Shown here: positions 1 to 64,000 of the stretch, piece after piece
Numbering within the stretch: the first letter of the stretch is position 1
Layout of the letters: each line of letters opens with the position of its first letter
Virus record (IMG/VR): IMGVR_UViG_3300043567_001187
Span: 30,486 to 94,485 of that record
Direction: 5' to 3' (one strand)
DNA length: 64,000 bases
Source of the DNA: a virus
Program-made: the position numbers and the translations under genes
Notes under the pieces: generated by a model
Database searches by the model: none
What the model was told of the DNA's origin: nothing
What the model saw: the letters and a program-made list of their open reading frames with translations, nothing else

Positions 1-2
1 CA

Positions 3-881
3 TCGTTTTAAGCCACCTTGAAACTTAGATGGTAGAAAACTATTACAATTCCTACATAAGTAACTAAAATATACCTTATCGGCAAGACCATATTCCAATA
101 ACAGTCCTGGAATATCCCATCCGTTTTCTTCTGGATATGATGTGTGCAGATACAGGTATGTTTTTTCATATTCAGAGTCTAAATTATTAGACTTAAGAAT
201 TTCTAAATACTTTTTAAAAGACATCATTAAATCTGCTAAAAGTTTACGCTTTTGATTTCTCATCACAGCACCAATAACCGTGATATCTTTACCAAAATAT
301 TGTATTTTATGATTAGTTTTATTCTCTATAGGAAAAAACTCTTCAGGGTTTATACCAGCATAAGCACACCTATCAAACATATTGATTTGTGAACCACATT
401 CCCTGGTTAAAGTCTTTTTGGCCCATTCTGTATACGGAACCACAACATCAGCATTAGCAAAAGTATATCTCCACTCTGTTTTTTGTGGAGCAGAATCTAC
501 TGTGGGCATAATTACCCAGTGAAAAAATGGTCTAAATGGACTAGTTTCTTGATAAGAAAACATCCAATAGTCTCTTATATCAAAAACTATATGAGGCTTA
601 AAATCTGCTATTGCTTTATTAAATTTCCATAAACCAAACTGATTGATATTATTAGAAGCATACTGAGAGTGTTTGGCATGATCCTGAGCAACAGCATTAG
701 GATAAAATTTCCATGGTATATTTGCTTTACTGGCAGTTTCTTTGGTAGCATAACATCCTAATTCTGCTATTTCGTACTTGTTACTATTATGCAACCGTGT
801 TAGAATTTCTTTACCATAAATGCCATAGCCAGTATTTAAACAACTGGCATCATTAGCAATAAATATTCTTTTTTTGATCAT
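3..881 (-). CDS. GT4-like glycosyltransferase, N-terminal part (runs off window)
   Basis: Hand-translated, not in ORF track: MIKKRIFIANDASCLNTGYGIYGKEILTRL...FKPHIVFDIRDYW...VIGAVMRNQKRK, typical GT-B/GT4 pattern. Confidence 0.75.
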   Translation of the reverse strand, partial: MIKKRIFIANDASCLNTGYGIYGKEILTRLHNSNKYEIAELGCYATKETASKANIPWKFYPNAVAQDHAKHSQYASNNINQFGLWKFNKAIADFKPHIVFDIRDYWMFSYQETSPFRPFFHWVIMPTVDSAPQKTEWRYTFANADVVVPYTEWAKKTLTRECGSQINMFDRCAYAGINPEEFFPIENKTNHKIQYFGKDITVIGAVMRNQKRKLLADLMMSFKKYLEILKSNNLDSEYEKTYLYLHTSYPEENGWDIPGLLLEYGLADKVYFSYLCRNCNSFLPSKFQGGLKR

Positions 882-891
882 TGATGATAAA

Positions 892-929
892 CAAGACCCC
901 TGGTATCTAAAAAGACACCAGGGATCTTG
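892..929 (-). terminator. 17-bp stem hairpin downstream of ssb
   Basis: CAAGAUCCCUGGUGUCU-UUUU-AGAUACCAGGGGUCUUG-UUU; the two apparent mismatches are G-U pairs only on the minus strand. Confidence 0.7.
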
Positions 930-945
930 CAAAACTCCTTTAATG

Positions 946-1317
946 TCAGAATGCTACTGGTTCAGCATCTGTGGTCTTTTCGGCCCTTTTAGACTTTACA
1001 ATCTTACCGAAATTATTCACTCTTACCTTTAGGGTACTATGTTTAACACCATCTTTTTCCCAACTATCGTTTCGTAGTGATCCTTCAACCATTACCAGAT
1101 CACCCTTCTTTAATGAAGATGAGATGCTCTCGGCACCACTATCCCAAGCCTCACATTGGATAAATGAAGTAATCTTATCCTGGGTTCCGTTAGCCTTGGT
1201 AAACTCTCTTGATACAGCTACTGTGAAGTTAACTACTGAGGTTTGTTTATCACCAATATTAACAACTCTTAGTTCGGGATCACGAGCCAAATTTCCTCTT
1301 AACATTACAATATTCAT
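946..1317 (-). CDS. ssb: single-stranded DNA-binding protein
   Basis: GNLARDPELR, NFTVAVSR, KKGDLVMVEGSL, acidic-F tail (DAEPVAF). Confidence 0.95.
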   Translation of the reverse strand: MNIVMLRGNLARDPELRVVNIGDKQTSVVNFTVAVSREFTKANGTQDKITSFIQCEAWDSGAESISSSLKKGDLVMVEGSLRNDSWEKDGVKHSTLKVRVNNFGKIVKSKRAEKTTDAEPVAF

Positions 1318-1356
1318 TCATCAATCTCCTTTGAAAAGTTTTGAAACCAACAAAAT

Positions 1357-1384
1357 ATAATAGATCTGAGCGGTAGGGTGTCAA
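1357..1384 (-). promoter_or_regulatory. sigma70-type promoter for ssb
   Basis: TTGACA-16-TATTAT, followed by AAGGAG SD. Confidence 0.7.
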
Positions 1385-2994
1385 GTTTTGGCGATATAGG
1401 CTTTGTCTACTATGATGCCGTCTCCGTTTTTCGTTTTTGACCCCTTTACTATAATTACGTTGTTTTGAAATAATAAATTTTTATAGGTTTTATATTGTTC
1501 AGGGAAAAATATAATAGAGTCCGTCGATCCTGTGGAATCCGACAGTGTCACAAAAGCCATTTCTAGTCCTGGGTTTTTACCGCTCTTAGTTTTTGTAGTA
1601 TTAATAAAATCAATCTCACCACCAAGTATAAGATTATCTTTTAGTATAGTATTCTTTAGTTCTTTACAACTAATATTGGTCATACTAATATCATACATAT
1701 CTATTCTAGAACAAGTAATAGAGCATCCCAATAAAGAGTCCTCACTATCCGCTATCCATTCTGGACTATCATCTAAACTATAAGGAGGGTGATCGAGAGA
1801 AGATAGTATGTCTTGTATAGCTTGTTTTCTATTTTTATTTACTTTGCCTATACTTAATAAAAACTTTAATGCATCTCCTAAACTGGTAAAATTTTCTATA
1901 TGATCAATAATATGCTGAATTTCTTTTTTGGTCAAACTACTACCAAGACTATATTCAAAAAGCATACTATTTCTAGTTTTTTTTATAAAGCTTATAGCGC
2001 CACTTTGTATAAGGGCTTTAGCTGCTGTAGAATTAATATTTACTAGTATATTAAATAATATCTTAAGCCAATTCATACTATTCCATTCTATATTGCCACA
2101 TATAGTAAGTAGTTTATCAAAAACAGATCCACCCACACCCTTTATATCTGTTAAACCAAAATATATTTTATTATTTTTTATAACAAATAAACTATTTAAA
2201 TTTCTGAGATCCGGCGTATGTACAGTAATGTCCATTTCCATGGCATTCTGAACTAAAGACTTTATTTCTTCTTGAGGGTCTATTTTATCTTTAGCAAATC
2301 TTAAGTATGAAGCAAAAAACATCTTAGGGAAATGAGCTTTGGCATATGCAGATAAATACGCATTAATAGCATAGCTAACAGAATGAGACTTATTAAAGCT
2401 ATATCTCTGACTTTTCTCAATCCAACCGAAAATTTGTTCTGCTTCATCATTTGTTACTATGTTTAGTCTATTAGCACCCTCTATAAATTTAGTTTTGACT
2501 TTAGCCATCTCTTCCGGTTTTTTCTTGCCAATAGCTTTGCGTAATAAATCAGCCTCTTGAAGATTAAAGTCAGCAATAACCCTAGCAATTTCCATAGCCT
2601 GTTCTTGATAAACCATTTCTCCATATGTTTTGTTTAAGATAGGTTCTAAGGCTTTATGAAAGTAATCTACAGACTCTAAACCATTTTTTCTATCTATATA
2701 ATGATTAGTAACACTTTTACCATCTCTTATCGCCTCTAATGAACCCGGTCTTAATACCGCGATCAAAGCAGATAATTGTTCTATATTTTCTGGTTTTAGT
2801 TTTTTAGCAATTGATCTTCCTAGTCTAGACTCTAACTGGAAAACCCCCTTAGTATTTCCTTCGGATATTAATTCCCAAGTTCTAGAACAATCGAAATTAA
2901 TATTTTCTATTTTGAGATCAAAGTCTACCTGGGTAATGCCACCATCCTCAATAATAGGAAAACCACAACCACAAGAATACTGATATGTTTTCAT
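1381..2994 (-). CDS. dnaE: DNA polymerase III alpha, C-terminal half (fingers, HhH, OB)
   Basis: TKGVFQLES, LRPG, YQEQAM, RKAIGKK, YSFNKSHS, GLTDIKGVG, MAFVTLSD. Confidence 0.92.
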   Translation of the reverse strand: MKTYQYSCGCGFPIIEDGGITQVDFDLKIENINFDCSRTWELISEGNTKGVFQLESRLGRSIAKKLKPENIEQLSALIAVLRPGSLEAIRDGKSVTNHYIDRKNGLESVDYFHKALEPILNKTYGEMVYQEQAMEIARVIADFNLQEADLLRKAIGKKKPEEMAKVKTKFIEGANRLNIVTNDEAEQIFGWIEKSQRYSFNKSHSVSYAINAYLSAYAKAHFPKMFFASYLRFAKDKIDPQEEIKSLVQNAMEMDITVHTPDLRNLNSLFVIKNNKIYFGLTDIKGVGGSVFDKLLTICGNIEWNSMNWLKILFNILVNINSTAAKALIQSGAISFIKKTRNSMLFEYSLGSSLTKKEIQHIIDHIENFTSLGDALKFLLSIGKVNKNRKQAIQDILSSLDHPPYSLDDSPEWIADSEDSLLGCSITCSRIDMYDISMTNISCKELKNTILKDNLILGGEIDFINTTKTKSGKNPGLEMAFVTLSDSTGSTDSIIFFPEQYKTYKNLLFQNNVIIVKGSKTKNGDGIIVDKAYIAKT

Positions 2995-3680
2995 GCTGTA
3001 AAAGAATCTTTGAATTTAATTTTTTGACCAAGATTTCTATGCAATTTCATAAAACGAACTATCAACTCGGCTGTATCCTTAACATCTTTTAGAGCATCAT
3101 GAGCACCGGTTTTAGATATGCCAAAATAATCTCTCACACTATCTAGCGTATAGCTTTTAAGATCTTGATTACTTTCAAACCAATAAAACATTAAATTCAT
3201 ACAATCTACCACATCTCTTGGATAAAATAGTTCTGTTTTGTTTTCTTTATTGGTGTTACCATATTTTCGGCTTAGTCTATCAATAATTGGTAGGTCAAAT
3301 CTATAGATATTATAGCCTGCCGCAATGGGCGCACTAAATTGACTTTTTTTAGATGATCGTGTATGATATTTATCCAAATAGTTGACAAACAAATTCCAAG
3401 AATGATCTTGTTTTGGGTATTCTTTCCATAAGGCCAAGACTTTTTCTTTTGAGCATTGTTTCACTTTAGCATGAAAGTCTAAGATATCTGTTTTATATTC
3501 ATAGTTAGGATCTTTTTCAATACATTCTGGTTTAAAATTAATATTGAATTCAGAACCATTTATAATTTCTAATTGTATAGGATCAATCATTACCGCAGCA
3601 ATTTGTACAGGACTACATTCACCAGGGTCTGATCCGTCGGTTTCAAAATCAAAAACACAAATTTTATTATAGTTGATCAT
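2991..3680 (-). CDS. DEDDh 3'-5' exonuclease (DnaQ-like)
   Basis: VFDFETDG, GYNIYRFD, HDALKDV. Confidence 0.9.
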   Translation of the reverse strand: MINYNKICVFDFETDGSDPGECSPVQIAAVMIDPIQLEIINGSEFNINFKPECIEKDPNYEYKTDILDFHAKVKQCSKEKVLALWKEYPKQDHSWNLFVNYLDKYHTRSSKKSQFSAPIAAGYNIYRFDLPIIDRLSRKYGNTNKENKTELFYPRDVVDCMNLMFYWFESNQDLKSYTLDSVRDYFGISKTGAHDALKDVKDTAELIVRFMKLHRNLGQKIKFKDSFTA

Positions 3681-3852
3681 CAACATCTACTTCTGTGAGG
3701 GGTTGTACAAATGTTCTATTATTAGGATCTGCTACTTGTTGAGCATTGATAGATTTGCAGCAACTAATTTTTACAGCATTAATTTTTGTGTATTCTACAT
3801 CATTAAGCTTAAACTTTTCATCTACAGATATATCTTTAAATTGTTTTTTCAT
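3667..3852 (-). CDS. small hypothetical protein
   Basis: Overlaps both neighbours (translational coupling), 61 aa. Confidence 0.6.
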   Translation of the reverse strand: MKKQFKDISVDEKFKLNDVEYTKINAVKISCCKSINAQQVADPNNRTFVQPLTEVDVDDQL

Positions 3853-5717
3853 AATTTAACTCCATTGAATAATAAATCTTGAACTGTCATCATTTTATCG
3901 AGTAAAGCAACTCCTAGTATATCCAATTTAATAACTCCCAAAGCTTCTAAGTCTTGCATTTCCATACCAGCTATTAGTTGATCGTTTTTGCTATCATAAA
4001 CCATAGGACAAATTTCATTCAAGGGTTCTGCACTAATGGCTATGCCAGCAGCGTGTTTAGACTGATTGGACTTTGTACCTTCTAATCTTATAGCCTGTTC
4101 GAACCTTTTTGACAATGGACCCTGTAATTCGTTATTTTCATCTATGAAACACCATTCTCTCAGTTTATCTTGATTATTTTCTAATGACCATCGTATAATT
4201 GAAGCTTCTCCTGTTTCTTCTTTCATCTCTTGAAGCTCATCAGCAATTTTAGATTCATCAGGAATATTTTTGGTTATATTATTCATTTCATCAAACGTTA
4301 TATTACCATACACCCTAATAACATCTTTGAGGGCGCCCCTACCTTTAATAGTATTAAATGTTACCATTTGAGAAACTTTATCTATACCATATTTATTTTT
4401 AATGTACTGAATTATGTTTTCTCTTTTATTAATTGGTACGTCAACATCAATATCTGGCATAGAATCTGATCTAGCAGCATTAAAAAATCTCTCAAAAAGT
4501 AGATTATATTTTATAGGATCAATACTAGTAATACCTATTAAATAAGATACCAAACAACCAGCGGCACTCCCCCTACCCGGACCCGGCAACCAATTATTAG
4601 ATCTTACGTAATTTACTATATCTTGAACTATTAGAAAATAACTACTAAGATCAGCACCTTGTAAAACCTCTAATTCATATTTGACCCTATCTACATAAAT
4701 CTGCTGGTCTTCTTTTGGAATAATATTAGCTATTTTTTCTTTCCATCCTTTACGACATAACTCTCTTAAATACTCAGCATCATCATATCCTTCTGGACAT
4801 TGAAATGTTGGGAGTTTAGGTTTGCTAAGTATATCATAATTTTCAATTAAACTTGCCACATAATTAGTGTTTTCTATTTCTTGTGGTAAATGCAAGCTGG
4901 ACATTTCTTCTTGAGAAAGTATATGATAATTATCAGAATTAAAGAAACACCCCATAGGCACAGATTCATTATTACTAATTTTACGACTAATTTCTGGAAA
5001 TGTAGTCTTTAAATTATTGCACAACAATATTCTTTGATCAACAGCATCCTCTTTTCTGCAATAATGAGCATCTGGTGTGCATACTACTTTAGTGTTTGTG
5101 ATTTGCCCCAAGTGTCTTATAGATTCTGTAAGTATTTTTTGAACTGGTAAATTTTCCACATCCATTAATTGGACTTCTAAAAATACATTATCAGACTCAA
5201 AGATATTTTTTAAGATATTTATATGTTCTGTTCCTAAAGTTTTCCAATTGTCTTTTAGCTGTAGATTATTATCTAATAGGGTATCTGCTAATGTTGAACC
5301 CAAATGACCTGTAATAGCGACCATATCAGACTTATTAAATTTAGATAGAGTTTTTAAATCTAGTCTTGGCTTGTGATAATAAAAATCCGGACGATTAGAT
5401 TCAGAAATTATTTTGATAAGATTTTTCCATCCTCTATAATTTTTAGCCAGCACTATAAAATGGCTTAATTCTTTGTTGTCTTTTTCTTTAATAGACGGAT
5501 CATGATTACAAATATATAATTCACAACCCAGTATGGGTTTAATACCAGCCTTTTTCATAGATGAATAAAACTTGACAGCGCCAGCTATATTGCCATGATC
5601 TGTTAAAGCACATGCAGTAGCGCCAATTTCTTTGCATCTTTCAGCAATCTGGTCTGTTTTAGAAAGTCCGTCTAATAACGAAAAAGTACTATGAGTATGA
5701 AGAGGAATATAGTTCAT
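3849..5717 (-). CDS. dnaE: DNA polymerase III alpha, N-terminal half (PHP + palm)
   Basis: LHTHSTFSLLDG, TDHGN, GRGSAAG, PDIDVD, KLDILG. Confidence 0.95.
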   Translation of the reverse strand: MNYIPLHTHSTFSLLDGLSKTDQIAERCKEIGATACALTDHGNIAGAVKFYSSMKKAGIKPILGCELYICNHDPSIKEKDNKELSHFIVLAKNYRGWKNLIKIISESNRPDFYYHKPRLDLKTLSKFNKSDMVAITGHLGSTLADTLLDNNLQLKDNWKTLGTEHINILKNIFESDNVFLEVQLMDVENLPVQKILTESIRHLGQITNTKVVCTPDAHYCRKEDAVDQRILLCNNLKTTFPEISRKISNNESVPMGCFFNSDNYHILSQEEMSSLHLPQEIENTNYVASLIENYDILSKPKLPTFQCPEGYDDAEYLRELCRKGWKEKIANIIPKEDQQIYVDRVKYELEVLQGADLSSYFLIVQDIVNYVRSNNWLPGPGRGSAAGCLVSYLIGITSIDPIKYNLLFERFFNAARSDSMPDIDVDVPINKRENIIQYIKNKYGIDKVSQMVTFNTIKGRGALKDVIRVYGNITFDEMNNITKNIPDESKIADELQEMKEETGEASIIRWSLENNQDKLREWCFIDENNELQGPLSKRFEQAIRLEGTKSNQSKHAAGIAISAEPLNEICPMVYDSKNDQLIAGMEMQDLEALGVIKLDILGVALLDKMMTVQDLLFNGVKL

Positions 5718-6757
5718 TCTGTGCTTCCTGGTGCTTTGTAAGATCCTACACTATAGCCCGGAATGGTATATTTGTCAACCACGTTCTCTATGCCAAGCAG
5801 ATCAACATCATGCTTAACCTGTTGACACTTGGTCATAGTATTATCAACTTTAGTTATCTGATTATCTCTATATTCCACAATAGGAAGTACATGGCTATTT
5901 TCAAAAGTTGTTTTTCCAAAATGGCATAGTTTCGTACATTTCCAGGTTTTGTTTAACTCTGGCACCTTAGTATTTTTAATGGTTTCAAACTTCTTTTTAA
6001 TCATTAATTCTGTTTGCGGCAAATCATTTTTATCATAACAAACACTAAAAGCTCCACCATCATTAATAAAATTTATAGTGAAAATAATATGATCCATTTG
6101 AGGATATAAAGAACTAACAGCATAATGATAAATTCTTAATTGTGGATCATTTTGTAGTTTAGCTAATGTTTTTTCTTCGCCAGTGGCCCAATCTAATCTT
6201 TTACCACTTTTCCAGTCTATTATCTCAATAGTATTATCATTAACCTTGGTTATGAGGTCAATAGTGCCTTTAATGGCCAAATATCCTTCTAATAATCCGT
6301 CTTTAGTTTGATAAGAATATTTAGCCCATGGTTTTTTTATAACAATATCAAATCTTTGTTCTGGTTGTAGTATGTTTCTATTGCGAGGGTCGAATGATCC
6401 GTTGTGCGATTCCAGAGCCTTGTTGACCCACAGGTGGCAATCTTTATAGTCTTTGACACTCCACTCATGGTTTTTAAACTGAGTCGAGTAATACTTGTAA
6501 ACCTTTTCAATAATAGAGTTTAAATTGTACTGATTAATATTAATTGGGCCTAAAATATCATCAGTATAAATAGTTTCATTATTTTGTTCGGTCAACTTGA
6601 TGTAAGCTAAAACCTCTAAGACTTTATGTATAATAGTGCCTTTATCGGCTTTAATTCCCGAAGGAGATTTCATTCCTAATACATATTCAAGAAAATATTG
6701 CTGTCCGCACATACTATGAGTATTATATGATGAACTTCTAAGATAAGTAATTATAAT
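5714..6757 (-). CDS. PD-(D/E)XK RecB/Cas4-like exonuclease
   Basis: GTIIHKVLE, GTIDL..IIDWKSG, QLRIY, N- and C-terminal Cys; frame extends to ATT at 6757 (ORF track start 6712). Confidence 0.8.
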   Translation of the reverse strand: MIITYLRSSSYNTHSMCGQQYFLEYVLGMKSPSGIKADKGTIIHKVLEVLAYIKLTEQNNETIYTDDILGPININQYNLNSIIEKVYKYYSTQFKNHEWSVKDYKDCHLWVNKALESHNGSFDPRNRNILQPEQRFDIVIKKPWAKYSYQTKDGLLEGYLAIKGTIDLITKVNDNTIEIIDWKSGKRLDWATGEEKTLAKLQNDPQLRIYHYAVSSLYPQMDHIIFTINFINDGGAFSVCYDKNDLPQTELMIKKKFETIKNTKVPELNKTWKCTKLCHFGKTTFENSHVLPIVEYRDNQITKVDNTMTKCQQVKHDVDLLGIENVVDKYTIPGYSVGSYKAPGSTE

Positions 6758-7371
6758 GGCAGTATTCCTCTCTTAAGTATGAATCGGTAAATAAGACTAT
6801 TTTTTTCTTCTATAGAAATGTTATCATTTTGTATAACACAACTAAAGTTGCCCCAATTATATTTGTCTGGATCTAATGCGGTTTCTGGTTCAGCAGAGGA
6901 GTTGAATGGATTTCTTGTTAATCTAATAACATATCCACCAGCTTCTAGTATAGGATCTACCTCATTGGGAAATCTATTATCTAGTAATAGGGCGAAGTCC
7001 GGATTATCTTTTTGTATAGTATTAAGAGTTGCTTCTACCCAAATTTTATCTTTCATTCTTCTGAACATTTTTGTTCCAATATATTCCATAACTTCTCTTG
7101 CTGTCATTAATCCTATTAATGGACCATTATACCCCGGCATATTTTCCCACAATAATGAAGTAAACGAATTCTTATCCTCATCACTACCATAACATTGAGC
7201 ATTTGTTAATCCTAGCAAGTCTATACAAATATTCTTTTTTAATGGATCAGCAAAACTATATGTTCTAACATCTATGTTAGGGTTTATAGAATATATTAAA
7301 CTCTGTAAATATTCTCCTGATGTACTTTTGCCAGACTGTTTACGTCCAGAGAATGCTAATATTTTGGTCAT
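6751..7371 (-). CDS. deoxynucleoside monophosphate kinase
   Basis: SGRKQSGKST, SFADPLK, TAREVMEYIGT, DNRFPNE. Confidence 0.88.
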   Translation of the reverse strand: MTKILAFSGRKQSGKSTSGEYLQSLIYSINPNIDVRTYSFADPLKKNICIDLLGLTNAQCYGSDEDKNSFTSLLWENMPGYNGPLIGLMTAREVMEYIGTKMFRRMKDKIWVEATLNTIQKDNPDFALLLDNRFPNEVDPILEAGGYVIRLTRNPFNSSAEPETALDPDKYNWGNFSCVIQNDNISIEEKNSLIYRFILKRGILPL

Positions 7372-8510
7372 GCTATACTTTCTATAAAACTCTTAATTTC
7401 AGTATTAATTTGTTCACTATTCATTTCGCCCACATCAGAACAACTAATTTTAGGTATAAAAATACGATAAGTATTCTGGCATTTACTCTTAATCTGATCA
7501 GCAGCTTTGTGTCCAGCATCATCATTATCTGTTAGTATTACCAAATTCATAGCTCCTGAACTATCTAATAGAATTTTTTGTCTATCGCTCAGTGATGACC
7601 CAAAAATACCTACACTATTATGTATATTGTTTTCTTCTAGTCTCCATACATTACCAGGGCTTTCTACTATAATAGCAGTGCCACTATCTAAGATAAACTT
7701 TTTAGCAAACCATAGGTTATACAAATGGTTTTGACTTTTAAAATCCGCATTATGTTTCCACTTAGGATATTTCCACTTAAAAGAATCTTCTGGACACCTA
7801 TTTAGAGGATTATGGTAACATTTACAACTATCACATTTTTCATATATACTACGACCAGTACATCCTACCATATATTTATAATCATTATCATATATGGGTA
7901 CAACCACCCTATCAGACATTTCCCTACCTTCTCTGCTACATAAACCTACATCATATTTAGATAGTATTTCATCGCTATAATTTCTATTAAGATAATATGA
8001 TGCGGGAATTTGCAGGGTTTTGATTATTTGTTCTCTAGTAATATTAGATTTGGTGATGGCAACATTTTTATTGATATAGCTAATAACAGATGTAAACTGC
8101 TGTTTTTCTCTATCAACCTTAGACACTTTTATCTTACTAAAGTCTTTATTCAAGAAGTTTGTAGCAAAGGCTAATGCTTCTTGAAAGGAACACATATCAT
8201 CACCTGGTTGTGTCCATCCATAATTCTGGGCTGAAATAATCCCCCTAATAAAACCTAGAATAGATCCCTTAAAAGTTTTTTCACAATTATGGGTTCTGCA
8301 TTTCCAATTACCTCTATAGTGATCTCCTTCTGGATAGATATTGATAGCAGACGAGTTATCTCCACCATGAATTGGACAACTCATGGTGATCATTTTTTGG
8401 TTGATTTTATAGTCTAAATTAAAAGAGTTCAATAACGATGTGATATTATCACACAACTCATCACAGACTATTTTTAGTTTAGCCTGATCATTCAAAAGGG
8501 ATTTGGTCAT
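7368..8510 (-). CDS. dnaG: DNA primase (Zn finger + TOPRIM)
   Basis: CPIH..WKCRTHNC, RVVVPI, IIVES, LTDNDDAG. Confidence 0.88.
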   Translation of the reverse strand: MTKSLLNDQAKLKIVCDELCDNITSLLNSFNLDYKINQKMITMSCPIHGGDNSSAINIYPEGDHYRGNWKCRTHNCEKTFKGSILGFIRGIISAQNYGWTQPGDDMCSFQEALAFATNFLNKDFSKIKVSKVDREKQQFTSVISYINKNVAITKSNITREQIIKTLQIPASYYLNRNYSDEILSKYDVGLCSREGREMSDRVVVPIYDNDYKYMVGCTGRSIYEKCDSCKCYHNPLNRCPEDSFKWKYPKWKHNADFKSQNHLYNLWFAKKFILDSGTAIIVESPGNVWRLEENNIHNSVGIFGSSLSDRQKILLDSSGAMNLVILTDNDDAGHKAADQIKSKCQNTYRIFIPKISCSDVGEMNSEQINTEIKSFIESIA

Positions 8511-9945
8511 TGTCGTTGTCATTATCATCTACTACAAAACCTTCACTATTATTTTTGATATTATGAGCTACTTCTAATTTGGTTTTACCTTCCGTAATCT
8601 TTGCACACCAGCCCTTCATATAACAGTTAATATAGTCATTATCGTCTAATCCTCCACCATGACGACTAATTAATGGTACAAGTTTTCTATTCCCATTATC
8701 TGGACCATCTTCTGCAATTTCTTCATCACTTTTTCTTTTAAAAATACTAAAATTACTACAAAGCCAAATAATTCTATCTGATCCACTAGCAGAATCGGTA
8801 CTTTCTTTTGTAATACCATCCCTGTTTAACTGAATAAAGGCAACTATAGGAACTTTATATCTAACAGCAAAATTATGAAGGCTAGTCATCATAAATCCTA
8901 ATAATTGATATTCTTTTAGATCTTGACTAATACCACTACTATCCATAAGTTTAAGATAGTCATAAAAAATCACACAATCTTTTGCTGTACCGTCATCATT
9001 TAATCCTACCTCTTTAACAAGCCATCTTCTCATAATAGCTAATTGATCTTCAAATGGTTTTCCAGCTATGCTCTTATGATACAATTTCATAGCCTTAAGT
9101 TCTTGAGCTGCTTTTGTGATTTTATTCTTTTTGTCTGGTGAATCTGAGAATTTACCAGTTTCAATATTATTAATCTCAATCTCGGTAAGCATTGCTAAAA
9201 TTCTATGAATATGATCCTCTTTATTCATTTCAGTATCCATATTTAATACTGGAACACCTAGTTTAGCAACATTAATACCCATATTATCGCTTAAAAGAGT
9301 TTTACCCGTTTTGGGCCTGGCTCCTATAACATTAATAGTACCCTTTCTTAATCCTCCACCAATTGCTAGGTCATACGTAGGAAATCCTGTAGGAATACCA
9401 ACCTGATCAACTTTATTAGTCTCTAATGATTCAATATACTCTTCAATAGACGAGCCCATTTTTTCTGGACCACTATCGGTATCATTTAATAAAGAGGTAA
9501 AATTAAAAATGCTATCTTCTGCTATTCCAATAATTGAAGATATGGGTTCATTACCAGTAACTTCTAAAATTTTATCTTGGGTTTCTTCTAGTTGTTTTCT
9601 TAAAAGTCTAGCAATTTCTAGTTTACGAATTTTAGCCGCAAACTTTCTAACATTATCTAGGCTAACAGGAAAATCTATAATAGCCTTTAAATGTTGCGTT
9701 TCTTCTTTTTTAGATAGTATATGAGAAAATCCAAGCTCTTGAGCTACAGAATATATAGATGCTATATCTATAGGGCTTTGATTACTATCACAAAGAGTCT
9801 TTAAACACTTAAAAATAATGTTATTACTATCGATAGTAAAAGAAGTTTCTTGAACTATATCAGCAATATCTAAATAGGCATTTTCACCATATTGAAAAAT
9901 ACCAGCCAATACCGCTCTTTCTGCGGCAGGATCACACAAAATCAT
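8488..9945 (-). CDS. dnaB: replicative helicase
   Basis: AERAVLAG, GIPTGF, GARPKTGKT, DYLKL, QLNR; TAATG overlap at 9945. Confidence 0.93.
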   Translation of the reverse strand: MILCDPAAERAVLAGIFQYGENAYLDIADIVQETSFTIDSNNIIFKCLKTLCDSNQSPIDIASIYSVAQELGFSHILSKKEETQHLKAIIDFPVSLDNVRKFAAKIRKLEIARLLRKQLEETQDKILEVTGNEPISSIIGIAEDSIFNFTSLLNDTDSGPEKMGSSIEEYIESLETNKVDQVGIPTGFPTYDLAIGGGLRKGTINVIGARPKTGKTLLSDNMGINVAKLGVPVLNMDTEMNKEDHIHRILAMLTEIEINNIETGKFSDSPDKKNKITKAAQELKAMKLYHKSIAGKPFEDQLAIMRRWLVKEVGLNDDGTAKDCVIFYDYLKLMDSSGISQDLKEYQLLGFMMTSLHNFAVRYKVPIVAFIQLNRDGITKESTDSASGSDRIIWLCSNFSIFKRKSDEEIAEDGPDNGNRKLVPLISRHGGGLDDNDYINCYMKGWCAKITEGKTKLEVAHNIKNNSEGFVVDDNDNDNDQIPFE

Positions 9946-10310
9946 TAGCCTGCTCCTGTGGAACACTTGTTGCACTTGTATCTATCTATAGACTCTATGA
10001 GGGACGGTGCAACTTTTTCTGTTTTTCCACAAACTCTACACTTGGCTTTTACAAAGTCAAAAGTTCTATTCCTCACCGATGGTGGTGGTTTTCTGATCTT
10101 TTTGTCAAACTCAACATCCTCTTTGCACATACCAAATTCAGCCATATGCTCAAATTTATTGGTAGTTTTTTTCTTTTTTGTTGCGGTTTTGGGCTGGGTT
10201 TTTCGTGTCTTAGGTTTTACAATCTCTACATTGCCCTGATCATCCTCATCAGTTAAACCCTTTTGTAAAATAGCTATCAAAGCTTTAATATCATCTTTAT
10301 CAAGAGCCAT
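9945..10310 (-). CDS. hypothetical protein with C-terminal Zn ribbon
   Basis: CRVC...CNKC. Confidence 0.6.
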   Translation of the reverse strand: MALDKDDIKALIAILQKGLTDEDDQGNVEIVKPKTRKTQPKTATKKKKTTNKFEHMAEFGMCKEDVEFDKKIRKPPPSVRNRTFDFVKAKCRVCGKTEKVAPSLIESIDRYKCNKCSTGAG

Positions 10311-10788
10311 GTTTCACCTTGCTTTTTTGTACAGATAGTATAATATCAGATAAATTCTTAAGACTATTAGCTAAATAAGATAATCTATCACTTCTTTGTT
10401 TAGCGTATTTTTTAATATTGTTTAATGATTGAGCTTTATCATTATGTTTTATAGCCTGTGTGGATTTCTCTATATATCCATACCCCTTATATGTATTTAT
10501 CTCGTCGGCTATTAAATCCTTTAATGTCTCCTCTGCCCAGTTATATCTAGCTATTTCTCTATTAATAGTTCTTTGAGTATGAAAACTGAATTGTCCTAAT
10601 CTATATGCTATTTGAGCACAATCTTCTGGTCCTAATTTTTCAATAGCATCCCTATTCATAGTAAGATATTCATTTAGTTCAATAGAGGGTAAAGAGTCTT
10701 CTTTATAAGAATTGAATCCTATAGCTTGTTCATATTCATCTAGAATATCATCCCAATATTTGACTTCTTCTTTGGATGTTTTAAGCAT
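10300..10788 (-). CDS. helical protein, possible UvsY-like recombination mediator
   Basis: Coiled-coil character, size and position near RecA; function inferred. Confidence 0.4.
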   Translation of the reverse strand: MLKTSKEEVKYWDDILDEYEQAIGFNSYKEDSLPSIELNEYLTMNRDAIEKLGPEDCAQIAYRLGQFSFHTQRTINREIARYNWAEETLKDLIADEINTYKGYGYIEKSTQAIKHNDKAQSLNNIKKYAKQRSDRLSYLANSLKNLSDIILSVQKSKVKHGS

Positions 10789-11188
10789 CTTTTATCCTTT
10801 CATTCCACACTTCGGAATCTTCGTTATACGCCAAAGAAATATATTTAAGACCATTGATCTCGCACCATTCTTGTTTATCATTGTCTCTTTTTTGAGATTT
10901 TTTAAACGCTAGCATATTAGTATGATAAAATGCTACAAACTTAAAATGTTGTTCCCCGTGAACTTCAAAGCAAGTCTTTTTTAATGGTAGATAAAAATCT
11001 AAATATAATGTTTCACTTTTTCGTAGTGGAATAGGTACTTCTTCTAATATTTGCATTGTTGGAAAATTTTGCGTAATCAAAGATCTGGCAGTTAGGTGTA
11101 AAGACGATCTATTATCTACCTTTCCTTTAGCCATATTACCAGTTAGTTGCCAGTTACGAGAGTTTCCATCTAGATCCTTAATCAGCAT
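10781..11188 (-). CDS. Vsr/DUF559-like endonuclease
   Basis: LDFYLP..FEVHGEQH..RDNDKQEWC. Confidence 0.75.
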   Translation of the reverse strand: MLIKDLDGNSRNWQLTGNMAKGKVDNRSSLHLTARSLITQNFPTMQILEEVPIPLRKSETLYLDFYLPLKKTCFEVHGEQHFKFVAFYHTNMLAFKKSQKRDNDKQEWCEINGLKYISLAYNEDSEVWNERIKDA

Positions 11189-12198
11189 TTTATAATGCCC
11201 ATCATGTCTTTAATACTTACTACTAATTGTTCATATACTTCTGGATGTTCGACTAAATATTGTCTTACTTTTTCTGTACCTTGAAATTTTGGTTTATCAT
11301 CAACACAGTTTAAAGTATACCAAGCACCTCCCTTATGAATCAAACCCATATCAGAACCTAAACTAATAGCTTCTGTATATTTATCAATTCCTTGTCCATA
11401 TCTAATATAACTAGTAATATTACCTCCAGGTGGCCCCAGAGCAGAACAAATAACTTGCCATTCTATTTCTTGACCAATTTGAGTATTATCGGCACCTAAA
11501 GTCCATGGCTTAAAAGTTTTTGCTCTTAGTTTGATATCTGTTTGATAAGCTATAGCCTGACCACTCTTCTCTTTAAATTCTGCACCATATCCTGTTGGAT
11601 TACCCATTAAGTGAGTAATACCAATAACTATATTTTTATTAACGGGAATAACGTTGGCTACCTTTCTACAAAATTTAGCTAATAGTTTTGCTCCGTCTGC
11701 TCTTTGCATCTTGTCCATTTCGCTTGTAATCTCTGCTTCTGTACATAGTGCAGAATATGAGTCGATAATCAATACAGAGCCTGGAACTTCATTAATAATT
11801 TTTTCAGCTATTTGTAAATATTCTTCGGCATGTAATATTTTACCCTGTTGACTTCCTATAACATGAAATCTATCCAATAATAATCCTGGTATACCTTCTA
11901 GATCTCGTTTTTTCAATCTACCTTCGATATTTAGATAATACACTTCTCTTGGACTTTTCAGGTTGCCCTTATATTTTTCTTGTTGTGCAGTAGCGGCGAA
12001 ATCTAGACTACTCGTAGTCTTGCCACATTTGGGTTGACCGGTCAACACAACAAAACTTCCTTCTGGTATTCCACCGTTTAAAAGAATATCTAATGATGGA
12101 CTGACTGGTATAACGACACTTTTTCTATCTATTATAGCGTTGCCGGTGACTATAATATCGTCCCCAAAGTTCTTAACTACATCTTCCTTTAAACTCAT
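11182..12198 (-). CDS. recA: RecA/UvsX-like recombinase
   Basis: SLDILLNGGIPEG, GQPKCGKT, IIDSYSAL, GGAWY. Confidence 0.9.
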   Translation of the reverse strand: MSLKEDVVKNFGDDIIVTGNAIIDRKSVVIPVSPSLDILLNGGIPEGSFVVLTGQPKCGKTTSSLDFAATAQQEKYKGNLKSPREVYYLNIEGRLKKRDLEGIPGLLLDRFHVIGSQQGKILHAEEYLQIAEKIINEVPGSVLIIDSYSALCTEAEITSEMDKMQRADGAKLLAKFCRKVANVIPVNKNIVIGITHLMGNPTGYGAEFKEKSGQAIAYQTDIKLRAKTFKPWTLGADNTQIGQEIEWQVICSALGPPGGNITSYIRYGQGIDKYTEAISLGSDMGLIHKGGAWYTLNCVDDKPKFQGTEKVRQYLVEHPEVYEQLVVSIKDMMGIIKC

Positions 12199-12608
12199 TC
12201 TAGGTCCTTTAATTTAGAAATAATACTTGTAGATTTTTTATTAGCTTCACCAAATACTATATTTTGTTTTCTATCTACTTTTAGAGATAGTGTTGTATTT
12301 TCTGATGCTAGCCTGTTTTGTTCTTCTTCTATGATAGATATAAGGTGTGGTGCTCGCAGAGAATATATTTTTGCTGATTTAGGATTAGACAATGCCCTAA
12401 CAATAGCTTGGTCGCCATATTTTTTGAGCAGCTTATTGGCCGAACCTATTTGATTTCTATAGTATTTTTGCCACTGAGGACTTGACCAAAACTTATAGTG
12501 TAAGTCCTTATTTTCCTTTTTTGCCATTTTTTCACATATTAGTTCTGTGATATATTGAGCTGGCGAAACGCTCTTACCATTAGAATACTTCGATAAGTAT
12601 TTTTGCAT
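12195..12608 (-). CDS. hypothetical protein
   Basis: Coupled ORF. Confidence 0.6.
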   Translation of the reverse strand: MQKYLSKYSNGKSVSPAQYITELICEKMAKKENKDLHYKFWSSPQWQKYYRNQIGSANKLLKKYGDQAIVRALSNPKSAKIYSLRAPHLISIIEEEQNRLASENTTLSLKVDRKQNIVFGEANKKSTSIISKLKDLE

Positions 12609-12910
12609 TATTTGTTAGGTCGAAAAATATAAGTATTAGTATTTTTAGTTGAAGGTCCTATGTTTTTAATAAACTCATCACTAACTTGTGATGCTGCTTC
12701 TGTCATTATACTCACACTATTACTTTTCTTAGATGATGTTTGTCTGATCATCAACTCTTTAGTCTTATCAGTTTTTGCTGGTTTAGTTTTTTCTTCTGTC
12801 TGATATGACTTTACTATTGAGATAGAGACTTTTAATTCTTTAGCTATTTCCTCTGGTGATTTCTTTTGAGACAATAAGTATTTGATAGCATATTCTTTAG
12901 TTTTATTCAT
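12608..12910 (-). CDS. hypothetical protein with N-terminal HTH
   Basis: SPEEIAKELKVSISIVKSY; TAATG overlap. Confidence 0.55.
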   Translation of the reverse strand: MNKTKEYAIKYLLSQKKSPEEIAKELKVSISIVKSYQTEEKTKPAKTDKTKELMIRQTSSKKSNSVSIMTEAASQVSDEFIKNIGPSTKNTNTYIFRPNK

Positions 12911-13290
12911 TAGGACATCTCCCTTTCGGCATTGTTTAACCATGCTGTATTTTTAGTTGATAAAAAGTTTACATATAAATCAAAGATTTTTTGATTTACC
13001 TCTTTGAATTCAAATTGTTTTCTGCCTATCTTAGCCAAAAACTTTTTGCTTTGGCCTTCGCTATATAGACCGATGGGATTATAAACCTTGCCATAAGTAC
13101 CAACCTTAATATAAAACCTGGTAGGTTTATTGTCTACACTAACAGCTTTTGCTAACGCGTCTTCTTCATTGTCTATTCTGGGTTTCTTCAGACTATCTAG
13201 GTAGTCTTGTTGACCTAAGATAGTATAGCATTCAACAACTCTTGGTGATTGTTTTGTGTGATTTTGTATAAAGTCATTTATGTCGGCCAT
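12910..13290 (-). CDS. hypothetical protein
   Basis: Coupled ORF. Confidence 0.6.
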   Translation of the reverse strand: MADINDFIQNHTKQSPRVVECYTILGQQDYLDSLKKPRIDNEEDALAKAVSVDNKPTRFYIKVGTYGKVYNPIGLYSEGQSKKFLAKIGRKQFEFKEVNQKIFDLYVNFLSTKNTAWLNNAEREMS

Positions 13291-13628
13291 ACGGTTTTAT
13301 TGCCTTTCTTTATTCTTGTCATGCCGCTTGGTAGAGGCTTATCTTCAATCTTATTTTCTTTATAATCGTTATGTTTTTTATATAGAGAATCTTTTTCATC
13401 TTGACTCATTCTGTCACGGTTCCTATTTGCTAAATCCCCTATAGTTTTTAGTTCACTATCGGTTTTTTTCACAGAACAGTTTTGTGTTGATACATCCTTC
13501 ATATAATTACGATGTGTTTTTTTGTTATTACAATGAACACACTGTGGAGATTCTATATAATTTCTAATAGAAAAGAATAACTCAAAATCTTGAGAACATT
13601 TACTACAAGTATAAGAATATGTAGGCAT
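13278..13628 (-). CDS. FmdB-family zinc ribbon protein
   Basis: MPTYSYTCSKC..FE..CVHC. Confidence 0.8.
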   Translation of the reverse strand: MPTYSYTCSKCSQDFELFFSIRNYIESPQCVHCNNKKTHRNYMKDVSTQNCSVKKTDSELKTIGDLANRNRDRMSQDEKDSLYKKHNDYKENKIEDKPLPSGMTRIKKGNKTVWPT

Positions 13629-13630
13629 AA

Positions 13631-14218
13631 CTAATTAAAATAAATATCTGATATGTATAATGACCACTCTGGTGGTATGTTCTCTTTTATCTTAGATAGG
13701 TGGTGGGCTATAGGCAAGTATTTGGTATTTTTCTGTGGCATTATAGGAATATTTTTGAGCGGCATATTAGCCTGTTTTGGAGTTCTATTTCCCTTTTTTC
13801 TATTGCAATCTATACAAGCTGTTACTATATTGGTCCAACACGTTGGAGAACCCACAATACAAGACCAGGATGATTTTGGGATCACATGATCATATGTTAA
13901 TTCGCTAAGGTTAGGATTATTGCCACAATATTGACAAGTATATTCATCTCTAATATAAATATTCTTCCTAGAAAACTTAACATACTGAGTAGCAATTCTC
14001 AAATAATGATGAGTTTTTACTACCGCAGGGATGGGGTATTTTTTATAGTTAGCCCCCAAAATATAGTCATCTTTATAAAAGTCTATGATTTGTATACTAA
14101 GATTATGATTAGTCTCATATTTCATAGACCATACTAATGCTCTTTGCCAACTGATAATAGTCAGTGGAGAATAATCTGCATTAAGCACTAAGCATTTGCT
14201 ATGTTGCTTTTGTTCCAT
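13631..14218 (-). CDS. HNH endonuclease (McrA-like)
   Basis: LVLNADYSPL, RDEYTCQYCG, TYDHVIP, NIVTACIDCNRKKG. Confidence 0.9.
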   Translation of the reverse strand: MEQKQHSKCLVLNADYSPLTIISWQRALVWSMKYETNHNLSIQIIDFYKDDYILGANYKKYPIPAVVKTHHYLRIATQYVKFSRKNIYIRDEYTCQYCGNNPNLSELTYDHVIPKSSWSCIVGSPTCWTNIVTACIDCNRKKGNRTPKQANMPLKNIPIMPQKNTKYLPIAHHLSKIKENIPPEWSLYISDIYFN

Positions 14219-14942
14219 CGTTATTTTCGTATTTATCTATTTGTTTCAAAAGATCTGCTATAATAGGATTACGTAAAATATCAGATGAATTTAAATATGA
14301 AATACCAACACCAACAATGTCGGTTAATATATTGATCATAGTGAAAAATCCACCCTGTAAATGTCTATTCAAATCTGATTGACTAACATCCCCAGTTAAT
14401 ACCATTTTACTTTTGAGACCTAATCTTGTCAATAACATCTTCAGTTGATCATATGAAGCATTTTGACACTCATCTGCTACAATAAAACTATCATGAAAAT
14501 TACGACCTCTCATTAGTCCAAGAGGAACAATTTCTATTTTATTATTAGTCTTTAAGGAATTATATTGTGCTGGACTGATAAAATAATTGATTTCATCCAG
14601 TATAGGTAGAAGATATGGGTGAAGTTTTTCTTCTGCGGTTCCTGGCAAATAACCTATCTTTTCACCACTTTCTACTACTGGTCTAGTTATGATAATTTTT
14701 TTTACTTTATTATCTAATAGATAAGATAAAGCCATACCTATAGCAATGTGCGTCTTCCCGGATCCTGCTACACCTTGGCAAAAAGTAATATGGTTTTCAG
14801 CTATGTTTCTAATATAGTCGTGTTGATTGGGTGTTCTTGGTTTTAATTCATTTCTATAGGTTTTATCAGCACCATTAATATTAGCATCTTTTGTTAAGTC
14901 GATAGTTTTCTTATTTTTTGTGTTTTTAGTTTTTTTTCTCAA
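14199..14942 (-). CDS. phoH: PhoH-like ATPase
   Basis: GVAGSGKT, ITRPVVE..GYLPG, MRGR, DECQN, LTRLG, GDVSQSD. Confidence 0.95.
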   Translation of the reverse strand: MRKKTKNTKNKKTIDLTKDANINGADKTYRNELKPRTPNQHDYIRNIAENHITFCQGVAGSGKTHIAIGMALSYLLDNKVKKIIITRPVVESGEKIGYLPGTAEEKLHPYLLPILDEINYFISPAQYNSLKTNNKIEIVPLGLMRGRNFHDSFIVADECQNASYDQLKMLLTRLGLKSKMVLTGDVSQSDLNRHLQGGFFTMINILTDIVGVGISYLNSSDILRNPIIADLLKQIDKYENNDGTKAT

Positions 14943-14966
14943 TTGTTGCCCTTTTATTATAGAGTG

Positions 14967-17159
14967 TTAAATTAGACATGCACCGCCAGCGCAACTAATT
15001 TCCTCTATACCGGTCGTATTATCCTCTGTCTCAGACAGTTGCGTATAATCAACCTTCTTAAAACTATTAAATAAATCACAATAGATTTTCCAATTATAAA
15101 CATCTTTCATACAGTAAGTTAACCTCTTGATGTCTCCATCAAAGTATTTTCCTGCAAAGTTTTTCATTTTGGTGATAAATAATAATTTTTCTTTAGAGTC
15201 GCTTTCTTTGGCTTGATTCATATTAACATAATCACAAGCTGACCATAAATTATTAGAAAAAGCATTAAGACCTAATTCTATTAAACCAGAGCACCATAAA
15301 GCAGCATCTCCATATTCTTTAACAATTTCTCTGCTAGTATATACTGTGGTAAAGGGAGCTTGGGGATAGTCTTTATCTCCGCTTTGTGGAATAAGGCTAA
15401 TACCAGCAAAATATTTTCTATGATTATAGATATATTTAGTAACATCATCCCATTCATCTGGTTTAACGGTAACTGTGTTGCTAACATTATGACTAAGATA
15501 ATCCTGGGTACATAGTTTTTTGTTTTTACCAGAATAAACCCAATTTTTTTGTGTTTCTTTTACTATACTCAACATCTCTACTGCTGGTAATTGATTTTTT
15601 AATTTAGCTCCGTCTGGAACTTCAATTGGAAATTTAATAACTTCATCAGTATCATTGGCAGACCATGAAGATTTTTCACAGGCTTGTGGGTTATAGTTCT
15701 TAAAGTGCTGGAATGGTGCTTCTAAAACATTGGCCTGTACATGGCGTATATATCTTTTAGCGTGATGTGGATGGATACCAGACGAAGTTCCTAGCATAGA
15801 ACTAGAAGTGCCTTCCGGTTTTAAGCAAGTGACTCTGGCTGCTTGGTTAATATCTAACAATTCTGCAATAGCTTTATTGGTATCTACCGCTATTTTAGCG
15901 CCATTCTTTAGTACCTTTTCTGTAAGCACAAGTTCATGCTTTTCCATAATACCAGTTAATGATACTCCTAATAAAGCTTCTCTTTTGAATATTCTGCAAC
16001 TAATTTCTCCTAGATAGTCCAGTTTTGTAAAGCCTGCTTGTAGAGTGCCAATAATTGCTGCTGCTTTGCATCGATCATAAAAATCATCTTCATCTTCTAT
16101 GGATGAACAATTGATTGTAGATAGATTACATCCTTGCCAGCCACTTTCATTTGTTTCGGCATCAACAGGCCACATACCTACTTCTACGCATGGATTAAAA
16201 GTCATCTCTGTAGAATCACTCCAAATAAATCCTGGTTCACCAAACTCTTTAACGCTCTGCATTAATGTTTCAAATTCTTCTAATGTTGTAGATTCTTTGA
16301 GTAAAAGAGCAGAATTATTGCTTCTTGCTCTTTGTGGATTATCAATAAACCAGTTACCAGTTTTTGCTTTAGCCATTTCTTCGTCGTCGTGACTAAAGAG
16401 TGCTAAACTAGCAGAGCGTCTGACCCCACCACTTAATACAGCATCACTACTGTGCATAATAATATCATAAGCATCAATAGGTCTTAGTTTCTTTTGTTCA
16501 TTAGCTAAACATCTATCTAACAAGGTGCGAATTTTTTCTAGACCATTAGCCAACGGTTCAAATCCTGGAGCTTTACCAACACCAGAACTTAATATAGAAC
16601 CTTTTGGTCTAATATTAGAGTAGTCAAATACAACATAAGTATTTTTATACATCTCAAATTCTGGAATAGGATCACTAAAGTAGCTGCTAAGTAGTACTCC
16701 TAAAGCATCAGCCCATCCTTCTATACTATCTTCTATAGTATACTTAAGACCTTCACCTTCTGGTGGATTATGTTCTAGTTTTGGTAATTTAGCCACATGA
16801 TGTTTTTGTACGCTAAATCCTGTACCGCTACCACATAATAGTAACCAAAAACACTCTTGAAAAAATCTTAATCTATCACAGTATGAGCTTGTGCAGTTAT
16901 ATATTTTAGCGTGACGTTTTAGAATGGGTTCTCCCCCAAACTGAAGTGCTCTTTGACTACCAAGAACCTTTTTCTTATACATCATATCGTAAGCCCAATT
17001 AATCTGCTCACCAATATTTTTATCTGCATACATAGTATGCATCATGTTTTTTACTCTTTCTACAGCCTCTTTCCAAGTTTCTCTGCGATTCTTGTCTTCT
17101 AACCACCTAGCGTACTTACTAACAAATGTATAATTTTGAAGTTCTTGAAGCGCAGACAT
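14967..17159 (-). CDS. nrdJ: class II (B12-dependent) ribonucleotide reductase
   Basis: YNC, GGVRRSA, NPCVE, CNL, KPEGT, C-terminal CAGGAC; start MSALQ after AGGAGA. Confidence 0.92.
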   Translation of the reverse strand: MSALQELQNYTFVSKYARWLEDKNRRETWKEAVERVKNMMHTMYADKNIGEQINWAYDMMYKKKVLGSQRALQFGGEPILKRHAKIYNCTSSYCDRLRFFQECFWLLLCGSGTGFSVQKHHVAKLPKLEHNPPEGEGLKYTIEDSIEGWADALGVLLSSYFSDPIPEFEMYKNTYVVFDYSNIRPKGSILSSGVGKAPGFEPLANGLEKIRTLLDRCLANEQKKLRPIDAYDIIMHSSDAVLSGGVRRSASLALFSHDDEEMAKAKTGNWFIDNPQRARSNNSALLLKESTTLEEFETLMQSVKEFGEPGFIWSDSTEMTFNPCVEVGMWPVDAETNESGWQGCNLSTINCSSIEDEDDFYDRCKAAAIIGTLQAGFTKLDYLGEISCRIFKREALLGVSLTGIMEKHELVLTEKVLKNGAKIAVDTNKAIAELLDINQAARVTCLKPEGTSSSMLGTSSGIHPHHAKRYIRHVQANVLEAPFQHFKNYNPQACEKSSWSANDTDEVIKFPIEVPDGAKLKNQLPAVEMLSIVKETQKNWVYSGKNKKLCTQDYLSHNVSNTVTVKPDEWDDVTKYIYNHRKYFAGISLIPQSGDKDYPQAPFTTVYTSREIVKEYGDAALWCSGLIELGLNAFSNNLWSACDYVNMNQAKESDSKEKLLFITKMKNFAGKYFDGDIKRLTYCMKDVYNWKIYCDLFNSFKKVDYTQLSETEDNTTGIEEISCAGGACLI

Positions 17160-17160
17160 A

Positions 17161-17310
17161 CTATCTCCTATCAGCAGTAATAAGTGTAAAAAATCCGAAA
17201 ATAACAATAGATTGAAAAGATAATTCGATCATTTCAATATTATGTATTGCCTTATAGTAAACATAAGCATATATACTAAGATAAAATATTATATTATTAA
17301 TTTTAGACAT
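17161..17310 (-). CDS. small hydrophobic protein (49 aa)
   Basis: Hand-translated MSKINNIIFYLSIYAYVYY...; follows a GGTGTA motif. Confidence 0.45.
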   Translation of the reverse strand: MSKINNIIFYLSIYAYVYYKAIHNIEMIELSFQSIVIFGFFTLITADRR

Positions 17311-17313
17311 AAT

Positions 17314-17787
17314 CTATAATACACCGCTTAAATGTTTCAGCCAAGAAAGATCTGGATCGATATTGATAATATTGATACCGCTCATTTGTACAAAAAGATC
17401 AAATCTTTTTTTAGCATCGTCATCAAAAAGATGAGTTCCATGGCTTTTCATCATGATAACAGTAGAGACTCCTTCTTGCCACAGAGCCATTAAACAATCA
17501 TTACAGCATTGACCCGTTACATATGCTGTGGCGTTATCTGGCCTTACTACACAATTAGATAAAGCGTTTCTTTCTGCATGAATCATCCAGTTATACTTTT
17601 CTGGTCTAGTATTAGGCAGAATAGAGTCATTTAGTCCGCGAGCAAATCCATTATATCCTACACCCAGAATACGATTATGGTTATCAGCAATAACACAACC
17701 GTGTTGAGTTTGAATATCGTGGCTGCGTTGAGAAACAACAACAGCAAGTCCTAAAAAATAATCTATCCAGTTTGGTCTATTGTTCAT
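17314..17787 (-). CDS. dCMP deaminase
   Basis: GYNG, HAERNAL, CCNDC. Confidence 0.92.
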   Translation of the reverse strand: MNNRPNWIDYFLGLAVVVSQRSHDIQTQHGCVIADNHNRILGVGYNGFARGLNDSILPNTRPEKYNWMIHAERNALSNCVVRPDNATAYVTGQCCNDCLMALWQEGVSTVIMMKSHGTHLFDDDAKKRFDLFVQMSGINIINIDPDLSWLKHLSGVL

Positions 17788-17793
17788 AGAACT

Positions 17794-17821
17794 ATGATAG
17801 ACTATGTTTTGTTGGTAGCAA
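17794..17821 (-). promoter_or_regulatory. sigma70-type promoter, probably leaderless transcript
   Basis: TTGCTA-16-TATCAT, ATG 6 nt downstream, no SD. Confidence 0.5.
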
Positions 17822-17826
17822 GGTAT

Positions 17827-18072
17827 TTATTTTGCAAGCTTATTGTATAGAACTAGTGCTAAAATAGCCCCTACTACGCCTACTACAACCCCTGCCGGTG
17901 ATACTGCGCTATATTGACCGAGCATATACATAATTGCGCCGCCCATATATGAACCAGCAACACCTAGAGCCACAGTTTTAATGAAACCGAAGTTTTCTTC
18001 ACCAGGAACAATAGTTTTAGCGATTGATCCAACAAATAGACCATAAACACACCACACTAAAATATTAAACAT
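17827..18072 (-). CDS. GlsB/YeaQ/YmgE-family membrane protein
   Basis: GLFVGSIAKTIVPG..LGVAGSYMGG..VVGAILAL. Confidence 0.85.
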   Translation of the reverse strand: MFNILVWCVYGLFVGSIAKTIVPGEENFGFIKTVALGVAGSYMGGAIMYMLGQYSAVSPAGVVVGVVGAILALVLYNKLAK

Positions 18073-18454
18073 GTGCTGCCTCCATTAAAATTAAAGTTTC
18101 TTCTGTAGAAAGGTTAGACCCACACTCTAAGATAGCATCCATTAGTGGAATACCATATTCTTTGTATTCTGCTGGTGTGAGTTCTTTTTTTAGTAGTTTT
18201 TTAATAGTACGTCTAGTAAACCAACTTCTTTGTAGACTAAATGTTTTTAATTCTGTCATCATAAAAGAACATTTTTCATCTTTACTGCGAAATAGTTTAA
18301 GTTTACTTTGACGACATTCTTGAACTACTCTTACTAGGGTTAGTATAATACTAATAATCATTAGAATAGCCATAACGCTACCAAAAGTTTCTGGTGGATT
18401 AGGTACCATAGACAATATTTTTTGGGCTAAATTTTTTAATTTTTCGTTATTCAT
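18065..18454 (-). CDS. single-TM hypothetical protein
   Basis: Hydrophobic segment VMAILMIISIILTLV. Confidence 0.6.
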   Translation of the reverse strand: MNNEKLKNLAQKILSMVPNPPETFGSVMAILMIISIILTLVRVVQECRQSKLKLFRSKDEKCSFMMTELKTFSLQRSWFTRRTIKKLLKKELTPAEYKEYGIPLMDAILECGSNLSTEETLILMEAAHV

Positions 18455-18714
18455 TGTTTTAGTATTATAGATGTTGCTGATTCAGGTTCACAATAGCCAC
18501 AATCTACTTTCTTAATACCATCACCGCTAATGTACCATCCTTTACCCTTGCATACTGGGCAGTTTTTTCGTGGATATTTTTTGTTTGTTTCTTGATGAGA
18601 CACTTTAATAACAGATCCAGCTAAGATTACTGGAGCTAAAGTGGATCCATTATAATCTTGAGCGGCAAAAAAGCCTACAGAACAAATTAGTGGTAAAACT
18701 AAAAACTTATTCAT
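18451..18714 (-). CDS. signal-peptide protein with CxxCxGxG Zn finger
   Basis: CPVCKGKGW..DG...CGYC. Confidence 0.65.
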   Translation of the reverse strand: MNKFLVLPLICSVGFFAAQDYNGSTLAPVILAGSVIKVSHQETNKKYPRKNCPVCKGKGWYISGDGIKKVDCGYCEPESATSIILKQ

Positions 18715-18877
18715 CTTTTTTCTCTTTTCTCCATCGTGGTTTCCACTTTCGATCTGGTTTAATAATAGGGTCTACCGTGCCAGTTTTAGATGGTACAAAT
18801 ATTTTAATTAATGTTAGCACAAAAGACAAAACCATTGATAACGCTCTTTCAAGAGCTATTCTATCTAAGAGTTTCAT
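18707..18877 (-). CDS. small TM protein with basic tail (56 aa)
   Basis: Hand-translated MKLLDRIALERALSMVLSFVLTLIKIF...RKWKPRWRKEKKDE; overlaps both neighbours. Confidence 0.6.
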   Translation of the reverse strand: MKLLDRIALERALSMVLSFVLTLIKIFVPSKTGTVDPIIKPDRKWKPRWRKEKKDE

Positions 18878-19800
18878 AAATAATCCTCAAAACCGTAGGA
18901 AGGAAGTTTTTGTACAGGAAAACCGTCAAAATTGCTAAAAACATAAGCAGCATTGCCACTTAACATACCAGAGGCAACATCAGCAGTAATTAAAAATGAT
19001 CCGTCTGGAATAGGACCCCATTCTGGATGACCACCACTATTCCACTTGCCCCAACTATTTTGTACTAAAAATGCTGGTTCTTTACCTGTGTCGTCACAGG
19101 CTATCCATGCCATAGCATGAGCCCATTGTCCTTGTGGCTTTGCAAATCCCTTTTTATCTCGTGTGCTACTAAATCCATACATACTACAAACACTAATACC
19201 ATAACCATTAGCAAGAGCATCTCTTGCTTCTTCTATTGTACGGACCAAACTTACTGTTTTAATTTGATGATCATTAGCTAAATCAATGACTTTATCTGGT
19301 AATCCTCGTCCGCCCCATCCTGCTCCTAGACTACCATTATATTTGGTTAAATCTACAACCCCTTTATATTCTTTTCTAACCAATACTCCACCGTGTTTAC
19401 TTACAAATTCTGCCGCTCTGGCACAACTCATGCCTTCACCAGCATGACCTCTAGCTCCATAGACAGCTTCAGTAGCGCCTCGTGCTATCCAACTCTCTCT
19501 ATCATTATGAACATCAATTTCTACTGCTCGTGTAACGTCTATAGCGTTTCTTGTAGAATGGCTTACGCAATCCCCGGTTGTTTGTCTCTCATTATATGGA
19601 TTCTTATCAAACTTATAAACGCTCTTATAAGGAGTACTTAGTTTGCCTTTACCGCTACCGGCTATTCTTCTGCCACCATCACTGAAGTAAGCATATTTAG
19701 ATACTTCCATTAAATGTTCAAAGATATGGGGTTCCCACAAACATCCACCAAAACCATTCTTATATAATTTTAATAAATCTTCTGGAGAATAACGTGGCAT
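18874..19800 (-). CDS. papain-like (C1) cysteine peptidase
   Basis: Q-TTGD-C, WAHAM, VQNSWG. Confidence 0.85.
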   Translation of the reverse strand: MPRYSPEDLLKLYKNGFGGCLWEPHIFEHLMEVSKYAYFSDGGRRIAGSGKGKLSTPYKSVYKFDKNPYNERQTTGDCVSHSTRNAIDVTRAVEIDVHNDRESWIARGATEAVYGARGHAGEGMSCARAAEFVSKHGGVLVRKEYKGVVDLTKYNGSLGAGWGGRGLPDKVIDLANDHQIKTVSLVRTIEEARDALANGYGISVCSMYGFSSTRDKKGFAKPQGQWAHAMAWIACDDTGKEPAFLVQNSWGKWNSGGHPEWGPIPDGSFLITADVASGMLSGNAAYVFSNFDGFPVQKLPSYGFEDYL

Positions 19801-20295
19801 TTATTTACTTCCTTCATTACAGGCCCAGGCTAATGCTTTAAAGCCATCAACAGCTTTAGTTCTTAACTCTGCTGATAATAAAACTTGATCATCTCCAATA
19901 GCAGATACCATAACGTCTTTAGCTTCTTTAGCTAGATTAGCATACTTGTCTTTAATATCTAATCTTAGCATCACACCAGCTAAACTATTAGCCTGACGAA
20001 TTTCTTCAGTATTTTTTACTATCTGATTTTCACCATCTAATGAAACTAAGGTTGATAAATCTAGATAAAGATCCCGTAATCTAAGACTATCATCTTTTGC
20101 TGAAGATCCAAAAGATTTTAATAAAGCTACTAATTCATCGGCTTGTGCTCTAATGTTAGAATCCATAGGAGCGTCTATCACCACACTATTTGTAGGATTA
20201 TTATTAGATGGTATTAATTTAGATAAATCTGGTTTAATTAAACCAACTAGTACCAATAAGGCTCCACAAACTAATAAAATATATTTGAGTTTCAT
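19801..20295 (-). CDS. membrane-anchored hypothetical protein
   Basis: N-terminal hydrophobic segment. Confidence 0.6.
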   Translation of the reverse strand: MKLKYILLVCGALLVLVGLIKPDLSKLIPSNNNPTNSVVIDAPMDSNIRAQADELVALLKSFGSSAKDDSLRLRDLYLDLSTLVSLDGENQIVKNTEEIRQANSLAGVMLRLDIKDKYANLAKEAKDVMVSAIGDDQVLLSAELRTKAVDGFKALAWACNEGSK

Positions 20296-20684
20296 AGCTG
20301 TGTTTTTTCCTCACAAGAATTAGGACTTAAATAGGGGAACATCTGATCAGCAACCTTAACTGCTTCACTACAATTTAATTGAGACGCTAAATCTCGTGTT
20401 TGTTTCCAGCTCACTATCAATTTAAAAAAGGTATCTTCTTTAGCAGACGCGGGGTGGTTGTTGGTAACCACTGGTAGTTTTACTTCTGGAACAACAGTTA
20501 AATTTGATTTGTTGCCTAAAAGGGTTTTGCTCTTATTCATTAGATCAGTAATTATTTTTTGCACTGGACTCATTTTGTCCTTAAATAAAACAAATAGTAC
20601 CAAAGCAGCACCAGCGTATAGGGCTAAATCTGTTGGACCCAATCTGCTTGAAAAATCACTAAAACTTTCAGTAGCATAATTCAT
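20292..20684 (-). CDS. membrane-anchored hypothetical protein
   Basis: LALYAGAALVLFVLF. Confidence 0.6.
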   Translation of the reverse strand: MNYATESFSDFSSRLGPTDLALYAGAALVLFVLFKDKMSPVQKIITDLMNKSKTLLGNKSNLTVVPEVKLPVVTNNHPASAKEDTFFKLIVSWKQTRDLASQLNCSEAVKVADQMFPYLSPNSCEEKTQL

Positions 20685-21067
20685 GATAGTTTAAATACTC
20701 CTGTATTTTTAAATATGGTTACGGTAGCATCAATCGTAGAACTAACTAATAACATTAGTAAAGTCTTGATGTATCTACTTATAATAGGTTGTAAAAATGC
20801 TGGCACAAAGGGAATATTAACTATAACAAAAACCTTATCGTAAAACGATGATAACAATTCCATAGCTATAGTTTTTTTATCTTTACCAGCTAAATCTGGA
20901 TAATTAATTTGAATAGTTTGAACAATTTCCGCTACTGCTAATTGTAGTATTTTCCAAGCTTGATCTAAAGCAACACCTTTAATATTATTTAGGTTTTCTT
21001 GGTTGTTTTTTACTAGTTCTTGTAGTTTTAGATTTAACTTTTCTAGGTTTATCATTAGTATCACCAT
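20681..21067 (-). CDS. hypothetical protein
   Basis: Amphipathic helices, coupled ORF. Confidence 0.55.
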   Translation of the reverse strand: MVILMINLEKLNLKLQELVKNNQENLNNIKGVALDQAWKILQLAVAEIVQTIQINYPDLAGKDKKTIAMELLSSFYDKVFVIVNIPFVPAFLQPIISRYIKTLLMLLVSSTIDATVTIFKNTGVFKLS

Positions 21068-21341
21068 TATTAATTACTGGTTTAGGAATATCTTTTTGCT
21101 CATCACCCATCATGCTCCACCAAGTTTGTTTAATCTCTTTTCTACTATTAATATATTTCCAAAGAATGATTAATTGACCGCCAATTAAAATAATACTTTC
21201 AACACCATGACTAACATCTCTTATAAGATCTTCTTTTTGACTATTGTCACCTATTAATCCAAGCAGATATAAGCCACTAAAAATAAAGCTTACAGCTGTG
21301 AACCAAAATTCTGAGCTTTTCCAGCCAGGTTTATACTTCAT
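20985..21341 (-). CDS. holin-like 2-TM protein
   Basis: GWKSSEFW N-terminus, two TM segments, very basic C-terminus. Confidence 0.5.
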   Translation of the reverse strand: MKYKPGWKSSEFWFTAVSFIFSGLYLLGLIGDNSQKEDLIRDVSHGVESIILIGGQLIILWKYINSRKEIKQTWWSMMGDEQKDIPKPVINNGDTNDKPRKVKSKTTRTSKKQPRKPK

Positions 21342-21441
21342 ATTTTATTCTCCATACTATTTTACACCAGAATGGAGTAAGATAAAAAGACATTATATTA
21401 ATCCAAGAATACTTGATTCATTAATGGTCTACTCTCTCAAG

Positions 21442-22581
21442 TTAGTACGGAGCGGTGGGCGGGGTGAAGTTGGCGGTGTAGAGGGCCGCGCCTTTAACGA
21501 TCCGCATCTCGTCGATGTAGCCTTTAAACCAGTAAGCACTGTATCCAACCCCGATCTTGCCAATCTGGAGGCTCGAACCCGGCCCCTGCGTCGAATCTCC
21601 TTCAAGGTCAACCGTGCCGACAATCGCCCCGTCAAGAAATATCCTGCCAGTGTTTCCGCTTCTGGTCGCCGCTATGTGATACCACTGATTCGCAGACACC
21701 GATCCACCGCGGGCGTCTGTAGCGCTCAAGTAATTTGAGCCTAGCCACACCTCGCCATCGTCAATGCCAAGAATAAAGTCGGCAAGACTGTCATCCCACA
21801 GGGAAAGAACCGCTCGCTCGCCGCCGGTAACGTCCGTTGGGTAAATCCATGCCTCAACCGTCCAATCGCCGGCCGTGAAGTCGAGGCTAGAGAACCCCTC
21901 GACTCGCAGATACTCGTCAGTGCCGTTCAGGAGAAGGCTTGATCCACCAAACTTGCTTTGGGCAGTCGAAATCGTGGCGCTACCGCCCCGAGTGACGGAG
22001 TAGTTATTGACCGAAGAGTCCGCGAACGTGGTTGCGTTGTTGGCCCCGTCAAAGTGCAGAAGTAAAGTTGTTAGGTTTGGATACATTCCTAATATATCGG
22101 AGTTTGCTATTCCTAATATTTTTCTATTAACAATAATATTATCAGCAGCGATATTAGTTATATTCTGTGAATTATTATTAAAAGTTATACTACCACTAAC
22201 TATATTATTGCTAGTGTCCCCTTTGAAAATTGCATTATCATTAAAAATACAATTTCCTATTATGTTACCGACACTATCATGTCGTGACGTATGATTAAAT
22301 GTACAGTCTCCTGTAATAGTTCCTTCAAGGCGTGAATTCTCATTAAAAGTCGCCATCCCAGTAACGGTAATAATGATCCCTAAACTAGAGTAATTCTGTA
22401 CCGTCAAGTTCGCTACTGTTGGCTCACTACCACTATTACTAGCTATACTAGCTGATGCTATTACATTATCACTACTAGATGGCAAACTTGTGGCCGGTGT
22501 TGTAAAAGTAGCATCAGTCCACCAGTTGTCAAGTTCGGTCCACTCACTATCTACTGCACCATTGAAATATAAAGTTGCCAT
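21442..22581 (-). CDS. fibre/adhesin-like protein: beta-helix repeats + LamG (ConA-like) domain
   Basis: xFNxNS repeats; LLLHFDG, SKFGGSSL, WTVEAWIYP, WYHIAATR, GYIDEMRIVKG, FTPPTAP. Confidence 0.8.
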   Translation of the reverse strand: MATLYFNGAVDSEWTELDNWWTDATFTTPATSLPSSSDNVIASASIASNSGSEPTVANLTVQNYSSLGIIITVTGMATFNENSRLEGTITGDCTFNHTSRHDSVGNIIGNCIFNDNAIFKGDTSNNIVSGSITFNNNSQNITNIAADNIIVNRKILGIANSDILGMYPNLTTLLLHFDGANNATTFADSSVNNYSVTRGGSATISTAQSKFGGSSLLLNGTDEYLRVEGFSSLDFTAGDWTVEAWIYPTDVTGGERAVLSLWDDSLADFILGIDDGEVWLGSNYLSATDARGGSVSANQWYHIAATRSGNTGRIFLDGAIVGTVDLEGDSTQGPGSSLQIGKIGVGYSAYWFKGYIDEMRIVKGAALYTANFTPPTAPY

Positions 22582-23492
22582 TATACTATTCCTAATATAG
22601 AGGATCCATTAACACCCTTTGTTCGATTAACAACTACGGTACCTAAACCAACTTTATTTATTGAGCTATCATTAAATATTACATTATCTACTCCCTGGTA
22701 TATTAGTGCATTATCAGTCATATAACTATTATGATTAAAAATAACTAATGAAGTACTTGTTATCGAACCATCCTCTTCAATATAACTATAATCATTAAAG
22801 ATAATGGTTCCATCCACACTGCTAGCATAGCCATAATACCTTATATAACTATGATCATTAAATGTAATGTTATCTATAGCTGCTACTCCCCCTGTATCAG
22901 AAAGCACATAAGAACTATCATTAAATATAGCATTAGATGTTCTTAGACCAGCATCACTGGTATAATCAATATAGGAATAATCATTGAAGGTTGCAGTACC
23001 AATAATATCTAATAAGTTTGTAGAACTAGATATCCCACCATCAAAATGCGAATAATCCTTAAAAACAACATCTCCATCAATTTGTGCTAAGTCTATTCCT
23101 AGAATATATGAAGTACCATTTAGAATAACATTACCACTAACAACACAACCAATACTAGCACTATTATATAGAGATATATCACCATTTACTGTGGTGAGTC
23201 CGGTTATATTACTATTTCCATTAAGAACGATTTCATTAGTAACATATATGGCTATACTATCTTCTTCTGTTTGCGGCTGGATATAAGAACCATTATTCAT
23301 TGTTAAACTAAGTATAGTTATGGAACTTCCAGTATTACTTGTTACAGCACCTTCATTTAGTATCACATTGTCTCCACTAGAAGGTAAAACTGTGGCTTGA
23401 TTTGAGTAGTTTGTTCCGTCAAAAGTCATCCACCAGTTGTCTAGTGTGGTCCATTCAGAGTCAACGGCACCATTAAAATAAAAAGTGGGCAT
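22581..23492 (-). CDS. beta-helix repeat protein, paralog of 21442..22581
   Basis: Shared YFNGAVDSEWTxLDNWW N-terminus; ~22-aa FNDxSY repeats. Confidence 0.75.
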   Translation of the reverse strand: MPTFYFNGAVDSEWTTLDNWWMTFDGTNYSNQATVLPSSGDNVILNEGAVTSNTGSSITILSLTMNNGSYIQPQTEEDSIAIYVTNEIVLNGNSNITGLTTVNGDISLYNSASIGCVVSGNVILNGTSYILGIDLAQIDGDVVFKDYSHFDGGISSSTNLLDIIGTATFNDYSYIDYTSDAGLRTSNAIFNDSSYVLSDTGGVAAIDNITFNDHSYIRYYGYASSVDGTIIFNDYSYIEEDGSITSTSLVIFNHNSYMTDNALIYQGVDNVIFNDSSINKVGLGTVVVNRTKGVNGSSILGIV

Positions 23493-23503
23493 AAAATACC
23501 TAA

Positions 23504-23797
23504 TCAGTTGATGAACAAATCTGTTAGTACTTTAGAAGCATTGTTTCCTAATAATTCTAAAATTCTAGCTTCAGCTTGAACTTGAGTATAATCCCCTATA
23601 TTTGTGTACTCTTGATCTTTCCATAAAACTAAAGCTTTTGGTATGCCCATTATTTTAGCAATAACGTTTTTTCTTTTGCTATTATCTATTAATGTAATAT
23701 CAAGCTCGTTTAATGTAATAGGATTAAAACTTCGTATTGTTCCATCTTTTCTTGTAAAGCTTGGAGGAGTAAAAGATATCGGATTTGGTAGATTCAT
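23504..23797 (-). CDS. hypothetical protein
   Basis: ORF within the fibre locus. Confidence 0.6.
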   Translation of the reverse strand: MNLPNPISFTPPSFTRKDGTIRSFNPITLNELDITLIDNSKRKNVIAKIMGIPKALVLWKDQEYTNIGDYTQVQAEARILELLGNNASKVLTDLFIN

Positions 23798-23800
23798 ATA

Positions 23801-24271
23801 TTAGTATCCTGGTACAAAGGCGATAATGTCCCATTTGTTTCGACTACTATCATAAGTAGCGCCTAATATATCCATAGTTCCGCTAGAACTACTAAATGGT
23901 AGTGGACTAGAGGCACTGCTTGGAATTCTAAAATTATTACCAAGAGTTAGTGGGATGCCACTGTTAGCATAACTTATTCTCCATCTTAAACTTTGACCAT
24001 CAGAACCATTAGTTGGATCAGCTAAAAGGCCACTACCAGCAAGCGTTAAATCAAAAATACCACCAAGACTAGCGTCTGTAGCAATACTACCGCTTATACT
24101 ACCTAGTTGTACAACGACTGCCGATGCTCCCCCAATAGCGACACTTATTTGGCTAAGACTAATCTTTTTGGTGACGCCGCTACCAGCCGGATCATCCATA
24201 AAAAGAAAAACGTCATCATTGGTTAGGTTGCCGCTTCCTTCTGGAAATTCATTAATGCGATAAACTGGCAT
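23801..24271 (-). CDS. putative virion/fibre protein
   Basis: RINEFP..DDVFLFMD..TKKISL N-terminal motif seen in phage fibre proteins; ends KWDIIAFVPGY. Confidence 0.55.
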   Translation of the reverse strand: MPVYRINEFPEGSGNLTNDDVFLFMDDPAGSGVTKKISLSQISVAIGGASAVVVQLGSISGSIATDASLGGIFDLTLAGSGLLADPTNGSDGQSLRWRISYANSGIPLTLGNNFRIPSSASSPLPFSSSSGTMDILGATYDSSRNKWDIIAFVPGY

Positions 24272-24272
24272 A

Positions 24273-24494
24273 TTAACCCCCTACTATAATTTGATTACTA
24301 CCAGTTAATTCTACAAAAATACCATTATAGAATCTATTATCAAACTTACTTTGTATAGTCTCTAAAGTAGGAGTATTCAGAACATAGGTGTCTAGAACGT
24401 CTTTATCAGAAAATCCTGTTGGTTTACATCCTACTACTATTGTACCATTTTTTATATCGTTAGAGGTTTTAGCTTTTAGAATATCATTTGCCAT
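24273..24494 (-). CDS. hypothetical protein
   Basis: ORF. Confidence 0.55.
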   Translation of the reverse strand: MANDILKAKTSNDIKNGTIVVGCKPTGFSDKDVLDTYVLNTPTLETIQSKFDNRFYNGIFVELTGSNQIIVGG

Positions 24495-24497
24495 AAA

Positions 24498-24818
24498 TTA
24501 TACCCTTTCTATTCTTTCTTCTAGTGCTTCTAGTGTTTTACCTAATATGCCTATTTGAACTTTTAATTCATTCATAACGTCGCTATTTCTTTGTAGCGCA
24601 TTAGCGAACGCTGCTTGATTTTCTTTATTACTATTTAATCTTTCCATTATAAATTGTCTATCATGCACATACGGAGATTGAGTTTCTATCATAACTAATA
24701 CTTCTGATTTTGTGGCCATATTACGACCAATCGCAACCCAAAAACCTAGCATAGTAACTATAATACCAATACTAGTAGTAGCAATATTTTCCCAGAAATG
24801 AATAATAGTGTCTGTCAT
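24498..24818 (-). CDS. TM + coiled-coil protein
   Basis: IGIIVTMLGFWVAIG followed by heptad repeats. Confidence 0.6.
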   Translation of the reverse strand: MTDTIIHFWENIATTSIGIIVTMLGFWVAIGRNMATKSEVLVMIETQSPYVHDRQFIMERLNSNKENQAAFANALQRNSDVMNELKVQIGILGKTLEALEERIERV

Positions 24819-24840
24819 ATGGTTCTCACTATATAACAAA

Positions 24841-24868
24841 AGCCATAAAGGATATACACCTTATGGCC
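24841..24868 (-). terminator. hairpin with U-run, containing a GGTGTA motif
   Basis: GGCCAUAAGG-UGUAUAU-CCUUUAUGGCU-UUUG. Confidence 0.55.
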
Positions 24869-24900
24869 TTGTTATCTTATAAAGTTTTTAGTAATTAAAA

Positions 24901-25467
24901 TCAGTTAGTTTTAGCCTTGTAATTATCATTATATGGAGTATTAGAACCTCTCATATAGGTTAATTCGCCAGGAACTTCTCTAGTTGGTGTTGCAGCCTCA
25001 TCTGTGGCTAGAGCGTCTACAGCAACCACAGGAAAGCCACTATCAAAAGTATTGGTTACTCTATTATACTTATTGGCTCTAACTGCCGATGTAAATCTGC
25101 GAGTTCTAACCGTTTCAACCTTATTAATACTGCGTACTGTATCTCCATCATTTCCTGGGGTTAGGATACTAGTATTAGCCACACCAGCAATTTCGTTAGT
25201 AATTAAACTAGAAAGTGGTTTGGTGTTATTGTATGCAAAAGTACCACCACTAATAGCTTTACCAGCATAATCTTTGACTGTTACGCTATCTTCTACAACC
25301 TTGGAACCAAAAGCATCTACTGGACCAACAACAGTTTTAACTTGATCCATTACATTGGATGCTGATGATCCGTTAGCTTTCATTGTGCCGTTATCATTAT
25401 TGGCTTCTGAAAATGAACCATAGGGGGTGCTTGTTAAAGATGAACCATTTACTTGTACTGTGGCCAT
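24901..25467 (-). CDS. putative virion structural protein
   Basis: S/T/G/N-rich, strong SD, upstream GGTGTA. Confidence 0.5.
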   Translation of the reverse strand: MATVQVNGSSLTSTPYGSFSEANNDNGTMKANGSSASNVMDQVKTVVGPVDAFGSKVVEDSVTVKDYAGKAISGGTFAYNNTKPLSSLITNEIAGVANTSILTPGNDGDTVRSINKVETVRTRRFTSAVRANKYNRVTNTFDSGFPVVAVDALATDEAATPTREVPGELTYMRGSNTPYNDNYKAKTN

Positions 25468-25516
25468 TATATTACTCCATATATGGTAGGATATATTGCT
25501 AAGTGTTTATACACCA

Positions 25517-26179
25517 TTATTTCTTTAAAGAAGAATTAAAAGCTACGAAATTTTTAAGACTATTGATAGAGGATGTTCTAAAACCGAATAGGCCAGATTT
25601 AATCATGGTTTCAAAATGCTTATCACACCACATATTTCCTGTACATAACACATTTAAGTCTTTAGAGTTTTGATGCAGGAAGATGGATGCTAGAATATTA
25701 TCGGCTAAATTATCTATAAAATAACCACTAGAAGGATAAATAAACTTAATATTATTGTTGTCAAAAATTTCACAAATCTTTTTAAGGCAATAGTGGTCAA
25801 AAACCCTGTATTCTAAAATATATCTCATCTCTATATTTTTTTCATTACAGTATTCTGAACAAACTTTGATATCTTCACGAATTTTATCATATTTTCTATT
25901 AGCTGCTAGATTTTGTGGCATACTAATATCCACAGTACAGGCACCAGCAGCATTAGCCTGCTCAATAGAGTATCTGCGACTTTTAATATCAGCAATACCT
26001 AATGGATAATCTATAAGACAGGATAATTTATTATCTGTAGGTATTAGGTTTTTAAAAGACTTAATGAGATAGTAAGGAACCGTTATACTATTAACCGTAT
26101 AGTTTTTAATTTCTTGTAATATTGTTTTTGCTTCTGATTCACTAATCTCAGTATTTATAATAGCAAAATCAATATACAT
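25517..26179 (-). CDS. DeoC (deoxyribose-phosphate aldolase)-fold protein, catalytic lysines absent
   Basis: IDYPLG, GACTVD, RYILE, FIYPSSG, FRTSS. Confidence 0.65.
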   Translation of the reverse strand: MYIDFAIINTEISESEAKTILQEIKNYTVNSITVPYYLIKSFKNLIPTDNKLSCLIDYPLGIADIKSRRYSIEQANAAGACTVDISMPQNLAANRKYDKIREDIKVCSEYCNEKNIEMRYILEYRVFDHYCLKKICEIFDNNNIKFIYPSSGYFIDNLADNILASIFLHQNSKDLNVLCTGNMWCDKHFETMIKSGLFGFRTSSINSLKNFVAFNSSLKK

Positions 26180-26183
26180 AACG

Positions 26184-26858
26184 TTATTTCTTTTTTAAGG
26201 TATTTTTTATATAGTCTATGTTAGGATATTTTTTTGAACCCAAGATACCATCAGCAAAACCATAATGAACAGCTTCTTCTGCTGTTAAGATCCAATCTCT
26301 TTTTGTGGCTAATTGTGTTACTATGTGTTTACGTACAATCATTTTTTTCCAATTTTTACTTTTACATAGACTACTATTCATACACTTTTCTGTAAATATA
26401 TCAATCATCTTTTCACTCTCTTTTTCGCTCCAATGAACCATACTAAGGGCCGCTTTATGCTCATTGTCTATGCTCAATGATCCATAATGTATTAAAAAAT
26501 TAGTATTAGGACTTAATATTCTAAGATCTGCCGCCTGTAATAATACTGTACTACTGGATTCTACTTTAGCAGATGCGATGATAGCGACCTTTGCTTTGGA
26601 GCTTTTTATGCTATCATAGATACCTAAACAATCTTGCCAGTCTCCACCCGGAAGGTGCATATGTACAAGAATAGGATCTAAAGATAACAAGTTTAAATAT
26701 CTTAAGTTTTTTTCAAATACTATAGCTGATCTATAGTCTACTCCAGATTCTTCGTTTTCGTCAGAAATATATGAGTGTAAATATAGTTCTCTATTATCTA
26801 CATCTATATTATAGTCGTGTATATGGCTTAAATTAATATTATGACTATTCGTTGTCAT
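26184..26858 (-). CDS. clpP: ClpP-like protease
   Basis: PGGD..GIYD, VESS (Ser), LIHY (His), RDWILTAEEAVHYGFAD (Asp). Confidence 0.85.
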   Translation of the reverse strand: MTTNSHNINLSHIHDYNIDVDNRELYLHSYISDENEESGVDYRSAIVFEKNLRYLNLLSLDPILVHMHLPGGDWQDCLGIYDSIKSSKAKVAIIASAKVESSSTVLLQAADLRILSPNTNFLIHYGSLSIDNEHKAALSMVHWSEKESEKMIDIFTEKCMNSSLCKSKNWKKMIVRKHIVTQLATKRDWILTAEEAVHYGFADGILGSKKYPNIDYIKNTLKKK

Positions 26859-27273
26859 GTGTGTTATTTGGTCCTAAATGGTTATAAATCGTATCACTAA
26901 TTAATTTCATAGTTTCTGAATCATTAAAACATTTACCTATAGCAATTCTAAATCTGTATCTGGTAAAAATATCTAAAATTTCTACACCATGAATATTTTC
27001 TATAATACCCTTGATTTTTTCTGAAATATTAAAATTAGTATGACCTAACCAAAAATTAAATATTTTACTTGACGCCGTATGTTCATTATACGGAATAAGA
27101 CCAAGAGGAGATGCTATCACTTTGATTGGCTTACCAAGGTTGGTATGTTCATCAGAAGGGATCAGACTATCTGTTTCATGTATATCATTTTCATAGTCTG
27201 TCCATTTAGCATCATCCATATTTTCGCCAAACGGATCAACCCACTTTTCCCATTTTATCAAAGGTTTATTCAT
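26845..27273 (-). CDS. hypothetical protein
   Basis: ORF. Confidence 0.6.
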   Translation of the reverse strand: MNKPLIKWEKWVDPFGENMDDAKWTDYENDIHETDSLIPSDEHTNLGKPIKVIASPLGLIPYNEHTASSKIFNFWLGHTNFNISEKIKGIIENIHGVEILDIFTRYRFRIAIGKCFNDSETMKLISDTIYNHLGPNNTHDNE

Positions 27274-27647
27274 GATGTTTTATTGTTGTTAAATGCTTGT
27301 TGCTGAAATAAACTGGGTTTAACTATAGGAGGTTCTTCAGTCTCATGAATCTTAGAATTGATAGGATTTAAATGCAAAGACCATGTGTTAATCACATTAT
27401 AAATATAATCTTTATGCTGTGGATTTTTTTGAGCAATACCAAGTAGAATATCTAGAACATGCACTGCATAATAGCCACCACTTAAATAATATAAAAAATC
27501 TCCCGTTTTGGCAGCAGAGTCTGGATCTATGTTATCAAATAGAAAATCTACCTTAATATTATCTGTCTTATTGTCTAATATAAAACTAATAGTATTATTG
27601 TTTGATTCTTCTTCTATAACTTTTTTCCATGGCCATAGATTCATCAT
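27270..27647 (-). CDS. hypothetical protein
   Basis: ORF. Confidence 0.6.
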   Translation of the reverse strand: MMNLWPWKKVIEEESNNNTISFILDNKTDNIKVDFLFDNIDPDSAAKTGDFLYYLSGGYYAVHVLDILLGIAQKNPQHKDYIYNVINTWSLHLNPINSKIHETEEPPIVKPSLFQQQAFNNNKTS

Positions 27648-28036
27648 TTTAATTTTTGTATTACCTCTATTAGTAAAGGCATGTACTCTACTGGCTGTGA
27701 ATAGTCAAATTCAATCCAGTAACAATTATTTAAGCTAGTAGTATAATTAATTAAAAATCCATAAATAGTATTTAGTGTTTGAGTATCTGACACAATATGA
27801 TTTGAATGTAAAGATATTATCTGTGGTAATAATTCTAGATCACTAACAAAAACGTATTCTTTTAAAGATAGAATAATCTTATCATTAAGCTTATTGTCAG
27901 ATAGGTGGTCATTTATAACATTAAAAGACGGAATAGTTAACTTATCTTTATCTAAGGATAAAACATATTTTTTACCTAAAGAAATATTAGTTGTTAAAAC
28001 AACACAATTAATTTTAACTTCAAATTTATCGCTCAT
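27644..28036 (-). CDS. hypothetical protein
   Basis: ORF. Confidence 0.55.
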   Translation of the reverse strand: MSDKFEVKINCVVLTTNISLGKKYVLSLDKDKLTIPSFNVINDHLSDNKLNDKIILSLKEYVFVSDLELLPQIISLHSNHIVSDTQTLNTIYGFLINYTTSLNNCYWIEFDYSQPVEYMPLLIEVIQKLK

Positions 28037-28686
28037 GAAATACTTTCCTTGATATTTTCTATAGCTTTATTTAAGCCTTGCCTTACCGCTTCTCTAGTAA
28101 TACCGTATTTTTTGCCTATTTTTTCAAACGTATAAGATTCAAAATAATATAGCTTAATATACTCTTTTTGTCTAGCAGATATACAGTCTAACGACAACAG
28201 CTGTTGTACCAAATCTGACAGTTGCTCTTTTGATTCTTTTTGAATAGCTAAATCTTCTGGAGATAAATCTGACATATCTGATGTTATAGAAGATAGATTA
28301 GTGCCGTCGTCGTTATCTAAATTGAAGTCTAATGAGTATATTTTCTTAGTCTTCTTTTTATGTTTGCTATCCTTTGATATATATGTTTGTATAGCCCATA
28401 GAGCACATTGGTTTCTATATGAATATTTAGTTTTTTTAGTTCCTTTATCGTTTTTATAGTTGTCATCCCATCTCCAATCTGCCATCATCAGAGCATTAGC
28501 AACAGAAGATATAGCATCTTCATCTTTTAACATTTTAATGGCTAACCCATTATAAAAATTATTGGCAAATTTAGAAATGGCCTTTTTCGCCAATGTGACA
28601 TAAATATGTAAACTATCAAATTGAATATCTTTATGATCTTTATAATTTATCTTTTGTTTACCCACACCCTGTAGTTGTAATAGCAT
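28033..28686 (-). CDS. phage sigma70-family sigma factor
   Basis: Region 2-like ALMMADWRWD..YSYRNQCALWAI; region 4 HTH YTFEKIGKKYGITREAVRQ. Confidence 0.82.
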   Translation of the reverse strand: MLLQLQGVGKQKINYKDHKDIQFDSLHIYVTLAKKAISKFANNFYNGLAIKMLKDEDAISSVANALMMADWRWDDNYKNDKGTKKTKYSYRNQCALWAIQTYISKDSKHKKKTKKIYSLDFNLDNDDGTNLSSITSDMSDLSPEDLAIQKESKEQLSDLVQQLLSLDCISARQKEYIKLYYFESYTFEKIGKKYGITREAVRQGLNKAIENIKESIS

Positions 28687-28692
28687 TATTTA

Positions 28693-29019
28693 TTATCCTT
28701 TAATTAAGAAGTCCTTTGGAACATTATGATTAATTACGTCCTGAACTAAGTTTTTAAGATTATTTCTTAGTTTATATCTACTATTCTTATCAAATCCTAA
28801 ACCCATATCTTCACTATAATCCATGTTGTAGTCAGTATAGTATTTTTCTATTATCCTATCCCACTCATCGTCCGTTAAATCTCTACCTATACTATTGGAT
28901 AAATGATAAGACAACTGGTCTAGACTCTTAATAACCACATCATTATTCTGATATTGATGCTTATTCAGTAGTCTTTGTTTAATCCATGCGATAAATCGCA
29001 CACAGTCCGAAAGTAACAT
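28693..29019 (-). CDS. hypothetical protein
   Basis: ORF. Confidence 0.55.
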   Translation of the reverse strand: MLLSDCVRFIAWIKQRLLNKHQYQNNDVVIKSLDQLSYHLSNSIGRDLTDDEWDRIIEKYYTDYNMDYSEDMGLGFDKNSRYKLRNNLKNLVQDVINHNVPKDFLIKG

Positions 29020-29026
29020 TTAAAAT

Positions 29027-29560
29027 TTACTTAGTTAGTTTTTTCCACTGGTCTGGATCTGGTCTATCCTTATCTCCCCTTTTTGCTGGTTTGTATTTTT
29101 TACCCATTCTTTCTTTTTTCTTACGAATATTATCCCAAAGTCCAGGTTTACTACCAGCATCAGTAGTATCGGCACTAGATGCTACAAACATGACAAAATC
29201 ATGAATGCTTCTCATCTGATCCTCCACAACAGCGATCATACCCTGTAGGTGTGATGCTGTCAAGTTTTCCTTAACGTTTTCGTTATTTAGATTGTCTAGT
29301 ATATTTTTAGCGTGATTCATAACAGCATTAAGAGAGCCAACGCTCATATTATAAAAGTCGTTTTTATATTCCATCATTTCTGTCTCTGGACTCTCTTCCT
29401 CTATCTCCTCAATATCTGTAAAATCAGTAGACTCATTAGCTACCAACTTATTAAATGTAGAGATAAATTCTTTTAGCATATCTCCAATATTAGAAATGGT
29501 ATATTCTTCTGTTTTTGATGAAGTATTATGGATCTCTAAGAGATCGTCTATATTTGACAT
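29027..29560 (-). CDS. hypothetical protein, acidic N-terminus and basic PGLWDNIRKK tail
   Basis: C-terminal motif recurrent in large-phage proteins. Confidence 0.6.
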   Translation of the reverse strand: MSNIDDLLEIHNTSSKTEEYTISNIGDMLKEFISTFNKLVANESTDFTDIEEIEEESPETEMMEYKNDFYNMSVGSLNAVMNHAKNILDNLNNENVKENLTASHLQGMIAVVEDQMRSIHDFVMFVASSADTTDAGSKPGLWDNIRKKKERMGKKYKPAKRGDKDRPDPDQWKKLTK

Positions 29561-29581
29561 TTAAAATTAACTCCTATTTAA

Positions 29582-30142
29582 TTACCAGGCTTTACAACTC
29601 CAATATCGAGCCTTCCACTTGGGACCAGGATTATCACAATTGTGTCGTGCTCTAAAACTTTTACGTCTTGATGGAATATTTTTTTTGATTTTCATGTTTT
29701 TGTCACCGAAGCGCACAATAACAACTTTACCCTTATCATTCTTAACATAAACCGCTGATTTCTTAGGACCGTCTGGTGTTCTAAAAGGTTTATTGAGAGT
29801 CACTTTACGTCCTTGATATTCTGAGGCTACTATGTGTGAGATATCGTACTCTTCAGTTTCTTCTCCAGCGTCTACATAATCTTCATCTTTAGGAATAACT
29901 AGATTAGATAGTGTTAATTCCTCAGATTCTCCACAATCTTCACACTCAAAAGAACTAGCTAATCCTAGAATTTCTAAAACCTGATCTAACAAACTACCCT
30001 TACCCTGTTTTTTAGTTTGTCCTAAGCATATAGCAACCCTTTGTTTACTATCTGGATACTCTTTTTTCATTGTTTCATTGCCCATGCAGCGAGCAACAAA
30101 ATCCGACCCTTTTTCATCGTCTTTTGGTTTTGGAATTGGCAT
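29582..30142 (-). CDS. DUF6321-like phage protein
   Basis: LNKPFRTP.GPKK.AVYV, VRFGD, RRKSFRARHNC, ARYWSC. Confidence 0.7.
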   Translation of the reverse strand: MPIPKPKDDEKGSDFVARCMGNETMKKEYPDSKQRVAICLGQTKKQGKGSLLDQVLEILGLASSFECEDCGESEELTLSNLVIPKDEDYVDAGEETEEYDISHIVASEYQGRKVTLNKPFRTPDGPKKSAVYVKNDKGKVVIVRFGDKNMKIKKNIPSRRKSFRARHNCDNPGPKWKARYWSCKAW

Positions 30143-31220
30143 AGCTATGATTCTTTATTAGAGTATTAAGTATAATTTGTGCTGTTTGATCCCAAGAATA
30201 TTTTTTAGCCGTAATTAATCCTTCAGGATTAGAGTCTATATTATTAGTATACACAGTTCTCATATATTCTATTGACTGTTCTAGTGCATTATGGTCTAAT
30301 TTCGCCCAATTACCCTGACCATGAAACCATTTACCATCATTAGCCGGTTCAGTTTCATTAATATTTACTAAAAAACTATTTTTACTGTTACAATACTCTG
30401 TGTGAGCAGAATAGTTCGTGGTGATAATTGGCTTATTTAATGCCATGCTTTCTATGATCTCATTATTCCACCCTTCCGCCCTGCTTAGAAATACGCCACA
30501 ATCACAAGAGTCTATAAATTCTGCCACATGATACTGTGTTGGTAATCTATCATAAATTTTTATTTTATCTTTGAGCGGTGATTGAGATACTATATTAAGC
30601 CAATAGTTTGTTTCATTTTCTGAAAGAAAGGGGTTGTGTGGTAGCAACCATAGTTCTACTTTATCATTAATATCAAAAGCTTTACTAAATGCATGTATTA
30701 AAAAATCCTGAGACTTTCTGTGTTCCCATTTTCCTATATGAAAAAATATATAATTTTCTTTAGCAAATCTTATTTTATTTTTTAGTTGAAAAATGTCTAA
30801 GTCTACTCCTAAAGGAGCAACATATATTGGTTTGATTATTTGGTTGTTAATTAAAACTTGTCTAGCCCATTCAGAAGCCACAAAAATATAATCACTATAA
30901 TTTAGGTGGTGAACTTCACGAGGAGTTAATTTATCAATTTCGAAAAAGGGAAATGTATAATAATGCCCATTACCAATTTTAGACGCTAAATCGTGTTGGT
31001 GCCATATTTTTAAACAGGGGGCATCATAATTAAAATCATTAATTTTTAACATTAAAGATTTAATAAGATCAACATCGTTTTGAGAATTTACTTCTATATT
31101 AGTGCCAATAGGAAATAGGGCTGTTTGTACACCGGCCTTATGAATAGCCTTGACTATATTGGTAGAGGTTATACCATATCCAGTACTGTTAATAGGACAA
31201 TTAATATTTATTGATTTCAT
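30114..31220 (-). CDS. GT4 glycosyltransferase
   Basis: STGYG, GKWEHRK, SRAEGWNNEIIESMA. Confidence 0.88.
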   Translation of the reverse strand: MKSININCPINSTGYGITSTNIVKAIHKAGVQTALFPIGTNIEVNSQNDVDLIKSLMLKINDFNYDAPCLKIWHQHDLASKIGNGHYYTFPFFEIDKLTPREVHHLNYSDYIFVASEWARQVLINNQIIKPIYVAPLGVDLDIFQLKNKIRFAKENYIFFHIGKWEHRKSQDFLIHAFSKAFDINDKVELWLLPHNPFLSENETNYWLNIVSQSPLKDKIKIYDRLPTQYHVAEFIDSCDCGVFLSRAEGWNNEIIESMALNKPIITTNYSAHTEYCNSKNSFLVNINETEPANDGKWFHGQGNWAKLDHNALEQSIEYMRTVYTNNIDSNPEGLITAKKYSWDQTAQIILNTLIKNHSYANSKTKRR

Positions 31221-31224
31221 TAAA

Positions 31225-32349
31225 CTATACTCCTAGTATTGGATTAGTGTTTTTATGTATACTATTTACTCTACAAAATTTGGCACATCTAGACATATGT
31301 TTTAAAGAATCTGCTCCTATATAACAGCAGCAAGATCTTATGCCCCCTAGTAGCTCTTGAGCTACGTTATCAAGAGATCCTTTATATTTTACTGTTATTT
31401 TAGTTCCTTCACTAGCTCTATAATTTTTAATATGATCCTCATATTTTTCTTGTGCATAGTGGGTGCTCATGCCGTAGTATGAGAATTTAATTTTTCTTTT
31501 TTCTGTATCATATCCTGGATTGTTTGGTTGCCAAAAAGCTCCATGATTTGCTAGATACTCATATGTCCATTCTCCATCAGATTCTTCAGAACCAGCAAAA
31601 TATCCTCCCAACATTACAAAATCGCTTCCAGCGCATAATCCCTTGCAAACATCCCCAACTGTTTTATGTCCACCATCAGACACTATCAAACCGAGTTTCT
31701 TGGGTCCGTTTTGAAGACCGTGAGCAATATATGAGTTTTCTAAACAAGCCGACAACTGTGGAAAGCCACAACCAGTAAGAAAGCGAGTCGTACAGGCGCT
31801 TCCTCCACCAATTCCAATTTTGGCCAAATCTACTCCACCATAAATCAATAATTCTTGAGTAGACGAGGTATTGGTTACGTTTCCAGCTACAATTATCGAC
31901 TCTGGAAAATTTTCTCTCACCTTCTTACAATACTTTACAAAAACATCCATATGACCATTAGGAACATCAATACAAATATTGGGCTGTTTTCCAAGTTTAT
32001 TTTTTAGCTCTAATAAATGGCTTAAGTCACTTTTCTTATATCCTATAGATACAAATGTATAGTCTATATTTTCTGGATAGTCTGTGAAATAGTTGTATAA
32101 ATCTTCAACCCTATGATACTTATGGAGACATGCTATCATTTTATGTTTTGCTAAAGATTTAGCAATCTCAAATGAGCAAAAACTCATATTAGCACACATT
32201 ATAGGAATACCATTCCAAACTCTAGGACTATGATAAAAATAGAAAGTTCTTTCTAGTTTAATCTCTGATCGACTAGTAAGAGTTGACCTTTGTGGTTCTA
32301 TTAATACGTCATCAAAATCTAGTTTAGTTTCATTGCTTATTGTTTGCAT
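31225..32349 (-). CDS. guaC: GMP reductase
   Basis: KLDFDDVLI.P.RSTL.SR, IDVPNG, KIGIGGGSACTTR, YRASEG. Confidence 0.88.
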   Translation of the reverse strand: MQTISNETKLDFDDVLIEPQRSTLTSRSEIKLERTFYFYHSPRVWNGIPIMCANMSFCSFEIAKSLAKHKMIACLHKYHRVEDLYNYFTDYPENIDYTFVSIGYKKSDLSHLLELKNKLGKQPNICIDVPNGHMDVFVKYCKKVRENFPESIIVAGNVTNTSSTQELLIYGGVDLAKIGIGGGSACTTRFLTGCGFPQLSACLENSYIAHGLQNGPKKLGLIVSDGGHKTVGDVCKGLCAGSDFVMLGGYFAGSEESDGEWTYEYLANHGAFWQPNNPGYDTEKRKIKFSYYGMSTHYAQEKYEDHIKNYRASEGTKITVKYKGSLDNVAQELLGGIRSCCCYIGADSLKHMSRCAKFCRVNSIHKNTNPILGV

Positions 32350-32351
32350 GA

Positions 32352-32885
32352 TTAGATATCAAAAAATCTCCAGCGGTTGTGGTGTTCTATGCTGTTATAG
32401 CCATCAATATATTGTAGATAGTTTTTTAGTTCATCCCAAGAAGAAAAAATCATCTGGTGTGGTATTGTACCAAACAACCAGTCTGGAGCATTTTGTTTGC
32501 CCTGTTCCATATGTACAACCACGGGCTTTTTAGACCTATTGGCTAAAAATATTTCTTCGTATGTACCACACGGATGCACATCTAAATCTAGATTGACTAT
32601 TAAAAAATCGCTAATATCTACTAGTCTTAAATCCACTCCTCGTATAGTTTTCATTACGGAGGATAGTGCATCATAATTTTGATCGTATTTTAGTTTAGTC
32701 TTATACTCGTGTGTTTCAGCATCTTCTTTACCAAGTTTTGTTGGTTTTTTAATTGGATTAAAGACAACAACACCTAAACTTTCTAAAAAAGGTGTTATAT
32801 TATCTCTCCACCCATTACCTCTATCTATTACCCTGTCCATCGCACCCGCTAAATACACTCTCTGATTTTTTAATCTATTCATCAA
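32352..32885 (-). CDS. nucleoside 2-deoxyribosyltransferase/nucleotide N-hydrolase-like protein
   Basis: VYLAG, VFNP, DLRLVDISD, GTYEE. Confidence 0.78.
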   Translation of the reverse strand: MMNRLKNQRVYLAGAMDRVIDRGNGWRDNITPFLESLGVVVFNPIKKPTKLGKEDAETHEYKTKLKYDQNYDALSSVMKTIRGVDLRLVDISDFLIVNLDLDVHPCGTYEEIFLANRSKKPVVVHMEQGKQNAPDWLFGTIPHQMIFSSWDELKNYLQYIDGYNSIEHHNRWRFFDI

Positions 32886-33022
32886 TATTTATCCATAAAT
32901 AAAAAAGTAAATAAATTATTAGAAGGTTTCACTCCGACAGCACGACCACTTCTAACAAAATTTATTTGTTGAAGACCATGTATCACTCCCACAATAATAC
33001 ATACCATAAAAACATATTTCAT
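32882..33022 (-). CDS. small membrane protein (46 aa)
   Basis: Hand-translated MKYVFMVCIIVGVIHGL...; TGATG overlap. Confidence 0.45.
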   Translation of the reverse strand: MKYVFMVCIIVGVIHGLQQINFVRSGRAVGVKPSNNLFTFLFMDKY

Positions 33023-33069
33023 TATATTAATTATACCTTTCCGATGTCAGCATACCACTCACTGTCTTT

Positions 33070-33097
33070 AGTATAGCGACCAGACGAGGTATTTCAA
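33070..33097 (-). promoter_or_regulatory. sigma70-type promoter
   Basis: TTGAAA-16-TATACT. Confidence 0.6.
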
Positions 33098-33111
33098 ACA
33101 ATATTTTTTGT

Positions 33112-34215
33112 TCAATGGCTATAATATATATTTTTAACAGTATTTATAGGAAATATTTTATTATTAACCATATTTGTTATATCTTTTATAAGAATATTCT
33201 CTGTATTTTTATACAGCTCACACAGATAATCGAACTGATCCTGTGCTTCATTTACAGACTCTATTGCCATACGAATTTGATCTGGTGAATTACCATATGC
33301 TATACCAGCATCATAACAAAAACCGTCTGGATGACACAATATACGAGATCTGAAGTATTCTTTTTTTGTTAAATTGTTCAAAGGATGAAGAACAGTGACG
33401 CAACCACATAAAGGGGCCATAATAGAAAAAAAGGTATTAGGATCATAGCAGTAAAATAATTTAGATCTATTAAAAACATCAACAGCTTCTGCAACAGATA
33501 CTTTGTCAAGATTGGTGTCTTGTGTGGTATGGTAATATTGAATTTCTGTTTGATTTAGTGTTTGTGGAATCCATTGCATTTTTTTAAAAGCATAACAATT
33601 AATATTTCGTTCTTGTTGTTGATAATTTTTGATTATTGGATTAATCCAAATATTAACTAATTGTTTTGTGTTTTTAAGAAAAGATGGCTCCCAGTGATAA
33701 ACAATATCGTCTTTATTCCAGTTTATATAATGATCATGAGAAACTTCTAATCCCAGATCTAGTAAAATCCATCTTATAACGTACTTAGCATTTAAGGGGT
33801 TACCCGTGATAGTCTCAGGATATATAACAACAGTGTTATCGTCCATCCAAAAGGGATTAAAAAAATTATTACAAAAATTATTAGGATACTCTTTATGATC
33901 ATAAGCGTATATTAATCCAATTATATTATCATTTATATTGTTAATTTTTTGTATTAAACTATACAATACCATTATTCCTCCACAAAGATCATTAAGTGGT
34001 GGAGTATAAATTACAATCTTAATTTTGTTGTAGTAACTTTGGTCTATTTTTATAGGATTATCGTTGAAGTTATGCTGATGATATTGTTTATAAAGATTTA
34101 TAAGAGTTTGATGGCTTTGATTTCTCAAAAAACTTACATTATAATTATGTTCTCTATTCATAGTTAATGAATCATTATTAATAAGATGAATGAAGCTACA
34201 ATTGTAATTATTCAT
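33112..34215 (-). CDS. glycosyltransferase-like protein (WavQ-like)
   Basis: GGIMVLY, VVIYPETITGNPLNAKYVIRWIL, YCYD..T. Confidence 0.6.
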   Translation of the reverse strand: MNNYNCSFIHLINNDSLTMNREHNYNVSFLRNQSHQTLINLYKQYHQHNFNDNPIKIDQSYYNKIKIVIYTPPLNDLCGGIMVLYSLIQKINNINDNIIGLIYAYDHKEYPNNFCNNFFNPFWMDDNTVVIYPETITGNPLNAKYVIRWILLDLGLEVSHDHYINWNKDDIVYHWEPSFLKNTKQLVNIWINPIIKNYQQQERNINCYAFKKMQWIPQTLNQTEIQYYHTTQDTNLDKVSVAEAVDVFNRSKLFYCYDPNTFFSIMAPLCGCVTVLHPLNNLTKKEYFRSRILCHPDGFCYDAGIAYGNSPDQIRMAIESVNEAQDQFDYLCELYKNTENILIKDITNMVNNKIFPINTVKNIYYSH

Positions 34216-35111
34216 AATATATCTAAAGCTAACCAAGTATTAGGGTACCACTTAAAATTTAGCAGTTTAGCTAAAGAAGAATTTTTCATTGGATTAATAA
34301 AATATGTTGAACAAATTATTTGTTTATTCGCTTTTTTATTTAACATAGCCGCCCAGTAACCAAAGCTACTATTAGCACATATTATATGATCACATAATGA
34401 CATAGTGCATAATCCAACAGCGCTTTGCATAGCAGAGGTATATTCTATGTCAAAATTTTCTTCTAATGCTTTAAAAAATACCTTACTTTGTTCAATATTA
34501 TCACTAAAAATTAAATATTTTGTATTATTTTTATCAAAACGATTCATACTTTCTTTATAAAACTTTAGAGATAAGCTTGCGTGTGGGTGACGACAAAAAC
34601 TTTCATTATATTCATTTCTAAAACAAACACCAACTATACTTTTTTGGGTTTGTGGTAAAATTTGTTGGCATTGATCAATTAGATTTTTATTAAATTGATA
34701 TAAATCATTAATAATATCATTTAAATATTTTTTATATAGATCTTGAGTTAAATTCCACGTTAAGCATATATTATCATTAATATTTTGTAAACTATTTATA
34801 ATCTTGTTATAATCAGAAGTTAAGCACCGAATTTTCTGCCAGCGGGTGAGAGATAGTTGGTCTTTATCCATCGTACAAAATATTTTATTTAGATTTGGAA
34901 AAGTGCTTAGATGATTATAGATAAATTCTTTACTACTAATAAAGCTATGATTAAAATAGTCCAAAGTAGTTTGTATTTGTTTTGGTGGTGTTAATATGGT
35001 TGGAATAAAACCACAGTCTCTATATATACAATACATAGAAGCATAATGGCTCATTAAAGTACCAAATCCTTCAGTAACAAAAAAAGAAGGATCAATAGTT
35101 ATGTGTTTCAT
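34212..35111 (-). CDS. GT11 (alpha-1,2-fucosyltransferase-like) glycosyltransferase
   Basis: GFGTLM, LIFSDN, CDHIICANSSFGYWAA. Confidence 0.78.
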   Translation of the reverse strand: MKHITIDPSFFVTEGFGTLMSHYASMYCIYRDCGFIPTILTPPKQIQTTLDYFNHSFISSKEFIYNHLSTFPNLNKIFCTMDKDQLSLTRWQKIRCLTSDYNKIINSLQNINDNICLTWNLTQDLYKKYLNDIINDLYQFNKNLIDQCQQILPQTQKSIVGVCFRNEYNESFCRHPHASLSLKFYKESMNRFDKNNTKYLIFSDNIEQSKVFFKALEENFDIEYTSAMQSAVGLCTMSLCDHIICANSSFGYWAAMLNKKANKQIICSTYFINPMKNSSLAKLLNFKWYPNTWLALDIL

Positions 35112-36250
35112 GTTCTATAAAAATTTTTTATAGTATCACATACATAGTCTACATCTTCTATAGACATTCCATGATGTGCGCCAAGTAAAAATCCATTTTT
35201 CATTATGGTATCAGCATTAATAAATGGCTTTAAATACTGTCTATATATAGGATGTCTGGTAACATTACCGGCAAAAGTTACACGAGTCTGAACACCATTT
35301 GATTCTAGGTAGTTAAGCAGGTCAAGTCTGTTATCGGCCTGTAGCGGTATGGCTAACCAATTAGGTTTTATGCTGTCATCTGGTAATAAAACTTGTTCAC
35401 AATCCAATAAATTAGCTATATATCTTTCTATATTATCTCTACGTATTTTAGCAAAAACTTCAAATTTTTTAAGTTGAACTAATCCGAATGCAGCATTCAT
35501 TTCACTACTTTTCATATTGTATCCTAAGAAACCATATAAAAATTTATGATCATATGGAATACCATCAACACTGTGGTTGAATCTATCACTCATTATTTCA
35601 GAATTATCTCCCAATCTACCCCAATCTCTAATATTTAAACAGGTATCTCGTAATTTACTATCATTAAACATTACCATTCCGCCAGACCCACCAGCGGTAA
35701 TAACATGACTAGCATAAAAACTAGTTGTGCTAATATCACTTTCTAGAGTATGAGTAATCGTATCAGCAGAATCTTCTATCAGCACAATATCGTCTCTACC
35801 CATATCAATAAGTGCCTGTTTTAATAGTCTCCACTCTGGCTTATTTCCAATTAAGTTTGGCAACATAATTACCTTAATAGAATCATCTACTAGGTCTAGC
35901 ACCTGTATCAACGATGGTACATATGATGTTAATTCCACATCGCAAAAAACAGGTTCTAGGCCAAGTTGGACTATTGGTGCCAAAGTAGTGGAAAAAGTAC
36001 AAGCAGGAGTTATAACTCGACTACCTTTTGGCAGTTGTAAACTAGCTAATGCTAACAAACACGCGGACGATCCAGAATTAACAAATACTCCGTATTTTTT
36101 ACCGAATGTTTCTGATATCTTTTCTTCAAATTCTACGCTTCTTGGTCCAAATCCAGCCAACCAACCATCTTGTAAGCATTGTGTTACAGCATCTATTTCT
36201 TCCTGTCCGTAAGATTCAAACTTGTTGGGCGCGTACCATATTTTTTTCAT
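35108..36250 (-). CDS. PLP/PMP-dependent NDP-4-keto-6-deoxyhexose 3-dehydratase (RfbH/ColD-like)
   Basis: DegT fold with His in place of catalytic Lys (SFYASHVIT), RDWGR, YDHKF. Confidence 0.8.
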   Translation of the reverse strand: MKKIWYAPNKFESYGQEEIDAVTQCLQDGWLAGFGPRSVEFEEKISETFGKKYGVFVNSGSSACLLALASLQLPKGSRVITPACTFSTTLAPIVQLGLEPVFCDVELTSYVPSLIQVLDLVDDSIKVIMLPNLIGNKPEWRLLKQALIDMGRDDIVLIEDSADTITHTLESDISTTSFYASHVITAGGSGGMVMFNDSKLRDTCLNIRDWGRLGDNSEIMSDRFNHSVDGIPYDHKFLYGFLGYNMKSSEMNAAFGLVQLKKFEVFAKIRRDNIERYIANLLDCEQVLLPDDSIKPNWLAIPLQADNRLDLLNYLESNGVQTRVTFAGNVTRHPIYRQYLKPFINADTIMKNGFLLGAHHGMSIEDVDYVCDTIKNFYRT

Positions 36251-37025
36251 AATTATTTACCATTATATTAAATGTGTTATTTATACCTGTTGTTAAACCT
36301 ATAAAATTGATACCAATATCTATAAAATTGCCTATATATTCATTATCCATTTCTGATGAACAAAATTTAATGTTACTTTTTTTATGGTGGTCGAGTTCGT
36401 TTATCAGTTGAGTAATATTTGATAGTTTGTACTTATTATTATAAACACAGTCTATAGTCTTTGGCAATCCACTATTTATTAGATATGCTTCAATGATCGA
36501 TAAAAGATCTGGCATGTAAATAAAATCCATGAATTTATCTTTATGTATGATGAGATTCTCGCCAATTATATATCTTAAAATATTAGACTTAATGAATCTT
36601 CTTTCATTTTCATTATGGTCAAATACAGCATAAATTCTTAAGTTATAAAAATTTTCAAATGTATGAATAATAGAGTTAATATATCTTTTACTAGAGCCAT
36701 AAGGAGAATTGGGGCTGAATATCTCTGCTCCAGAACCAAATGTTATTAATTTATTAAAATGGTTTTTATTGTTTAATAAATTTTTAAACATCAGTATATT
36801 TTTATTATATATATTCATATCCTCTTGTAATAGTCTATTTCCTCCAACAATTGCTGTATGAATAATAACATCAAAATATTTATCTTTAAACCAAGAGCTT
36901 AATGATGAGCTATCTGTTAAATCTAGTGTTTGCCTATTAATTTGTGTTATATTATATATATTTTTAAATTTATGAAAAATAGCCTGAGCTATATATCCAT
37001 TAGATCCTGTAATTAATATATTCAT
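36216..37025 (-). CDS. NAD-dependent epimerase/reductase
   Basis: ITGSNGYIA, FGSGAE, YGSSK. Confidence 0.85.
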   Translation of the reverse strand: MNILITGSNGYIAQAIFHKFKNIYNITQINRQTLDLTDSSSLSSWFKDKYFDVIIHTAIVGGNRLLQEDMNIYNKNILMFKNLLNNKNHFNKLITFGSGAEIFSPNSPYGSSKRYINSIIHTFENFYNLRIYAVFDHNENERRFIKSNILRYIIGENLIIHKDKFMDFIYMPDLLSIIEAYLINSGLPKTIDCVYNNKYKLSNITQLINELDHHKKSNIKFCSSEMDNEYIGNFIDIGINFIGLTTGINNTFNIMVNNYEKNMVRAQQV

Positions 37026-37029
37026 TATG

Positions 37030-37947
37030 TTATTTTTCTGTAATAAATTTTGATAACCCAATCAATGTTTCATCTATATTTTTTGAAATAAGCTGTACAT
37101 TACTATTGGGATACCTGTAAGAAAAATATTTTTCAATGATTGGTAATTTTTTAGGAATGCCTCCTGATAATAATATATTACTATTATTTGGAGAGATTAA
37201 TAAAGACTCATATTGTATTAAATAATTTTTAATTATAGATCCTATAAAATTTTTAATAGTAAAATTTGTTTCATTTATTTTTGATACGGATCCACCATCA
37301 GTATATTTATCAGACTGAGGAAAACAATTAAGATCTATATCCAGATCTGATCTAATTATATCTTGTAAAGATAATCTATTTATATAAGAAAAAAAATCAA
37401 TGTTTATTTGATTAAAAAATTTAGAAAAAACATTTAATGATCTTCCACTTGGTATATATGAATGAATATGTAATTCATTGTATTCATCTTTATAGACTAC
37501 TTGGGATCCTGTTCCCATATTTATAAGTATATTTTTATTTGGTAATAATTCAGCTGATTTTATAACACATTGAGTATCGATAAACGGAGTAATGACATTT
37601 ATATTTAAAATTTTACCTATAATATTATTATTTATAGGATCAACAAAGATATCTTTGATAATACATGACTCTTTATTTTTAACTCCTTCTATATTAGAGC
37701 ATTTCCAAGAATAATATACATCATCTATATATTTACCACCTAATATAGAACATATTGCTATGCTATCAATATTATCATATTGACTAATGATATTTTCAAG
37801 ATGTTTTATGATAGTTTGTTTTTGAATTTGATTGCATGTTTTTAATGGGGATTCTATAACTAAGTATTTAGAAAAATTATTATTTTCTGTTTTATATAGA
37901 GTTGATTTTATGTACGATGCACCAAAATCAATTAATAAATATTTCAT
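37030..37947 (-). CDS. FGGY/sedoheptulokinase-like sugar kinase
   Basis: LIDFGASYIK, DTQC, INMGTGSQV, LSGGIPKK. Confidence 0.65.
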   Translation of the reverse strand: MKYLLIDFGASYIKSTLYKTENNNFSKYLVIESPLKTCNQIQKQTIIKHLENIISQYDNIDSIAICSILGGKYIDDVYYSWKCSNIEGVKNKESCIIKDIFVDPINNNIIGKILNINVITPFIDTQCVIKSAELLPNKNILINMGTGSQVVYKDEYNELHIHSYIPSGRSLNVFSKFFNQINIDFFSYINRLSLQDIIRSDLDIDLNCFPQSDKYTDGGSVSKINETNFTIKNFIGSIIKNYLIQYESLLISPNNSNILLSGGIPKKLPIIEKYFSYRYPNSNVQLISKNIDETLIGLSKFITEK

Positions 37948-38950
37948 AAATTTTTTTCATTAATTTATCATCTAATATAGTAGGAACAAATTTTGTTATT
38001 CCTGGACTTTCAACTACAATCAGAGATATGGTGTTTAATTGCATTTTTTTATCGTGTTTAAGATAATTCATTACTAAATCTGGATTTATATTTTTAATTT
38101 TTTCTAATGAAGTAAATTTATTAACTATTGATGTTATTTGTTCAGATTTACCGAACAATTGATTTATTATCTCTATGCCTAATATAACTGCTTCTCCATG
38201 AGGTATAGCATAGTTTGATGCAGACTCTATTGCATGTCCGAAAGAATGTCCATAATTTAAAGACTTTCTAATATTTTTTTCAAATTCATCATATTCTACT
38301 ATAGTCTTCTTGATTATTAAACTATGGAAAATTTTCTCTTTTAACGATATATTATCTAATAATGATATATACGGCTCTCCAGCGATAATAAAAAATTTCA
38401 CCACTTCTCCCATTCCGCTCAAAATTTCTTTCTGTGTTAATGACTGTAAAAAATTTGTATCAATGATAACAGATCTTGGTGCTGAGAACAAAGCCAGTTG
38501 ATTTTTCATCTGATTAAAATTTAGTGCTGTTTTACCACCTATACAACTATCACATTGAGATAAAAGTGTAGTTGGAACATATATCCAATTAATACCTCTT
38601 TTATACATACTTCCAACAAATGCTCCAATATCTTGTGTTATTCCTCCTCCAATTACATATAAAATATTACCTTTATTAAAATTTTTATTAGATAACCATT
38701 CACAAATTTTTAATACAGTTTCTATACTTTTATTATTTTCTGTAGCATCTATTGGCATCATATTATGATGTGATATATTGTATATTTTTTGTATATTTTT
38801 ATCTATAATTAAAAAATCATTATCTTTAAAATTAGGAATAAAATCCATGAATTTAACAGTATAATTATATGGATTAGAAGATATATTTATATTTGTTAGT
38901 AACTCTTCACTACAATTAAACTCTATGCTATCTATAATAAATTTATTCAT
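37928..38950 (-). CDS. 3-dehydroquinate synthase-like sugar-phosphate cyclase
   Basis: GGGITQD, RGI..PTTLLSQCDSCIGGK, KNQL, LNYGHSFGHAIE, HGEAV. Confidence 0.88.
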   Translation of the reverse strand: MNKFIIDSIEFNCSEELLTNINISSNPYNYTVKFMDFIPNFKDNDFLIIDKNIQKIYNISHHNMMPIDATENNKSIETVLKICEWLSNKNFNKGNILYVIGGGITQDIGAFVGSMYKRGINWIYVPTTLLSQCDSCIGGKTALNFNQMKNQLALFSAPRSVIIDTNFLQSLTQKEILSGMGEVVKFFIIAGEPYISLLDNISLKEKIFHSLIIKKTIVEYDEFEKNIRKSLNYGHSFGHAIESASNYAIPHGEAVILGIEIINQLFGKSEQITSIVNKFTSLEKIKNINPDLVMNYLKHDKKMQLNTISLIVVESPGITKFVPTILDDKLMKKIYEIFIN

Positions 38951-38951
38951 T

Positions 38952-39578
38952 TTATATTCCTAATAAACTATATCCACCATCAATGATAATGTTTTGACCA
39001 GTCATATTTCTATTTCTTAGCATAAAAATGCACATATCTGCTATGTCGGATGGTTCTGTCATGCCTAATGGTATTGATTGATTTAAAAAATCTAATCTTT
39101 CTATACTATTATTTTTTTTAGTTAAATTAGTTAATACAAATCCTGGTGAAATCATATTTACTTTAATTTTATTGACTGACATTTCAATGGCTAGAGTTTT
39201 TACCGCTCCATACATGGCGTGTTTTGACATAGCGTATGCTAACCTTCCAACCCTTGACTCTGTAGCATAAATAGAGCCTATTGCAATTATATTTGCTTCT
39301 GTATTAAATTTAATATTTTTACATAGCTCTACAAAGGATAGGGCATTAATTTTAAATATATTTTGTAAATCTATTTCTGTATATTCATGGTATGGTTTTG
39401 GATCATTTACTCCAGCACAATATATTAATCCATCAATATTTTCATTAGTATATTTTATGTTTTTTGAAAGATCGCAATCGTTTCTAGATATTTCTATTGT
39501 GTCTATATTTGTACTTTTGCATTTATGAGCTATAGACGATCCTATTCCGCCAGTAGATCCAGTTAATACTACTCTCAT
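38952..39578 (-). CDS. short-chain dehydrogenase/reductase
   Basis: TGSTGGIG, YAMSK, VNMISPG, GQNIIIDGG. Confidence 0.9.
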   Translation of the reverse strand: MRVVLTGSTGGIGSSIAHKCKSTNIDTIEISRNDCDLSKNIKYTNENIDGLIYCAGVNDPKPYHEYTEIDLQNIFKINALSFVELCKNIKFNTEANIIAIGSIYATESRVGRLAYAMSKHAMYGAVKTLAIEMSVNKIKVNMISPGFVLTNLTKKNNSIERLDFLNQSIPLGMTEPSDIADMCIFMLRNRNMTGQNIIIDGGYSLLGI

Positions 39579-39581
39579 AAC

Positions 39582-41339
39582 TTAAAAAACTTCTGAGATA
39601 TACATATCGGTAAGAGAGCCAGGAATGATATTTCCGTTGTCATCTATACCCTTATGTGTAACTTTTGGCTCATGTCTTTCTTTTGGATGTGTAAAGACCT
39701 CAATAATACATGGATTATTATAGCTTTTGCCTTGCTTGAGGCAAGAAATTATTTCATCGTTAGATCTAATAGCAAAATATTTTATGCCAAACGCCTCACA
39801 TATGTTTTTAAAGTTTGGAAGCGTAACGCCATTAGTTGGTCCGCTAGCAAATTCCGATCCTTTAAAAAATGATTCTTGTGTAAGTTTTATTGATAAATAT
39901 CCATCATTGTTAATCAATAATATACATATTGGTAAATTATAATGTTTGATAGTTTGTAAATCTTGTAAATTCATCATAATACTTCCATCTCCTTCTATAC
40001 ATATTGTGGAAGTTTTTTTATTTGCTATACAAGCTCCTATGCTCGCTGGCAAACCATATCCCATACTTGCGCATCCAACATTTGTAAAAAGTTTTTGATT
40101 AGAATGTAATTGATATGTTTGTAGTGTTATTACATGAGCACTACCATTGCTGGTCACTATAGATTCCTTATCCCATATTTTTGTTGCTTGATTAATTAGT
40201 TCATAAAAACTAGTATAATTTTGTAAATTTTTATGTTTAGGATATGAATAGATTTGATTATTTCTGATTTTATGAATATAATTTATCCATTCTGTTTTTT
40301 CTTTTAAGTATTTATCATCAATTTTTATTGAGTCTATTGTATCAAAAAAATTTCTTAAATCTCCAATAATTTTTAAATCTATCTTAAATGAGTGTTTATT
40401 TATTTCATTTTCATCAATATCAATAATAACTTTTTTAGAATTAGGAGAAAAAGCTTTAATATTATATCCTGTCATTTTTACTGGAAGTCTTGATCCTAAG
40501 CATATTAAAAGATCTGATTCTTGAACAATCGTATTTGATGTTAATTGACCAAGAATACCTATTCTGCCCATATAATGGTTATATTCATTATCTATACAGT
40601 CAACGCCAGAATGTGGACCAGTAACAATAGGAAGATTAAATTTATCTAAGAATTTAAGTAGTCTATCTGATGTATTTGATAGACATATGCCATTACCTGT
40701 TATGACTAATGGTTTATTTGATAAGCCGATTAACTCCATTAAAGCCAATATTTGATCTTGTTCTATATCTTTATATTCATTTTTATGATGAAAATGTTTT
40801 AATAATGTTTCATCGACAACAGCTCCCTGTATATCTAACGGAATATCTACCCATACTGGGCCTGGGCGTCCATCCAAACAAATGCTATATGTTTTTTCTA
40901 ATTCATATAATATATCTTCTGGTTTATTTATCAATACAGAATATTTTGTAATAGAAGATACTAATTTTACTATATCGAATTCTTGATCTCCAATCTGCCG
41001 ACACCCTGTTTCTTTTGATAGTTGTGATCTGGAAACTTGTCCAGAAATAAATATTCCTGGTATACTGTCGAGCCACATACCCAATAGCCCCGTTATAGTA
41101 TTTGTTCCTCCTGGTCCAGTTGTAACAATATTTGCGCACAGATTATTCGATTGCCTATAATACCCTTCTGCTGCCATCGCTAGTGCTTGTTCATGATGAA
41201 AACAATATGTATTTATAGTGTTCTGGTATTTATTAAGACTATCAATTAAGTGTATACATCCACCGCCAGAAATAGTAAAAACATCTTTTATATTTTTGGA
41301 TAAAAGAAAATCTATAACAATATCTGAAACTTTTTTCAT
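39582..41339 (-). CDS. ThDP-dependent acetolactate synthase-like enzyme (YerE-like)
   Basis: HHEQALAMAAEGY, TTGPG, SMGYGLP, GDGS..N; located in sugar cluster. Confidence 0.85.
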   Translation of the reverse strand: MKKVSDIVIDFLLSKNIKDVFTISGGGCIHLIDSLNKYQNTINTYCFHHEQALAMAAEGYYRQSNNLCANIVTTGPGGTNTITGLLGMWLDSIPGIFISGQVSRSQLSKETGCRQIGDQEFDIVKLVSSITKYSVLINKPEDILYELEKTYSICLDGRPGPVWVDIPLDIQGAVVDETLLKHFHHKNEYKDIEQDQILALMELIGLSNKPLVITGNGICLSNTSDRLLKFLDKFNLPIVTGPHSGVDCIDNEYNHYMGRIGILGQLTSNTIVQESDLLICLGSRLPVKMTGYNIKAFSPNSKKVIIDIDENEINKHSFKIDLKIIGDLRNFFDTIDSIKIDDKYLKEKTEWINYIHKIRNNQIYSYPKHKNLQNYTSFYELINQATKIWDKESIVTSNGSAHVITLQTYQLHSNQKLFTNVGCASMGYGLPASIGACIANKKTSTICIEGDGSIMMNLQDLQTIKHYNLPICILLINNDGYLSIKLTQESFFKGSEFASGPTNGVTLPNFKNICEAFGIKYFAIRSNDEIISCLKQGKSYNNPCIIEVFTHPKERHEPKVTHKGIDDNGNIIPGSLTDMYISEVF

Positions 41340-42403
41340 GTTATATCGTTAATAGTTAGAGGATTATCTTTTTTTAAATTTTTATTTGCTATACAATCTT
41401 TTTCTATAAAATTTCTAGATGTAAATTGTCCTATTTCTTTTTGATACGGTATAGCGCTGTATAGATCATTAATTGTGATTTTTGATCCTTTTTTGATATT
41501 CTTTTTAAGATAAAGTCCACGATATAGAGACTCCAGATATTCTATCTCTTTTGAGTCTATGGTACGTCTTTCTACGTTTGCTGTTCCACACATAGATTGA
41601 GCAGTATGAAAAGCTTTAAACCATTCATCGATTTGGTGTGGTAAGGAACAGTACGGTGAAACTTCCTTTTGAATGTGGTTTTTGGGATATGGGATATCAA
41701 TATGTCTTTCCCATGTTCTGGCTCCTTTAGCATAAGATATTAGCATAGATGAATGCCAGTCGTGATACTCGTGAGTAGATAAGCCTATAGTTAGATCTGG
41801 ATATTGATTTTTTAGATAGTCTATTTGATCTAGTTCCAACTCATTATCTTCGCTAGGATATTTAGAAACACAATGATTGAGTGCGATTGGTATTTTTCTA
41901 TTTAAAAAAAATTTAACGCTGTCATCAATTTGTTTTTCATTAGCTCCGCCAGTAGAGAGTATAATGGGTTTTTTTGTTGCTGCTATTTTTTGTAAAAGTA
42001 TCCAGTCGTTAAGGTCGGAACTAGCCACTTTAATTATTGGCATATCGAATTTGACGCAAAGGTCTACTGATGGTTCATCAAACGCTGTAGCCATAGGTAT
42101 ACAGCCATTATCTTTGATATACAGTACAAGATCTTCAAATTCTTGAGAAGACAGTTTTGTTTGGCTGGTTTTCTCTATGTATCGTAATCTTTTGGGTAAA
42201 GATGTCAGATTTTTTTCTTTCTTAGCCTGAAAATCTTTGTGTATAAAACTATCTACATCACGAAATTGTAGTTTAATAGATGCTTTAATATTATTATCCT
42301 TAACAACTTTTGCAAATTCTTTAATAATTTTTTTACCCCTAGTCACTGATCCCCAGTGATTATTGGCTAATTCTAATACGAATAGATTATTAAATATACT
42401 CAT
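41336..42403 (-). CDS. NeuB-family PEP-dependent synthase with SAF domain
   Basis: ELANNHWG, IKLQ, KVASSD, STGG, HCVSKYP, GLSTHE, ERH. Confidence 0.88.
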   Translation of the reverse strand: MSIFNNLFVLELANNHWGSVTRGKKIIKEFAKVVKDNNIKASIKLQFRDVDSFIHKDFQAKKEKNLTSLPKRLRYIEKTSQTKLSSQEFEDLVLYIKDNGCIPMATAFDEPSVDLCVKFDMPIIKVASSDLNDWILLQKIAATKKPIILSTGGANEKQIDDSVKFFLNRKIPIALNHCVSKYPSEDNELELDQIDYLKNQYPDLTIGLSTHEYHDWHSSMLISYAKGARTWERHIDIPYPKNHIQKEVSPYCSLPHQIDEWFKAFHTAQSMCGTANVERRTIDSKEIEYLESLYRGLYLKKNIKKGSKITINDLYSAIPYQKEIGQFTSRNFIEKDCIANKNLKKDNPLTINDIT

Positions 42404-42693
42404 ACCCAATCCTTTGTATTTATATTTTTATCATCAATAAAAAGATCGTAATATGGTTTGCCAAATTTGATATCGTGATATTTAACTCCCCAATCTTCAA
42501 ATTGTTTTTTAGTTGTTTCTGTCCAATCTATTCCGCTAACCGTACCTCTGGCAGTCCAATATATAACAGTGTGTCCCTCATCGTATAGAGTATTAGCCCT
42601 TTTTATATTTTCTATAATAGGAAAACTATTAGTATAGTCAGGTTTATTGGGGCTATGACAAATTGTGTCGTCAATATCTATGTATATTACCAT
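42400..42693 (-). CDS. capless HAD phosphatase
   Basis: DIDDTI, WTARG, GKP, IDDK. Confidence 0.82.
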   Translation of the reverse strand: MVIYIDIDDTICHSPNKPDYTNSFPIIENIKRANTLYDEGHTVIYWTARGTVSGIDWTETTKKQFEDWGVKYHDIKFGKPYYDLFIDDKNINTKDWV

Positions 42694-43643
42694 ATAAATA
42701 TCTTTTTATAAAAATTAACTATTTCTGGAAGTTCACTAGAAAATATTTTTTTTGGTTCCCATCCTAAATTTCTCAACTTAGAATCATCTAAAGCATATCG
42801 TAAATCCTGACCAATTCTATTAAAAGAAAAATCAATATGTTTTAATGTATCAGATTCGTCTATATTATAGAGTTTAAGTATTTGTTTTATAGTATTTAGA
42901 TTTGATTGTTCAAACCCACCACATATATTATATATTTCGTTTTTATTATTAGATTCTATAATAGCTATTATAGCATCTGCTGTGTCTTGTGCATGTAGCC
43001 AATTTCTTATGGGTGAACCATTGTTATGTAGAGGAATTTTTCTGCCTAATAGTAGATATTTGCATGTTTTTGGAATTAATTTTTCTATATATTGACCGAT
43101 ACCATAATTATTAGTAGGTCTAACTATCACATATGGTATATTATATGTTCTATTCCATGCTAATATGAGCATATCTGCGGCTGCTTTTGTTGCAGAGTAG
43201 GGGTTGGAGGGTTTTAGTAGATCTTTTTCTGTATGTGCGCCATATATAATATCACCATAAACCTCGTCGGTGCTAAAATGTAGTAACGTTGGAACTGTAG
43301 AGTTTTCTTGACGATAGTTTTGTATAAGCTTTAATAGATTATGTACCCCGTCAATATTAGACTTAACAAAGTCATCACTATTTGAAATAGAATTACCAAC
43401 ATGTGTTTCTGCCGCAACATTTATTACATAGTCGCAATCATACAAAAACTTAAGGTCGTTGATATCGCAATGAACGAATGAAAAATTATCATATTTATTA
43501 AAATCATCTAGTAGATCAGTATTTGCTGCATATGTTATTTTATCCACGCCCTTAACATACCACCCCTTTTCTAAGCATGTTTTAGTAACATATGATCCTA
43601 TAAATCCCAAGCAGCCCGTAACATAAACTATCTTTTTATTCAT
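42687..43643 (-). CDS. rfbB: dTDP-glucose 4,6-dehydratase
   Basis: TGCLGFIGS, AAETHV, STDEVYG, PYSATKA, NNYG..Q..EKLIP. Confidence 0.88.
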   Translation of the reverse strand: MNKKIVYVTGCLGFIGSYVTKTCLEKGWYVKGVDKITYAANTDLLDDFNKYDNFSFVHCDINDLKFLYDCDYVINVAAETHVGNSISNSDDFVKSNIDGVHNLLKLIQNYRQENSTVPTLLHFSTDEVYGDIIYGAHTEKDLLKPSNPYSATKAAADMLILAWNRTYNIPYVIVRPTNNYGIGQYIEKLIPKTCKYLLLGRKIPLHNNGSPIRNWLHAQDTADAIIAIIESNNKNEIYNICGGFEQSNLNTIKQILKLYNIDESDTLKHIDFSFNRIGQDLRYALDDSKLRNLGWEPKKIFSSELPEIVNFYKKIFIW

Positions 43644-44458
43644 TGTGAACCCCACACCATCTTATGGTAATCATTATACAGCTTATACGCTAAATCTTGC
43701 ATATTGAGAAAATATCTATTTTGAAATACTGACATTTGTGCTGGTGGTAGATTTGGCTTTAATCCAGAAAAATGCATAACGCACAAAGGTTTATTATCTA
43801 TTAACAACATATTTTCTTGTTGAACAAGATATCTTTGTTTAATATTCCAATATGCAACATTATACCCTGGATGACGAAAAATCTTAGTGTCATCATCAAA
43901 GTCTCCAGCAAATCTTAGCCAACCCTGCTCATTGACTAAGCCAGCGTCTGGTCTTGTTATCGGAAATAAAGATGTCTGCTCTTTCCACCACCGAATAAAA
44001 TTTAATCCTTTTTGGGAAGCTGCCCACACACCAGTATTATAATTACCAGATAATGATATAACTCTATTTTGTGGAAACATATTATCATTAGGTAATGGTT
44101 TGGTTATATGCGGAATAACAACGATAGAATGTTTTTCTGTAGTCTGCTGTAAATCATTATAATTATAATATGTATATGTATCACCATCTACAAAAATAGC
44201 AGTATCAAAATTCAAAACATCCAAAGCGTATTCTACTATGCTTACTCTGCCTACGATTAACCAATTATCTATGGGTAAGTTAATATCTTCTGGTGTTAAC
44301 TGTATATCCGCCAAAGAACAAGCCAACTTATCATTAATCAAAAGAATAGTAGTATGATCAGGATTATGTAGTTTAGCTGATTCTATAGCAAATTTACCCT
44401 GATTAATATAGTTTGTATCAAAAATAAAACAGATACATTTTTTAATATTATCGATCAT
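43640..44458 (-). CDS. GT-A (GT8-like) glycosyltransferase
   Basis: FVDGD, PHIT.P, GNYNTG, EQGW, HPGYNVAYWN, HFSG. Confidence 0.75.
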   Translation of the reverse strand: MIDNIKKCICFIFDTNYINQGKFAIESAKLHNPDHTTILLINDKLACSLADIQLTPEDINLPIDNWLIVGRVSIVEYALDVLNFDTAIFVDGDTYTYYNYNDLQQTTEKHSIVVIPHITKPLPNDNMFPQNRVISLSGNYNTGVWAASQKGLNFIRWWKEQTSLFPITRPDAGLVNEQGWLRFAGDFDDDTKIFRHPGYNVAYWNIKQRYLVQQENMLLIDNKPLCVMHFSGLKPNLPPAQMSVFQNRYFLNMQDLAYKLYNDYHKMVWGSQ

Positions 44459-44464
44459 AATATT

Positions 44465-44983
44465 TTATAGTTGATATACAAATACTTGTATATTTTTCCA
44501 AATATCTGTAATCAGATCCTGAATAAAATTCCAATTACCACCAGCCAAACCACACCCAAACTTTGGGGCATGAATTTGCACTCTATTTTCACTATCAAAA
44601 TTCTGATGAATATATAAATTAACATTAGCCATACACTTAGCAAGACTATAGTAGTTTAGTGGTCTGGGATTGTTTTTATGTATGGTTCCATTTTGAGCTA
44701 TCATGTTAGCAAAAATTATCTTGTGCCCATAATCTTTGTTCTTATAAACTTCTACAAATTGTGTATATCCTAAAATATTTTGTTTACCAAGCAAATGATA
44801 ATTTTCTTTAACTATCGGGAAATGCTTGGCTACTCCAGCAGCAAAGCCAGCACCAAAAGAATTAACATTATTACAAACATGGGGAACTATAATTGAACAA
44901 CCATTATGGTTTTGATTCACATAAGACTCTATGTGTTCAAAAAGATTACCGATTAATAGTTGTGGCTTAAGAATAGTTTTCAT
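44465..44983 (-). CDS. macrodomain protein (ADP-ribose processing)
   Basis: HVCNNVNSFGAGFA, ANMIAQ, PKFGCGLAGGNW. Confidence 0.85.
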   Translation of the reverse strand: MKTILKPQLLIGNLFEHIESYVNQNHNGCSIIVPHVCNNVNSFGAGFAAGVAKHFPIVKENYHLLGKQNILGYTQFVEVYKNKDYGHKIIFANMIAQNGTIHKNNPRPLNYYSLAKCMANVNLYIHQNFDSENRVQIHAPKFGCGLAGGNWNFIQDLITDIWKNIQVFVYQL

Positions 44984-45002
44984 AAAGATTTACTCCTACT
45001 GA

Positions 45003-45030
45003 ATAATAATTCAGATGATTCGTGTGTCAA
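45003..45030 (-). promoter_or_regulatory. sigma70-type promoter for macrodomain gene and sugar cluster
   Basis: TTGACA-16-TATTAT, then AGGAG. Confidence 0.7.
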
Positions 45031-45031
45031 A

Positions 45032-45268
45032 CTACCATTTATTGATAGGACACTTCTGATCTGCCCATGCTAGCTTATTAAGAAATCTTTTTTTACGACC
45101 TATATTACATCCGCAAACCATACATTCGTTATTAACACTATCCATCATATCACAATTTAAACAGATATTAAATCTATCGTTTATTAGATCTTGACTACTT
45201 TTTGGACATCCACTATAAATATGCCAAAATAATGATTTTAAAAATGTTTTTAGTCTAATAAGTATCAT
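45032..45268 (-). CDS. small Cys-rich protein
   Basis: RFNICLNC..CMVCGC..K..CPINKW. Confidence 0.65.
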   Translation of the reverse strand: MILIRLKTFLKSLFWHIYSGCPKSSQDLINDRFNICLNCDMMDSVNNECMVCGCNIGRKKRFLNKLAWADQKCPINKW

Positions 45269-45477
45269 GTTTTTATAGGTATAATATTATTGTCTTTATC
45301 TAAAGAATAAATGCTAAGGGGCTCCACTATATCCTGACTACTAAGCCACTTTGGATATCCGCTTACTAAAGAATAGCACAATCTAGACCCGTCCCTCTTA
45401 AAGTCACTAGTTAATAAAAAGTTTTGTTCTTTATATACAAAACAATCTCCACTCTTTAATTCTTCAAGATATTTCAT
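45265..45477 (-). CDS. hypothetical protein
   Basis: ORF. Confidence 0.55.
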   Translation of the reverse strand: MKYLEELKSGDCFVYKEQNFLLTSDFKRDGSRLCYSLVSGYPKWLSSQDIVEPLSIYSLDKDNNIIPIKT

Positions 45478-45643
45478 TTTCCCAGTCTTCCCATATTTCT
45501 TCCGCTTTCATATCCTGTATTTTTCTTTTGTGCTGTTTTTTGCTTTTAGAAACAAACCTTTGTTCTTCTGAAACCATTGGTTTCTTATAAGTTTTATCAG
45601 CAAGTTTTTGTCGTCGAAGATCTTTTGAGTTATCAGAATCCAT
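45464..45643 (-). CDS. small basic protein (59 aa)
   Basis: Hand-translated MDSDNSKDLRRQKL...EEIWEDWENEIS. Confidence 0.6.
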   Translation of the reverse strand: MDSDNSKDLRRQKLADKTYKKPMVSEEQRFVSKSKKQHKRKIQDMKAEEIWEDWENEIS

Positions 45644-45672
45644 AGTATTATAAAAATTGGTAGTTACTATTT

Positions 45673-45700
45673 AATATAGTTAGAGTGTATAGATTGTCAA
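45673..45700 (-). promoter_or_regulatory. sigma70-type promoter
   Basis: TTGACA-16-TATATT. Confidence 0.6.
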
Positions 45701-46450
45701 CTATTTGGGTCTTAAATGTTTTTTTATCCAGTCTAAGTGTACACTGATTCTGGTATGCCCACATTCTGTAGCATAATCAGATTTTGGCTCTTGTTTTACT
45801 GCTAGTACACACGAATTAATTCCAGCTAATTTATTGTCTATAAATAATCCACCACCACTATCTCCACTAGCAATAATAAATTCTAGAGGAGTTTTCCCTT
45901 TGCCTATAGTTGGTGAGCATATTAATAAATGTTTATCTATATAATCTATCATATTTGATCCTGCTCTTTGTTTATTATCTCCTTTTGTTGCACCAGTATT
46001 AAACGTGCCGGTCATACCAAAACCCGATATATAACATAATCTTCCAATCTCGTCACTGTTTGTATATAGTTGTGGGTAATCTTTAAGTTTTAATTTATTT
46101 CGACTATATCCTATGGCAATATCATAATAACCAAATGTATTATCTTCATTAAACTGTGGAGGATAAACAAACTCTGTAATTACATATTCTGTCTTATTAA
46201 TTATAAAAATACAAGACTTTATTTCTTTAATTACATGAGCTGCTGTTAATATGTGGTCATCATCTATAGCAACGGCGGATGCATAAAATAATTTATTATC
46301 TTGTGTTCTACCTTGTAGTTGTCCAACACAAACAAAATTTTTAGAATATTCTATATATTGATTATCAGAAATATTAGGATCGATAGTTCCTGCTTTAGAA
46401 GTAAGAGATAAACACATCAAAACTATTAATATAATGTGTTTCATATTCAT
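45701..46450 (-). CDS. secreted trypsin-like serine protease
   Basis: Signal peptide, ILTAAHV, DIA, GDSGG. Confidence 0.88.
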   Translation of the reverse strand: MNMKHIILIVLMCLSLTSKAGTIDPNISDNQYIEYSKNFVCVGQLQGRTQDNKLFYASAVAIDDDHILTAAHVIKEIKSCIFIINKTEYVITEFVYPPQFNEDNTFGYYDIAIGYSRNKLKLKDYPQLYTNSDEIGRLCYISGFGMTGTFNTGATKGDNKQRAGSNMIDYIDKHLLICSPTIGKGKTPLEFIIASGDSGGGLFIDNKLAGINSCVLAVKQEPKSDYATECGHTRISVHLDWIKKHLRPK

Positions 46451-46466
46451 CTCTTGTAATAAAAGA

Positions 46467-46844
46467 TTAGCGATTCAACCAGTCTGTAAAATTATGATAA
46501 TTACTATAACCTACTTTTCTTTTACTTTCTATATTATTTTTTAATACAAAATAATCCGGAATAGTTTTTACCTGATATTCTTTAGTTAGATCTAATCTTT
46601 TTTCAGTATTAACATAGCAGATGATATAAGTGTCAAAGTCTTTTATATTTTGATCTATGTCTTTTTTCATAATATTGCAAAATTTACACCAGTCAGCAGT
46701 AAAAACTACTAATATCGGCTGTTGAGTATCTTGGGCTATCAAAACAGCATCTTCTAAAGAATCATTAATATAAAAAGAATTACATAATCCAGTATTAGAT
46801 AAAGTAATAATAAAAAATATAATGCTATATAGTATTTTATTCAT
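46467..46844 (-). CDS. exported thioredoxin-like protein
   Basis: Signal peptide, FTADWCKFC, TIP. Confidence 0.85.
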   Translation of the reverse strand: MNKILYSIIFFIITLSNTGLCNSFYINDSLEDAVLIAQDTQQPILVVFTADWCKFCNIMKKDIDQNIKDFDTYIICYVNTEKRLDLTKEYQVKTIPDYFVLKNNIESKRKVGYSNYHNFTDWLNR

Positions 46845-47842
46845 AATACGTTTGAGGCTATCAAACATCCTTTTGCAACAGCGTGTAGTGGATCGTTAGC
46901 GTGTTTGACTACTTTAATAGCTAAAGGAAAATTATTTAGTTCTAATTGTTTGGTTAATTGTTCTACATAACCATCTGCCTGAGAAGTACCACCAGCTATT
47001 ACTATAGTAATAGGATTTTTAAATTTAGGCAAAGCTTTGCAGTTTTTTAATGCAAAACTTAATTGTTTAGCAGTATACTCTATGAGCCTCTCATAGTACG
47101 AGGCAACGGCTGATAAAACAGGATTGGGGTTGGGTTCGCCCACTTTAAAACCACCAGCCTCCTTCTCAGCCTGGACTACACTATCGGGTTCTCCTGTGGC
47201 AACAGCACTCATTCTATCAACCCAGTCGCCAGATTTTGTAGTGCTAAAGGCTACGGTAGGCTCACCGTTTAACATAATACAAACATTGGTCATACCAGCA
47301 CCACAACTAATACCAATGCCTGTATAATCTTCTTCTCCTAATTCAGCATAACATAAGGCTTCAGCTTCATTAATACTTCTAGCATCGTATCCACAGTCTG
47401 ATAAAACAGTTTTTACAACATCTTCATGATATCCTACGTCAAAATCATCATCTTCTTGATCTACTGGTTGAGCAGGGACGCAGAATACTAGTTTTTCATT
47501 GGGTTCTGATGCTGTTCCGACTACTTCTTTTAGAATAAAAGCTAAAATTCTTTTGGCATCTTTTTCTTTTGAAGAGACTACACCTTTATACATGGGTCTT
47601 TTTGCTGTGTCATTTCTTTCTATAGCTTTCTCGATAGCATCTTTGCCCAGAAGAATAAAAGAACCATCATTATCTTTAATAAAAACCTTACCCGACAATC
47701 CTTTTTCTATCATTTTTGTGGCTACGGGGGTGGATGGCTTTATAGTATAAAAAGCATCTCTAAAATCTTTATATTGTATATTTCCGTCATTTTCTTTTGC
47801 TAATACTATAAAACTTGTACCCACATCAAGGCCACAACTCAT
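46841..47842 (-). CDS. actin-like ATPase (MreB/MamK/ParM superfamily)
   Basis: GLDVGT, FCVP, INEAEA, GISCGAGMTNV, IAGGTS, AVAKG. Confidence 0.85.
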   Translation of the reverse strand: MSCGLDVGTSFIVLAKENDGNIQYKDFRDAFYTIKPSTPVATKMIEKGLSGKVFIKDNDGSFILLGKDAIEKAIERNDTAKRPMYKGVVSSKEKDAKRILAFILKEVVGTASEPNEKLVFCVPAQPVDQEDDDFDVGYHEDVVKTVLSDCGYDARSINEAEALCYAELGEEDYTGIGISCGAGMTNVCIMLNGEPTVAFSTTKSGDWVDRMSAVATGEPDSVVQAEKEAGGFKVGEPNPNPVLSAVASYYERLIEYTAKQLSFALKNCKALPKFKNPITIVIAGGTSQADGYVEQLTKQLELNNFPLAIKVVKHANDPLHAVAKGCLIASNVL

Positions 47843-47844
47843 AA

Positions 47845-48114
47845 CTAGTCTCCTTTTAGTTTTTTCAGTTTATTAATCGACGATCCTATATTTTCTGTAG
47901 AATTTTGGATATCGCCCAAATTATCGTATTTTTTTTCGATATTTGTTGTATCTATTTTAGTAACTATTTTTTTATCGTCTATGGATATATTAGATTGTGG
48001 AATTTGTTTATTGATCTTGTGCTTATTATTATCAGTGTAATATACACCAGATGAACTATTTAACTTGCCTAATATAAAGCCAATACTGAACGATAATAGA
48101 TTCAAGACTATCAA
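47845..48114 (-). CDS. small N-terminally anchored membrane protein
   Basis: Hydrophobic N-terminus; start uncertain (possibly ATA at 48144). Confidence 0.55.
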   Translation of the reverse strand: MIVLNLLSFSIGFILGKLNSSSGVYYTDNNKHKINKQIPQSNISIDDKKIVTKIDTTNIEKKYDNLGDIQNSTENIGSSINKLKKLKGD

Positions 48115-48140
48115 TATAGAAAGAATAATAATTTCGTAAT

Positions 48141-49058
48141 TTATAGTATTAATGGTTTGTCTCCTAATATTCTACCCTTTTGGGTACGTTTTACATACCC
48201 CGCCCTGACCAAATATGGCTCAATACTATTTTCAATAGTCTCAATAGCAATACCTGTCATAGACGAAATACTCTTTAATCCTAGCGGAGTACCTTTGGCC
48301 TTAATGAGTTCTTTAAGATACATAACGTCATAATTATCAAGACCAATATTATTTATACCCTGATTATTAAAAACCTCTTCCATACTCACTGTTTTATTCT
48401 TATAGAAGGATTTATAACTCTTATACCATTGTAGTCTAGAGTTTAAAATACGAGGAGTTCCTTTACTTCTTTTAGCAATCTCCAGCAAGTCATTTTCAGA
48501 GATCATTAGTCCGAGCTTTTTTGCGTTCAACCCTGCTAGTTTGGCTAGTTCATGCTCATCATAGAACACCAAATGTTCCTTGATGGTAAACCTATCATAA
48601 AAGGGTTGACTCAAACTTCCCCCACTAGTAGTAGCACCAATAAGTGTAAATAGTGGCAGATTAATAGTTTCTGGTTTGTCCTTGTCATCCTCTCCCTTTA
48701 CTGTGATATTTAGTACAAAATCTTCCATCACAGGATAAAGAAATTCTTCCACGATTTTAGGCAAACGATGAATCTCATCAATAAATAATACTGATCTGGG
48801 CATCATGCCCATAAGATAGGGAAGTAGATTCTTGATACTACGAATATTAGCAGCATTGATAGTATGCAAATTTACAGCAAGTTCATTAGCAACAGCACTC
48901 GCTAATGTGGTTTTACCAAGCCCAGGAGGTCCGTCAATTAAAATGTGTGGCATAGTAGATGATGACTCTACGCAGCCACTAACAATAATGCGTAGTCTAT
49001 CCACCACACTAGACTGCCCAATAATATCGTCAAACTTAGATGGTCGTACAATGTTCAT
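48141..49058 (-). CDS. ruvB: Holliday junction branch-migration ATPase RuvB
   Basis: RPSKFDDIIGQ, GPPGLGKTT, FIDEIHRL, LYPVMED, GATT, DRF, GTPR, IEPYL, RTQKGR. Confidence 0.93.
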   Translation of the reverse strand: MNIVRPSKFDDIIGQSSVVDRLRIIVSGCVESSSTMPHILIDGPPGLGKTTLASAVANELAVNLHTINAANIRSIKNLLPYLMGMMPRSVLFIDEIHRLPKIVEEFLYPVMEDFVLNITVKGEDDKDKPETINLPLFTLIGATTSGGSLSQPFYDRFTIKEHLVFYDEHELAKLAGLNAKKLGLMISENDLLEIAKRSKGTPRILNSRLQWYKSYKSFYKNKTVSMEEVFNNQGINNIGLDNYDVMYLKELIKAKGTPLGLKSISSMTGIAIETIENSIEPYLVRAGYVKRTQKGRILGDKPLIL

Positions 49059-49440
49059 TTCTTAAAATCTCCAAGGTATTTTTTATTAGTAATCCAATAT
49101 CATTGGTTTGTTGGTTGGCGTATGCTTTGCTTAGTAATTCTTTAGACTCGTTTTTAGTAAACCCATATGGTAATAGTGCTTCTATAGCACGATTTAATAA
49201 ATCTTCTGGAATAGATGGTGGCGATTTTGTTTCTTTTGGCTTGATTGGTTTAGTGGCATACTTCAATTTAAATCCAGTAGTTCTTTTAACAGAAAAAACA
49301 CAGCCGCAATCACATACAATCTTAAAATTTTTAGTCGATGTTTCTAATAGAGAAAGCCAGTGTATATTAAAACATTCTGGACATCTATACTGAAGATGAA
49401 TATCGTAATCAGTCGGTTTCTGGTTTTTCTTTGTTTTCAT
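49036..49440 (-). CDS. Zn-ribbon protein with RuvA domain III-like C-terminus
   Basis: CPEC..CDCG; AIEALLPYGFTKNESKELL..DIGLLIKNTL; directly upstream of ruvB. Confidence 0.65.
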   Translation of the reverse strand: MKTKKNQKPTDYDIHLQYRCPECFNIHWLSLLETSTKNFKIVCDCGCVFSVKRTTGFKLKYATKPIKPKETKSPPSIPEDLLNRAIEALLPYGFTKNESKELLSKAYANQQTNDIGLLIKNTLEILRNEHCTTI

Positions 49441-49819
49441 CTTTTATCCAAAAAATAAAGTCATTAGATTCCTCGTCAAATCCTGTCTCTAATAATCCCT
49501 TATTAACCAAACCATTCAACATATTACTAACCATACGATCATTAAATAGTGTTATCATTTCCATAAAAGAATCGTCTGTCACAATATATCTAACTTGTTT
49601 AGTTTTTTTATTGATTTGTTTTTTAATAATGCTTTTTGCTATAATCATTGATTCTTCTTGAGAAAGAACTTGGTTAAATTCTTCTAGTTCTTCTATTTTT
49701 ACATCCTGAATTAGATCATCGGATGGATTGTCTTGATTTTTACCAAAGTTATTAAAAACCACCGATCTACTAGATAATACAAAACTATCTATATCCTTGA
49801 TAACATATTCTTTATTCAT
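49409..49819 (-). CDS. hypothetical protein
   Basis: ORF. Confidence 0.6.
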   Translation of the reverse strand: MNKEYVIKDIDSFVLSSRSVVFNNFGKNQDNPSDDLIQDVKIEELEEFNQVLSQEESMIIAKSIIKKQINKKTKQVRYIVTDDSFMEMITLFNDRMVSNMLNGLVNKGLLETGFDEESNDFIFWIKDENKEKPETD

Positions 49820-49826
49820 AGTTTCC

Positions 49827-50246
49827 TCAGTTTAAAATATCGTGCAGTCCATTATAATAGGCGGGCTGTTGTATGAAATAAGCAGCGTGGCTTTGTAGGT
49901 GTAGTTTATACTCATTATTAATTTTATCAACTACAAAATATTTCTTTTTCCAGATGGGGGAGTTTTGATAATTGGACCCCAAATACTGTAAGGAATTACC
50001 CTTATCAGTATTGGGATTCCAACTATTCACAGGAAACTTCTTCTCATAAAAACCGGGAATACTAACTATGTTATAGTCACTAGGAGGATTCTTAATAAAA
50101 TCATTAATTAGATCATCAAGCCATTTAGAAACAGGATTGTCTGGCCCAACGTCGAATTTATAATACCATTTGTATGGATCTTTTGGCACATCATCATAGT
50201 TATAGTCATCATAATCCTCTTCGTTATCATCGTATGATTCGTGCAT
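49827..50246 (-). CDS. hypothetical protein
   Basis: ORF. Confidence 0.55.
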   Translation of the reverse strand: MHESYDDNEEDYDDYNYDDVPKDPYKWYYKFDVGPDNPVSKWLDDLINDFIKNPPSDYNIVSIPGFYEKKFPVNSWNPNTDKGNSLQYLGSNYQNSPIWKKKYFVVDKINNEYKLHLQSHAAYFIQQPAYYNGLHDILN

Positions 50247-50248
50247 TT

Positions 50249-51484
50249 TTAACCAATACAAAAATGATCGCTAAGTTTATTCGCCAACTCTTTAGCGGAC
50301 GAAGATAGGAATCTGTTGTTACTAAAATAGAGTGGGGTGCTTACTTGATTAAGGAACTCCACGACGGTTTTTAAAAGTCTAGTCTGCTCACCGTCTAGAC
50401 TTAAAACATCATCGCCTGACGCTTCCTGACGCTTGTGACACGATCCTTCGTGGGGCAAGGTAGTGTCGATTGAATCAGTCTCGTCGTCTACCTCATTCTG
50501 AGCAAGTTCGGAACAAAGAATATCCTCTTCTTCGGAATCATCAACTAGATCATATTTAATATTTTGTTGACTATTCTTCTGACCACAACCCATAATATTA
50601 TTGAGTAAATACTTGGCTTGATCTATGACTCCGTAACTCTTTTTGTTTTGAAGATCATTTAGAATCTGTTTAGCAACCTCGGTCGATACTGGGATGCCAG
50701 TTTCATCAGATTGCTTATACGCAGTCGCATAGCCCTTATACCATTCGTCGCTGCATTTCTCTGGAACAATACTAATGTTTGCTGGTTGACCCGTTAAGGC
50801 ACTCTTTAGATCAGCAACATTAATTGGATTACCAGTTGAGCCACTAAGAATACTAGTAAAATAAGGTTGCTTACCTTCCCAACCTTTCCTCCACCAAGTA
50901 TAAGGAACTCGATAAATCTGATTGGCTTTAATCGCTCTTGGATCACCACCAAAATAGTTGACAAGTTTCTTCTGTAGACCGTTCCAGAACGTTTTATTTT
51001 TACCAATCATTTTTACTGATTGTTCATCAAAAAGCCAATAGCACTGATAACCATTACGAGTATCAACAACCCAACTTGGGGCTACTGGAAACTCGTTGAT
51101 AGTTTTTAGAAAACCCTTCTTCTTTTGCATTACAACGCTAGGCTTAAAATACTTGCCCTCATTGTCTCGCCCAGCATCCATATCACAGAAGCAACAGGTA
51201 AAGTTGTTAATAGCATATAGTTTTCGCCCACCATTAACATAAAAGTAAACATCAGAATTTTTCTTCACATTTGCTTCTGTAGCCTCAACTAGTCGATTAG
51301 TATGATTCATACTACTAATCTTTTTTCTAGGATCTCCATTATAGCAAAAGATGTGTTTGATACCAAAAGAGTCTAAAAACTTTTCTCTTGGCCTAAAATA
51401 CATTTTGCCGTGAGGGGAAAGTTTATGATCAAACGGATTGAATCCTAAATTATCGCTAAACATAATATGTCCTGTTTCTTTCAA
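50249..51484 (-). CDS. RepB-type primase (AEP superfamily) domain protein
   Basis: VYFYVN, FCDMD, PSWVVDTRNGYQCYW, GGDP, IYRVP. Confidence 0.7.
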   Translation of the reverse strand: MKETGHIMFSDNLGFNPFDHKLSPHGKMYFRPREKFLDSFGIKHIFCYNGDPRKKISSMNHTNRLVEATEANVKKNSDVYFYVNGGRKLYAINNFTCCFCDMDAGRDNEGKYFKPSVVMQKKKGFLKTINEFPVAPSWVVDTRNGYQCYWLFDEQSVKMIGKNKTFWNGLQKKLVNYFGGDPRAIKANQIYRVPYTWWRKGWEGKQPYFTSILSGSTGNPINVADLKSALTGQPANISIVPEKCSDEWYKGYATAYKQSDETGIPVSTEVAKQILNDLQNKKSYGVIDQAKYLLNNIMGCGQKNSQQNIKYDLVDDSEEEDILCSELAQNEVDDETDSIDTTLPHEGSCHKRQEASGDDVLSLDGEQTRLLKTVVEFLNQVSTPLYFSNNRFLSSSAKELANKLSDHFCIG

Positions 51485-51532
51485 TTATTCCTAAATATTG
51501 GGACAGCAACCTCTGCTATCATTATCAATATA

Positions 51533-51594
51533 AAAGTGGTGATGGAATCGAACCATCACAATAGTATTCTATTGAGTCACCAGACTTTCACTTT
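51533..51594 (-). ncRNA. tRNA-like cloverleaf without anticodon loop
   Basis: AAAGUG/CACUUU closing stem, AGUC-UGGU-GACU, CAAUAG-AAUA-CUAUUG, GAUGG-UUCGAUU-CCAUC. Confidence 0.55.
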
Positions 51595-51599
51595 AACGA

Positions 51600-52460
51600 T
51601 CAATACTGATCGTCATAATCCTCCTCAAAATCCTCTTCTTCATCTTCCTCGTCAAACTGATCCCAATAACTTTCGTCAAGGGTATTATAATCATCTTCAT
51701 CATCTTCACTATACTCATCCTCAGTAAAAGAGGCTGAATAAAGAGGCTTGAGAAGTTCGCCTTGATACTCTCCGACTACTTCATATCGGCAAGTGCGAAG
51801 TTTCTCACAATTACAATCGCTTGGAACACTAACAACATCACGAGGATTAATCTTAACGATAACAATACGATCACCAGACTCAACAGAGCCATATCCTGCT
51901 ACATAGTTCAATGCTCCAGCATGAAGTCCGTCTGAGCATCCTCTAGCACGATCATCATCAACTTTGGCTCGTTGCATTTTAACAACTTGACCAACACTAT
52001 TATCAAATACTCCACGGTACTTATCTTTAAAATCACTCCTAACAGCCTTGTAAGCAAGGAAGCACCCATCCTCAGTAATTGGCAGATGTTCGTGTTCAAG
52101 GAAATCATACAATTCCTTTTGACTCTGCATACTAGGATTTTCCATCAGATTATTAAGGAAATTAACAAGAGGCTGGAAAGGTAGACCCTTGCTCATAAAC
52201 TCAAGAATCCTCTTACTGATACTTCCATGAACCTCCTCGCCCTCGTACATAACCTTACCATTCTTAATCTCTACAAGACCATCACTAAAAGTGCTAACAG
52301 CCTTTTCGACATCTACAATTTCAAGAAGTTCATCAGCAGTCGCACTAGGCAATGCCTCAAGAATCATCTTATAGTTAATATGATCTGGAAGAACCTGATA
52401 GGTTCTATTATTAAGAACCAGTGTCAGATTTCCATCAACCCACATAAAAGGAACACTCAT
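51600..52460 (-). CDS. rIIB: rIIB-like protein
   Basis: LPITEDGCFLAYK, CSDGLHAG, VKINPRDVVSVP, KLRTCRYEV. Confidence 0.88.
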   Translation of the reverse strand: MSVPFMWVDGNLTLVLNNRTYQVLPDHINYKMILEALPSATADELLEIVDVEKAVSTFSDGLVEIKNGKVMYEGEEVHGSISKRILEFMSKGLPFQPLVNFLNNLMENPSMQSQKELYDFLEHEHLPITEDGCFLAYKAVRSDFKDKYRGVFDNSVGQVVKMQRAKVDDDRARGCSDGLHAGALNYVAGYGSVESGDRIVIVKINPRDVVSVPSDCNCEKLRTCRYEVVGEYQGELLKPLYSASFTEDEYSEDDEDDYNTLDESYWDQFDEEDEEEDFEEDYDDQY

Positions 52461-52487
52461 TATCTATCTCCTTGTTTACCTGTGAAA

Positions 52488-55133
52488 TCAACCAATTACA
52501 TTACCCATTTGAACTCTAAATGACTCCACATCATTTAGACTAGTCAACCATTTACTCTTAGTACTACCATACCTATAACTATGGTTAGAATCTAATTCCC
52601 TTAGAGGGTTGGTGTTAGCATGAAGATGTCTCAAATTACCCTGCACCGGAGCAACTCCCATAATATACTTGAACAAGGGGTTCTTGTCAAGTTCGGTCTT
52701 AATGCTTTCTCTTAATGTCTTGATACTAACCAACTCTACACCCTTGCCATTTTCTTGCTTTAGTAGTTTAGAATATTCATCACTATTACCGTTATATAGT
52801 TGATTGAGCATTACTAGAACATAGTTATACATCACATTAGTCTCTTTGATCTTTTTACTATCTAGACCATTGATACCCATATCGCTTAATAGTTGAGTCA
52901 TAAGACCAAAATAGTCTGTTGCTTTGAATCTGGTAATATCAAAAGAATCTCTGTGCATAGTATCTACAAAGAATTCTAATACCAACAGTTTGTCTACAAC
53001 ATCTACTACATTTTGATTGTTGATATACTTCTTGTATTCAAGACCAAACATATTCATAATATGAAATAGAAACTGACGGTCGATAAAGCCTGTATTATAC
53101 TGATGATCCATACCATCGTCAGTACTATACTCTTTGCGAGCTTTCTCTACCAGATCATTGTATTTGGTCAAATCACCAAACTTATTATTGTTCAGGTGTT
53201 TGAGTCTACGCTTCATAAAAGTATTAAAGTCTACCAAATTTAGACCGTCCTTCTCAAGATTCTTAATTGAGGATTGCTTGATCGCATAGATATTGACACC
53301 CTCAAACAAATCCTTAATTAGACCCTTGCATGTATCATTATTTGACCAACGATTCAAAGTACTAATACTTGGATAGTTATCTGTAGCCTTATACCTTAGA
53401 ATAGGAATATATACAATCTCATCCTCTTCAACAAATTCATCTAGTCTATCAGTTTTTAGACTACGCATATAAACAGCATCATTATACTCTATAGTAAGCG
53501 GCTCTGTATCCTTATTATCTCCAACAACAAGAAATACATCTTGATCGCTTACACTACCTTTACTATCAACAGAGTTTCTCTTTTTAGGACTTGACTTGAT
53601 AAGATCACGATAGTCTGACACATTAAGGATACTAGAGTCCCCAACATCTTCGACTAGACTATCAAATCCATTAATAACATCCTTATGATCTTCAGTATCA
53701 ACCATCAAGTATGCAAAACAATCATTCTCATTGCAATACTTAGTTACAATTTTCTTTGCTGTTTCTGTTGCTGCAATATCACACCAGAAAAAAGCCATGT
53801 TTCCATTCTTTCTAGCATTGTTCCAATAATTTTGGCCTTTACCAGTAAGAGTTTCATGATGAATTTTATCTGTTAGATAAACCATCCTGCGAGAACGATA
53901 GCCCGCTGTACGATAATTAAACACATACAGATTCTTGCTCTTCTTGAGTTTATATTCAAGATCATTACCAGAATTGATACTGTGAACCTTATTATTAGAA
54001 TCAGTCCACGAAGCACCAACTCCCCATCCGCCAGCCAGATCATTCATCTGGTAATATGTCATAATTGCTTCTACTTTAGTTTTAGCAGTAGCAATCTTAT
54101 CGCTAAAATTCTGTTTGAGTTCTAGGAAAATATCCTGGGTCTTGTCTCTAAGAGCCTTAATTACACCCTTAGTATACTGTAGACCCTCACGACTAACATC
54201 CATCTCAAGTTCACCAATACCAAAATCTAGTTCTAGATAAAGATTTTGATGAATAATTTCTCCAACAAAACTCTTCCAACTAGCAATATCCGCCTTATTA
54301 AAGGCTCGGTTCCACTTAGCAATATGATCCGGGGTTTCGGTCTTTTCTTCCCCAATCAAATGTTCTGTTTGAACAGGGTAGGCGATATTACCCATGATAG
54401 CAACAACGCCACTATTAATACGATGATGTTGATTAGGGAATAGTTGGTTGTTTAGACGACAAACCCTCCAACCTTCACCATCAATAACAACATTTCGACT
54501 ACTATATTCTTGCTCAAAATTCCAAGTAACGCCTCCACTAATAATAGGCTTCATCTTAAAGTAGTGGAAAATTCTAACTGCTTTTTGACTAAACTCATGG
54601 AAATCGTGCTGCTTAACAGCAAAACTAATTTCTAGACCATTAGGCTCACTGGTATCACAACTATGAATAAGGTTTAGGGTAGGAACACCACTATCATCAA
54701 TAGCGGCAATATAAGTATACTGCTTACCATCAAAATACGATGTTGTGGTAAAACTCTTAGTATAAGCAAAAGGACTCTTAGAGCCTAGACCAAGACAACC
54801 CACAAAGTCATTACTATTATTCTTGTTACTAGCACCATAGGTAGTATACAGACTCTCCATATCGACCTGACTAAGACCAGTGCCATAATCACGCACGGTA
54901 AAATTAGGATCAGCAGATGTGGGTAACTTTACTAGGAAGGGATTCTTGTTGCCAGCACTAATATGACTATCATAAGCATTTGTGGCTAGTTCTCTAATAA
55001 CAGCCATCACCTTGTCGGAATATAGAGAATCCGAAAGGATTTTAAACATTTTGCTGGTCTGAGCAATACTAAACTGATTAGTACTATTAATACCAGCACT
55101 ATGAACCTCAACTGTCCTATCTGCCAACTTCAT
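52488..55133 (-). CDS. rIIA: rIIA-like protein (N-terminal GHKL ATPase)
   Basis: LSDSLYSDK..IRELATNAYD, RDYGTG, GCLGLGSKSPFAY, SREGL. Confidence 0.9.
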   Translation of the reverse strand: MKLADRTVEVHSAGINSTNQFSIAQTSKMFKILSDSLYSDKVMAVIRELATNAYDSHISAGNKNPFLVKLPTSADPNFTVRDYGTGLSQVDMESLYTTYGASNKNNSNDFVGCLGLGSKSPFAYTKSFTTTSYFDGKQYTYIAAIDDSGVPTLNLIHSCDTSEPNGLEISFAVKQHDFHEFSQKAVRIFHYFKMKPIISGGVTWNFEQEYSSRNVVIDGEGWRVCRLNNQLFPNQHHRINSGVVAIMGNIAYPVQTEHLIGEEKTETPDHIAKWNRAFNKADIASWKSFVGEIIHQNLYLELDFGIGELEMDVSREGLQYTKGVIKALRDKTQDIFLELKQNFSDKIATAKTKVEAIMTYYQMNDLAGGWGVGASWTDSNNKVHSINSGNDLEYKLKKSKNLYVFNYRTAGYRSRRMVYLTDKIHHETLTGKGQNYWNNARKNGNMAFFWCDIAATETAKKIVTKYCNENDCFAYLMVDTEDHKDVINGFDSLVEDVGDSSILNVSDYRDLIKSSPKKRNSVDSKGSVSDQDVFLVVGDNKDTEPLTIEYNDAVYMRSLKTDRLDEFVEEDEIVYIPILRYKATDNYPSISTLNRWSNNDTCKGLIKDLFEGVNIYAIKQSSIKNLEKDGLNLVDFNTFMKRRLKHLNNNKFGDLTKYNDLVEKARKEYSTDDGMDHQYNTGFIDRQFLFHIMNMFGLEYKKYINNQNVVDVVDKLLVLEFFVDTMHRDSFDITRFKATDYFGLMTQLLSDMGINGLDSKKIKETNVMYNYVLVMLNQLYNGNSDEYSKLLKQENGKGVELVSIKTLRESIKTELDKNPLFKYIMGVAPVQGNLRHLHANTNPLRELDSNHSYRYGSTKSKWLTSLNDVESFRVQMGNVIG

Positions 55134-55177
55134 TATAGTTCTCCAAAAGTCCTGTGAATCGTTCCCTGTGTTACACC

Positions 55178-55205
55178 ATCATATCATACGTTTATCGGTT
55201 GTCAA
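55178..55205 (-). promoter_or_regulatory. sigma70-type promoter for rIIA
   Basis: TTGACA-16-TATGAT with extended TG and CGATA in spacer. Confidence 0.75.
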
Positions 55206-55211
55206 CGTCGG

Positions 55212-55466
55212 CTACTTGAATTTTTCTGAGCGTCGTCTATTAACTCGCTGTATGCTGATATATCCAAAATATATTGGAACCAGCCCAACGTACCATATTG
55301 GCAATCCTATAGCAATAAACCATATTCCATTAATAATAGACAATATAGATAAAACATATACTATAAATGCTGGAAAATTTAATCTAGATAAAAGATACGC
55401 TAATGGCCCAACTAATATTGTTGATAAAACCACTAATGAAGCAATTAATGCTAAACTAGCCATCAA
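55212..55466 (-). CDS. small 3-TM membrane protein
   Basis: Hydrophobic, basic tail. Confidence 0.6.
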   Translation of the reverse strand: MMASLALIASLVVLSTILVGPLAYLLSRLNFPAFIVYVLSILSIINGIWFIAIGLPIWYVGLVPIYFGYISIQRVNRRRSEKFK

Positions 55467-55816
55467 CTATCGTCCTCATTACTGCTCCATTCATCATCTT
55501 CATAATCTTCATCTTCATTAGGAACCCAGGTATCATCACTATCATAAACGCCATAAGGAGACTCCTCATCATCCTCATCATCTAAATCATTTTCTTCTAG
55601 TACCATTATGCTTAAACTATTGAGTATTTCAAGCATTAAATCCATTTTATTTGATACTGCTTTAATTTCTCTTTTTAAGTTATCAGTATCTTTTTTAATG
55701 AGTAGTAGGTCTTTGTTAACTATAAAGAGTTGTTTAAACAAATCTATCTCATCATTTTTCATGTCCTTAATCATTTTACTTAGATCTTTAATGATATCTT
55801 CTATATTTTTAGACAT
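55463..55816 (-). CDS. coiled-coil protein with acidic tail
   Basis: ORF with AAGGAG SD. Confidence 0.6.
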   Translation of the reverse strand: MSKNIEDIIKDLSKMIKDMKNDEIDLFKQLFIVNKDLLLIKKDTDNLKREIKAVSNKMDLMLEILNSLSIMVLEENDLDDEDDEESPYGVYDSDDTWVPNEDEDYEDDEWSSNEDDS

Positions 55817-55833
55817 GATAATACTCCTTTATT

Positions 55834-56385
55834 TTAAGATACACCACATTTACATTGATATTGTAAACAATAGCCACATTTAGGGCCGGGAGTAGAATAT
55901 CCCCAGGCATTAGAATGTCTCTCAAAACTTTCATTTCCAGTATCAATACAAACTAATTTAGCCTTATTATACCTATTCACATAACCCATATTATAATAAT
56001 GACAGTCCCAAAATTTTAGTTTTGTTTTCTTTTCTATATTTTCTACCAAATCTTGTATTTGCGGTAGTCTTTTCTTCATTATTTTTTCATCAAAAATTTT
56101 TGCTTTTTCAGTAATATACCCCCAACCAGTAAGATCTGTATATGTATACTTTTCACCAGCAAAGTTTTCAATTTTTATTTCAAGTCTACAAATTTTTCCG
56201 TGAACTTGAGGAGATAGACCATATTTAGCAAGTAATTTTTGTTTGTTATAAGCATTAATAGCATACTTTTTGCTTCGGAATTGTTTGAATCCAAGAGTTG
56301 TATGATTTTTTATTGGATAAAATTCCGCACTACCACCCTCGTCAAACCAGTTATTATAGTCTATCTGATAAGATTTATTTATCAT
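55834..56385 (-). CDS. minimal protein-kinase-like protein
   Basis: EGGSAEFY, GFKQF, YITE, DCHYYN, CIDTG. Confidence 0.7.
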   Translation of the reverse strand: MINKSYQIDYNNWFDEGGSAEFYPIKNHTTLGFKQFRSKKYAINAYNKQKLLAKYGLSPQVHGKICRLEIKIENFAGEKYTYTDLTGWGYITEKAKIFDEKIMKKRLPQIQDLVENIEKKTKLKFWDCHYYNMGYVNRYNKAKLVCIDTGNESFERHSNAWGYSTPGPKCGYCLQYQCKCGVS

Positions 56386-56717
56386 ACTAAATTTACTTTG
56401 GCTTCTTCAATAGTATTACCCATAATTTCTTGAGCAATATTTATTGCTTGGGATAAACTTTCTGTTTCTGTAATTTTTAATCCAGACTTTACATCATTAA
56501 TATGATACGAAGCATATACCCCATAAAATACATCGCTAAGTTCATAATTATGAAGCAGATAATCTTCATAGAACTCAAAAGAATCAGTATACCAATTTCC
56601 GTTTTCATCCTGAATTTCTTTTACAGTATCAACTAGAATAAATCTAAAATTAGGATGTGGGAAATCTGGCTTACTTTCAACGATGCCTCTATAAAACCTA
56701 TTAGGAAATGCTACCAT
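56382..56717 (-). CDS. hypothetical protein
   Basis: ORF. Confidence 0.55.
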   Translation of the reverse strand: MVAFPNRFYRGIVESKPDFPHPNFRFILVDTVKEIQDENGNWYTDSFEFYEDYLLHNYELSDVFYGVYASYHINDVKSGLKITETESLSQAINIAQEIMGNTIEEAKVNLV

Positions 56718-57036
56718 TGTCTAACCTATAGAGAGGAATAATTGTGTTAGGATCAAGATGTGGATTTTTTTGGAGTCTTAAATCAAAAAGGTCGCCCTTC
56801 TCATTAATTCTGGCCCAAGCAACTTCTTTATAATCGAGATTTTTAGTAATTTCTTCAACTAAATCTTGATTACAATTAAATAGTTCTTGATAAGAGTCTG
56901 CTAATTTTTGACGCAATCTTTTCAATTCATCTTTAGCATTAAGAATATTAAACTTAGTTAATTTCCAGTGTCCAGTATTAGAGGCATCCTCACAACACTG
57001 AAGAAGATGATCTAGGGGATTAGAATGTTCATTCAT
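56701..57036 (-). CDS. hypothetical protein
   Basis: ORF. Confidence 0.55.
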   Translation of the reverse strand: MNEHSNPLDHLLQCCEDASNTGHWKLTKFNILNAKDELKRLRQKLADSYQELFNCNQDLVEEITKNLDYKEVAWARINEKGDLFDLRLQKNPHLDPNTIIPLYRLDNGSIS

Positions 57037-57050
57037 TTTTCAAACCCTTT

Positions 57051-57056
57051 GGTGTA
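57051..57056 (+). promoter_or_regulatory. GGTGTA putative phage (late) promoter motif upstream of the HNH gene
   Basis: Same hexamer precedes several minus-strand genes; here it switches strand with the gene. Confidence 0.5.
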
Positions 57057-57093
57057 TATCTATTATAGCGTTTACCATACAGGAGTCAAGAGT

Positions 57094-57546
57094 ATGACAA
57101 AAAACTATACAATCCCTTACTTAAAAGTTATAGTCAAAAAATCCAAGTCCATTAGAGAAGTATTATCCAATCTCAATATGGCTACTGCCGGAGGTAATTA
57201 TCAAACCATTAAAAATAAAATTGCTGAATATAATATTGACACTTCTCATTTTACTGGTCAGGCATGGAATAAAGGGAAAAAACTAGGCCCAAAAAGATCA
57301 CTTGATGAATATTTGTCAAATCAAAAACCTATACAAAGTTGGAAACTTAAAAAAAGATTACTAAAGGAAGGATTGTTTGAATCAAAATGCTATAACTGTT
57401 TTAAAGATAGTTGGATGGATAAGCCAATTCCTCTTGAATTACATCATATTGATGGAAACAATACAAATAATAGTCTTTCTAATCTTAGTATATTATGCCC
57501 TAATTGCCATGCCTTAACTGATAATTATCGAGGTAAAAATAAATAG
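57094..57546 (+). CDS. free-standing HNH homing endonuclease
   Basis: CYNC, LELHHIDGNNTNN..NL.ILCPNCH; AGGAG SD; only credible plus-strand gene. Confidence 0.9.
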   Translation: MTKNYTIPYLKVIVKKSKSIREVLSNLNMATAGGNYQTIKNKIAEYNIDTSHFTGQAWNKGKKLGPKRSLDEYLSNQKPIQSWKLKKRLLKEGLFESKCYNCFKDSWMDKPIPLELHHIDGNNTNNSLSNLSILCPNCHALTDNYRGKNK

Positions 57547-57813
57547 GAGTGGTGGGAGTCGAACCCACACTGGACGGATTTTCTTACCACTATAGTTTTC
57601 ACTACCATTTCTGTTTGTGGTCTGGACTTTACCTTAACCATAACTTTCGTTTTAGGTTCCTGCCATCAAGTCTCTACACCTTCATATTTCTATGCTTGGC
57701 TCGGTATTAGCATTTTAAAGCCTTCACCGAATTTGACAGGTTCTACTATAAAGATTTCTCCTTATGCACTCAATTTAATAAGTCCGTTGTCTCTGCCATT
57801 GGACTACACTCCC
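57544..57813 (-). tRNA. trnL: tRNA-Leu(UAA) with group I intron; exons 57780..57813 and 57544..57582
   Basis: Spliced: GGGAGUG UA GUCC AAUGGCA GAGAC A ACGGA CU UAA AA UCCGU CCAGU GUGGG UUCGACU CCCAC CACUCCU A. Confidence 0.92.
57583..57779 (-). mobile_element. group I intron (IC3-like), 197 nt, no ORF
   Basis: U-G splice pair in P1 (ACUU/GAGU), P3 CCUGUC/GGCAGG, P4 UUCGGU/ACCGAG, P7 AGAGACU/AAAGUC, GAAA tetraloops, terminal G. Confidence 0.92.
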
Positions 57814-57815
57814 AT

Positions 57816-57899
57816 AAAACACCCAACTACAACAGTTCTTGATTCGAGGTTGATTATTTTGTGCCTCTCTCATTTAAACTGCTGTAGTCGGAATGTTTT
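57816..57899 (-). ncRNA. long hairpin RNA between the HTH gene and the tRNA
   Basis: CCGACUACAGCAGUU/AACUGUUGUAGUUGG 15-bp stem with minus-strand G-U pairs, plus AAAACA/UGUUUU. Confidence 0.6.
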
Positions 57900-57918
57900 G
57901 GTTTTAAATTAAAGTCTC

Positions 57919-58200
57919 TCAGCCGTTAGCATGGGCCTTGAGACGACGAACAACCTCTGCCATAGCCTCGATATTATCGACTGTCTTATTCGGCTTGGCA
58001 CGTTCCATAGATGGAAGTTCCATACCCTTCTTAGCCAGAGCGGCCTTTGTACGAGCATATCTAGCCATCGTACTAGCGACCTTCTGCCCAGTCTTGGACG
58101 CAATTTCCGCATAAGTCTTAGAAGAAAATACAGCCTCAAGAAACTGCTCATCATCACAACGAACACGCTTCTGCTTCTCACTTGTAATTACATCGCCCAT
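57919..58200 (-). CDS. small basic HTH-like protein
   Basis: TYAEIASKTGQKVASTMAR; GAGAGG SD; strong promoter upstream. Confidence 0.7.
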   Translation of the reverse strand: MGDVITSEKQKRVRCDDEQFLEAVFSSKTYAEIASKTGQKVASTMARYARTKAALAKKGMELPSMERAKPNKTVDNIEAMAEVVRRLKAHANG

Positions 58201-58277
58201 AATCAACCTCTCAATCTTTGAAACCAAATTTACAACCAAGTTCGATCACGCGACCGAATCACTTGTGTTGTATCCTC

Positions 58278-58305
58278 ATTCTATCCTATGGTATCGTCTT
58301 GTCAA
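58278..58305 (-). promoter_or_regulatory. sigma70-type promoter
   Basis: TTGACA-16-TAGAAT, CGATA in spacer. Confidence 0.75.
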
Positions 58306-58324
58306 GAGTCCAAACTTGAAAAAA

Positions 58325-58510
58325 TCAGAAAGCCACTAAAGATTCTTGTTTGTGACGATTTTCCAAATCTTGGTATGCAATTTTTAGTAATTCGTTTTCT
58401 GTTTCTAGTTTAGATATGATTTCTTTTGCTTGAGATAAAGCAAGTGTTAAAAACTTAATTTTATTAGCTAATTCATCAGCAACATAGGATCGCATACTTT
58501 TAACTACCAT
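58325..58510 (-). CDS. coiled-coil hypothetical protein
   Basis: AAGGAG SD. Confidence 0.55.
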   Translation of the reverse strand: MVVKSMRSYVADELANKIKFLTLALSQAKEIISKLETENELLKIAYQDLENRHKQESLVAF

Positions 58511-58544
58511 ATTTTTCTCCTTTATAGATAGATGGTAGACACTG

Positions 58545-58817
58545 TTAATTACACCGTGTAGATATAAAATCCTTGAGTTCTTTTAATTGAATATTATTAA
58601 GAACTATTTGATCACCATATGGTTGACCATAAAACAATATACGATAACAGTATCGTAACTTTTGCCACAAAGATATTTTATGACCATAAAAACTAGTAAA
58701 AATAGCAAAATCTGCTAATTTTAGTTCATGGTCATAGTCTATATACAAAACTTCAGTCCCACAAGTACATAAAATAAATAAGGTCTTATTTGTTTTTAGA
58801 TTTGTTAGGCTTGCCAT
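58545..58817 (-). CDS. hypothetical protein
   Basis: ORF with CTC motif. Confidence 0.55.
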   Translation of the reverse strand: MASLTNLKTNKTLFILCTCGTEVLYIDYDHELKLADFAIFTSFYGHKISLWQKLRYCYRILFYGQPYGDQIVLNNIQLKELKDFISTRCN

Positions 58818-58905
58818 GTTTAAAAATCTTGTCGTAGTTTTTTGACCATGTTTTATAGTCTATGTTTTTTGGTCGCTGTCTAGATCCTTTTCCATTTTGA
58901 CTCAT
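58786..58905 (-). CDS. small basic peptide (39 aa)
   Basis: Hand-translated MSQNGKGSRQRPKNIDYKTWSKNYDKIF; GGAG SD. Confidence 0.6.
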   Translation of the reverse strand: MSQNGKGSRQRPKNIDYKTWSKNYDKIFKHGKPNKSKNK

Positions 58906-58934
58906 ATTAGTTCTCCAATACAAAACTCCAGTAT

Positions 58935-59007
58935 TTATATTCCAGATTTGCTAAGATTGTCTTTAGCCCAATTTTTTCTTTTTTTTACATTTTACACATT
59001 GTTTCAT
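58935..59007 (-). pseudogene. collapsed HNH endonuclease remnant
   Basis: MKQCVKCKKKKK joined out of frame to WAKDNLSKSGI*. Confidence 0.45.
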
Positions 59008-59050
59008 AGTATATTCCTAAGCATGACTATTTGCTTATTGCAAACACCAA

Positions 59051-59749
59051 TTATTCAAAAACATAAGACCAATAACGAGAATCAGTTTTATTTTGTTTTG
59101 CATCCCAAAAAATACATCTAGCAATATACGGGGGAACTCCTAATTTACCACAATTAATACTCCAATGCCTCTCCATTTTCTTATATTCCTCCAAACCTTT
59201 TTTAGATTGATAGGTTAAGGTTTTCATACCATACAATTCCAACATATGAGTATCTCCACAAAATACCCTACACTCATTAGGATGGCATTGTTCCAATGAA
59301 AACGAAACTTTTGCAGTACCTAGTCCAGAAATATTCTTGACAATCTGATCTCTCTTTTTTACATGATACTTTTTGGCTGTTAGATAAAAATCTTTGGGGT
59401 TGGCCCAAAACTTATCCTTAAAATCCCAAATAAACTTTGTACGATTGTTATATAGTCCACAACCGCTGTTCTTAATCTTGTTTCTGAGAAGTTCTTTATC
59501 ATCAATCCAATCATTAAAGTCTTTGATAGCATTATATCCACTCACATTAGACTTCCATGTGGTATGAACGCTCATAAAACTAAACAAATATCGACGAAAA
59601 ATATCTTCATGATTTTGTGGCCTAACACTTTCCCAGTATTCCTTATAGGCTACAACCCTATCTCTAGGAAAATTCTCAAAGAAAATATCAGCCTTAGTCT
59701 TGTTCATGTCAGTATTCTGAACCGGAATCACTGTATTCTCAACAATCAT
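59051..59749 (-). CDS. HhH-GPD DNA glycosylase-like protein
   Basis: ISGLGTAKVSF...GDTHML. Confidence 0.65.
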   Translation of the reverse strand: MIVENTVIPVQNTDMNKTKADIFFENFPRDRVVAYKEYWESVRPQNHEDIFRRYLFSFMSVHTTWKSNVSGYNAIKDFNDWIDDKELLRNKIKNSGCGLYNNRTKFIWDFKDKFWANPKDFYLTAKKYHVKKRDQIVKNISGLGTAKVSFSLEQCHPNECRVFCGDTHMLELYGMKTLTYQSKKGLEEYKKMERHWSINCGKLGVPPYIARCIFWDAKQNKTDSRYWSYVFE

Positions 59750-59776
59750 AAAACCTCCAAAAGCGTGTATGCTACG

Positions 59777-59805
59777 ATTCTACCTTAATGGTATCGGCTT
59801 GTCAA
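59777..59805 (-). promoter_or_regulatory. sigma70-type promoter
   Basis: TTGACA-17-TAGAAT, CGATA in spacer, GGAGG SD. Confidence 0.75.
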
Positions 59806-60467
59806 CCCGCTCTCTTGAAAAATCCTAATGCTTCCTCTATTGACCAGTCTATATTAGAGTCTATAAGTTCTTTTTGTTGATGGTTAAATTCAGCCGGATT
59901 TTTTTGAAAAGGCTCTGGTGCTTGACCTTGATTTATAAGATTAAATCTATGTCCTATAATATTAAGATAATTATGATGATTCTTTAAAAACGTATCGTAT
60001 GATAATAATACATAGTTTTTAGCAATTACCGGCATTATATTGTTAAGATAATAACATTTTTCTTTACGTAGTTCAAAAAGATTTTTATATCTTTGTTTGG
60101 TTTTATAATTTCTATCGTATAAAATTTCTCTACGTTTATTATCTAAAGAATACCATTCACTTGTTAATAGTTTATTAAAATTCCATCTAATTTCCCTTGG
60201 AGCATGATGGGGAGCTAAATACATAGCACATAACCAGTCATAGGGATTTCTTACTATACCAATAAACAAGGTGCTTCTTGCTATAGGATGATAAGATATA
60301 GTTTCTGGTTTAGTAAAACCAAAAAAATGTTTAAATCCAAAGAAATATGTAAGTTCTAAACCAAATCGCTGCTTGATACAACTTTCTAAAAAATTAGTTC
60401 CAGAATGTCTTTCACCATATATAGTAAATTTATCTATATAATGAGAATTTCTATAGAGTTGTAACAC
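59802..60467 (-). CDS. sulfotransferase-like protein
   Basis: YGERHSGTNFL (5'-PSB-like), IVRNPYDWL (3'-PB-like). Confidence 0.65.
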   Translation of the reverse strand: MLQLYRNSHYIDKFTIYGERHSGTNFLESCIKQRFGLELTYFFGFKHFFGFTKPETISYHPIARSTLFIGIVRNPYDWLCAMYLAPHHAPREIRWNFNKLLTSEWYSLDNKRREILYDRNYKTKQRYKNLFELRKEKCYYLNNIMPVIAKNYVLLSYDTFLKNHHNYLNIIGHRFNLINQGQAPEPFQKNPAEFNHQQKELIDSNIDWSIEEALGFFKRAG

Positions 60468-60469
60468 TT

Positions 60470-61786
60470 TTAATCTATTCTCTTATCTCCATGCAAATAC
60501 TTAAACGTAGGAAAACGCAAACTAATACCACCATCCTGATTCTCGCTTTCGCTAAAATATTGGACAGTAATTACTTTTCCAAGAATTTTCTTAGGGTGTT
60601 TGTAAAAGTCTTGACGCTGTTCAATACTAAATCCGCTACCAACTCTAACGTCATGGTTCTTATATTTAATAGTTACACAACTAAGCATAGTTTCCTCATG
60701 TTCTGCACTATTCTTTACGTATCTAAATGGCCCCATTTCTACATCTACTACTTCATACTCATCATCAAAAAAACTCTTATATTTAAGAAGGTCTTTGCTT
60801 CTTTTACCCTTATAAGGCTCATTTGCTCTGAGCATCAAACCTTCCCAATTGTATTCATTGGCTCGACCAGTCCATTCGGCAAAATGGTCATCGTCTTTAA
60901 TGAGTTCTTGACCAAGTACACTCAGACAAACGCAAGTATTTTCTCTCATTACTTCTAGTAGATTATTATAACGAATAGAATATGGTTTGTTCGACTGCCC
61001 CTTCTTGCTATAAAATTCATCGTTACTAATCATATCAAAAATTTTATATGATGGATTAGGGATAGTATGATCCTTCTTTTTTAGTTGTTTCATAACCCCC
61101 TGAAAATCCTCATTACCTTCGTCATCAACAAGACAAAGTTCACCATCAAATACTATATTAGTAATGTTAAGAGCCTTAATACCGCCCCTGACAACATCAA
61201 GAGTATCAAAGGTTTTTCCCGTGCGGGAATAGAAGGTAGTATCACCGCTGCTATCAACAATGCCGATACATCTAGCACCATCAATCTTTCTGCTAACATA
61301 CCAACCATCCTTCCAGTCTACGAGTTTAGGTTCGTACTTATCCGCCAGAGCAACGCTAAACTCTGGAATATGATCCGGTATAGCCTTGTTGATAATCTTA
61401 TCACCCGCTCTGGTTTTCAAGTCCTTATCAATAATACAATGAATTAGTTCCTCATATTCGTCATTATGTTCAATAAAACTATTGACAGCAGCAATAGCAT
61501 CGTGACCAGTAATCTTACGGTCTTTTAGATCATCCAAAAGATCAAAGAAATTACTGTATTCATTCTTTCGTGCAACAAGATGATTCTTTTTCTTTAGATT
61601 ATCACTTGTTACATTATATTGCCACAAAGGATGATAAGTATAAAGAAGAATTTTCTTAGCAAATATCGCTGATGGATTATTGAAAATCCCACAATTAATC
61701 TTAATAAGATCTTCTTTGTCTTTTGTACTACTAGTTGCTCTCAGGGCATCAACCATATTCTGCACATAATCAAAATCGTGAGTCAT
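60470..61786 (-). CDS. ATP-dependent DNA ligase
   Basis: KIDGAR, SRTGK, FDGEL, IFD, EGLMLR, KRSKDLLKYK, VGSGF, LRFP. Confidence 0.95.
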   Translation of the reverse strand: MTHDFDYVQNMVDALRATSSTKDKEDLIKINCGIFNNPSAIFAKKILLYTYHPLWQYNVTSDNLKKKNHLVARKNEYSNFFDLLDDLKDRKITGHDAIAAVNSFIEHNDEYEELIHCIIDKDLKTRAGDKIINKAIPDHIPEFSVALADKYEPKLVDWKDGWYVSRKIDGARCIGIVDSSGDTTFYSRTGKTFDTLDVVRGGIKALNITNIVFDGELCLVDDEGNEDFQGVMKQLKKKDHTIPNPSYKIFDMISNDEFYSKKGQSNKPYSIRYNNLLEVMRENTCVCLSVLGQELIKDDDHFAEWTGRANEYNWEGLMLRANEPYKGKRSKDLLKYKSFFDDEYEVVDVEMGPFRYVKNSAEHEETMLSCVTIKYKNHDVRVGSGFSIEQRQDFYKHPKKILGKVITVQYFSESENQDGGISLRFPTFKYLHGDKRID

Positions 61787-61811
61787 CCGTTTAGTCTCCT
61801 TTGTTTAGCGT

Positions 61812-61839
61812 AGTATACCATACGCTAGTCCTTTGTCAA
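61812..61839 (-). promoter_or_regulatory. sigma70-type promoter for ligase
   Basis: TTGACA-16-TATACT with extended TG. Confidence 0.75.
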
Positions 61840-61850
61840 GTATCGACAAT

Positions 61851-62056
61851 CTAGTGCTGCTTCTTGAATCTTTCGCTTAATTTTTGTACTAAATCGCTGC
61901 CCGCTGTTGGAAAAAACATGTAAAAATAGAGTGAACAATCAAATAAAATCCCGCTATTAAACAGTTTACCCCATAGAATATAGCAAAAATCATATGCTCA
62001 TTATAAGTCATATTGTTTTCTTGTAGGTGTTCAGTCCATTTTTTCTTTAAACTCAT
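61851..62056 (-). CDS. DUF6356-like small membrane protein with frameshift at T-run (~61911)
   Basis: HLQENNMTYNEH..LIVHSIFTCF, continuing in the -1 frame as FPTAGSDLVQKL. Confidence 0.55.
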
Positions 62057-62681
62057 AAAACCATAACTCCTCATTACTTTCACTTATCCATTTATTGCCA
62101 CTATATTCACAACTAAATTCTTTGCTAAATACCTTCCAATGAGGTTTAGTATCAAATTTTCTACTAATAAAACTCCCACCATCTAACCAAAATATTCTAT
62201 TATTAGGCTGAATAAAATACTGACCATCTCCAACAAAAACATGACCACATTTATGTCCTCCAGCCATTTCTCCATATCCATTATTATATTGTGGCCCTAA
62301 ACACCAGTCTAGCGTGAACATATACTGTGCTTTTTCTATAGTTTTATTTTTTAATAACAAATTTGCTGCTCTATTTTTTGTATACTGATTAATATTAACA
62401 GAAACATAATAACTTAAACTATCCCATAGTTGAATCCAATCTAAGGAATAGTTAGTTCCTCCATTTTGTATGGAGTGTAAATAGTGTATAGGAACCCTGG
62501 CGTGTTGACTACCATACTCTGTCATTATGCTAAATAAACCGCATCTTTGAGGTATGCTAGTATAACCAAAGACTTCTACCAAGGTTCTAGGGTTGCTAGA
62601 TTTTGGTTCTTCATTATAAAAAAAAGCATTATCTACATAAGCAGAGAATACTGGGACATCTATATTGAGATAATTACTCAT
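62031..62681 (-). CDS. conserved phage hypothetical protein
   Basis: QLWD, YMFTLDW, HKCGH, QPNNR. Confidence 0.65.
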   Translation of the reverse strand: MSNYLNIDVPVFSAYVDNAFFYNEEPKSSNPRTLVEVFGYTSIPQRCGLFSIMTEYGSQHARVPIHYLHSIQNGGTNYSLDWIQLWDSLSYYVSVNINQYTKNRAANLLLKNKTIEKAQYMFTLDWCLGPQYNNGYGEMAGGHKCGHVFVGDGQYFIQPNNRIFWLDGGSFISRKFDTKPHWKVFSKEFSCEYSGNKWISESNEELWFYEFKEKMD

Positions 62682-63024
62682 ATTTTCTATTCCTTGATGC
62701 TATCAAGTAATTTACTGCTTTTATAACACTATCTAAATTATCTCCTAGTTTTCCAAGACCAGTATTGCAAGGTTCGCAGATCCAACCCCTAAAACTATCA
62801 TCAGAATGATCATGATCCAAACACCATTTGTATGGAACTTTTCCACAAAGTTCACAAAATTCTGGTTTTGGTGGGGCAGTTTTATGTAATCCACTTCGTA
62901 TCTTAGAATGTTTTTTAACACACTTTCTACATCTACTATCTAGATTATCTTTGTACATACTGTGTTTAGGAAAACTTTTAAGGTTTTTTCTTTCACCACA
63001 GTAGGTACAAATTTTTCTAGGCAT
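62674..63024 (-). CDS. endonuclease VII-family nuclease
   Basis: CELC, LDHDH..RGWICEPCNTGLG.LGDN; N-terminal CxxC pairs. Confidence 0.85.
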   Translation of the reverse strand: MPRKICTYCGERKNLKSFPKHSMYKDNLDSRCRKCVKKHSKIRSGLHKTAPPKPEFCELCGKVPYKWCLDHDHSDDSFRGWICEPCNTGLGKLGDNLDSVIKAVNYLIASRNRKYE

Positions 63025-63047
63025 TATGGAGATGGTAGGAGTTTAAG

Positions 63048-63402
63048 TGGAGGCGGCGGGTTCTGCCCCCGCGTGTTGTGATATTTCTAATTACATCTTC
63101 TACAAGTTTATTTTATTCATGAGTTAAATTGGATTACAGAATAAACAAGACTAATCCAATCTTACCAACTTCTCTTAACCTACAACCCGTTGGATATTGT
63201 AAGTGCAGAGGGATTTGACGACAGACTTTTGATCGCTACCCTCATTCGCAATCTCAGTCTGTTACTGCCCTTTTTTGTCAGGCAGCAAGTGCTAACTGAT
63301 TTGTGCCAGTTAAAGCATTTGGTAGATTTTTATAGTGGCCTTTCCACCAACCACTACTTGCTAACATAATCTTCTATATCCAATCGATTCTATTTCGCCC
63401 CC
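63048..63402 (-). ncRNA. ssrA: tmRNA, one-piece, 355 nt; tag (A)GTNQLALAA at 63278..63307
   Basis: GGGGGCG/CGCCUCC-A acceptor with G3-U70, P2 helices, pk1 (GUAGUGG/CCACUAU, UUGGUGGA/UCUACCAA), UAACU resume context, ALAA-stop. Confidence 0.92.
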
Positions 63403-63971
63403 TATTTTATAGTACACCTTTTACACTTATTGTCAACCGTCTTGTTAGACTCTACAGAATGTCTATATACTCCCATAACTATTCCACTAGTAGTTCCCAC
63501 ATTTAGTGAACGTACACTACCATAATGAGGAATGGTCAAAATCACATTAGCACGATCTAAAATCAGATTTGATAATCCTTTGCTTTCTTCTCCAAAAATA
63601 AATATTGGCTCAAGAGCATTATAGAACTTGTAGTGGAAAAGATTAATGGTTTTGTCATCATACTCCGGAATATTATTTTCTATTGCAATAAGGGTTCGTC
63701 CAGAACATTGCAAAAGAAAAGACTCTTCGTCTTTATGGTGATATATAGGAGTATAATTATGTGTTCCTACGCTACCTCTTTTATCCCACTTCTTTTTGCC
63801 AACATAGTGTACACTTCTAAATCCAAAAAAGTTAGCATTACGAACCATTGTGCTAAGATTAAAGTCTCCATTTATATTAATCATAGCAACACTGGCTGGT
63901 ATACTAGTGCTATGACAATAATTAGCAATATCTGGAATCTCTAGTTCTTTCAGACTATCTATCACATTCAT
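63402..63971 (-). CDS. SpoU/TrmH-family RNA 2'-O-methyltransferase
   Basis: NLSTMVRNA, IFGEESKGL, IPHYGSVRSLNV. Confidence 0.88.
   Translation of the reverse strand: MNVIDSLKELEIPDIANYCHSTSIPASVAMININGDFNLSTMVRNANFFGFRSVHYVGKKKWDKRGSVGTHNYTPIYHHKDEESFLLQCSGRTLIAIENNIPEYDDKTINLFHYKFYNALEPIFIFGEESKGLSNLILDRANVILTIPHYGSVRSLNVGTTSGIVMGVYRHSVESNKTVDNKCKRCTIK
63409..63436 (-). promoter_or_regulatory. promoter for tmRNA
   Basis: TTGACA-16-TACTAT, overlapping GGTGTA; predicted +1 near G1. Confidence 0.6.
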
Positions 63972-64000
63972 TTTGAAGATCCAATAATTGTTTTTCCAAA

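Follow-up and report, generated by a model that had tools for sequence, protein, structure and literature searches.

RuvAB is the textbook branch-migration machine of bacteria. Its RuvA component is active as a tetramer or octamer; assembly of the tetramer and binding of the four-way junction are the work of the OB-fold domain I and helix-hairpin-helix domain II. The phage locus analyzed here encodes a RuvB together with a small protein that carries the third domain of RuvA behind an unrelated N-terminus. The locus raises the question of what such a protein does for a RuvB motor, and of whether that motor is the phage's own or that of the host. The locus lies in a 64,000-nucleotide stretch (hereafter, the window) of the IMG/VR virus record IMGVR_UViG_3300043567_001187, and was analyzed by means of profile searches, structure prediction and comparison of gene order across related viral contigs.

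A 134-residue gene occupies the ruvA position

The phage ruvB gene (305 aa; 48141..49058, minus strand) was identified through the Pfam RuvB_N, lid and RuvB_C models and through matches to RuvB structures in the PDB. Immediately upstream lies a gene of 134 aa (49036..49440, minus strand), defined by its open reading frame, its family and an AF2 model with a mean pLDDT of 84.6, which encodes a zinc ribbon joined to a RuvA domain III homolog and is referred to here as the adaptor, or "mini-RuvA". The end of the adaptor gene and the start of ruvB share 23 nt, read in different frames, and both open reading frames agree with an earlier note on this DNA, which had described a 134-aa gene overlapping ruvB in the position of ruvA. 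The adaptor yielded no PHROG match in a single-sequence scan and no meaningful match in a tblastn search of GenBank phages, and a search for longer or fused forms, which is weak evidence in itself, returned none. The idea that the gene is a degraded RuvA or pseudogene was rejected, because the family is large, its domains are clearly under constraint and its N-terminal part adopts a fold of its own.

The C-terminal segment of the adaptor is homologous to RuvA domain III

Residues 78-130 of the adaptor (49051..49209, minus strand) form a three-helix domain, recognized as a homolog of RuvA domain III by profile searches, hhalign, fold matches and conserved residues. When the adaptor family profile was searched against 177,635 PDB sequences, all seven matches at E<=10 were RuvA, the best being 1ixs_A (E=0.0017), the RuvA domain III of a crystal structure with RuvB. 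The comparison with RuvA_C proposed in the earlier note was addressed by aligning the family with 32 full-length bacterial RuvAs using hhalign, and the similarity is present (Prob 94.4, P=8.4e-8), with adaptor residues 78-134 aligning to RuvA template positions 163-220, that is, to domain III only. Control comparisons with the reversed profile, the N-terminal half and the neighboring genes gave P values of 0.19-0.81. A Foldseek search with the AF2 model of the adaptor placed RuvA domain III at ranks 1-5, 7, 9 and 10, at E-values of 0.4-1 (7pbl_G, TM 0.81, rmsd 1.6 A), and VIA placed it at ranks 1, 2, 4, 5 and 7, with Z scores of 6.6-5.2 (the top two being 6.6 and 6.4). UBA-like and FlhA domains obtained Z scores of 4-5.8 in the latter search, and UBA/CUE domains scored 3.8-4.8, under the 5.2-6.6 of RuvA domain III; UBA families were absent from the sequence searches with the adaptor (Pfam on its relatives and the PDB profile search). 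The single-sequence Pfam score for RuvA_C on the adaptor was 12.9 bits, below the gathering cutoff of 24, and the model was matched at E<=1 by five of 42 family members; in a sibling cluster of the ESM Atlas, 50% of the members carry RuvA_C. The earlier note had recognized a RuvA domain III pattern in the C-terminal ~45 aa, and the profile, profile-profile, fold and residue comparisons establish that the C-terminal ~50 residues are homologous to that domain.

A HMMER alignment to Salmonella and E. coli RuvA gave the correspondence of individual residues, and their conservation was counted in 42 adaptor sequences; those compared include the hydrophobic RuvB contacts of RuvA helix alpha7 (L167, L170) and the G171/Y172 turn. 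Adaptor L89 corresponds to E. coli RuvA L167 and is Leu in 35, Met in six and Phe in one of the sequences; Y92 corresponds to L170 (Y35/F6/L1), F94 to Y172 (F39/Y3) and L123 to L199 (L41/I1), while G93 and E98, the counterparts of G171 and E176, are invariant. Some adaptor lineages present the canonical LGY/LGF motif. According to the statement in PMC2628435 that cites Nishino 1998, the RuvA substitutions L167A and L170A abolish RuvB-dependent function and leave junction binding unaffected. As aligned, then, the adaptor domain retains the hydrophobic residues on which E. coli RuvA depends for its work with RuvB.

The N-terminal half is a basic zinc ribbon

The adaptor opens with a basic peptide (KKNQKP; residues 1-9; 49414..49440, minus strand), delimited by conservation and predicted to be unstructured (pLDDT 61-72), in which K8 is present in 38 of 42 sequences and P9 is invariant. 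It is followed by a strongly basic C4 zinc ribbon of the form CxxC...CxC (residues ~10-61; 49258..49413, minus strand). The four cysteines, C20 and C23 in CPEC and C43 and C45 in CDC, are invariant in the 42 relatives, as are W28, E33, T36, K37 and K40. The AF2 model contains four beta strands in this region (15-19, 26-30, 39-42 and 48-51; pLDDT 88-96) and a single short helix ahead of residue 79, and C20/C23/C43/C45 are predicted to form a C4 zinc site, with the two Cys pairs on beta-hairpin knuckles. The CPEC/CDCG zinc ribbon anticipated from the sequence is thus borne out by the invariant cysteines and the four-stranded predicted fold, as is the expectation that this N-terminus is neither an OB fold nor a helix-hairpin-helix domain: neither RuvA_N (PF01330) nor HHH_5 had a Pfam match in the adaptor or its 42 relatives, and hhalign detected no likeness to RuvA in residues 1-70 (P=0.81).

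The zinc-ribbon domain has a mean net charge of about +7.6 and a pI of 9.4, and its pairwise identity within the family is 59%, versus 36% for domain III. Fold searches with the zinc-ribbon domain alone returned generic zinc ribbons (ZitP, eS27, LysW; Z 2.2-3.3), so that the fold itself offers no functional lead. Charge and conservation suggest that the ribbon binds DNA; similar small zinc ribbons bind proteins. Between the ribbon and domain III lies a flexible Lys/Pro/Thr-rich linker (residues 62-77; 49210..49257, minus strand; pLDDT about 69), which matches the Pro/Lys linker noticed earlier and which across the family spans 9-36 aa and is 21% Lys.

The phage RuvB retains its catalytic motifs and presents a remodelled hairpin

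All three RuvB domains scored above the Pfam cutoff (RuvB_N, 4.3e-47 over the full model, 1-159; AAA lid, 3.4e-9; RuvB_C, 7.5e-19), and the end-to-end alignment with RuvBs of known structure covers residues 3-301, at E-values of 1e-52 to 2.5e-63. Walker A, Walker B, sensor 1, the Arg finger and sensor 2 are all shared with bacteria: where the motifs GPPGLGKTT, LFIDEIH, GATT, DRF and GTPRI are not identical to those of 32 bacterial RuvBs, they are conserved, and the KRTQKGR segment of the basic C-terminal hairpin retains its basic positions. With its three domains and catalytic motifs retained, the phage RuvB is predicted to be a competent motor. In bacteria, stimulation of RuvB requires RuvA and a junction together (PMC10071043).

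The published RuvB interface for RuvA domain III consists of alpha3 plus the presensor-1 hairpin. The hairpin of the phage protein (residues 116-134; 48657..48713, minus strand), located by alignment to E. coli L135-L152 (PMC2628435), is remodelled throughout the clade, reading LNITV...PETIDLP in place of the near-invariant bacterial LDIIIGKG-PSARSIRLDLP. Its tip is either equal in length to the bacterial one or five residues longer, varying by those five residues within the clade, and its second strand reads PETIDL versus the bacterial SIRLDL, with a Glu at the position of E. coli I148. Since this second strand is unlike that of bacteria, the docking mode of domain III may differ. A further cluster of clade-specific substitutions spans RuvB residues 68-89. 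The earlier note had called this ruvB canonical, a description that holds for its domains and catalytic motifs and fails for the RuvA-binding beta-hairpin. The remodelling of the hairpin suggests that adaptor and RuvB have co-evolved, and may for the same reason leave the pair isolated from the RuvA and RuvB of the host. Mutual information with RuvB hairpin class was higher for domain III columns than for zinc-ribbon columns (0.42 vs 0.26), a covariation that is only suggestive because phylogeny and redundancy confound it.

Gene order, family distribution and genome context

The synteny comparison proposed in the earlier note revealed an invariant order: RuvB is encoded directly downstream of the adaptor in each of the 48 loci long enough to be informative, so that translational coupling of the adaptor gene to a phage ruvB with intact catalytic motifs is the rule throughout. 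The adaptor family numbers 69 clusters at the 90% identity level and 475 at 50%, and it appears to be viral. The automatic names that JGI assigns to its members vary (e.g. RpoP, YaaW). No close relatives of the phage RuvB were found in cultured phages among 50,697 GenBank records, and a RuvB search of genome contigs yielded only phage contigs binned into MAGs and distant AAA+ proteins. This latter search returned no bacterial ruvAB operons; the 32 bacterial RuvAs and 32 bacterial RuvBs used for comparison come from a separate genome search. A literature search located no paper on a phage RuvB whose RuvA partner is non-canonical.

Two further genes precede the adaptor. The first (136 aa; 49409..49819, minus strand), co-operonic with the adaptor and assigned a probable C-terminal winged helix from weak matches, shares 32 nt with the start of the adaptor gene and lies directly upstream in 51 of 51 loci. 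Its protein gives recurrent weak matches to winged-helix domains (DsrD, HTH_56, TrmB, Cdc6_C), and it is position that ties it to the RuvB system. The second (144 aa; 49827..50261, minus strand), also co-operonic, keeps its place in 50 of 51 loci, the exception being locus L017, where the contig start is too close to the gene; its product gave no Pfam or PDB signal. The possibility that these two genes encode RuvA domains I and II in disguise was considered and rejected (hhalign P of 0.21 and 0.39, with no PDB sequence match).

Genome context was examined in the 94.5-kb record and in three complete relatives (152-223 kb; CheckV 100%). A RecA/UvsX-family recombinase gene (PF00154, E=3e-18; Pfam-matched part at 11383..12183, minus strand) is present in all four genomes, and ATP-dependent ligase genes also occur. 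An Endonuclease VII-family gene (62674..63024, minus strand; Pfam Endonuclease_7, E=9.8e-12, above cutoff), 13.6 kb from the adaptor locus, is a candidate junction resolvase, although a homing nuclease of the HNH type is just as possible; it occurs in two of the three complete relatives and is absent from the other. Neither RuvA_N nor RuvC was detected above cutoff in the record or in the three relatives, which extends the earlier observation that no ruvC lies nearby. The clade genomes have a single RuvB, for which they encode no RuvA-like partner apart from the adaptor, and a single-sequence search with T4 UvsW found no match in the clade.

Possible functions of the adaptor-RuvB pair

Taken as a whole, the explanation that we consider probable is that the 134-aa protein is a minimal, domain-swapped RuvA substitute serving the phage's own RuvB. 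According to recent cryo-EM work, RuvA domain III acts as a nucleotide-exchange factor and fulcrum, and its tether to the junction-bound RuvA core makes RuvB a lever (PMC9477746). In the phage system, domain III would dock on the presensor-1 beta-hairpin surface of the phage RuvB and serve there as nucleotide-exchange factor and motor fulcrum, as in bacteria, with the flexible Lys-rich linker standing in for the one between RuvA domains II and III. In place of domains I and II, the anchor would be the C4 zinc ribbon, basic and highly conserved, most likely through direct DNA binding. The pair would then shift branch points or reshape forks in the course of recombination-dependent replication, working with the phage RecA-like recombinase, the DNA ligase and, in some members, the Endonuclease VII-family nuclease, and would fill the role of UvsW in T4. 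The general proposal of the earlier note, an adaptor for RuvB, is supported by the profile and profile-profile searches, the predicted fold, the interface residues and synteny.

Domain III might instead dock the phage RuvB while the zinc ribbon binds a protein, so that the motor is sent to a substrate other than Holliday junctions; candidate partners would be the 136-aa and 144-aa proteins and components of the replisome or of packaging. The nearest C4 ribbon folds (ZitP, LysW, Tim15) are indeed protein-binding modules, the genes for the 144-aa and 136-aa proteins precede the adaptor, with overlapping reading frames, in 50 and 51 of the 51 loci, and the 136-aa protein, with its winged-helix hints, could be a DNA-binding subunit. 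A ribbon far better conserved than domain III would likewise fit a fixed macromolecular partner, and an N-terminal peptide that is conserved yet predicted to be unstructured resembles a short linear motif. The charge of the ribbon and the Lys-rich linker, however, suit nucleic-acid binding, the neighboring proteins are tied to the adaptor by position alone, and profile comparison of the ribbon with the two neighbors, a test of homology and not of binding, was blank. We regard this retargeting as unlikely.

The adaptor could also be directed at the host, with domain III binding host RuvB or competing with host RuvA to inhibit or hijack RuvAB, and the adjacency to ruvB being incidental. Domain III alone is enough for RuvB binding in bacteria (1IXS and 7PBL structures), RuvA and RuvB are known to complement across species (PMC9477746), and some adaptor lineages carry the canonical LGY/LGF motif. 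Against such a decoy, the order and coupling with the phage ruvB are invariant, the single RuvB of each clade genome has no other RuvA-like partner, a highly conserved basic zinc ribbon would be superfluous, and the conserved sequence that the phage RuvB hairpin has of its own implies a dedicated partner; the decoy is hence quite improbable. Of the two functions offered in the earlier note, loading of the phage RuvB is favored over modulation of host RuvAB, given the coupling in 48 of 48 informative loci and the diverged hairpin. Less credible still is a generic resemblance, in which a UBA-like three-helix bundle unrelated to RuvB performs another job, such as that of a transcription factor. 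Three-helix domains of 50 residues are a widespread fold, the domain is short, its Pfam RuvA_C score is sub-threshold, its Foldseek E-values are poor, other three-helix domains approach its Z scores, and the JGI names disagree. RuvA domain III nevertheless came first by three independent methods, the specific residues for RuvB contact are conserved, and in every locus the gene sits, relative to ruvB, just where ruvA would. Because profile search, hhalign, Foldseek and VIA agree and the negative controls were clean, chance resemblance is highly improbable.

The favored reading of the adaptor as a RuvA substitute admits a bolder form, which we put forward tentatively and deem possible, though doubtful: a "mini-RuvA" without the tetrameric junction-binding core may run RuvB, with domain III on a zinc-ribbon DNA clamp supplying exchange and fulcrum, as a self-contained, host-insulated motor on substrates other or broader than classical Holliday junctions, for example forks, D-loops or duplex DNA. 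If this were true, the motor control of RuvA would have been naturally separated from junction recognition.

Comparison with known systems

These results describe a large group of uncultured phages that carry their own RuvB and a partner keeping only the RuvB-docking domain of RuvA. They fill a gap in phage biology, since this RuvB has no near relatives among the cultured phages of the GenBank records searched and yet the adaptor forms hundreds of clusters in metagenomes. The family amounts to a natural experiment on the model of PMC9477746, with domain III and a flexible tether kept and the junction-binding core swapped, and two small, easily expressed proteins make it possible to test what a RuvB motor minimally needs from its partner. 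If the pair does turn out to be isolated from host RuvAB, it could find use as an orthogonal DNA-remodelling module.

Viruses are known to have gained other parts of RuvABC, such as the RuvC-like resolvases of jumbo phages and poxviruses (Iyer et al. 2021, PMC7824862). The subset is the opposite one: comparative surveys find viral RuvC without RuvB (PMC7824862), and those viruses encode RuvC without a RuvB-like ATPase, whereas the clade described here lacks RuvC and canonical RuvA and encodes RuvB with its domain III adaptor. T4 UvsW and gp49 (Endonuclease VII) likely do the same phage job, the processing of the recombination and replication intermediates that a RecA/UvsX-type recombinase makes, and the Endonuclease VII-family nuclease of some clade members adds a likeness to gp49. 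The motors differ, being an AAA+ RuvB hexamer in the clade and the SF2 helicase UvsW in T4.

The closest relative of the adaptor is bacterial RuvA itself (E. coli, T. thermophilus, M. tuberculosis; RuvA_N + HHH_5 + RuvA_C), which has a homologous domain III with the same hydrophobic and Gly/Glu positions, a flexible linker ahead of it and a gene coupled to, and immediately upstream of, ruvB. Unlike bacterial RuvA, of about 200 aa, the 134-aa adaptor has neither domain I nor domain II and carries in their place an unrelated basic C4 zinc ribbon of 50 residues. Its best profile and fold matches are laboratory fragments of RuvA domain III (1IXS chain A; 7PBL-7PBT chains G/H), which show that domain III alone suffices for docking on the RuvB presensor-1 hairpin surface. 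Those fragments, however, are laboratory truncations, whereas the adaptor is a natural protein with another anchor, whose partner RuvB presents a remodelled hairpin.

A RuvB gene paired with a zinc-ribbon/domain III hybrid

The window has a GC content of ~32% and carries almost every gene on the minus strand; the viral record holding it measures 94.5 kb in IMG/VR, with an estimated completeness of 68%. The overlapping gene pair described in the earlier note was recovered by ORF calling as a 134-aa adaptor ORF (49036-49440, -) and a 305-aa ruvB ORF (48141-49058, -), which overlap by 23 nt in separate frames. The 305-aa product is a RuvB, with Pfam matches to RuvB_N over the whole model (4.3e-47), to the RuvB lid (3.4e-9) and to RuvB_C (7.5e-19); its residues 3-301 align with solved RuvBs (best E=2.5e-63), and it keeps Walker A, Walker B, sensor 1, the arginine finger, sensor 2 and the basic C-terminal hairpin.

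The adaptor C-terminus is homologous to RuvA domain III

Taken singly, the adaptor sequence matches Pfam RuvA_C at residues 85-125 below threshold (E=0.16; 12.9 bits, cutoff 24), and the adaptor family was therefore assembled for profile-based tests. The family comprises 51 viral loci and 69 clusters at 90% identity, and scanning 1.84 billion proteins in full with HMMER yields 475 clusters at 50% identity; the phage clade is uncultured and widespread. Automatic pipelines occasionally label its members RuvA: a few were already designated RuvABC DNA-binding subunit by the JGI pipeline, and RuvA_C is annotated on half of the members of one ESM Atlas sibling cluster.

When a profile of 42 family sequences was searched against 177,635 distinct PDB sequences, all seven matches with E<=10 were RuvAs, every alignment fell on domain III, the RuvB-docking module, and the top match (1IXS chain A, E=0.0017) was domain III of T. 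thermophilus RuvA, from a crystal structure with RuvB. Profile-profile comparison with 32 full-length RuvAs from bacterial genomes paired adaptor residues 78-134 with the RuvA C-terminal domain only (probability 94.4%, P=8.4e-8); controls gave P values of 0.19-0.81, whether they used reversed profiles, the family's N-terminal half or the two neighbouring gene families. The AlphaFold2 model (mean pLDDT 84.6) has a three-helix C-terminal domain, for which Foldseek ranks RuvA domain III highest (7pbl_G, TM 0.81, rmsd 1.6 A, probability 0.99). In a VIA-align search of 48,161 chains, RuvA domain III occupies ranks 1, 2, 4, 5 and 7 (Z 6.6-5.2), scoring above generic UBA-like bundles. Since the domain spans 50 residues, any one of these tests alone lends modest support, and it is the PDB profile search, the profile-profile comparison, the predicted fold and the clean controls in combination that establish the homology. 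The domain III pattern, and the RuvA_C similarity that the earlier note proposed to check, are thus borne out.

Conservation at the RuvB interface

Residue correspondence was taken from a HMMER alignment with RuvA of Salmonella and E. coli, which equates adaptor L89, Y92, G93, F94, E98 and L123 with E. coli RuvA L167, L170, G171, Y172, E176 and L199. Among the 42 members these positions hold, respectively, L/M/F, Y/F/L, an invariant G, F/Y, an invariant E and L/I. As PMC2628435 relates, citing Nishino 1998, the E. coli RuvA substitutions L167A and L170A abolish RuvB-dependent function and leave junction binding unaffected; together with the conservation of the equivalent positions, this places the constraint on the RuvB-docking residues.

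[quoted passage not shown] The published RuvB docking surface combines alpha3 with this hairpin. Across 32 bacterial RuvBs the hairpin is a near-invariant LDIIIGKG-PSARSIRLDLP, whereas phage-clade sequences run from LNITV through a tip of two lengths, short or extended by five residues, to a conserved PETIDLP second strand in place of SIRLDLP. Overall, 51 of the 305 RuvB positions are conserved within both the phage and the bacterial group yet differ between them, most densely in the helix at residues 68-89 (13/22; window 48792-48857). The hairpin class is somewhat more informative about the domain III columns of the adaptor than about its zinc-ribbon columns, a result from a confounded test and only suggestive. 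Three lineages (L037, L049, L007) carry LGY or LGF, the canonical bacterial RuvA motif, at the domain III turn instead of YGF, and all three have the long-tip hairpin.

A basic zinc ribbon replaces RuvA domains I and II

Adaptor residues ~10-61 are modelled as a four-stranded zinc ribbon (pLDDT 91-96), in which CxxC (20, 23), CxC (43, 45), W28, E33, T36, K37 and K40 are invariant across 42 sequences. When this domain is modelled alone, its fold matches are confined to small, generic zinc ribbons (such as ZitP, eS27 and LysW; Z<=3.3), and neither a domain search of the family nor profile comparison with RuvA detected a relationship of the N-terminus to RuvA domains I/II, in keeping with the zinc ribbon read earlier in place of the OB-fold/HhH domains. 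The ribbon is strongly basic (mean net charge +7.6, pI 9.4) and better conserved than domain III (mean pairwise identity 59% versus 36%). A Lys-rich linker of 9-36 residues across the family, of low confidence in the model, joins the two, so the layout of RuvA is copied with the anchor swapped. Residues 1-9 (window 49414-49440; consensus KKNQKP, P9 invariant) are highly conserved and predicted to be disordered, a pattern that may mark a short linear binding motif.

Gene order, recombination genes and distribution

The synteny comparison suggested earlier revealed obligate pairing: ruvB lies directly downstream of the adaptor in 48/48 related loci whose contig runs past the adaptor; in the other 3 of 51, uninformative on RuvB, the contig ends within or just past the adaptor gene. 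Identity across related loci is 63-79% for RuvB and only 32-54% for the adaptor. The conserved block reads rIIA, rIIB, (primase-like gene), 144 aa, 136 aa, adaptor, RuvB and, further on, a small membrane protein and an actin-like ATPase. Directly upstream of the adaptor in 51/51 loci, the 136-aa gene (49409-49819, -) has weak but recurrent winged-helix matches (DsrD, HTH_56, TrmB, Cdc6_C). The 144-aa gene (49827-50261, -), in its conserved upstream position in 50/51 loci, belongs to no detectable family; the two upstream genes sit there with overlapping frames. The 411-aa primase-like gene (50249-51484, -; weak RepB_primase and PHROG primase/polymerase matches), between rIIB and the 144-aa gene, occurs in only some relatives (L003-L006, L008-L009, L013-L017) and is a variable cassette in an otherwise fixed order. 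The actin-fold ATPase (46841-47842, -; full-length Pfam Volactin, 4.7e-64; the family takes its name from an archaeal actin) is 69-84% identical across the clade and always lies downstream of RuvB, behind an 89-aa small protein.

The lack of ruvC noted previously extends to three relatives of 152-223 kb with a completeness rating of 100%, in which neither RuvA_N nor RuvC was found above cutoff; each encodes exactly one RuvB and a RecA-family recombinase, and two of the three an Endonuclease_7 gene. In the window, three genes for DNA repair and recombination lie downstream: an Endonuclease_7-family ORF (62674-63024, -; E=1e-11), an ATP-dependent DNA ligase with an additional OB domain (60470-61786, -; 1e-15) and a gene resembling Ogg-HhH glycosylases (59051-59749, -; 2e-7). 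A T4 UvsW query returned no match, a weak negative from a single-sequence search. In 50,697 phage records from GenBank, every full-length match to RuvB falls below 40% identity and lies on a record resembling a prophage edge or a bacterial fragment; the remaining matches are clamp loaders or RarA. Clade contigs L053 (RFTN01000003.1, 141 kb), L054 (RFVO01000059.1) and L055 (RFVO01000070.1) sit in the MAG bins 'bacterium WB4_3_0875' and 'Chitinophagia bacterium WB5_3B_105', through either mis-binning or as a weak hint of a Bacteroidota host. One 178-kb relative, G003, is flagged as a provirus by IMG/VR.

Proposed role and comparison with known systems

Bacterial domain III docks on a composite, hydrophobic surface of RuvB and wedges neighbouring subunits apart, releasing ADP, while its tie to the DNA-bound RuvA core provides a fulcrum for the lever stroke (PMC9477746); stimulation of the RuvB ATPase needs RuvA and junction together (PMC10071043). 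The adaptor would supply phage RuvB with both services, nucleotide release and fulcrum, its basic zinc ribbon serving as the putative DNA anchor. The data establish homology to domain III, conserved contact residues, an obligate gene pair and the lack of a canonical RuvA; docking on RuvB, DNA binding and the substrate are what we infer here.

The main rival keeps the predicted docking of domain III but gives the zinc ribbon a protein as its binding partner, such as the adjacent 136-aa product with its recurrent, if weak, winged-helix matches; the basic charge of the ribbon would suit a DNA anchor. That the adaptor is a host-directed decoy, or that its likeness to domain III arose by chance, is much less likely, because the pairing is invariant and the controls are clean. 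Of the two functions entertained in the earlier note, an adaptor for the phage RuvB is supported by homology, contact residues and pairing, with docking itself predicted, and modulation of host RuvAB is disfavoured.

RuvB, RuvA domain III and zinc ribbons are each known; our search of the accessible literature found no account of their architecture or of its setting, a widespread uncultured phage clade with RuvB and without RuvA/RuvC. As a small natural system, the pair lends itself to asking what minimum the RuvB motor requires of RuvA. In both RuvA and the adaptor a flexible tether links domain III to an anchor, which in the adaptor is a zinc ribbon rather than domains I/II. The jumbo-phage survey of PMC7824862 describes RuvC in viruses that is not coupled to a RuvB-like ATPase; the adaptor clade presents the converse, RuvB without RuvC.

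Follow-up and report, generated by a model that had tools for sequence, protein, structure and literature searches.

In this work we have analysed a locus of a T4-like freshwater phage at which a tRNA-Leu(UAA) gene is split by a group I intron and abutted by a free-standing HNH endonuclease gene. The locus lies in a 64,000-nucleotide stretch of an IMG/VR virus record, the whole of which is called the window below. The split tRNA gene spans 57813-57544 on the minus strand. Its 5' exon (57780..57813; 34 nt, tRNA positions 1-34) comprises the acceptor, the D arm, the 5' half of the anticodon stem and C32, U33 and U34, and it was delimited from the sequence, from ARAGORN with introns allowed and from covariation of the cloverleaf in intron-less homologues. 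The 3' exon (57544..57582; 39 nt, positions 35-73) supplies A35, A36, A37 and A38, the 3' anticodon stem, the variable loop CCAGU, the T arm, the acceptor and A73, and is supported by the sequence, by ARAGORN run on the spliced sequence and by covariation. The spliced tRNA is 73 nt long, with no CCA encoded at its 3' end. With introns allowed, ARAGORN reported tRNA-Leu(taa) i(36,197), which resolved the false negative of the default run on the whole window, where no tRNA was called. The anticodon is UAA because the spliced anticodon loop reads CUUAAAA. A suppressor tRNA was rejected since the anticodon is UAA and not UUA, and the calls 'tRNA-Phe(gaa)', 'Tyr(ata)' and 'Phe(aaa)' which ARAGORN made on split genes were set aside as boundary artefacts of the CUU/AAAA junction. 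An earlier reading of the letters alone, the first-pass annotation, described the gene as a tRNA-Leu(UAA). It is not a normal class II tRNA-Leu, as the variable loop is just 5 nt and the long variable arm of bacterial class II tRNA-Leu is absent. The short variable loop is common to 19 distinct homologues of 73-75 nt, and in the alignment of the short-arm tRNA homologues UAA, A14, A15, G18, G19, U48 and A73 are invariant. A73, and A15:U48 with G18 and G19, are reportedly identity elements for the LeuRS of E. coli. The cloverleaf is 99.7% paired in 19 distinct intron-less homologues, with compensatory changes in 15 of its 20 pairs. This is the sole tRNA gene on the contig, and UUA is the commonest leucine codon of the phage (43% of its Leu codons). 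As part of the explanation which we consider the best, the tRNA is probably functional, has a class-I shape and reads UUA, and its charging with leucine is predicted.

The intron (57583..57779, minus strand) is a group I intron without an ORF, 197 nt long and of the IC3 tRNA type, identified by Rfam RF00028 and by a covarying P1-P9 fold. It is inserted between U34 and A35 (CUU/AAAA) of the UAA anticodon, as the first-pass annotation had placed it, and the sequence, RF00028 and ARAGORN with introns agree on this. In a local search RF00028 scored 61.7 bits (E 6.8e-15), above its gathering score of 50, and model positions 1-253 were fully covered; this again resolved a false negative, the whole-window gathering scan with Rfam having returned a tmRNA alone. 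On three related loci which do contain the intron, cmscan at E <= 0.01 gave no hit, probably a filter effect. The guide sequence GAGUGC is found at 57771-57766 and the 5' splice site follows U34 (57780), which forms a U.G pair with the G of the guide at 57771. The terminal intron base (57583) is a G, as it is in all 16 aligned introns. Across these 16 phage introns the P1-P9 core with the P3/P7 pseudoknot, 54 pairs in total, has 98.6% of its cells paired and compensatory double changes in 25 of the 54 pairs; none of 500 shuffles matched the real alignment, and slid controls reached 27-41%. P1 and P7 are invariant within the set, that is, conserved and without covariation there, and P1 covaries in locus L104, in which the exon GAUUU pairs with a guide GAAUGC. 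A pairing of the 5' exon with the 3' strand of P7, proposed by RNAalifold, was dropped and the canonical P1/P7 assignment was tested instead. Between short-arm and long-arm tRNA bodies the introns share 84-98% identity.

The HNH endonuclease gene (57094..57546, 150 aa) is located on the plus strand, 37 nt from the 3' end of the intron. It converges on the tRNA gene, and the coordinates confirm that its TAG stop (57544-57546) overlaps the last three tRNA bases, positions 71-73. We assign its start to ATG 57094 and not to 57051 or 57025; an AGGAG-like site is present at 57081-85, and the close homologues, which begin with the same MTKNYTIPYL, back this choice. The claim that it is the only plus-strand gene stands for ORFs of at least 90 aa with family support outside longer minus-strand ORFs. 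The product matches phrog_10822 'HNH endonuclease' at 1.3e-46, and its C-terminal part is a McrA/F-TflIV-like HNH domain (CxxC...HH...N...CPNCH) in which the residues of the catalytic motif and of its flanking CxxC zinc ligands (C99, C102, H118, N130, C135, C138 and H139) are invariant among 17 homologues. Residues 68-149 are 58% identical to F-TflIV of T5/BF23, and the AlphaFold model (pLDDT 85) contains the beta-beta-alpha element. The match to Pfam HNH_3 was 18.9 bits, under the cut-off of 24.8, and PDB searches by sequence and fold gave weak HNH and HTH matches, the best structural ones being McrA and Gme HNH (E 0.03-0.3). The N-terminal domain is a three-helix, HTH-like one, for which a Pfam search returned no match. 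With a dN/dS of 0.07-0.21 (about 0.1), the gene is under purifying selection. A packaging-type HNH was rejected, because the gene has no terminase in its vicinity and belongs to a family linked to the tRNA. The GGTGTA motif which had been noticed in the gene does not exceed the level of chance, with 23 matches compared to 20.9 expected, and it was rejected as a signal (the 8-mer likewise, 4 vs 2.3 expected).

All three elements are held in a variable cassette of 821 bp (57025..57845), at the borders of which similarity to L007, the nearest relative, is lost exactly. The place of the cassette is taken in L007 by 152 bp which contain a tRNA-Leu(UAA) with a long arm and no intron, while the flanks are 96.3% and 98.6% identical. 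Three different locus states exist among phages with 96-97% identical rIIA, and a pre-tRNA identity of 92-93% is seen between phages which share just 62-70% in rIIA; the similarity of the cassette does not follow that of the flanks. Another relative, L115, has lost the HNH gene and keeps a 16-aa remnant of it. Together with the introns shared between different tRNA bodies, these comparisons of sequence indicate that gain, loss and transfer are probably ongoing. The cassette also contains a putative sigma-70-like promoter match on the minus strand (57062..57089; TTGACT, 16 nt, TATAAT; 11/12), found by consensus scan alone, which faces the downstream minus-strand gene 57036-56701. We rejected a prophage next to a bacterial ssrA gene as the origin of this DNA, since it comes from an IMG/VR virus record of 94.5 kb which contains rIIA, a ligase and co-oriented genes.

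The HNH family is not confined to this phage. Of its 32 viral loci in IMG/VR, 31 lie within or next to a tRNA-Leu(UAA) gene, as do about 55 of 80 metagenome loci among the matches listed, and an HNH likewise neighbours tRNA-Leu in the cultured phages slur03, Muenster, PEi20, Arash and S-CRM01. The link of the family to tRNA-Leu(UAA) holds in widely differing phages and also in some bacteria. The candidate loci in IMG/VR and metagenomes number at least 544. The gene always adjoins a tRNA end, at a distance of 0-6 nt where the two are convergent and of 3-80 nt where they share a strand. This constant position would also agree with a target located in the acceptor or the flank. At other loci the same family is encoded within the intron, at the same U34/A35 site, either in sense orientation in the P1 loop (L095, L104, L114) or antisense in the P6 loop (L252 and about 20 others). 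Endonucleases borne by introns home to the junction that lacks the intron, and with family members at this intronic site the HNH most likely targets the anticodon region of the intron-less gene. Hundreds of natural genomes hold at least five arrangements of one nuclease family around a single putative target region of 13 bp: free-standing beside an intron-less tRNA-Leu(UAA), convergent beside an ORF-less intron, or downstream of an intron-plus tRNA in the same orientation, and intronic in the sense or the antisense form. The five arrangements form a natural series for the long-standing question of how a ribozyme and a nuclease gene unite into a mobile intron, and as the proposed target is tiny and well defined, the question can be tested directly by cleavage assays.

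The co-occurrence of intron and HNH across related phages, which had been put forward as a check, was found in syntenic relatives, far above chance and with exceptions in both directions. Among distinct haplotypes of the T4-like clade, those with and without the intron numbered 16/2 when the HNH was present and 3/19 when it was absent (p = 2.8e-6), and the loci ascertained by rIIA only gave 5/0 and 3/19 (p = 7e-4), both by Fisher tests in which shared ancestry is not corrected. The intron occurs without the HNH at L005/6/9, L011/12 and L026. The HNH occurs without the intron at L084, L097 and about 30 same-strand loci, mostly with altered stems; the first-pass annotation had named an HNH beside intron-less alleles as refuting its proposal. 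The pair is therefore not obligate, and part of the association is hitch-hiking, since the two are physically linked. The proposal that the HNH is the homing partner which cuts intron-less alleles is partly supported, by the co-occurrence, by the linkage to tRNA-Leu(UAA) and by the intronic family members, but not in the strict form of an obligate pair.

From the linkage of the family, the distribution of alleles in the T4-like clade and the replacement of the cassette, we consider collaborative homing plausible. The layout for it is present, namely an ORF-less intron and an adjacent free-standing endonuclease gene, and the explanation as a whole, a selfish cassette of tRNA, ribozyme and HNH which homes collaboratively on intron-less alleles, appears to us rather probable, if far from certain. 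How might such a cassette work? Guanosine would attack the group I ribozyme transcript in the anticodon loop after U34, at the U.G pair with GAGUGC, and ligation of the exons after the terminal G would yield an intact tRNA. The HNH gene is transcribed from the other strand, towards the tRNA. In a mixed infection it would most likely bind intron-less tRNA-Leu(UAA) DNA through its N-terminal helix-turn-helix domain and nick or cut within or close to the anticodon stem-loop (GGACTT/AAAATCC). Repair templated by the genome with the HNH would then copy the HNH gene, and co-conversion would also carry the adjoining tRNA allele with the intron. With its site split by the intron, the allele of the phage itself would be immune, and in intron-less carriers a changed anticodon stem would confer the same immunity.

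It may be, on the other hand, that the HNH targets the end, the flank or some other part of tRNA-Leu by 'intron-less homing' and that the intron is an unprotecting passenger, co-converted within about 300 bp. We regard this as possible, though on the whole improbable. The constant position of the gene at the tRNA end would be accounted for, as would the introns without HNH and the HNH genes beside intron-less alleles, some of which are canonical, and intron-free homing endonucleases are known in phage tRNA clusters, e.g. SegB (PMC2330249, PMC13096335) and F-TflI/II/IV. However, the repeated presence of the same family inside the intron is hard to explain in this way unless the insertion site is, or adjoins, the target. 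The states of the alleles also argue against it. In the T4-like clade a naked GGACTTAAAATCC allele is never abutted by a convergent HNH: all 18 HNH-positive alleles are protected and 0 are naked and canonical, while the HNH-negative ones are divided 9 vs 13 (p = 7.6e-5, Fisher, kinship uncorrected), so that the naked canonical stem-loop is seen in 0/18 HNH-positive and 13/22 HNH-negative haplotypes. In the independent metagenome set, non-canonical anticodon stems were found in 21 of the 24 HNH-adjacent intron-less alleles, and the altered stems of most intron-less HNH neighbours fit immunity by target change. The intron-plus alleles for their part are biased to the canonical stem, as GACUU must be kept for guide pairing. 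Naked canonical short alleles are exemplified by L014 and L073, variant stems by L084, L097, L019 and L056. Against collaborative homing, some family members of 50-53% identity lie beside an intron-less canonical GGACTTAAAATCC stem-loop, in the L100/101 and L102-107/111 groups and at L309, L316 and L318, the alleles of L100 and L102 being long-arm ones next to same-strand HNHs; either the site is larger than the core, or the specificity is particular to clades, or self-cleavage is tolerated.

Could the homing have ceased? The nuclease may descend from an intron-encoded ancestor and, with no current homing, be retained because it serves the phage, e.g. by excluding the tRNA regions of competitors or, as shown for SegB, by amplifying segments of the tRNA locus as a counter to defences that target tRNAs. 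The strong purifying selection on the HNH fits a function selected in the phage, SegB amplifies tRNA loci to escape Septu (PMC13096335), and the tRNA in question is the only one on the contig and serves its main leucine codon. The three locus states among phages with nearly identical rIIA, the independence of cassette and flank similarity, the near-identical introns in different tRNA bodies and the HNH remnant in L115 speak against a frozen relic, which we therefore judge unlikely. A non-working tRNA, be it a decaying pseudogene or a tRNA-like processing signal with a degenerate intron remnant, would agree with the missing long variable arm that defines bacterial tRNA-Leu and with the failure of default ARAGORN and the whole-window Rfam scan to see these features, but it is highly improbable in the face of the compensated cloverleaf of the 19 intron-less homologues, the invariant anticodon and identity positions, and an intron core supported by covariation and above the Rfam cut-off.

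The first-pass annotation matched the insertion site to that of the cyanobacterial/plastid trnL(UAA) intron and thought that phages may be a vector for trnL introns. The insertion point, 34/35, is indeed identical, but it is not specific to cyanobacteria and plastids, as many bacterial phyla have it. The class 'Leu.3Ug' was defined in a preprint with 5292 bacterial tRNA introns (Williams 2020), and such introns are common in the tRNA-Leu(UAA) of many bacterial phyla. Our scan of contigs likewise found the same class in tRNA-Leu(UAA) of many bacterial phyla (at least 80 bacterial loci), and the phage intron matches the core pattern that was used to scan for the cellular introns. In the intron tree the phage introns (n=12) form a separate clade with a support of 0.98, the support for the sister group being 0.41 with a bacterial sample of at least 80 loci. 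Since the phage introns form a clade of their own, there is no support for the vector idea. The cellular intron resembles ours in the insertion point CUU/AAAA and in its IC3-type core, and in its classical forms it is regarded as ORF-less; the plastid trnL anticodon stem-loop, too, presumably matches the GGACUU/AAAAUCC found here. It differs in length (212-254 nt in the bacterial examples sampled, compared to 197 nt), in belonging outside the phage-carried clade, in the tRNA body, which lacks the long variable arm here, and in that the phage introns are partnered with or carry an HNH gene. Perhaps the HNH family, by cutting the anticodon stem-loop DNA where tRNA-Leu(UAA) genes lack the intron, is the missing homing engine of the ancient trnL(UAA) intron in phages and bacteria alike, with phages holding, reshuffling and seeding the intron across phyla and with short-arm tRNAs escaping nucleases directed at the long arm. 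We consider this unlikely; if true, phage seeding in free-standing, sense-intronic and antisense-intronic forms would explain the patchy distribution of the intron in cells.

A 2014 review of bacterial group I introns (PMC3984707) notes that every phage intron seen until then was located in a protein-coding gene, although phage tRNA genes are numerous. In our literature searches neither a group I intron of a phage tRNA-Leu gene nor its partnership with an HNH was found described. Default tRNA finders undercount phage tRNAs by missing such split genes; in the Atu_ph07 copy the region is annotated with 'hypothetical protein' CDSs alone, and LR756501 has no annotation whatever. Devoto et al. (bioRxiv 10.1101/356790) observed 'enigmatic introns' in tRNAs of Lak megaphages and knew of no earlier report. 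These are also introns in phage-encoded tRNA genes, but they interrupt tRNA-Phe, Gly, Thr and Tyr, were not classed as group I and are without an associated nuclease. Examples of collaborative homing are the cyanophage psbA intron with F-CphI and the nrdA/nrdB genes of Aeromonas phage Aeh1 with MobE (Zeng et al. 2009, Bonocora & Shub 2009, as reviewed in PMC3984707). As in those systems, the elements described here are polymorphic for presence and absence among related phages, and in some relatives the intron itself contains the same nuclease family, as would be predicted for the end-product of that pathway. In contrast to them, the host gene encodes a tRNA instead of a protein, the nuclease, an HTH plus McrA-like HNH protein of small size, has a gene which is convergent and overlaps the last 3 nt, cleavage would be expected at the insertion site, and the pair is separable in nature. 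I-Ssp6803I is a nuclease of the PD-(D/E)XK family, unlike the HNH. It is the homing endonuclease of a bacterial tRNA group I intron, in cyanobacterial tRNA-fMet, and its recognition site is the anticodon region of the tRNA gene without the intron (Bonocora & Shub 2001, cited in PMC3984707). That tRNA is a different one, however, and the enzyme is intron-encoded in a cellular genome, not free-standing in a phage. The genes of SegB of T4 (GIY-YIG) and F-TflI/II/IV of T5/BF23 (HNH) are, like ours, wedged among phage tRNA genes, and such enzymes are site-specific cutters which drive the preferential inheritance of tRNA regions (PMC2330249). The neighbours of SegB show no preference of tRNA isotype (PMC13096335), and F-TflIV sits by tRNA-Ile/Ser, whereas the family described here has its own N-terminal domain and is tied to tRNA-Leu(UAA) and its intron.

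We confirmed that the window holds a tRNA-Leu(UAA) gene split by an intron and adjoined by an HNH gene. The tRNA gene lies on the minus strand (57813-57544), with exon 1 at 57813-57780, an intervening sequence of 197 nt at 57779-57583 and exon 2 at 57582-57544. The 5' exon ends in GGACUU and the 3' exon starts with AAAAUCC, so the mature anticodon loop would be CUUAAAA and the anticodon UAA. The internal guide GAGUGC (57771-57766, minus strand) pairs its G with the last U of the 5' exon, and the last base of the intron is G (57583); this anatomy bears out the insertion between U34 and A35 proposed in the first-pass annotation. The HNH ORF of 150 aa runs on the plus strand from an ATG at 57094, preceded at 8 nt by an AGGAG-like site, to a TAG at 57544-57546. 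It converges on the tRNA and its stop shares the last three bases of that gene. The GGTGTA motif which had been ascribed to the HNH gene occurs at chance level. The IMG/VR virus record is 94.5 kb long and has an estimated completeness of 68%; the window is its final 64 kb. The phage has a G+C content of about 33%, nearly all genes in the window are on the minus strand and, since rIIA and an ATP-dependent DNA ligase are among them, the phage is T4-like. A near-consensus (11/12) match to a sigma-70-type promoter (57062-57089, minus strand) lies in the cassette, directly in front of the following minus-strand gene; this predicted promoter may restore transcription of the downstream genes past the oppositely oriented HNH gene.

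The intron was missed by an Rfam scan of the whole window, in which the tmRNA was the sole match. That tmRNA gene, one-piece and full-length (63045-63402, minus strand; RF00023 at 77.9 bits, cut-off 47), was not called by ARAGORN. A local Rfam search scored Intron_gpI at 61.7 bits (E 6.8e-15), above the cut-off of 50, and a repeat reproduced the result. We then aligned 16 distinct phage introns of the same type on the canonical group I fold, which comprises P1, P2, P3-P8 with the P3/P7 pseudoknot, P9 and P9a (54 pairs). Standard pairs filled 98.6% of cells and 25 of the 54 pairs showed compensatory double changes, values attained by none of 500 shuffles; sliding the partner columns by 1-3 reduced pairing to 27-41%. 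P1 and P7 did not vary within this set, and covariation in P1 was seen at locus L104, where the exon has GAUUU opposite the guide GAAUGC. Pairing and covariation argue that the intron RNA is a structurally constrained ribozyme and not a relic, and we infer that it splices.

Several comparisons bear on the mobility of the cassette. The introns are 84-98% identical across short-arm and long-arm tRNA bodies, and the window pre-tRNA shares 92-93% identity with its counterparts in phages that have 62-70% identity in rIIA. Among the closest relatives (rIIA 96-97% identical) the locus exists in three states. In one relative, L007, the flanks are 96.3% and 98.6% identical to the window; the tRNA, intron and HNH, which take up 821 bp of the window (57845-57025), are missing from it, and 152 bp containing an intron-less long-arm tRNA-Leu(UAA) are found instead. 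In L084 the 3' exon and HNH segment is 92.5% identical to the window, the other flank only 75%. Do the intron and the HNH travel together? Among loci found through rIIA, a sample unbiased with respect to the HNH, we counted five distinct haplotypes with both, three with the intron only, none with the HNH only and 19 with neither (Fisher p = 7e-4, in a test that ignores shared ancestry and physical linkage). When convergent loci found through the HNH were added, the intron was present or absent in 16 and 2 HNH-plus haplotypes vs 3 and 19 HNH-minus ones (p = 2.8e-6, with the same disregard of ancestry and linkage). The co-occurrence expected across related phages was thus found. HNH genes beside intron-less alleles, which the first-pass annotation would have taken as evidence against its proposal, were also found, and the observations agree that intron and HNH are a separable pair.

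The intron-plus alleles all read GGACTT|AAAATCC or, rarely, AGACTT|AAAATCT. The convergent HNH-plus alleles without intron are two, L084 and L097, and both have altered anticodon stems (GGCACTTAAAATGCC and AAAACTTAAAATTTT, respectively). The stem is also altered in L115, whose HNH is reduced to a 16-aa remnant; this 16-codon stretch, identical to the HNH C-terminus and adjoining an intron-less variant-stem tRNA(UAA) (L115:3678-3798), looks like a trace left by an HNH gene since lost. If alleles with either the intron or an altered stem are taken as protected, HNH-plus haplotypes comprise 18 protected and 0 naked alleles and HNH-minus haplotypes 9 and 13 (p = 7.6e-5). The pattern was repeated in an independent metagenome sample (80 loci kept of 544 candidates), where the stem was non-canonical in 21 of the 24 tRNA-Leu(UAA) alleles that lacked the intron and lay next to an HNH. 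Counter-examples with the HNH beside canonical naked alleles are two same-strand IMG/VR lineages (L100/101 and L102-107/111) and the loci L309, L316 and L318. We consider a collaborative-homing cassette the best reading, and a reasonably probable one. In tRNA-Leu(UAA) genes that lack the intron, the HNH would recognise DNA at or close to the anticodon stem-loop, repair would copy the HNH and carry along the intron-containing tRNA allele by co-conversion, and the carrier would be protected by its intron or altered stem. Could the target instead be the end or flank of the tRNA gene, with the intron a mere hitch-hiker? This main rival has perhaps a modest chance of being right; the altered stems and the cassette replacement favour a target in the anticodon region. 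The earlier interpretation is, overall, partly supported.

The HNH ORF matches PHROG 10822 'HNH endonuclease' (1.3e-46) and is conserved over its full length in 17 homologues, including CxxC, HH, N and CPNCH. Its AlphaFold model (pLDDT 85) consists of an N-terminal three-helix bundle, a linker and a beta-beta-alpha HNH; matches in the PDB were weak (McrA, Gme HNH and small HTH domains). Within three sub-clades pairwise dN/dS is 0.07-0.21, so selection maintains the protein. The family is found at tRNA-Leu(UAA) in 31 of 32 IMG/VR loci (the exception is L109), in about 55 of the 80 retained metagenome loci and in cultured phages, namely T-even coliphages such as slur03, Klebsiella Muenster and Edwardsiella PEi20. 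Intronic members sit in the tRNA-Leu(UAA) intron at the same insertion site as the window's intron. Sense copies occupy the P1 loop, and their final codons run into the guide sequence (L095 on a 393-kb contig, L104 and L114). Antisense copies occupy the P6 loop in L252 (L252:1301-2078, contig Ga0209992_10000025, 244 kb) and some 20 other metagenome loci among L243-L322, the commonest intron-plus arrangement in that sample of 80. On bacterial MAG contigs, the HNH is intronic in Arcicella (L160) and, in Saprospiraceae (L172), convergent and adjoining an ORF-less intron. The HNH tree places the convergent T4-like forms in a single clade, where L084 and L097 branch among intron-plus neighbours, and disperses the intronic forms among free-standing ones, which implies repeated moves into or out of the intron. 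That the nuclease is domesticated or frozen is unlikely.

By default ARAGORN reported no tRNA in the window; with introns allowed it called tRNA-Leu(taa), interrupted by an intron of 197 nt, as the sole tRNA of the contig. The spliced tRNA has 73 nt and A73, CCA is not encoded, and the variable loop of only 5 nt is unexpected for tRNA-Leu. That it is a dead tRNA seems very improbable: related phages have 19 distinct intron-less homologues, 73-75 nt long, which preserve the cloverleaf with 99.7% of cells paired and compensatory changes at 15 of 20 pairs, and which retain UAA, A14, A15, G18, G19, U48 and A73. Identity for E. coli LeuRS resides in A73 and the A15:U48 tertiary pair, the long arm being dispensable, and from these elements leucine charging of the short-arm tRNA is plausible. 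UUA is the top leucine codon of the phage (43% of Leu, 36 per 1000 codons). At the same locus, other clade members have tRNA-Leu(UAA) genes with the normal long arm, 83-86 nt in length. Class-I-shaped tRNA(UAA) genes (73-75 nt, variable loop of 5 nt in place of the long arm characteristic of bacterial tRNA-Leu) are conserved, with compensatory changes, in dozens of T4-like phage contigs (for example L014:4828-4901 and L073:2416-2490). HNH homologues adjoin short 75-nt tRNA-Leu genes with anticodon CAA in Synechococcus phage S-CRM01 (L121:1250-1839) and UAG, followed by tRNA-Leu(UAA), in Salmonella phage Arash (L120:1336-1823); short-arm tRNA-Leu genes thus extend beyond the UAA isoacceptor and beyond uncultured phages. 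Because Septu cuts tRNA-Tyr at its long variable loop (PMC13096335), one might speculate that loss of the arm is an escape from Septu-like defences.

Group I introns between U34 and A35 are classical in cyanobacteria and plastids. The site is indeed theirs, but it is not a cyanobacterial signature, since among the matches listed the intron core also lies in tRNA-Leu(UAA) of Proteobacteria, Acidobacteria, Bacteroidota, Chloroflexi and others. The idea that phages are a vector for trnL introns is unsupported: in a tree with the bacterial introns among these matches, the 12 phage introns group apart as one clade (support 0.98), for which the tree gives no well-supported sister group. Williams 2020 counted 5292 group I introns of 21 types, found them widespread in the tRNA genes of bacteria, and suspected archaeal-labelled cases, like the IC3-type group I introns in tRNA-Asn(GUU) on two contigs labelled Candidatus Pacearchaeota archaeon (L130, L146), to be mis-binned bacterial scaffolds. 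Long-arm tRNA-Leu(UAA) genes with ORF-less group I introns at the same site are also present in two jumbo phages, in Agrobacterium phage Atu_ph07 (MF403008.1, ~112890-113251; L002:2461-2822; intron 278 nt), where the tRNA is unannotated and only 'hypothetical protein' CDSs are given, one overlapping the gene end, and in the uncultured 735-kb phage LR756501.1 (L001:2491-2781; intron 205 nt), a record with no annotation whatever. In Pelagibacter phage HTVC120P (MH598807.1, ~19653-19807; L003:2501-2655) a core about 75% identical to the window intron lies between the adjacent CDSs gp29 and gp30; as each is annotated 'capsid protein', a related intron seems to interrupt the major capsid gene.

Our literature search found no description of a phage tRNA-Leu group I intron or its HNH partner. 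The phage introns known to a 2014 review were all in protein genes (PMC3984707), and unclassified tRNA introns of Lak megaphages were called unprecedented (bioRxiv 10.1101/356790). The present case is relevant to the fields of mobile introns and phage tRNAs. F-TflIV of T5/BF23 is 58% identical to the window HNH over residues 68-149; it sits by tRNA-Ile/Ser and lacks the N-terminal domain. SegB-type nucleases have no isotype preference (PMC13096335), whereas the HNH family is linked to tRNA-Leu(UAA). Collaborative homing has been established in protein genes, examples being the cyanophage psbA intron and Aeh1 nrdA/nrdB with MobE (PMC3984707); the host gene studied here is a tRNA gene.

What the first reader, a model, noticed from the sequence alone, without database searches (positions are those of the whole stretch)
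57816..58271. 3' hairpin RNA carrying a perfect 12-nt antisense to its own gene's RBS and start codon
Seen: the transcript from promoter 58278 has a 5' leader hairpin (UACAAC..UUCGGUC-GCGU-GAUCGAA..GUUGUA), the RBS GAGGUUGAUUAU(G) at 58199..58210, the HTH ORF, then an 84-nt hairpin directly before the tRNA 5' end. Its apical part contains AUAAUCAACCUC (57846..57857), exactly complementary to that RBS and mostly in a loop, with CCUC masked by a local GAGG. Inference: tRNA 5' processing by RNase P would release or expose this element as a fold-back or trans-acting repressor, coupling tRNA maturation to shut-off of an early regulator. This resembles type I toxin-antitoxin fold-back control but in a new arrangement.
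Basis: partly seen in the sequence, partly recalled or inferred. Interest (0 to 1): 0.72.

Follow-up and report, generated by a model that had tools for sequence, protein, structure and literature searches.

The report
Phage 3' hairpin pairs own RBS
A conserved RNA hairpin at the end of a small early phage gene carries in its loop the mirror image of that gene's own ribosome-binding site. Matched mutations in related phages indicate that the two pair, so the message most likely folds back to limit its own translation, a trick known from a few bacterial genes but, as far as I could find, not from phages.

Summary
All features lie on the minus strand of an uncultured T4-like lake phage: a strong promoter, a 5' leader hairpin, a strong RBS, a 93-aa HTH gene and an 84-nt hairpin. 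That hairpin ends 3 nt before a tRNA-Leu(UAA) gene that contains a group I intron. The hairpin loop holds an exact 12-nt complement of the gene's SD, spacer and AU of the start codon.

The match is not chance. Of 109 distinct related loci, 86 keep the hairpin with a loop complementary to their own RBS. The 18-bp stem covaries, and 14 of its pairs show double changes. In three different hairpin backgrounds an RBS change G to T is matched by a loop change C to A. The SD-AUG spacer is conserved only where the complementary loop exists.

Best reading (about 0.65): an icaR-like 3'-UTR/RBS fold-back that dampens translation of the HTH gene, on a hairpin that also forms the mRNA 3' end. Coupling to tRNA maturation is not required, because the element persists in loci that have no tRNA. 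The type I toxin-antitoxin comparison does not hold.

It is a new variant of a known kind. This scan has already found the same element in related phage genomes. No RNA data could be obtained.

The parts
58278..58305 (-). Sigma-70-type early promoter (TTGACA-16-TAGAAT) of a phage-specific class with conserved TTCAAG upstream and CGATA in the spacer
   Evidence: 11 of 12 matches. It is conserved in all relatives. A second copy of the class lies at 59805.
58231..58272 (-). 5' leader hairpin at the predicted transcript start, with a near-invariant GUCGCGUGAC-type apex and an outer stem that varies between relatives while staying complementary
   Evidence: Sequence, fold, conservation across relatives.
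58198..58210 (-). Shine-Dalgarno, spacer and start codon (GAGGTTGATTATG); this is the target of the loop
   Evidence: The spacer TTGATT is kept in 78 of 86 loci that have the complementary loop and in 9 of 19 that lack it.
57919..58200 (-). 93-aa helix-turn-helix protein gene (P0001). It is highly conserved, GC-richer than its neighbours and of no named family
57816..57899 (-). 84-nt 3' hairpin: an 18-bp covarying basal stem plus a weakly paired apical region of about 45 nt
   Evidence: 14 of 18 pairs show double compensatory changes; single copy in the window, 90.9 bits.
57846..57857 (-). Anti-RBS 12-mer in the apical loop, the exact complement of 58199..58210
   Evidence: Conservation and covariation.
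57864..57867 (-). Local GAGG that pairs with the CCUC of the anti-RBS and so acts as a 4-bp inner mask
   Evidence: The same inner pairing is predicted in most relatives.
57544..57813 (-). Context: tRNA-Leu(UAA) gene interrupted by a group I intron, starting 3 nt after the hairpin
   Evidence: RF00028 at 57789..57601. Relatives carry the same tRNA with or without the intron.

Best explanation
The hairpin behind the HTH gene is the 3'-terminal structure of that gene's mRNA. The end is made by RNase P cutting at the adjacent tRNA, or by termination where no tRNA follows. The hairpin's apical loop base-pairs with the SD, spacer and start codon of the same gene, about 340 nt upstream. A nascent transcript can be translated from its strong RBS until the 3' hairpin has been made. 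After that the loop competes with 30S subunits for the RBS, so output per transcript is limited, possibly with faster decay as well. This lets a very strong early promoter, which also drives the tRNA, coexist with a modest or brief supply of the regulator.

Shown: the anatomy, the conservation, the stem covariation, and the co-variation between RBS and loop.

Inferred: that both elements sit on one transcript, that pairing happens in vivo, that it represses rather than protects, and whether it acts in cis or in trans.
For: 1. Exact 12-nt complement, unique in the window and in the 94-kb record. The gene's own RBS is the top duplex target among 1431 candidate start sites.

2. The complementarity is conserved. 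86 of 109 distinct related loci have a complementary loop. In 65 distinct RBS/loop pairs, positions 1-8 pair in about 100%, positions 9-12 in 82-85%, positions 13 and beyond in only 9-42%, and the UU:AA at -2/-3 in 85-94%. In register, 88% of positions 5-12 pair, against 17-56% when the register is shifted.

3. The RBS and loop change together. RBS G7 to T is matched by loop C to A in three very different hairpin backgrounds. These are L196 (12-nt perfect match), L384 (14-nt perfect match) and L312 (10 nt). None of the 43 distinct pairs with G at RBS position 7 has A in the loop. The T variants sit at four or more separate places in the ORF tree. L041 has a loop C to T change that keeps a G.U pair. 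L284 has a different hairpin whose loop complements TTGGAGGTT.

4. The SD-AUG spacer TTGATT is kept in 78 of 86 loci with the loop, although third-codon identity there is only 0.69. It is kept in 9 of 19 loci of the clade whose loop has decayed, where third-codon identity is 0.80.

5. Insertions between the paired block and the ATG (L143, L171) leave the 12-nt complement intact.

6. The loop's 5' half can change (L307, L298) while the anti-RBS stays.

7. The basal stem covaries, and the element is single-copy and always follows this gene.

8. Precedent exists. The icaR 3'-UTR anti-SD pairs with its own SD, blocks ribosome loading and feeds RNase III (PMC3868564). aSD-like 8-mers hundreds of nt downstream pair with the RBS in vivo, repress expression and are otherwise depleted from genes (PMC12697547).
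Against:
- The net predicted energy is modest: duplex -15.2 kcal/mol against opening costs of 4.6 and 7.2, giving about -3.4 kcal/mol at 37 C.
- Cofolding the 5' segment with the apical region gives a median of -12.7 kcal/mol, against -7.3 +/- 3.7 for shuffled loops, and 8% of shuffles reach that median.
- One clade of 19 distinct loci and two distant homologues (L269, L300) keep the gene without a convincing anti-RBS. The pairing is therefore dispensable.
- Some RBS changes are not compensated (L380, L203).
- The core on both sides is nearly invariant, so covariation rests mainly on one position. The tree of a 282-nt gene is only moderately resolved, and phage mosaicism could blur how independent the events are.
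- A closed 14-nt loop cannot wrap a full 12-bp helix without melting the inner GAGG:CCUC pairs.
Confidence: 0.65

Rival explanations
1. Trans-acting version. The hairpin is released as a small stable RNA, with its 3' end made by RNase P at the tRNA and its 5' end by a cut in the AU-rich stretch after the stop codon. It accumulates and represses HTH mRNAs in trans. That would be delayed negative feedback of the OppZ/CarZ type, and would link tRNA-operon processing to shut-off of the regulator.
For: The hairpin ends 3-6 nt before the tRNA in most loci. The spacer between the stop codon and the hairpin is AU-rich and unstructured. The anti-RBS sits in an apical loop, as in many antisense RNAs. 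3'-UTR-derived sRNAs that repress their own operon are known (PMC7398697). The icaR authors also left cis versus trans open.
Against: At least 8 distinct loci keep the element without a tRNA. Most loci have no conserved U-tail or Hfq-type module. The net trans energy is modest. There is no evidence for the upstream cut. Cis pairing needs no extra assumptions.
Confidence: 0.15
2. Structure only. The hairpin serves as a 3' stabiliser, terminator or processing site (RNase III or RNase P context) for the mRNA/tRNA precursor. The loop sequence is conserved for another reason, such as protein binding, and its complementarity to the RBS has no regulatory effect. A variant is that the pairing protects the mRNA, as in hbs, rather than repressing it.
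For: The long covarying stem, whose middle section (GGCUACA/UGUAGUC) is conserved in sequence, suggests recognition as double-stranded RNA. U-runs follow the stem where no tRNA is present. One clade keeps the hairpin without the anti-RBS. The energies are only modestly better than shuffled controls. A 5'/3'-UTR pairing that protects rather than represses is known for hbs (PMC5737220).
Against: This reading does not explain the matched RBS/loop changes in three backgrounds. It also does not explain the spacer constraint seen only where the loop is complementary, the shifted but retained complement in L284, or retention of the anti-RBS while the rest of the loop changes.
Confidence: 0.12
3. DNA-level reading. 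The two inverted 12-bp copies are operator sites for the HTH protein (autoregulation by looping), or the loop region is a promoter or RBS for something on the other strand.
For: The gene encodes an HTH protein. On the plus strand the loop reads as an SD, followed by ATG in some relatives.
Against: Loop position 9 varies A/G/T while the RBS copy is invariant, and G keeps a G.U pair only at the RNA level. The site lies in the loop of an RNA hairpin with a covarying stem. Loop length varies by non-multiples of 3, and in the window itself no start codon follows the plus-strand SD at a usable spacing (the loop complement continues ATT), so there is no conserved antisense ORF. The most conserved block, TCAACCTC, is not -10-like, many relatives lack any -10-like hexamer there, and no promoter was called there.
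Confidence: 0.04

Closest known systems
Staphylococcus aureus icaR mRNA: the 3'-UTR anti-SD motif UCCCCUG pairs with its own SD (PMC3868564)
   Same: A pyrimidine-rich motif in the 3' UTR is complementary to the SD of the same gene, which encodes a small transcriptional regulator. In icaR the pairing blocks ribosome loading and feeds RNase III, and cis versus trans was left open.
   Different: - The host here is a phage, not a bacterium.
- The complement is 12-14 nt and includes the spacer and start codon, not 7 nt.
- It is displayed in the apical loop of a conserved 84-nt hairpin that is itself the mRNA 3' end and abuts a tRNA.
- The evidence here is natural covariation, not experiment.
Long-range aSD-like sequences that pair with the RBS (Gill et al. 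2025 preprint, PMC12697547)
   Same: An aSD-like 8-mer several hundred nt downstream pairs with the RBS in vivo and inhibits initiation and mRNA stability.
   Different: Those sequences are synthetic substitutions, and natural genes are depleted of them. Here the sequence is positively conserved and co-evolves with the RBS.
OppZ and CarZ, 3'-UTR-derived autoregulatory sRNAs of Vibrio cholerae (PMC7398697)
   Same: An RNA from the 3' end of an operon base-pairs with its own transcript to inhibit translation.
   Different: OppZ and CarZ depend on RNase E and Hfq and end in a terminator. Here the 3' end would be made by RNase P at a tRNA, and no Hfq-type tail is conserved.
hbs mRNA 5'/3'-UTR interaction, Bacillus subtilis (PMC5737220)
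   Same: [quoted passage not shown]
   Different: In hbs the pairing masks an RNase Y site and protects the mRNA. Here it covers the SD and the start codon.
hok/Sok-type fold-back (fbi-tac) of type I toxin mRNAs, and lambda sib retroregulation (from my own knowledge, not checked in the library)
   Same: A 3'-terminal element controls expression of the upstream ORF. In hok the 3' end pairs with the 5' region and keeps the mRNA inert until it is processed.
   Different: There is no toxin and no antisense RNA here, and the pairing is to the RBS itself. sib acts through RNase III and decay, not through SD masking.

Membership tests
icaR-type 3'-UTR / RBS fold-back | A motif in the 3' UTR complementary to the SD region of the same gene | tested here: met
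   Exact 12 nt in the window. 8-14 nt in 86 of 109 distinct relatives.
icaR-type 3'-UTR / RBS fold-back | Pairing shown by disruption and compensatory change | tested here: met
   Only natural variants are available. RBS G7 to T goes with loop C to A in L196, L384 and L312, and there is no loop A among the 43 distinct pairs with G at RBS position 7. Uncompensated cases exist (L380, L203).
icaR-type 3'-UTR / RBS fold-back | Both elements lie on one transcript | tested here: inconclusive
   There is a strong conserved promoter upstream, and no terminator or strong promoter is predicted between the RBS and the hairpin.
icaR-type 3'-UTR / RBS fold-back | Pairing lowers translation and/or triggers RNase III decay | not testable with these tools
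   This needs reporters, toeprinting or RNase assays.
3'-UTR-derived autoregulatory sRNA (OppZ/CarZ type) | A stable sRNA processed from the mRNA 3' end | not testable with these tools
   No RNA-seq was available. An AU-rich linker that could be cut is present.
3'-UTR-derived autoregulatory sRNA (OppZ/CarZ type) | A Rho-independent terminator with a U-tail (Hfq module) at the 3' end | tested here: not met
   In most loci a 3-6 nt linker and then the tRNA follow the stem, with a mean longest T run of 2.4. Longer U-runs occur only where no tRNA follows.
Type I toxin-antitoxin fold-back (hok/Sok-like) | A small hydrophobic toxin ORF | tested here: not met
   The ORF is a 93-aa helix-turn-helix protein of 4 helices with generic HTH structural neighbours.
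Type I toxin-antitoxin fold-back (hok/Sok-like) | A cis-encoded antisense RNA gene | tested here: inconclusive
   Only weak plus-strand promoter-like sites (9 of 12 matches), at the level expected by chance.
Intrinsic (Rho-independent) terminator | A short GC-rich stem with a small loop followed by a U-tract | tested here: inconclusive
   The scan did not call one, since the loop is far larger than 8 nt. The window has UGUUUUAU after the stem, most relatives with a tRNA have weak tails, and loci without a tRNA have 4-7 U.
Any curated RNA family (Rfam 15) | A match to a covariance model | tested here: not met
   Across 57000..58600 at E up to 1, only the group I intron and a T-arm-like fragment match. 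Neither hairpin gives a hit.

The most novel reading that the evidence does not exclude
The hairpin is the 5' leader of the tRNA-Leu precursor. RNase P would release it as a discrete trans-acting anti-RBS RNA, so processing of the phage's own tRNA operon times the shut-off of its early HTH regulator. That would be a tRNA-leader-derived regulatory RNA with a dedicated target.
Probability: 0.12. Interest if true: 0.8.

Novelty: new variant of a known kind. Interest (0 to 1): 0.6.

Why it matters
Base-pairing between a 3' UTR and the gene's own RBS is documented experimentally for only a handful of bacterial genes, and its generality is debated. Here the same logic appears in a large, widespread group of uncultured T4-like lake phages.

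Three things make it useful:
- Natural compensatory variants already exist (L196, L384, L312 versus the majority form, with L380 as a natural mismatch). They make the pairing directly testable with simple reporters.
- It shows selection for an aSD-like sequence of the kind that bacterial genes otherwise avoid.
- It ties a regulator gene, a structured mRNA end and a phage tRNA into one compact, transplantable expression module.

It would be an example of how a phage can use one very strong early promoter for both a tRNA and a tightly limited protein.

Tried and rejected
A profile query had no searchable block. P0123 gave nothing. P0130 gave one locus, L269, with a plain terminator and no anti-RBS.
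- Cultured phages: no homologue of the protein, and DNA matches only to the intron and the HNH gene.
- Repeat of the RBS-variant scan in viral contigs: it found only loci already known.
- Promoter inside the loop: rejected. The invariant block is not -10-like, many relatives have no -10-like hexamer, and none was called.
- Antisense ORF using the loop as its RBS: rejected. Loop length is not a multiple of 3, and in the window no start codon follows the plus-strand SD at a usable spacing.
- Second helix (GAUU:AAUC upstream of the SD): it is conserved, but I found no compensatory change, so I do not count it (and inspection).
- Other targets of the loop: none in the 94-kb record.
- RegB-type GGAG endonuclease as a partner: no homologue in the record, but the controls did not ring either, so this is uninformative.
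- Fold of the whole mRNA: the minimum-energy structure keeps the hairpin closed and cannot represent a loop-RBS pseudoknot.
- A first cofold script used wrong apical boundaries and was discarded.
- Complex prediction was not used, because no protein-protein claim is made.

Full report
**What is there.** The window is part of a 94.5-kb IMG/VR virus record, about 68% complete. Its genes (rIIA, rIIB, DNA ligase, HNH nucleases) mark it as an uncultured T4-like phage.

On the minus strand I find the following features:
- An 11-of-12 sigma-70 promoter at 58305..58278.
- A leader hairpin at 58272..58231.
- The RBS GAGGTTGATTAT at 58210..58199, with the ATG at 58200.
- A 93-aa ORF ending at 57919.
- An 84-nt hairpin at 57899..57816 (-35.2 kcal/mol, z -5.3).
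- Three nt later, a tRNA whose anticodon loop is interrupted by a group I intron. The intron is why ARAGORN reports no tRNA.

The apical loop contains ATAATCAACCTC at 57857..57846, the exact reverse complement of the RBS 12-mer. Its CCUC is paired to a local GAGG and the remaining 8 nt are unpaired.

**Is it chance?** The evidence within the window is as follows:
- The 12-mer occurs only at these two places in the window.
- Its only full-length copy in the 94-kb record is the gene's own RBS.
- For 189 other ORFs of the window, the longest complement between the RBS and the 3' region is 10 nt, seen once.
- The gene's own RBS is the best of 1431 candidate start sites for duplex formation with the loop.

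By my estimate a single 12-mer of this kind would still arise by chance in roughly one window in ten. The case therefore rests on relatives.

**Relatives.** The protein has no homologue in cultured phages. It has more than 670 protein clusters in metagenomes, most of them over 80% identical, and a few distant relatives at 30-70% identity. From viral and metagenome contigs I collected 109 distinct loci plus three more from a pattern scan.

All close relatives share the whole cassette:
- The same promoter class.
- A leader hairpin with a near-invariant apex and an outer stem that changes between relatives but stays complementary.
- A strong RBS and the ORF.
- A 3' hairpin.
- In most loci, tRNA-Leu(UAA) 3-6 nt behind the hairpin, with or without the intron.

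The 18-bp basal stem of the 3' hairpin is supported by double compensatory changes at 14 pairs. A covariance model built from it finds exactly one copy per locus, always behind this gene. A loose motif scan of the viral collection found true copies only next to the gene. No Rfam family matches either hairpin.

**Evidence for pairing between the loop and the RBS.**

1. 86 of 109 distinct loci carry a loop complementary to their own RBS. Across 65 distinct RBS/loop combinations:
   - Positions 1-8 (GAGGUUGA) pair in essentially all.
   - Positions 9-12 pair in 82-85%.
   - Pairing falls to 9-42% from position 13 onward.
   - UU:AA at -2/-3 pairs in 85-94%.

   In register, 88% of positions 5-12 pair, against 17-56% after shifting by 1-4 nt.

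2. Position 7 covaries. Three very different hairpin backgrounds combine RBS G to T with loop C to A:
   - L196: 12-nt perfect match.
   - L384: 14-nt perfect match.
   - L312: 10 nt.

   No locus with the usual G has A in the loop (42 G:C and 1 G.U). On the ORF tree the T variants lie in at least four separate places. A simple 2x2 test gives about 5e-5, but it is not corrected for phylogeny. L041 keeps a G.U pair after a loop C to T change. L380 and L203 are uncompensated.

3. L284 has a different hairpin whose loop complements TTGGAGGTT, so the register shifts but the SD stays covered.

4. The SD-AUG spacer, normally free to drift, is identical in 78 of 86 loci with the loop despite third-codon identity of only 0.69. 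In the clade whose loop has decayed it is kept in only 9 of 19, at third-codon identity 0.80. Intermediates of that decay exist, with a one-base insertion in the CCUC (L275, L277, L302).

5. Insertions of 3 nt between the paired block and the ATG leave the complement intact (L143, L171). The 5' half of the loop can be replaced while the anti-RBS stays (L298, L307).

**Weak points.**
- Predicted energies are modest. The net is about -3.4 kcal/mol once opening costs are counted.
- Cofolding the 5' segment with the apical region gives a median of -12.7 kcal/mol against -7.3 +/- 3.7 for shuffled loops.
- A whole clade and two distant homologues (L269 with a plain terminator, L300 with a small hairpin) do without the complement. 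The element is a tuner, not an essential part.
- Covariation rests largely on one position, because both partners are otherwise almost invariant.
- No RNA data could be obtained. One transcript, its ends, pairing in vivo and the direction of the effect are all inferred.

**Mechanism.** The most economical reading is an icaR-like fold-back. The 3' hairpin is the terminal structure of the mRNA. Its end is produced by RNase P at the tRNA, or by termination in the at least 8 distinct loci where a U-run replaces the tRNA. Its loop competes with 30S subunits for the SD and start codon.

The anti-RBS is transcribed last. Each transcript therefore has a short window of free translation from a very strong RBS before it is damped. 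This would let one strong early promoter serve both the tRNA and a protein needed in limited amount.

Experimental precedent comes from two sources:
- icaR, where the 3'-UTR anti-SD blocks ribosome loading and feeds RNase III (PMC3868564).
- The recent demonstration that aSD-like 8-mers hundreds of nt downstream pair with the RBS in vivo and are normally selected against (PMC12697547).

A trans-acting released RNA (OppZ/CarZ-like, PMC7398697) and a protective rather than repressive pairing (hbs-like, PMC5737220) cannot be excluded.

A fold-back or trans repressor is supported. Coupling to tRNA maturation is possible but not required, since the element survives without the tRNA and the loop is already exposed in the precursor. 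The type I toxin-antitoxin comparison fails on its defining features. The ORF is a soluble HTH protein and there is no evident antisense gene.

**DNA-level alternatives.** I considered operator pairs, a promoter in the loop and an antisense ORF, and rejected all three. The reasons are G.U-compatible variation on one side only, the position of the site in the loop of a covarying RNA hairpin, indels in the loop that are not multiples of 3, and the lack of any -10-like conservation.

**Novelty.** The principle is known from bacteria. What is new:
- The phage setting.
- The display of a 12-14 nt anti-RBS in the apical loop of a conserved terminal hairpin flush against a tRNA.
- The natural compensatory series.

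My library searches found no phage example, though that search was limited. This scan has already flagged the same element in related genomes, and follow-up agents reached the same icaR-like reading. I reached my reading before seeing those notes, and I tested their claims here.

**Verdict.** It is a real, conserved, co-evolving anti-RBS hairpin and a new variant of a known kind. Interest is 0.6. Confidence that the pairing is functional and repressive is about 0.65.

Noticed in passing
57544-57813 (minus strand) and relatives L002-L307: The tRNA-Leu(UAA) behind the hairpin is polymorphic for its group I intron. ARAGORN calls an intact tRNA-Leu(UAA) in 52 distinct related loci. Most of the 56 loci without a call, including the window, carry the same tRNA interrupted after CUU of the anticodon loop. 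The tRNA body itself also comes in several quite different sequence types.
   Followed up: partly
58278-58320 and 59775-59820 (minus strand): There is a phage-specific early promoter class: TTCAAG, about 10 nt, TTGACA, then a spacer starting AGNCGATA, then TAGAAT. It occurs twice in the window, before the HTH gene and before the Ogg-like glycosylase gene, and is conserved in all relatives. The conserved spacer could be an operator or an extended promoter element.
   Followed up: partly
58231-58272 (minus strand): The 5' leader hairpin has a near-invariant apex (GUCGCGUGAC type) and an outer stem that differs between relatives while remaining complementary, even in the distant homologue L269. 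Its function is unknown. It could be a 5' stabiliser or a protein or RNase site.
   Followed up: no
57822-57835 and 57880-57893 (minus strand): The middle of the 3' hairpin stem is conserved in sequence (GGCUACA paired with UGUAGUC in 30-37 of 38 sequences), beyond what pairing alone needs. It may be recognised as double-stranded RNA, for example by RNase III or a phage protein.
   Followed up: no
57919-58200: The HTH ORF has 48% GC against 30-36% for its neighbours and uses no TTA codon, although the co-transcribed tRNA reads TTA. Earlier notes of this scan describe TTA avoidance in genes behind this promoter class.
   Followed up: partly
57025-57546 (plus strand): An HNH endonuclease gene (PHROG 10822, E 1.5e-46) converges on the 3' end of the intron-containing tRNA and overlaps it by a few bases. 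It is the only plus-strand gene in this stretch.
   Followed up: no
whole window: ARAGORN reports no tRNA and no tmRNA anywhere in the window, although first-reader notes mention a tmRNA near 63048-63402. I did not examine this.
   Followed up: no
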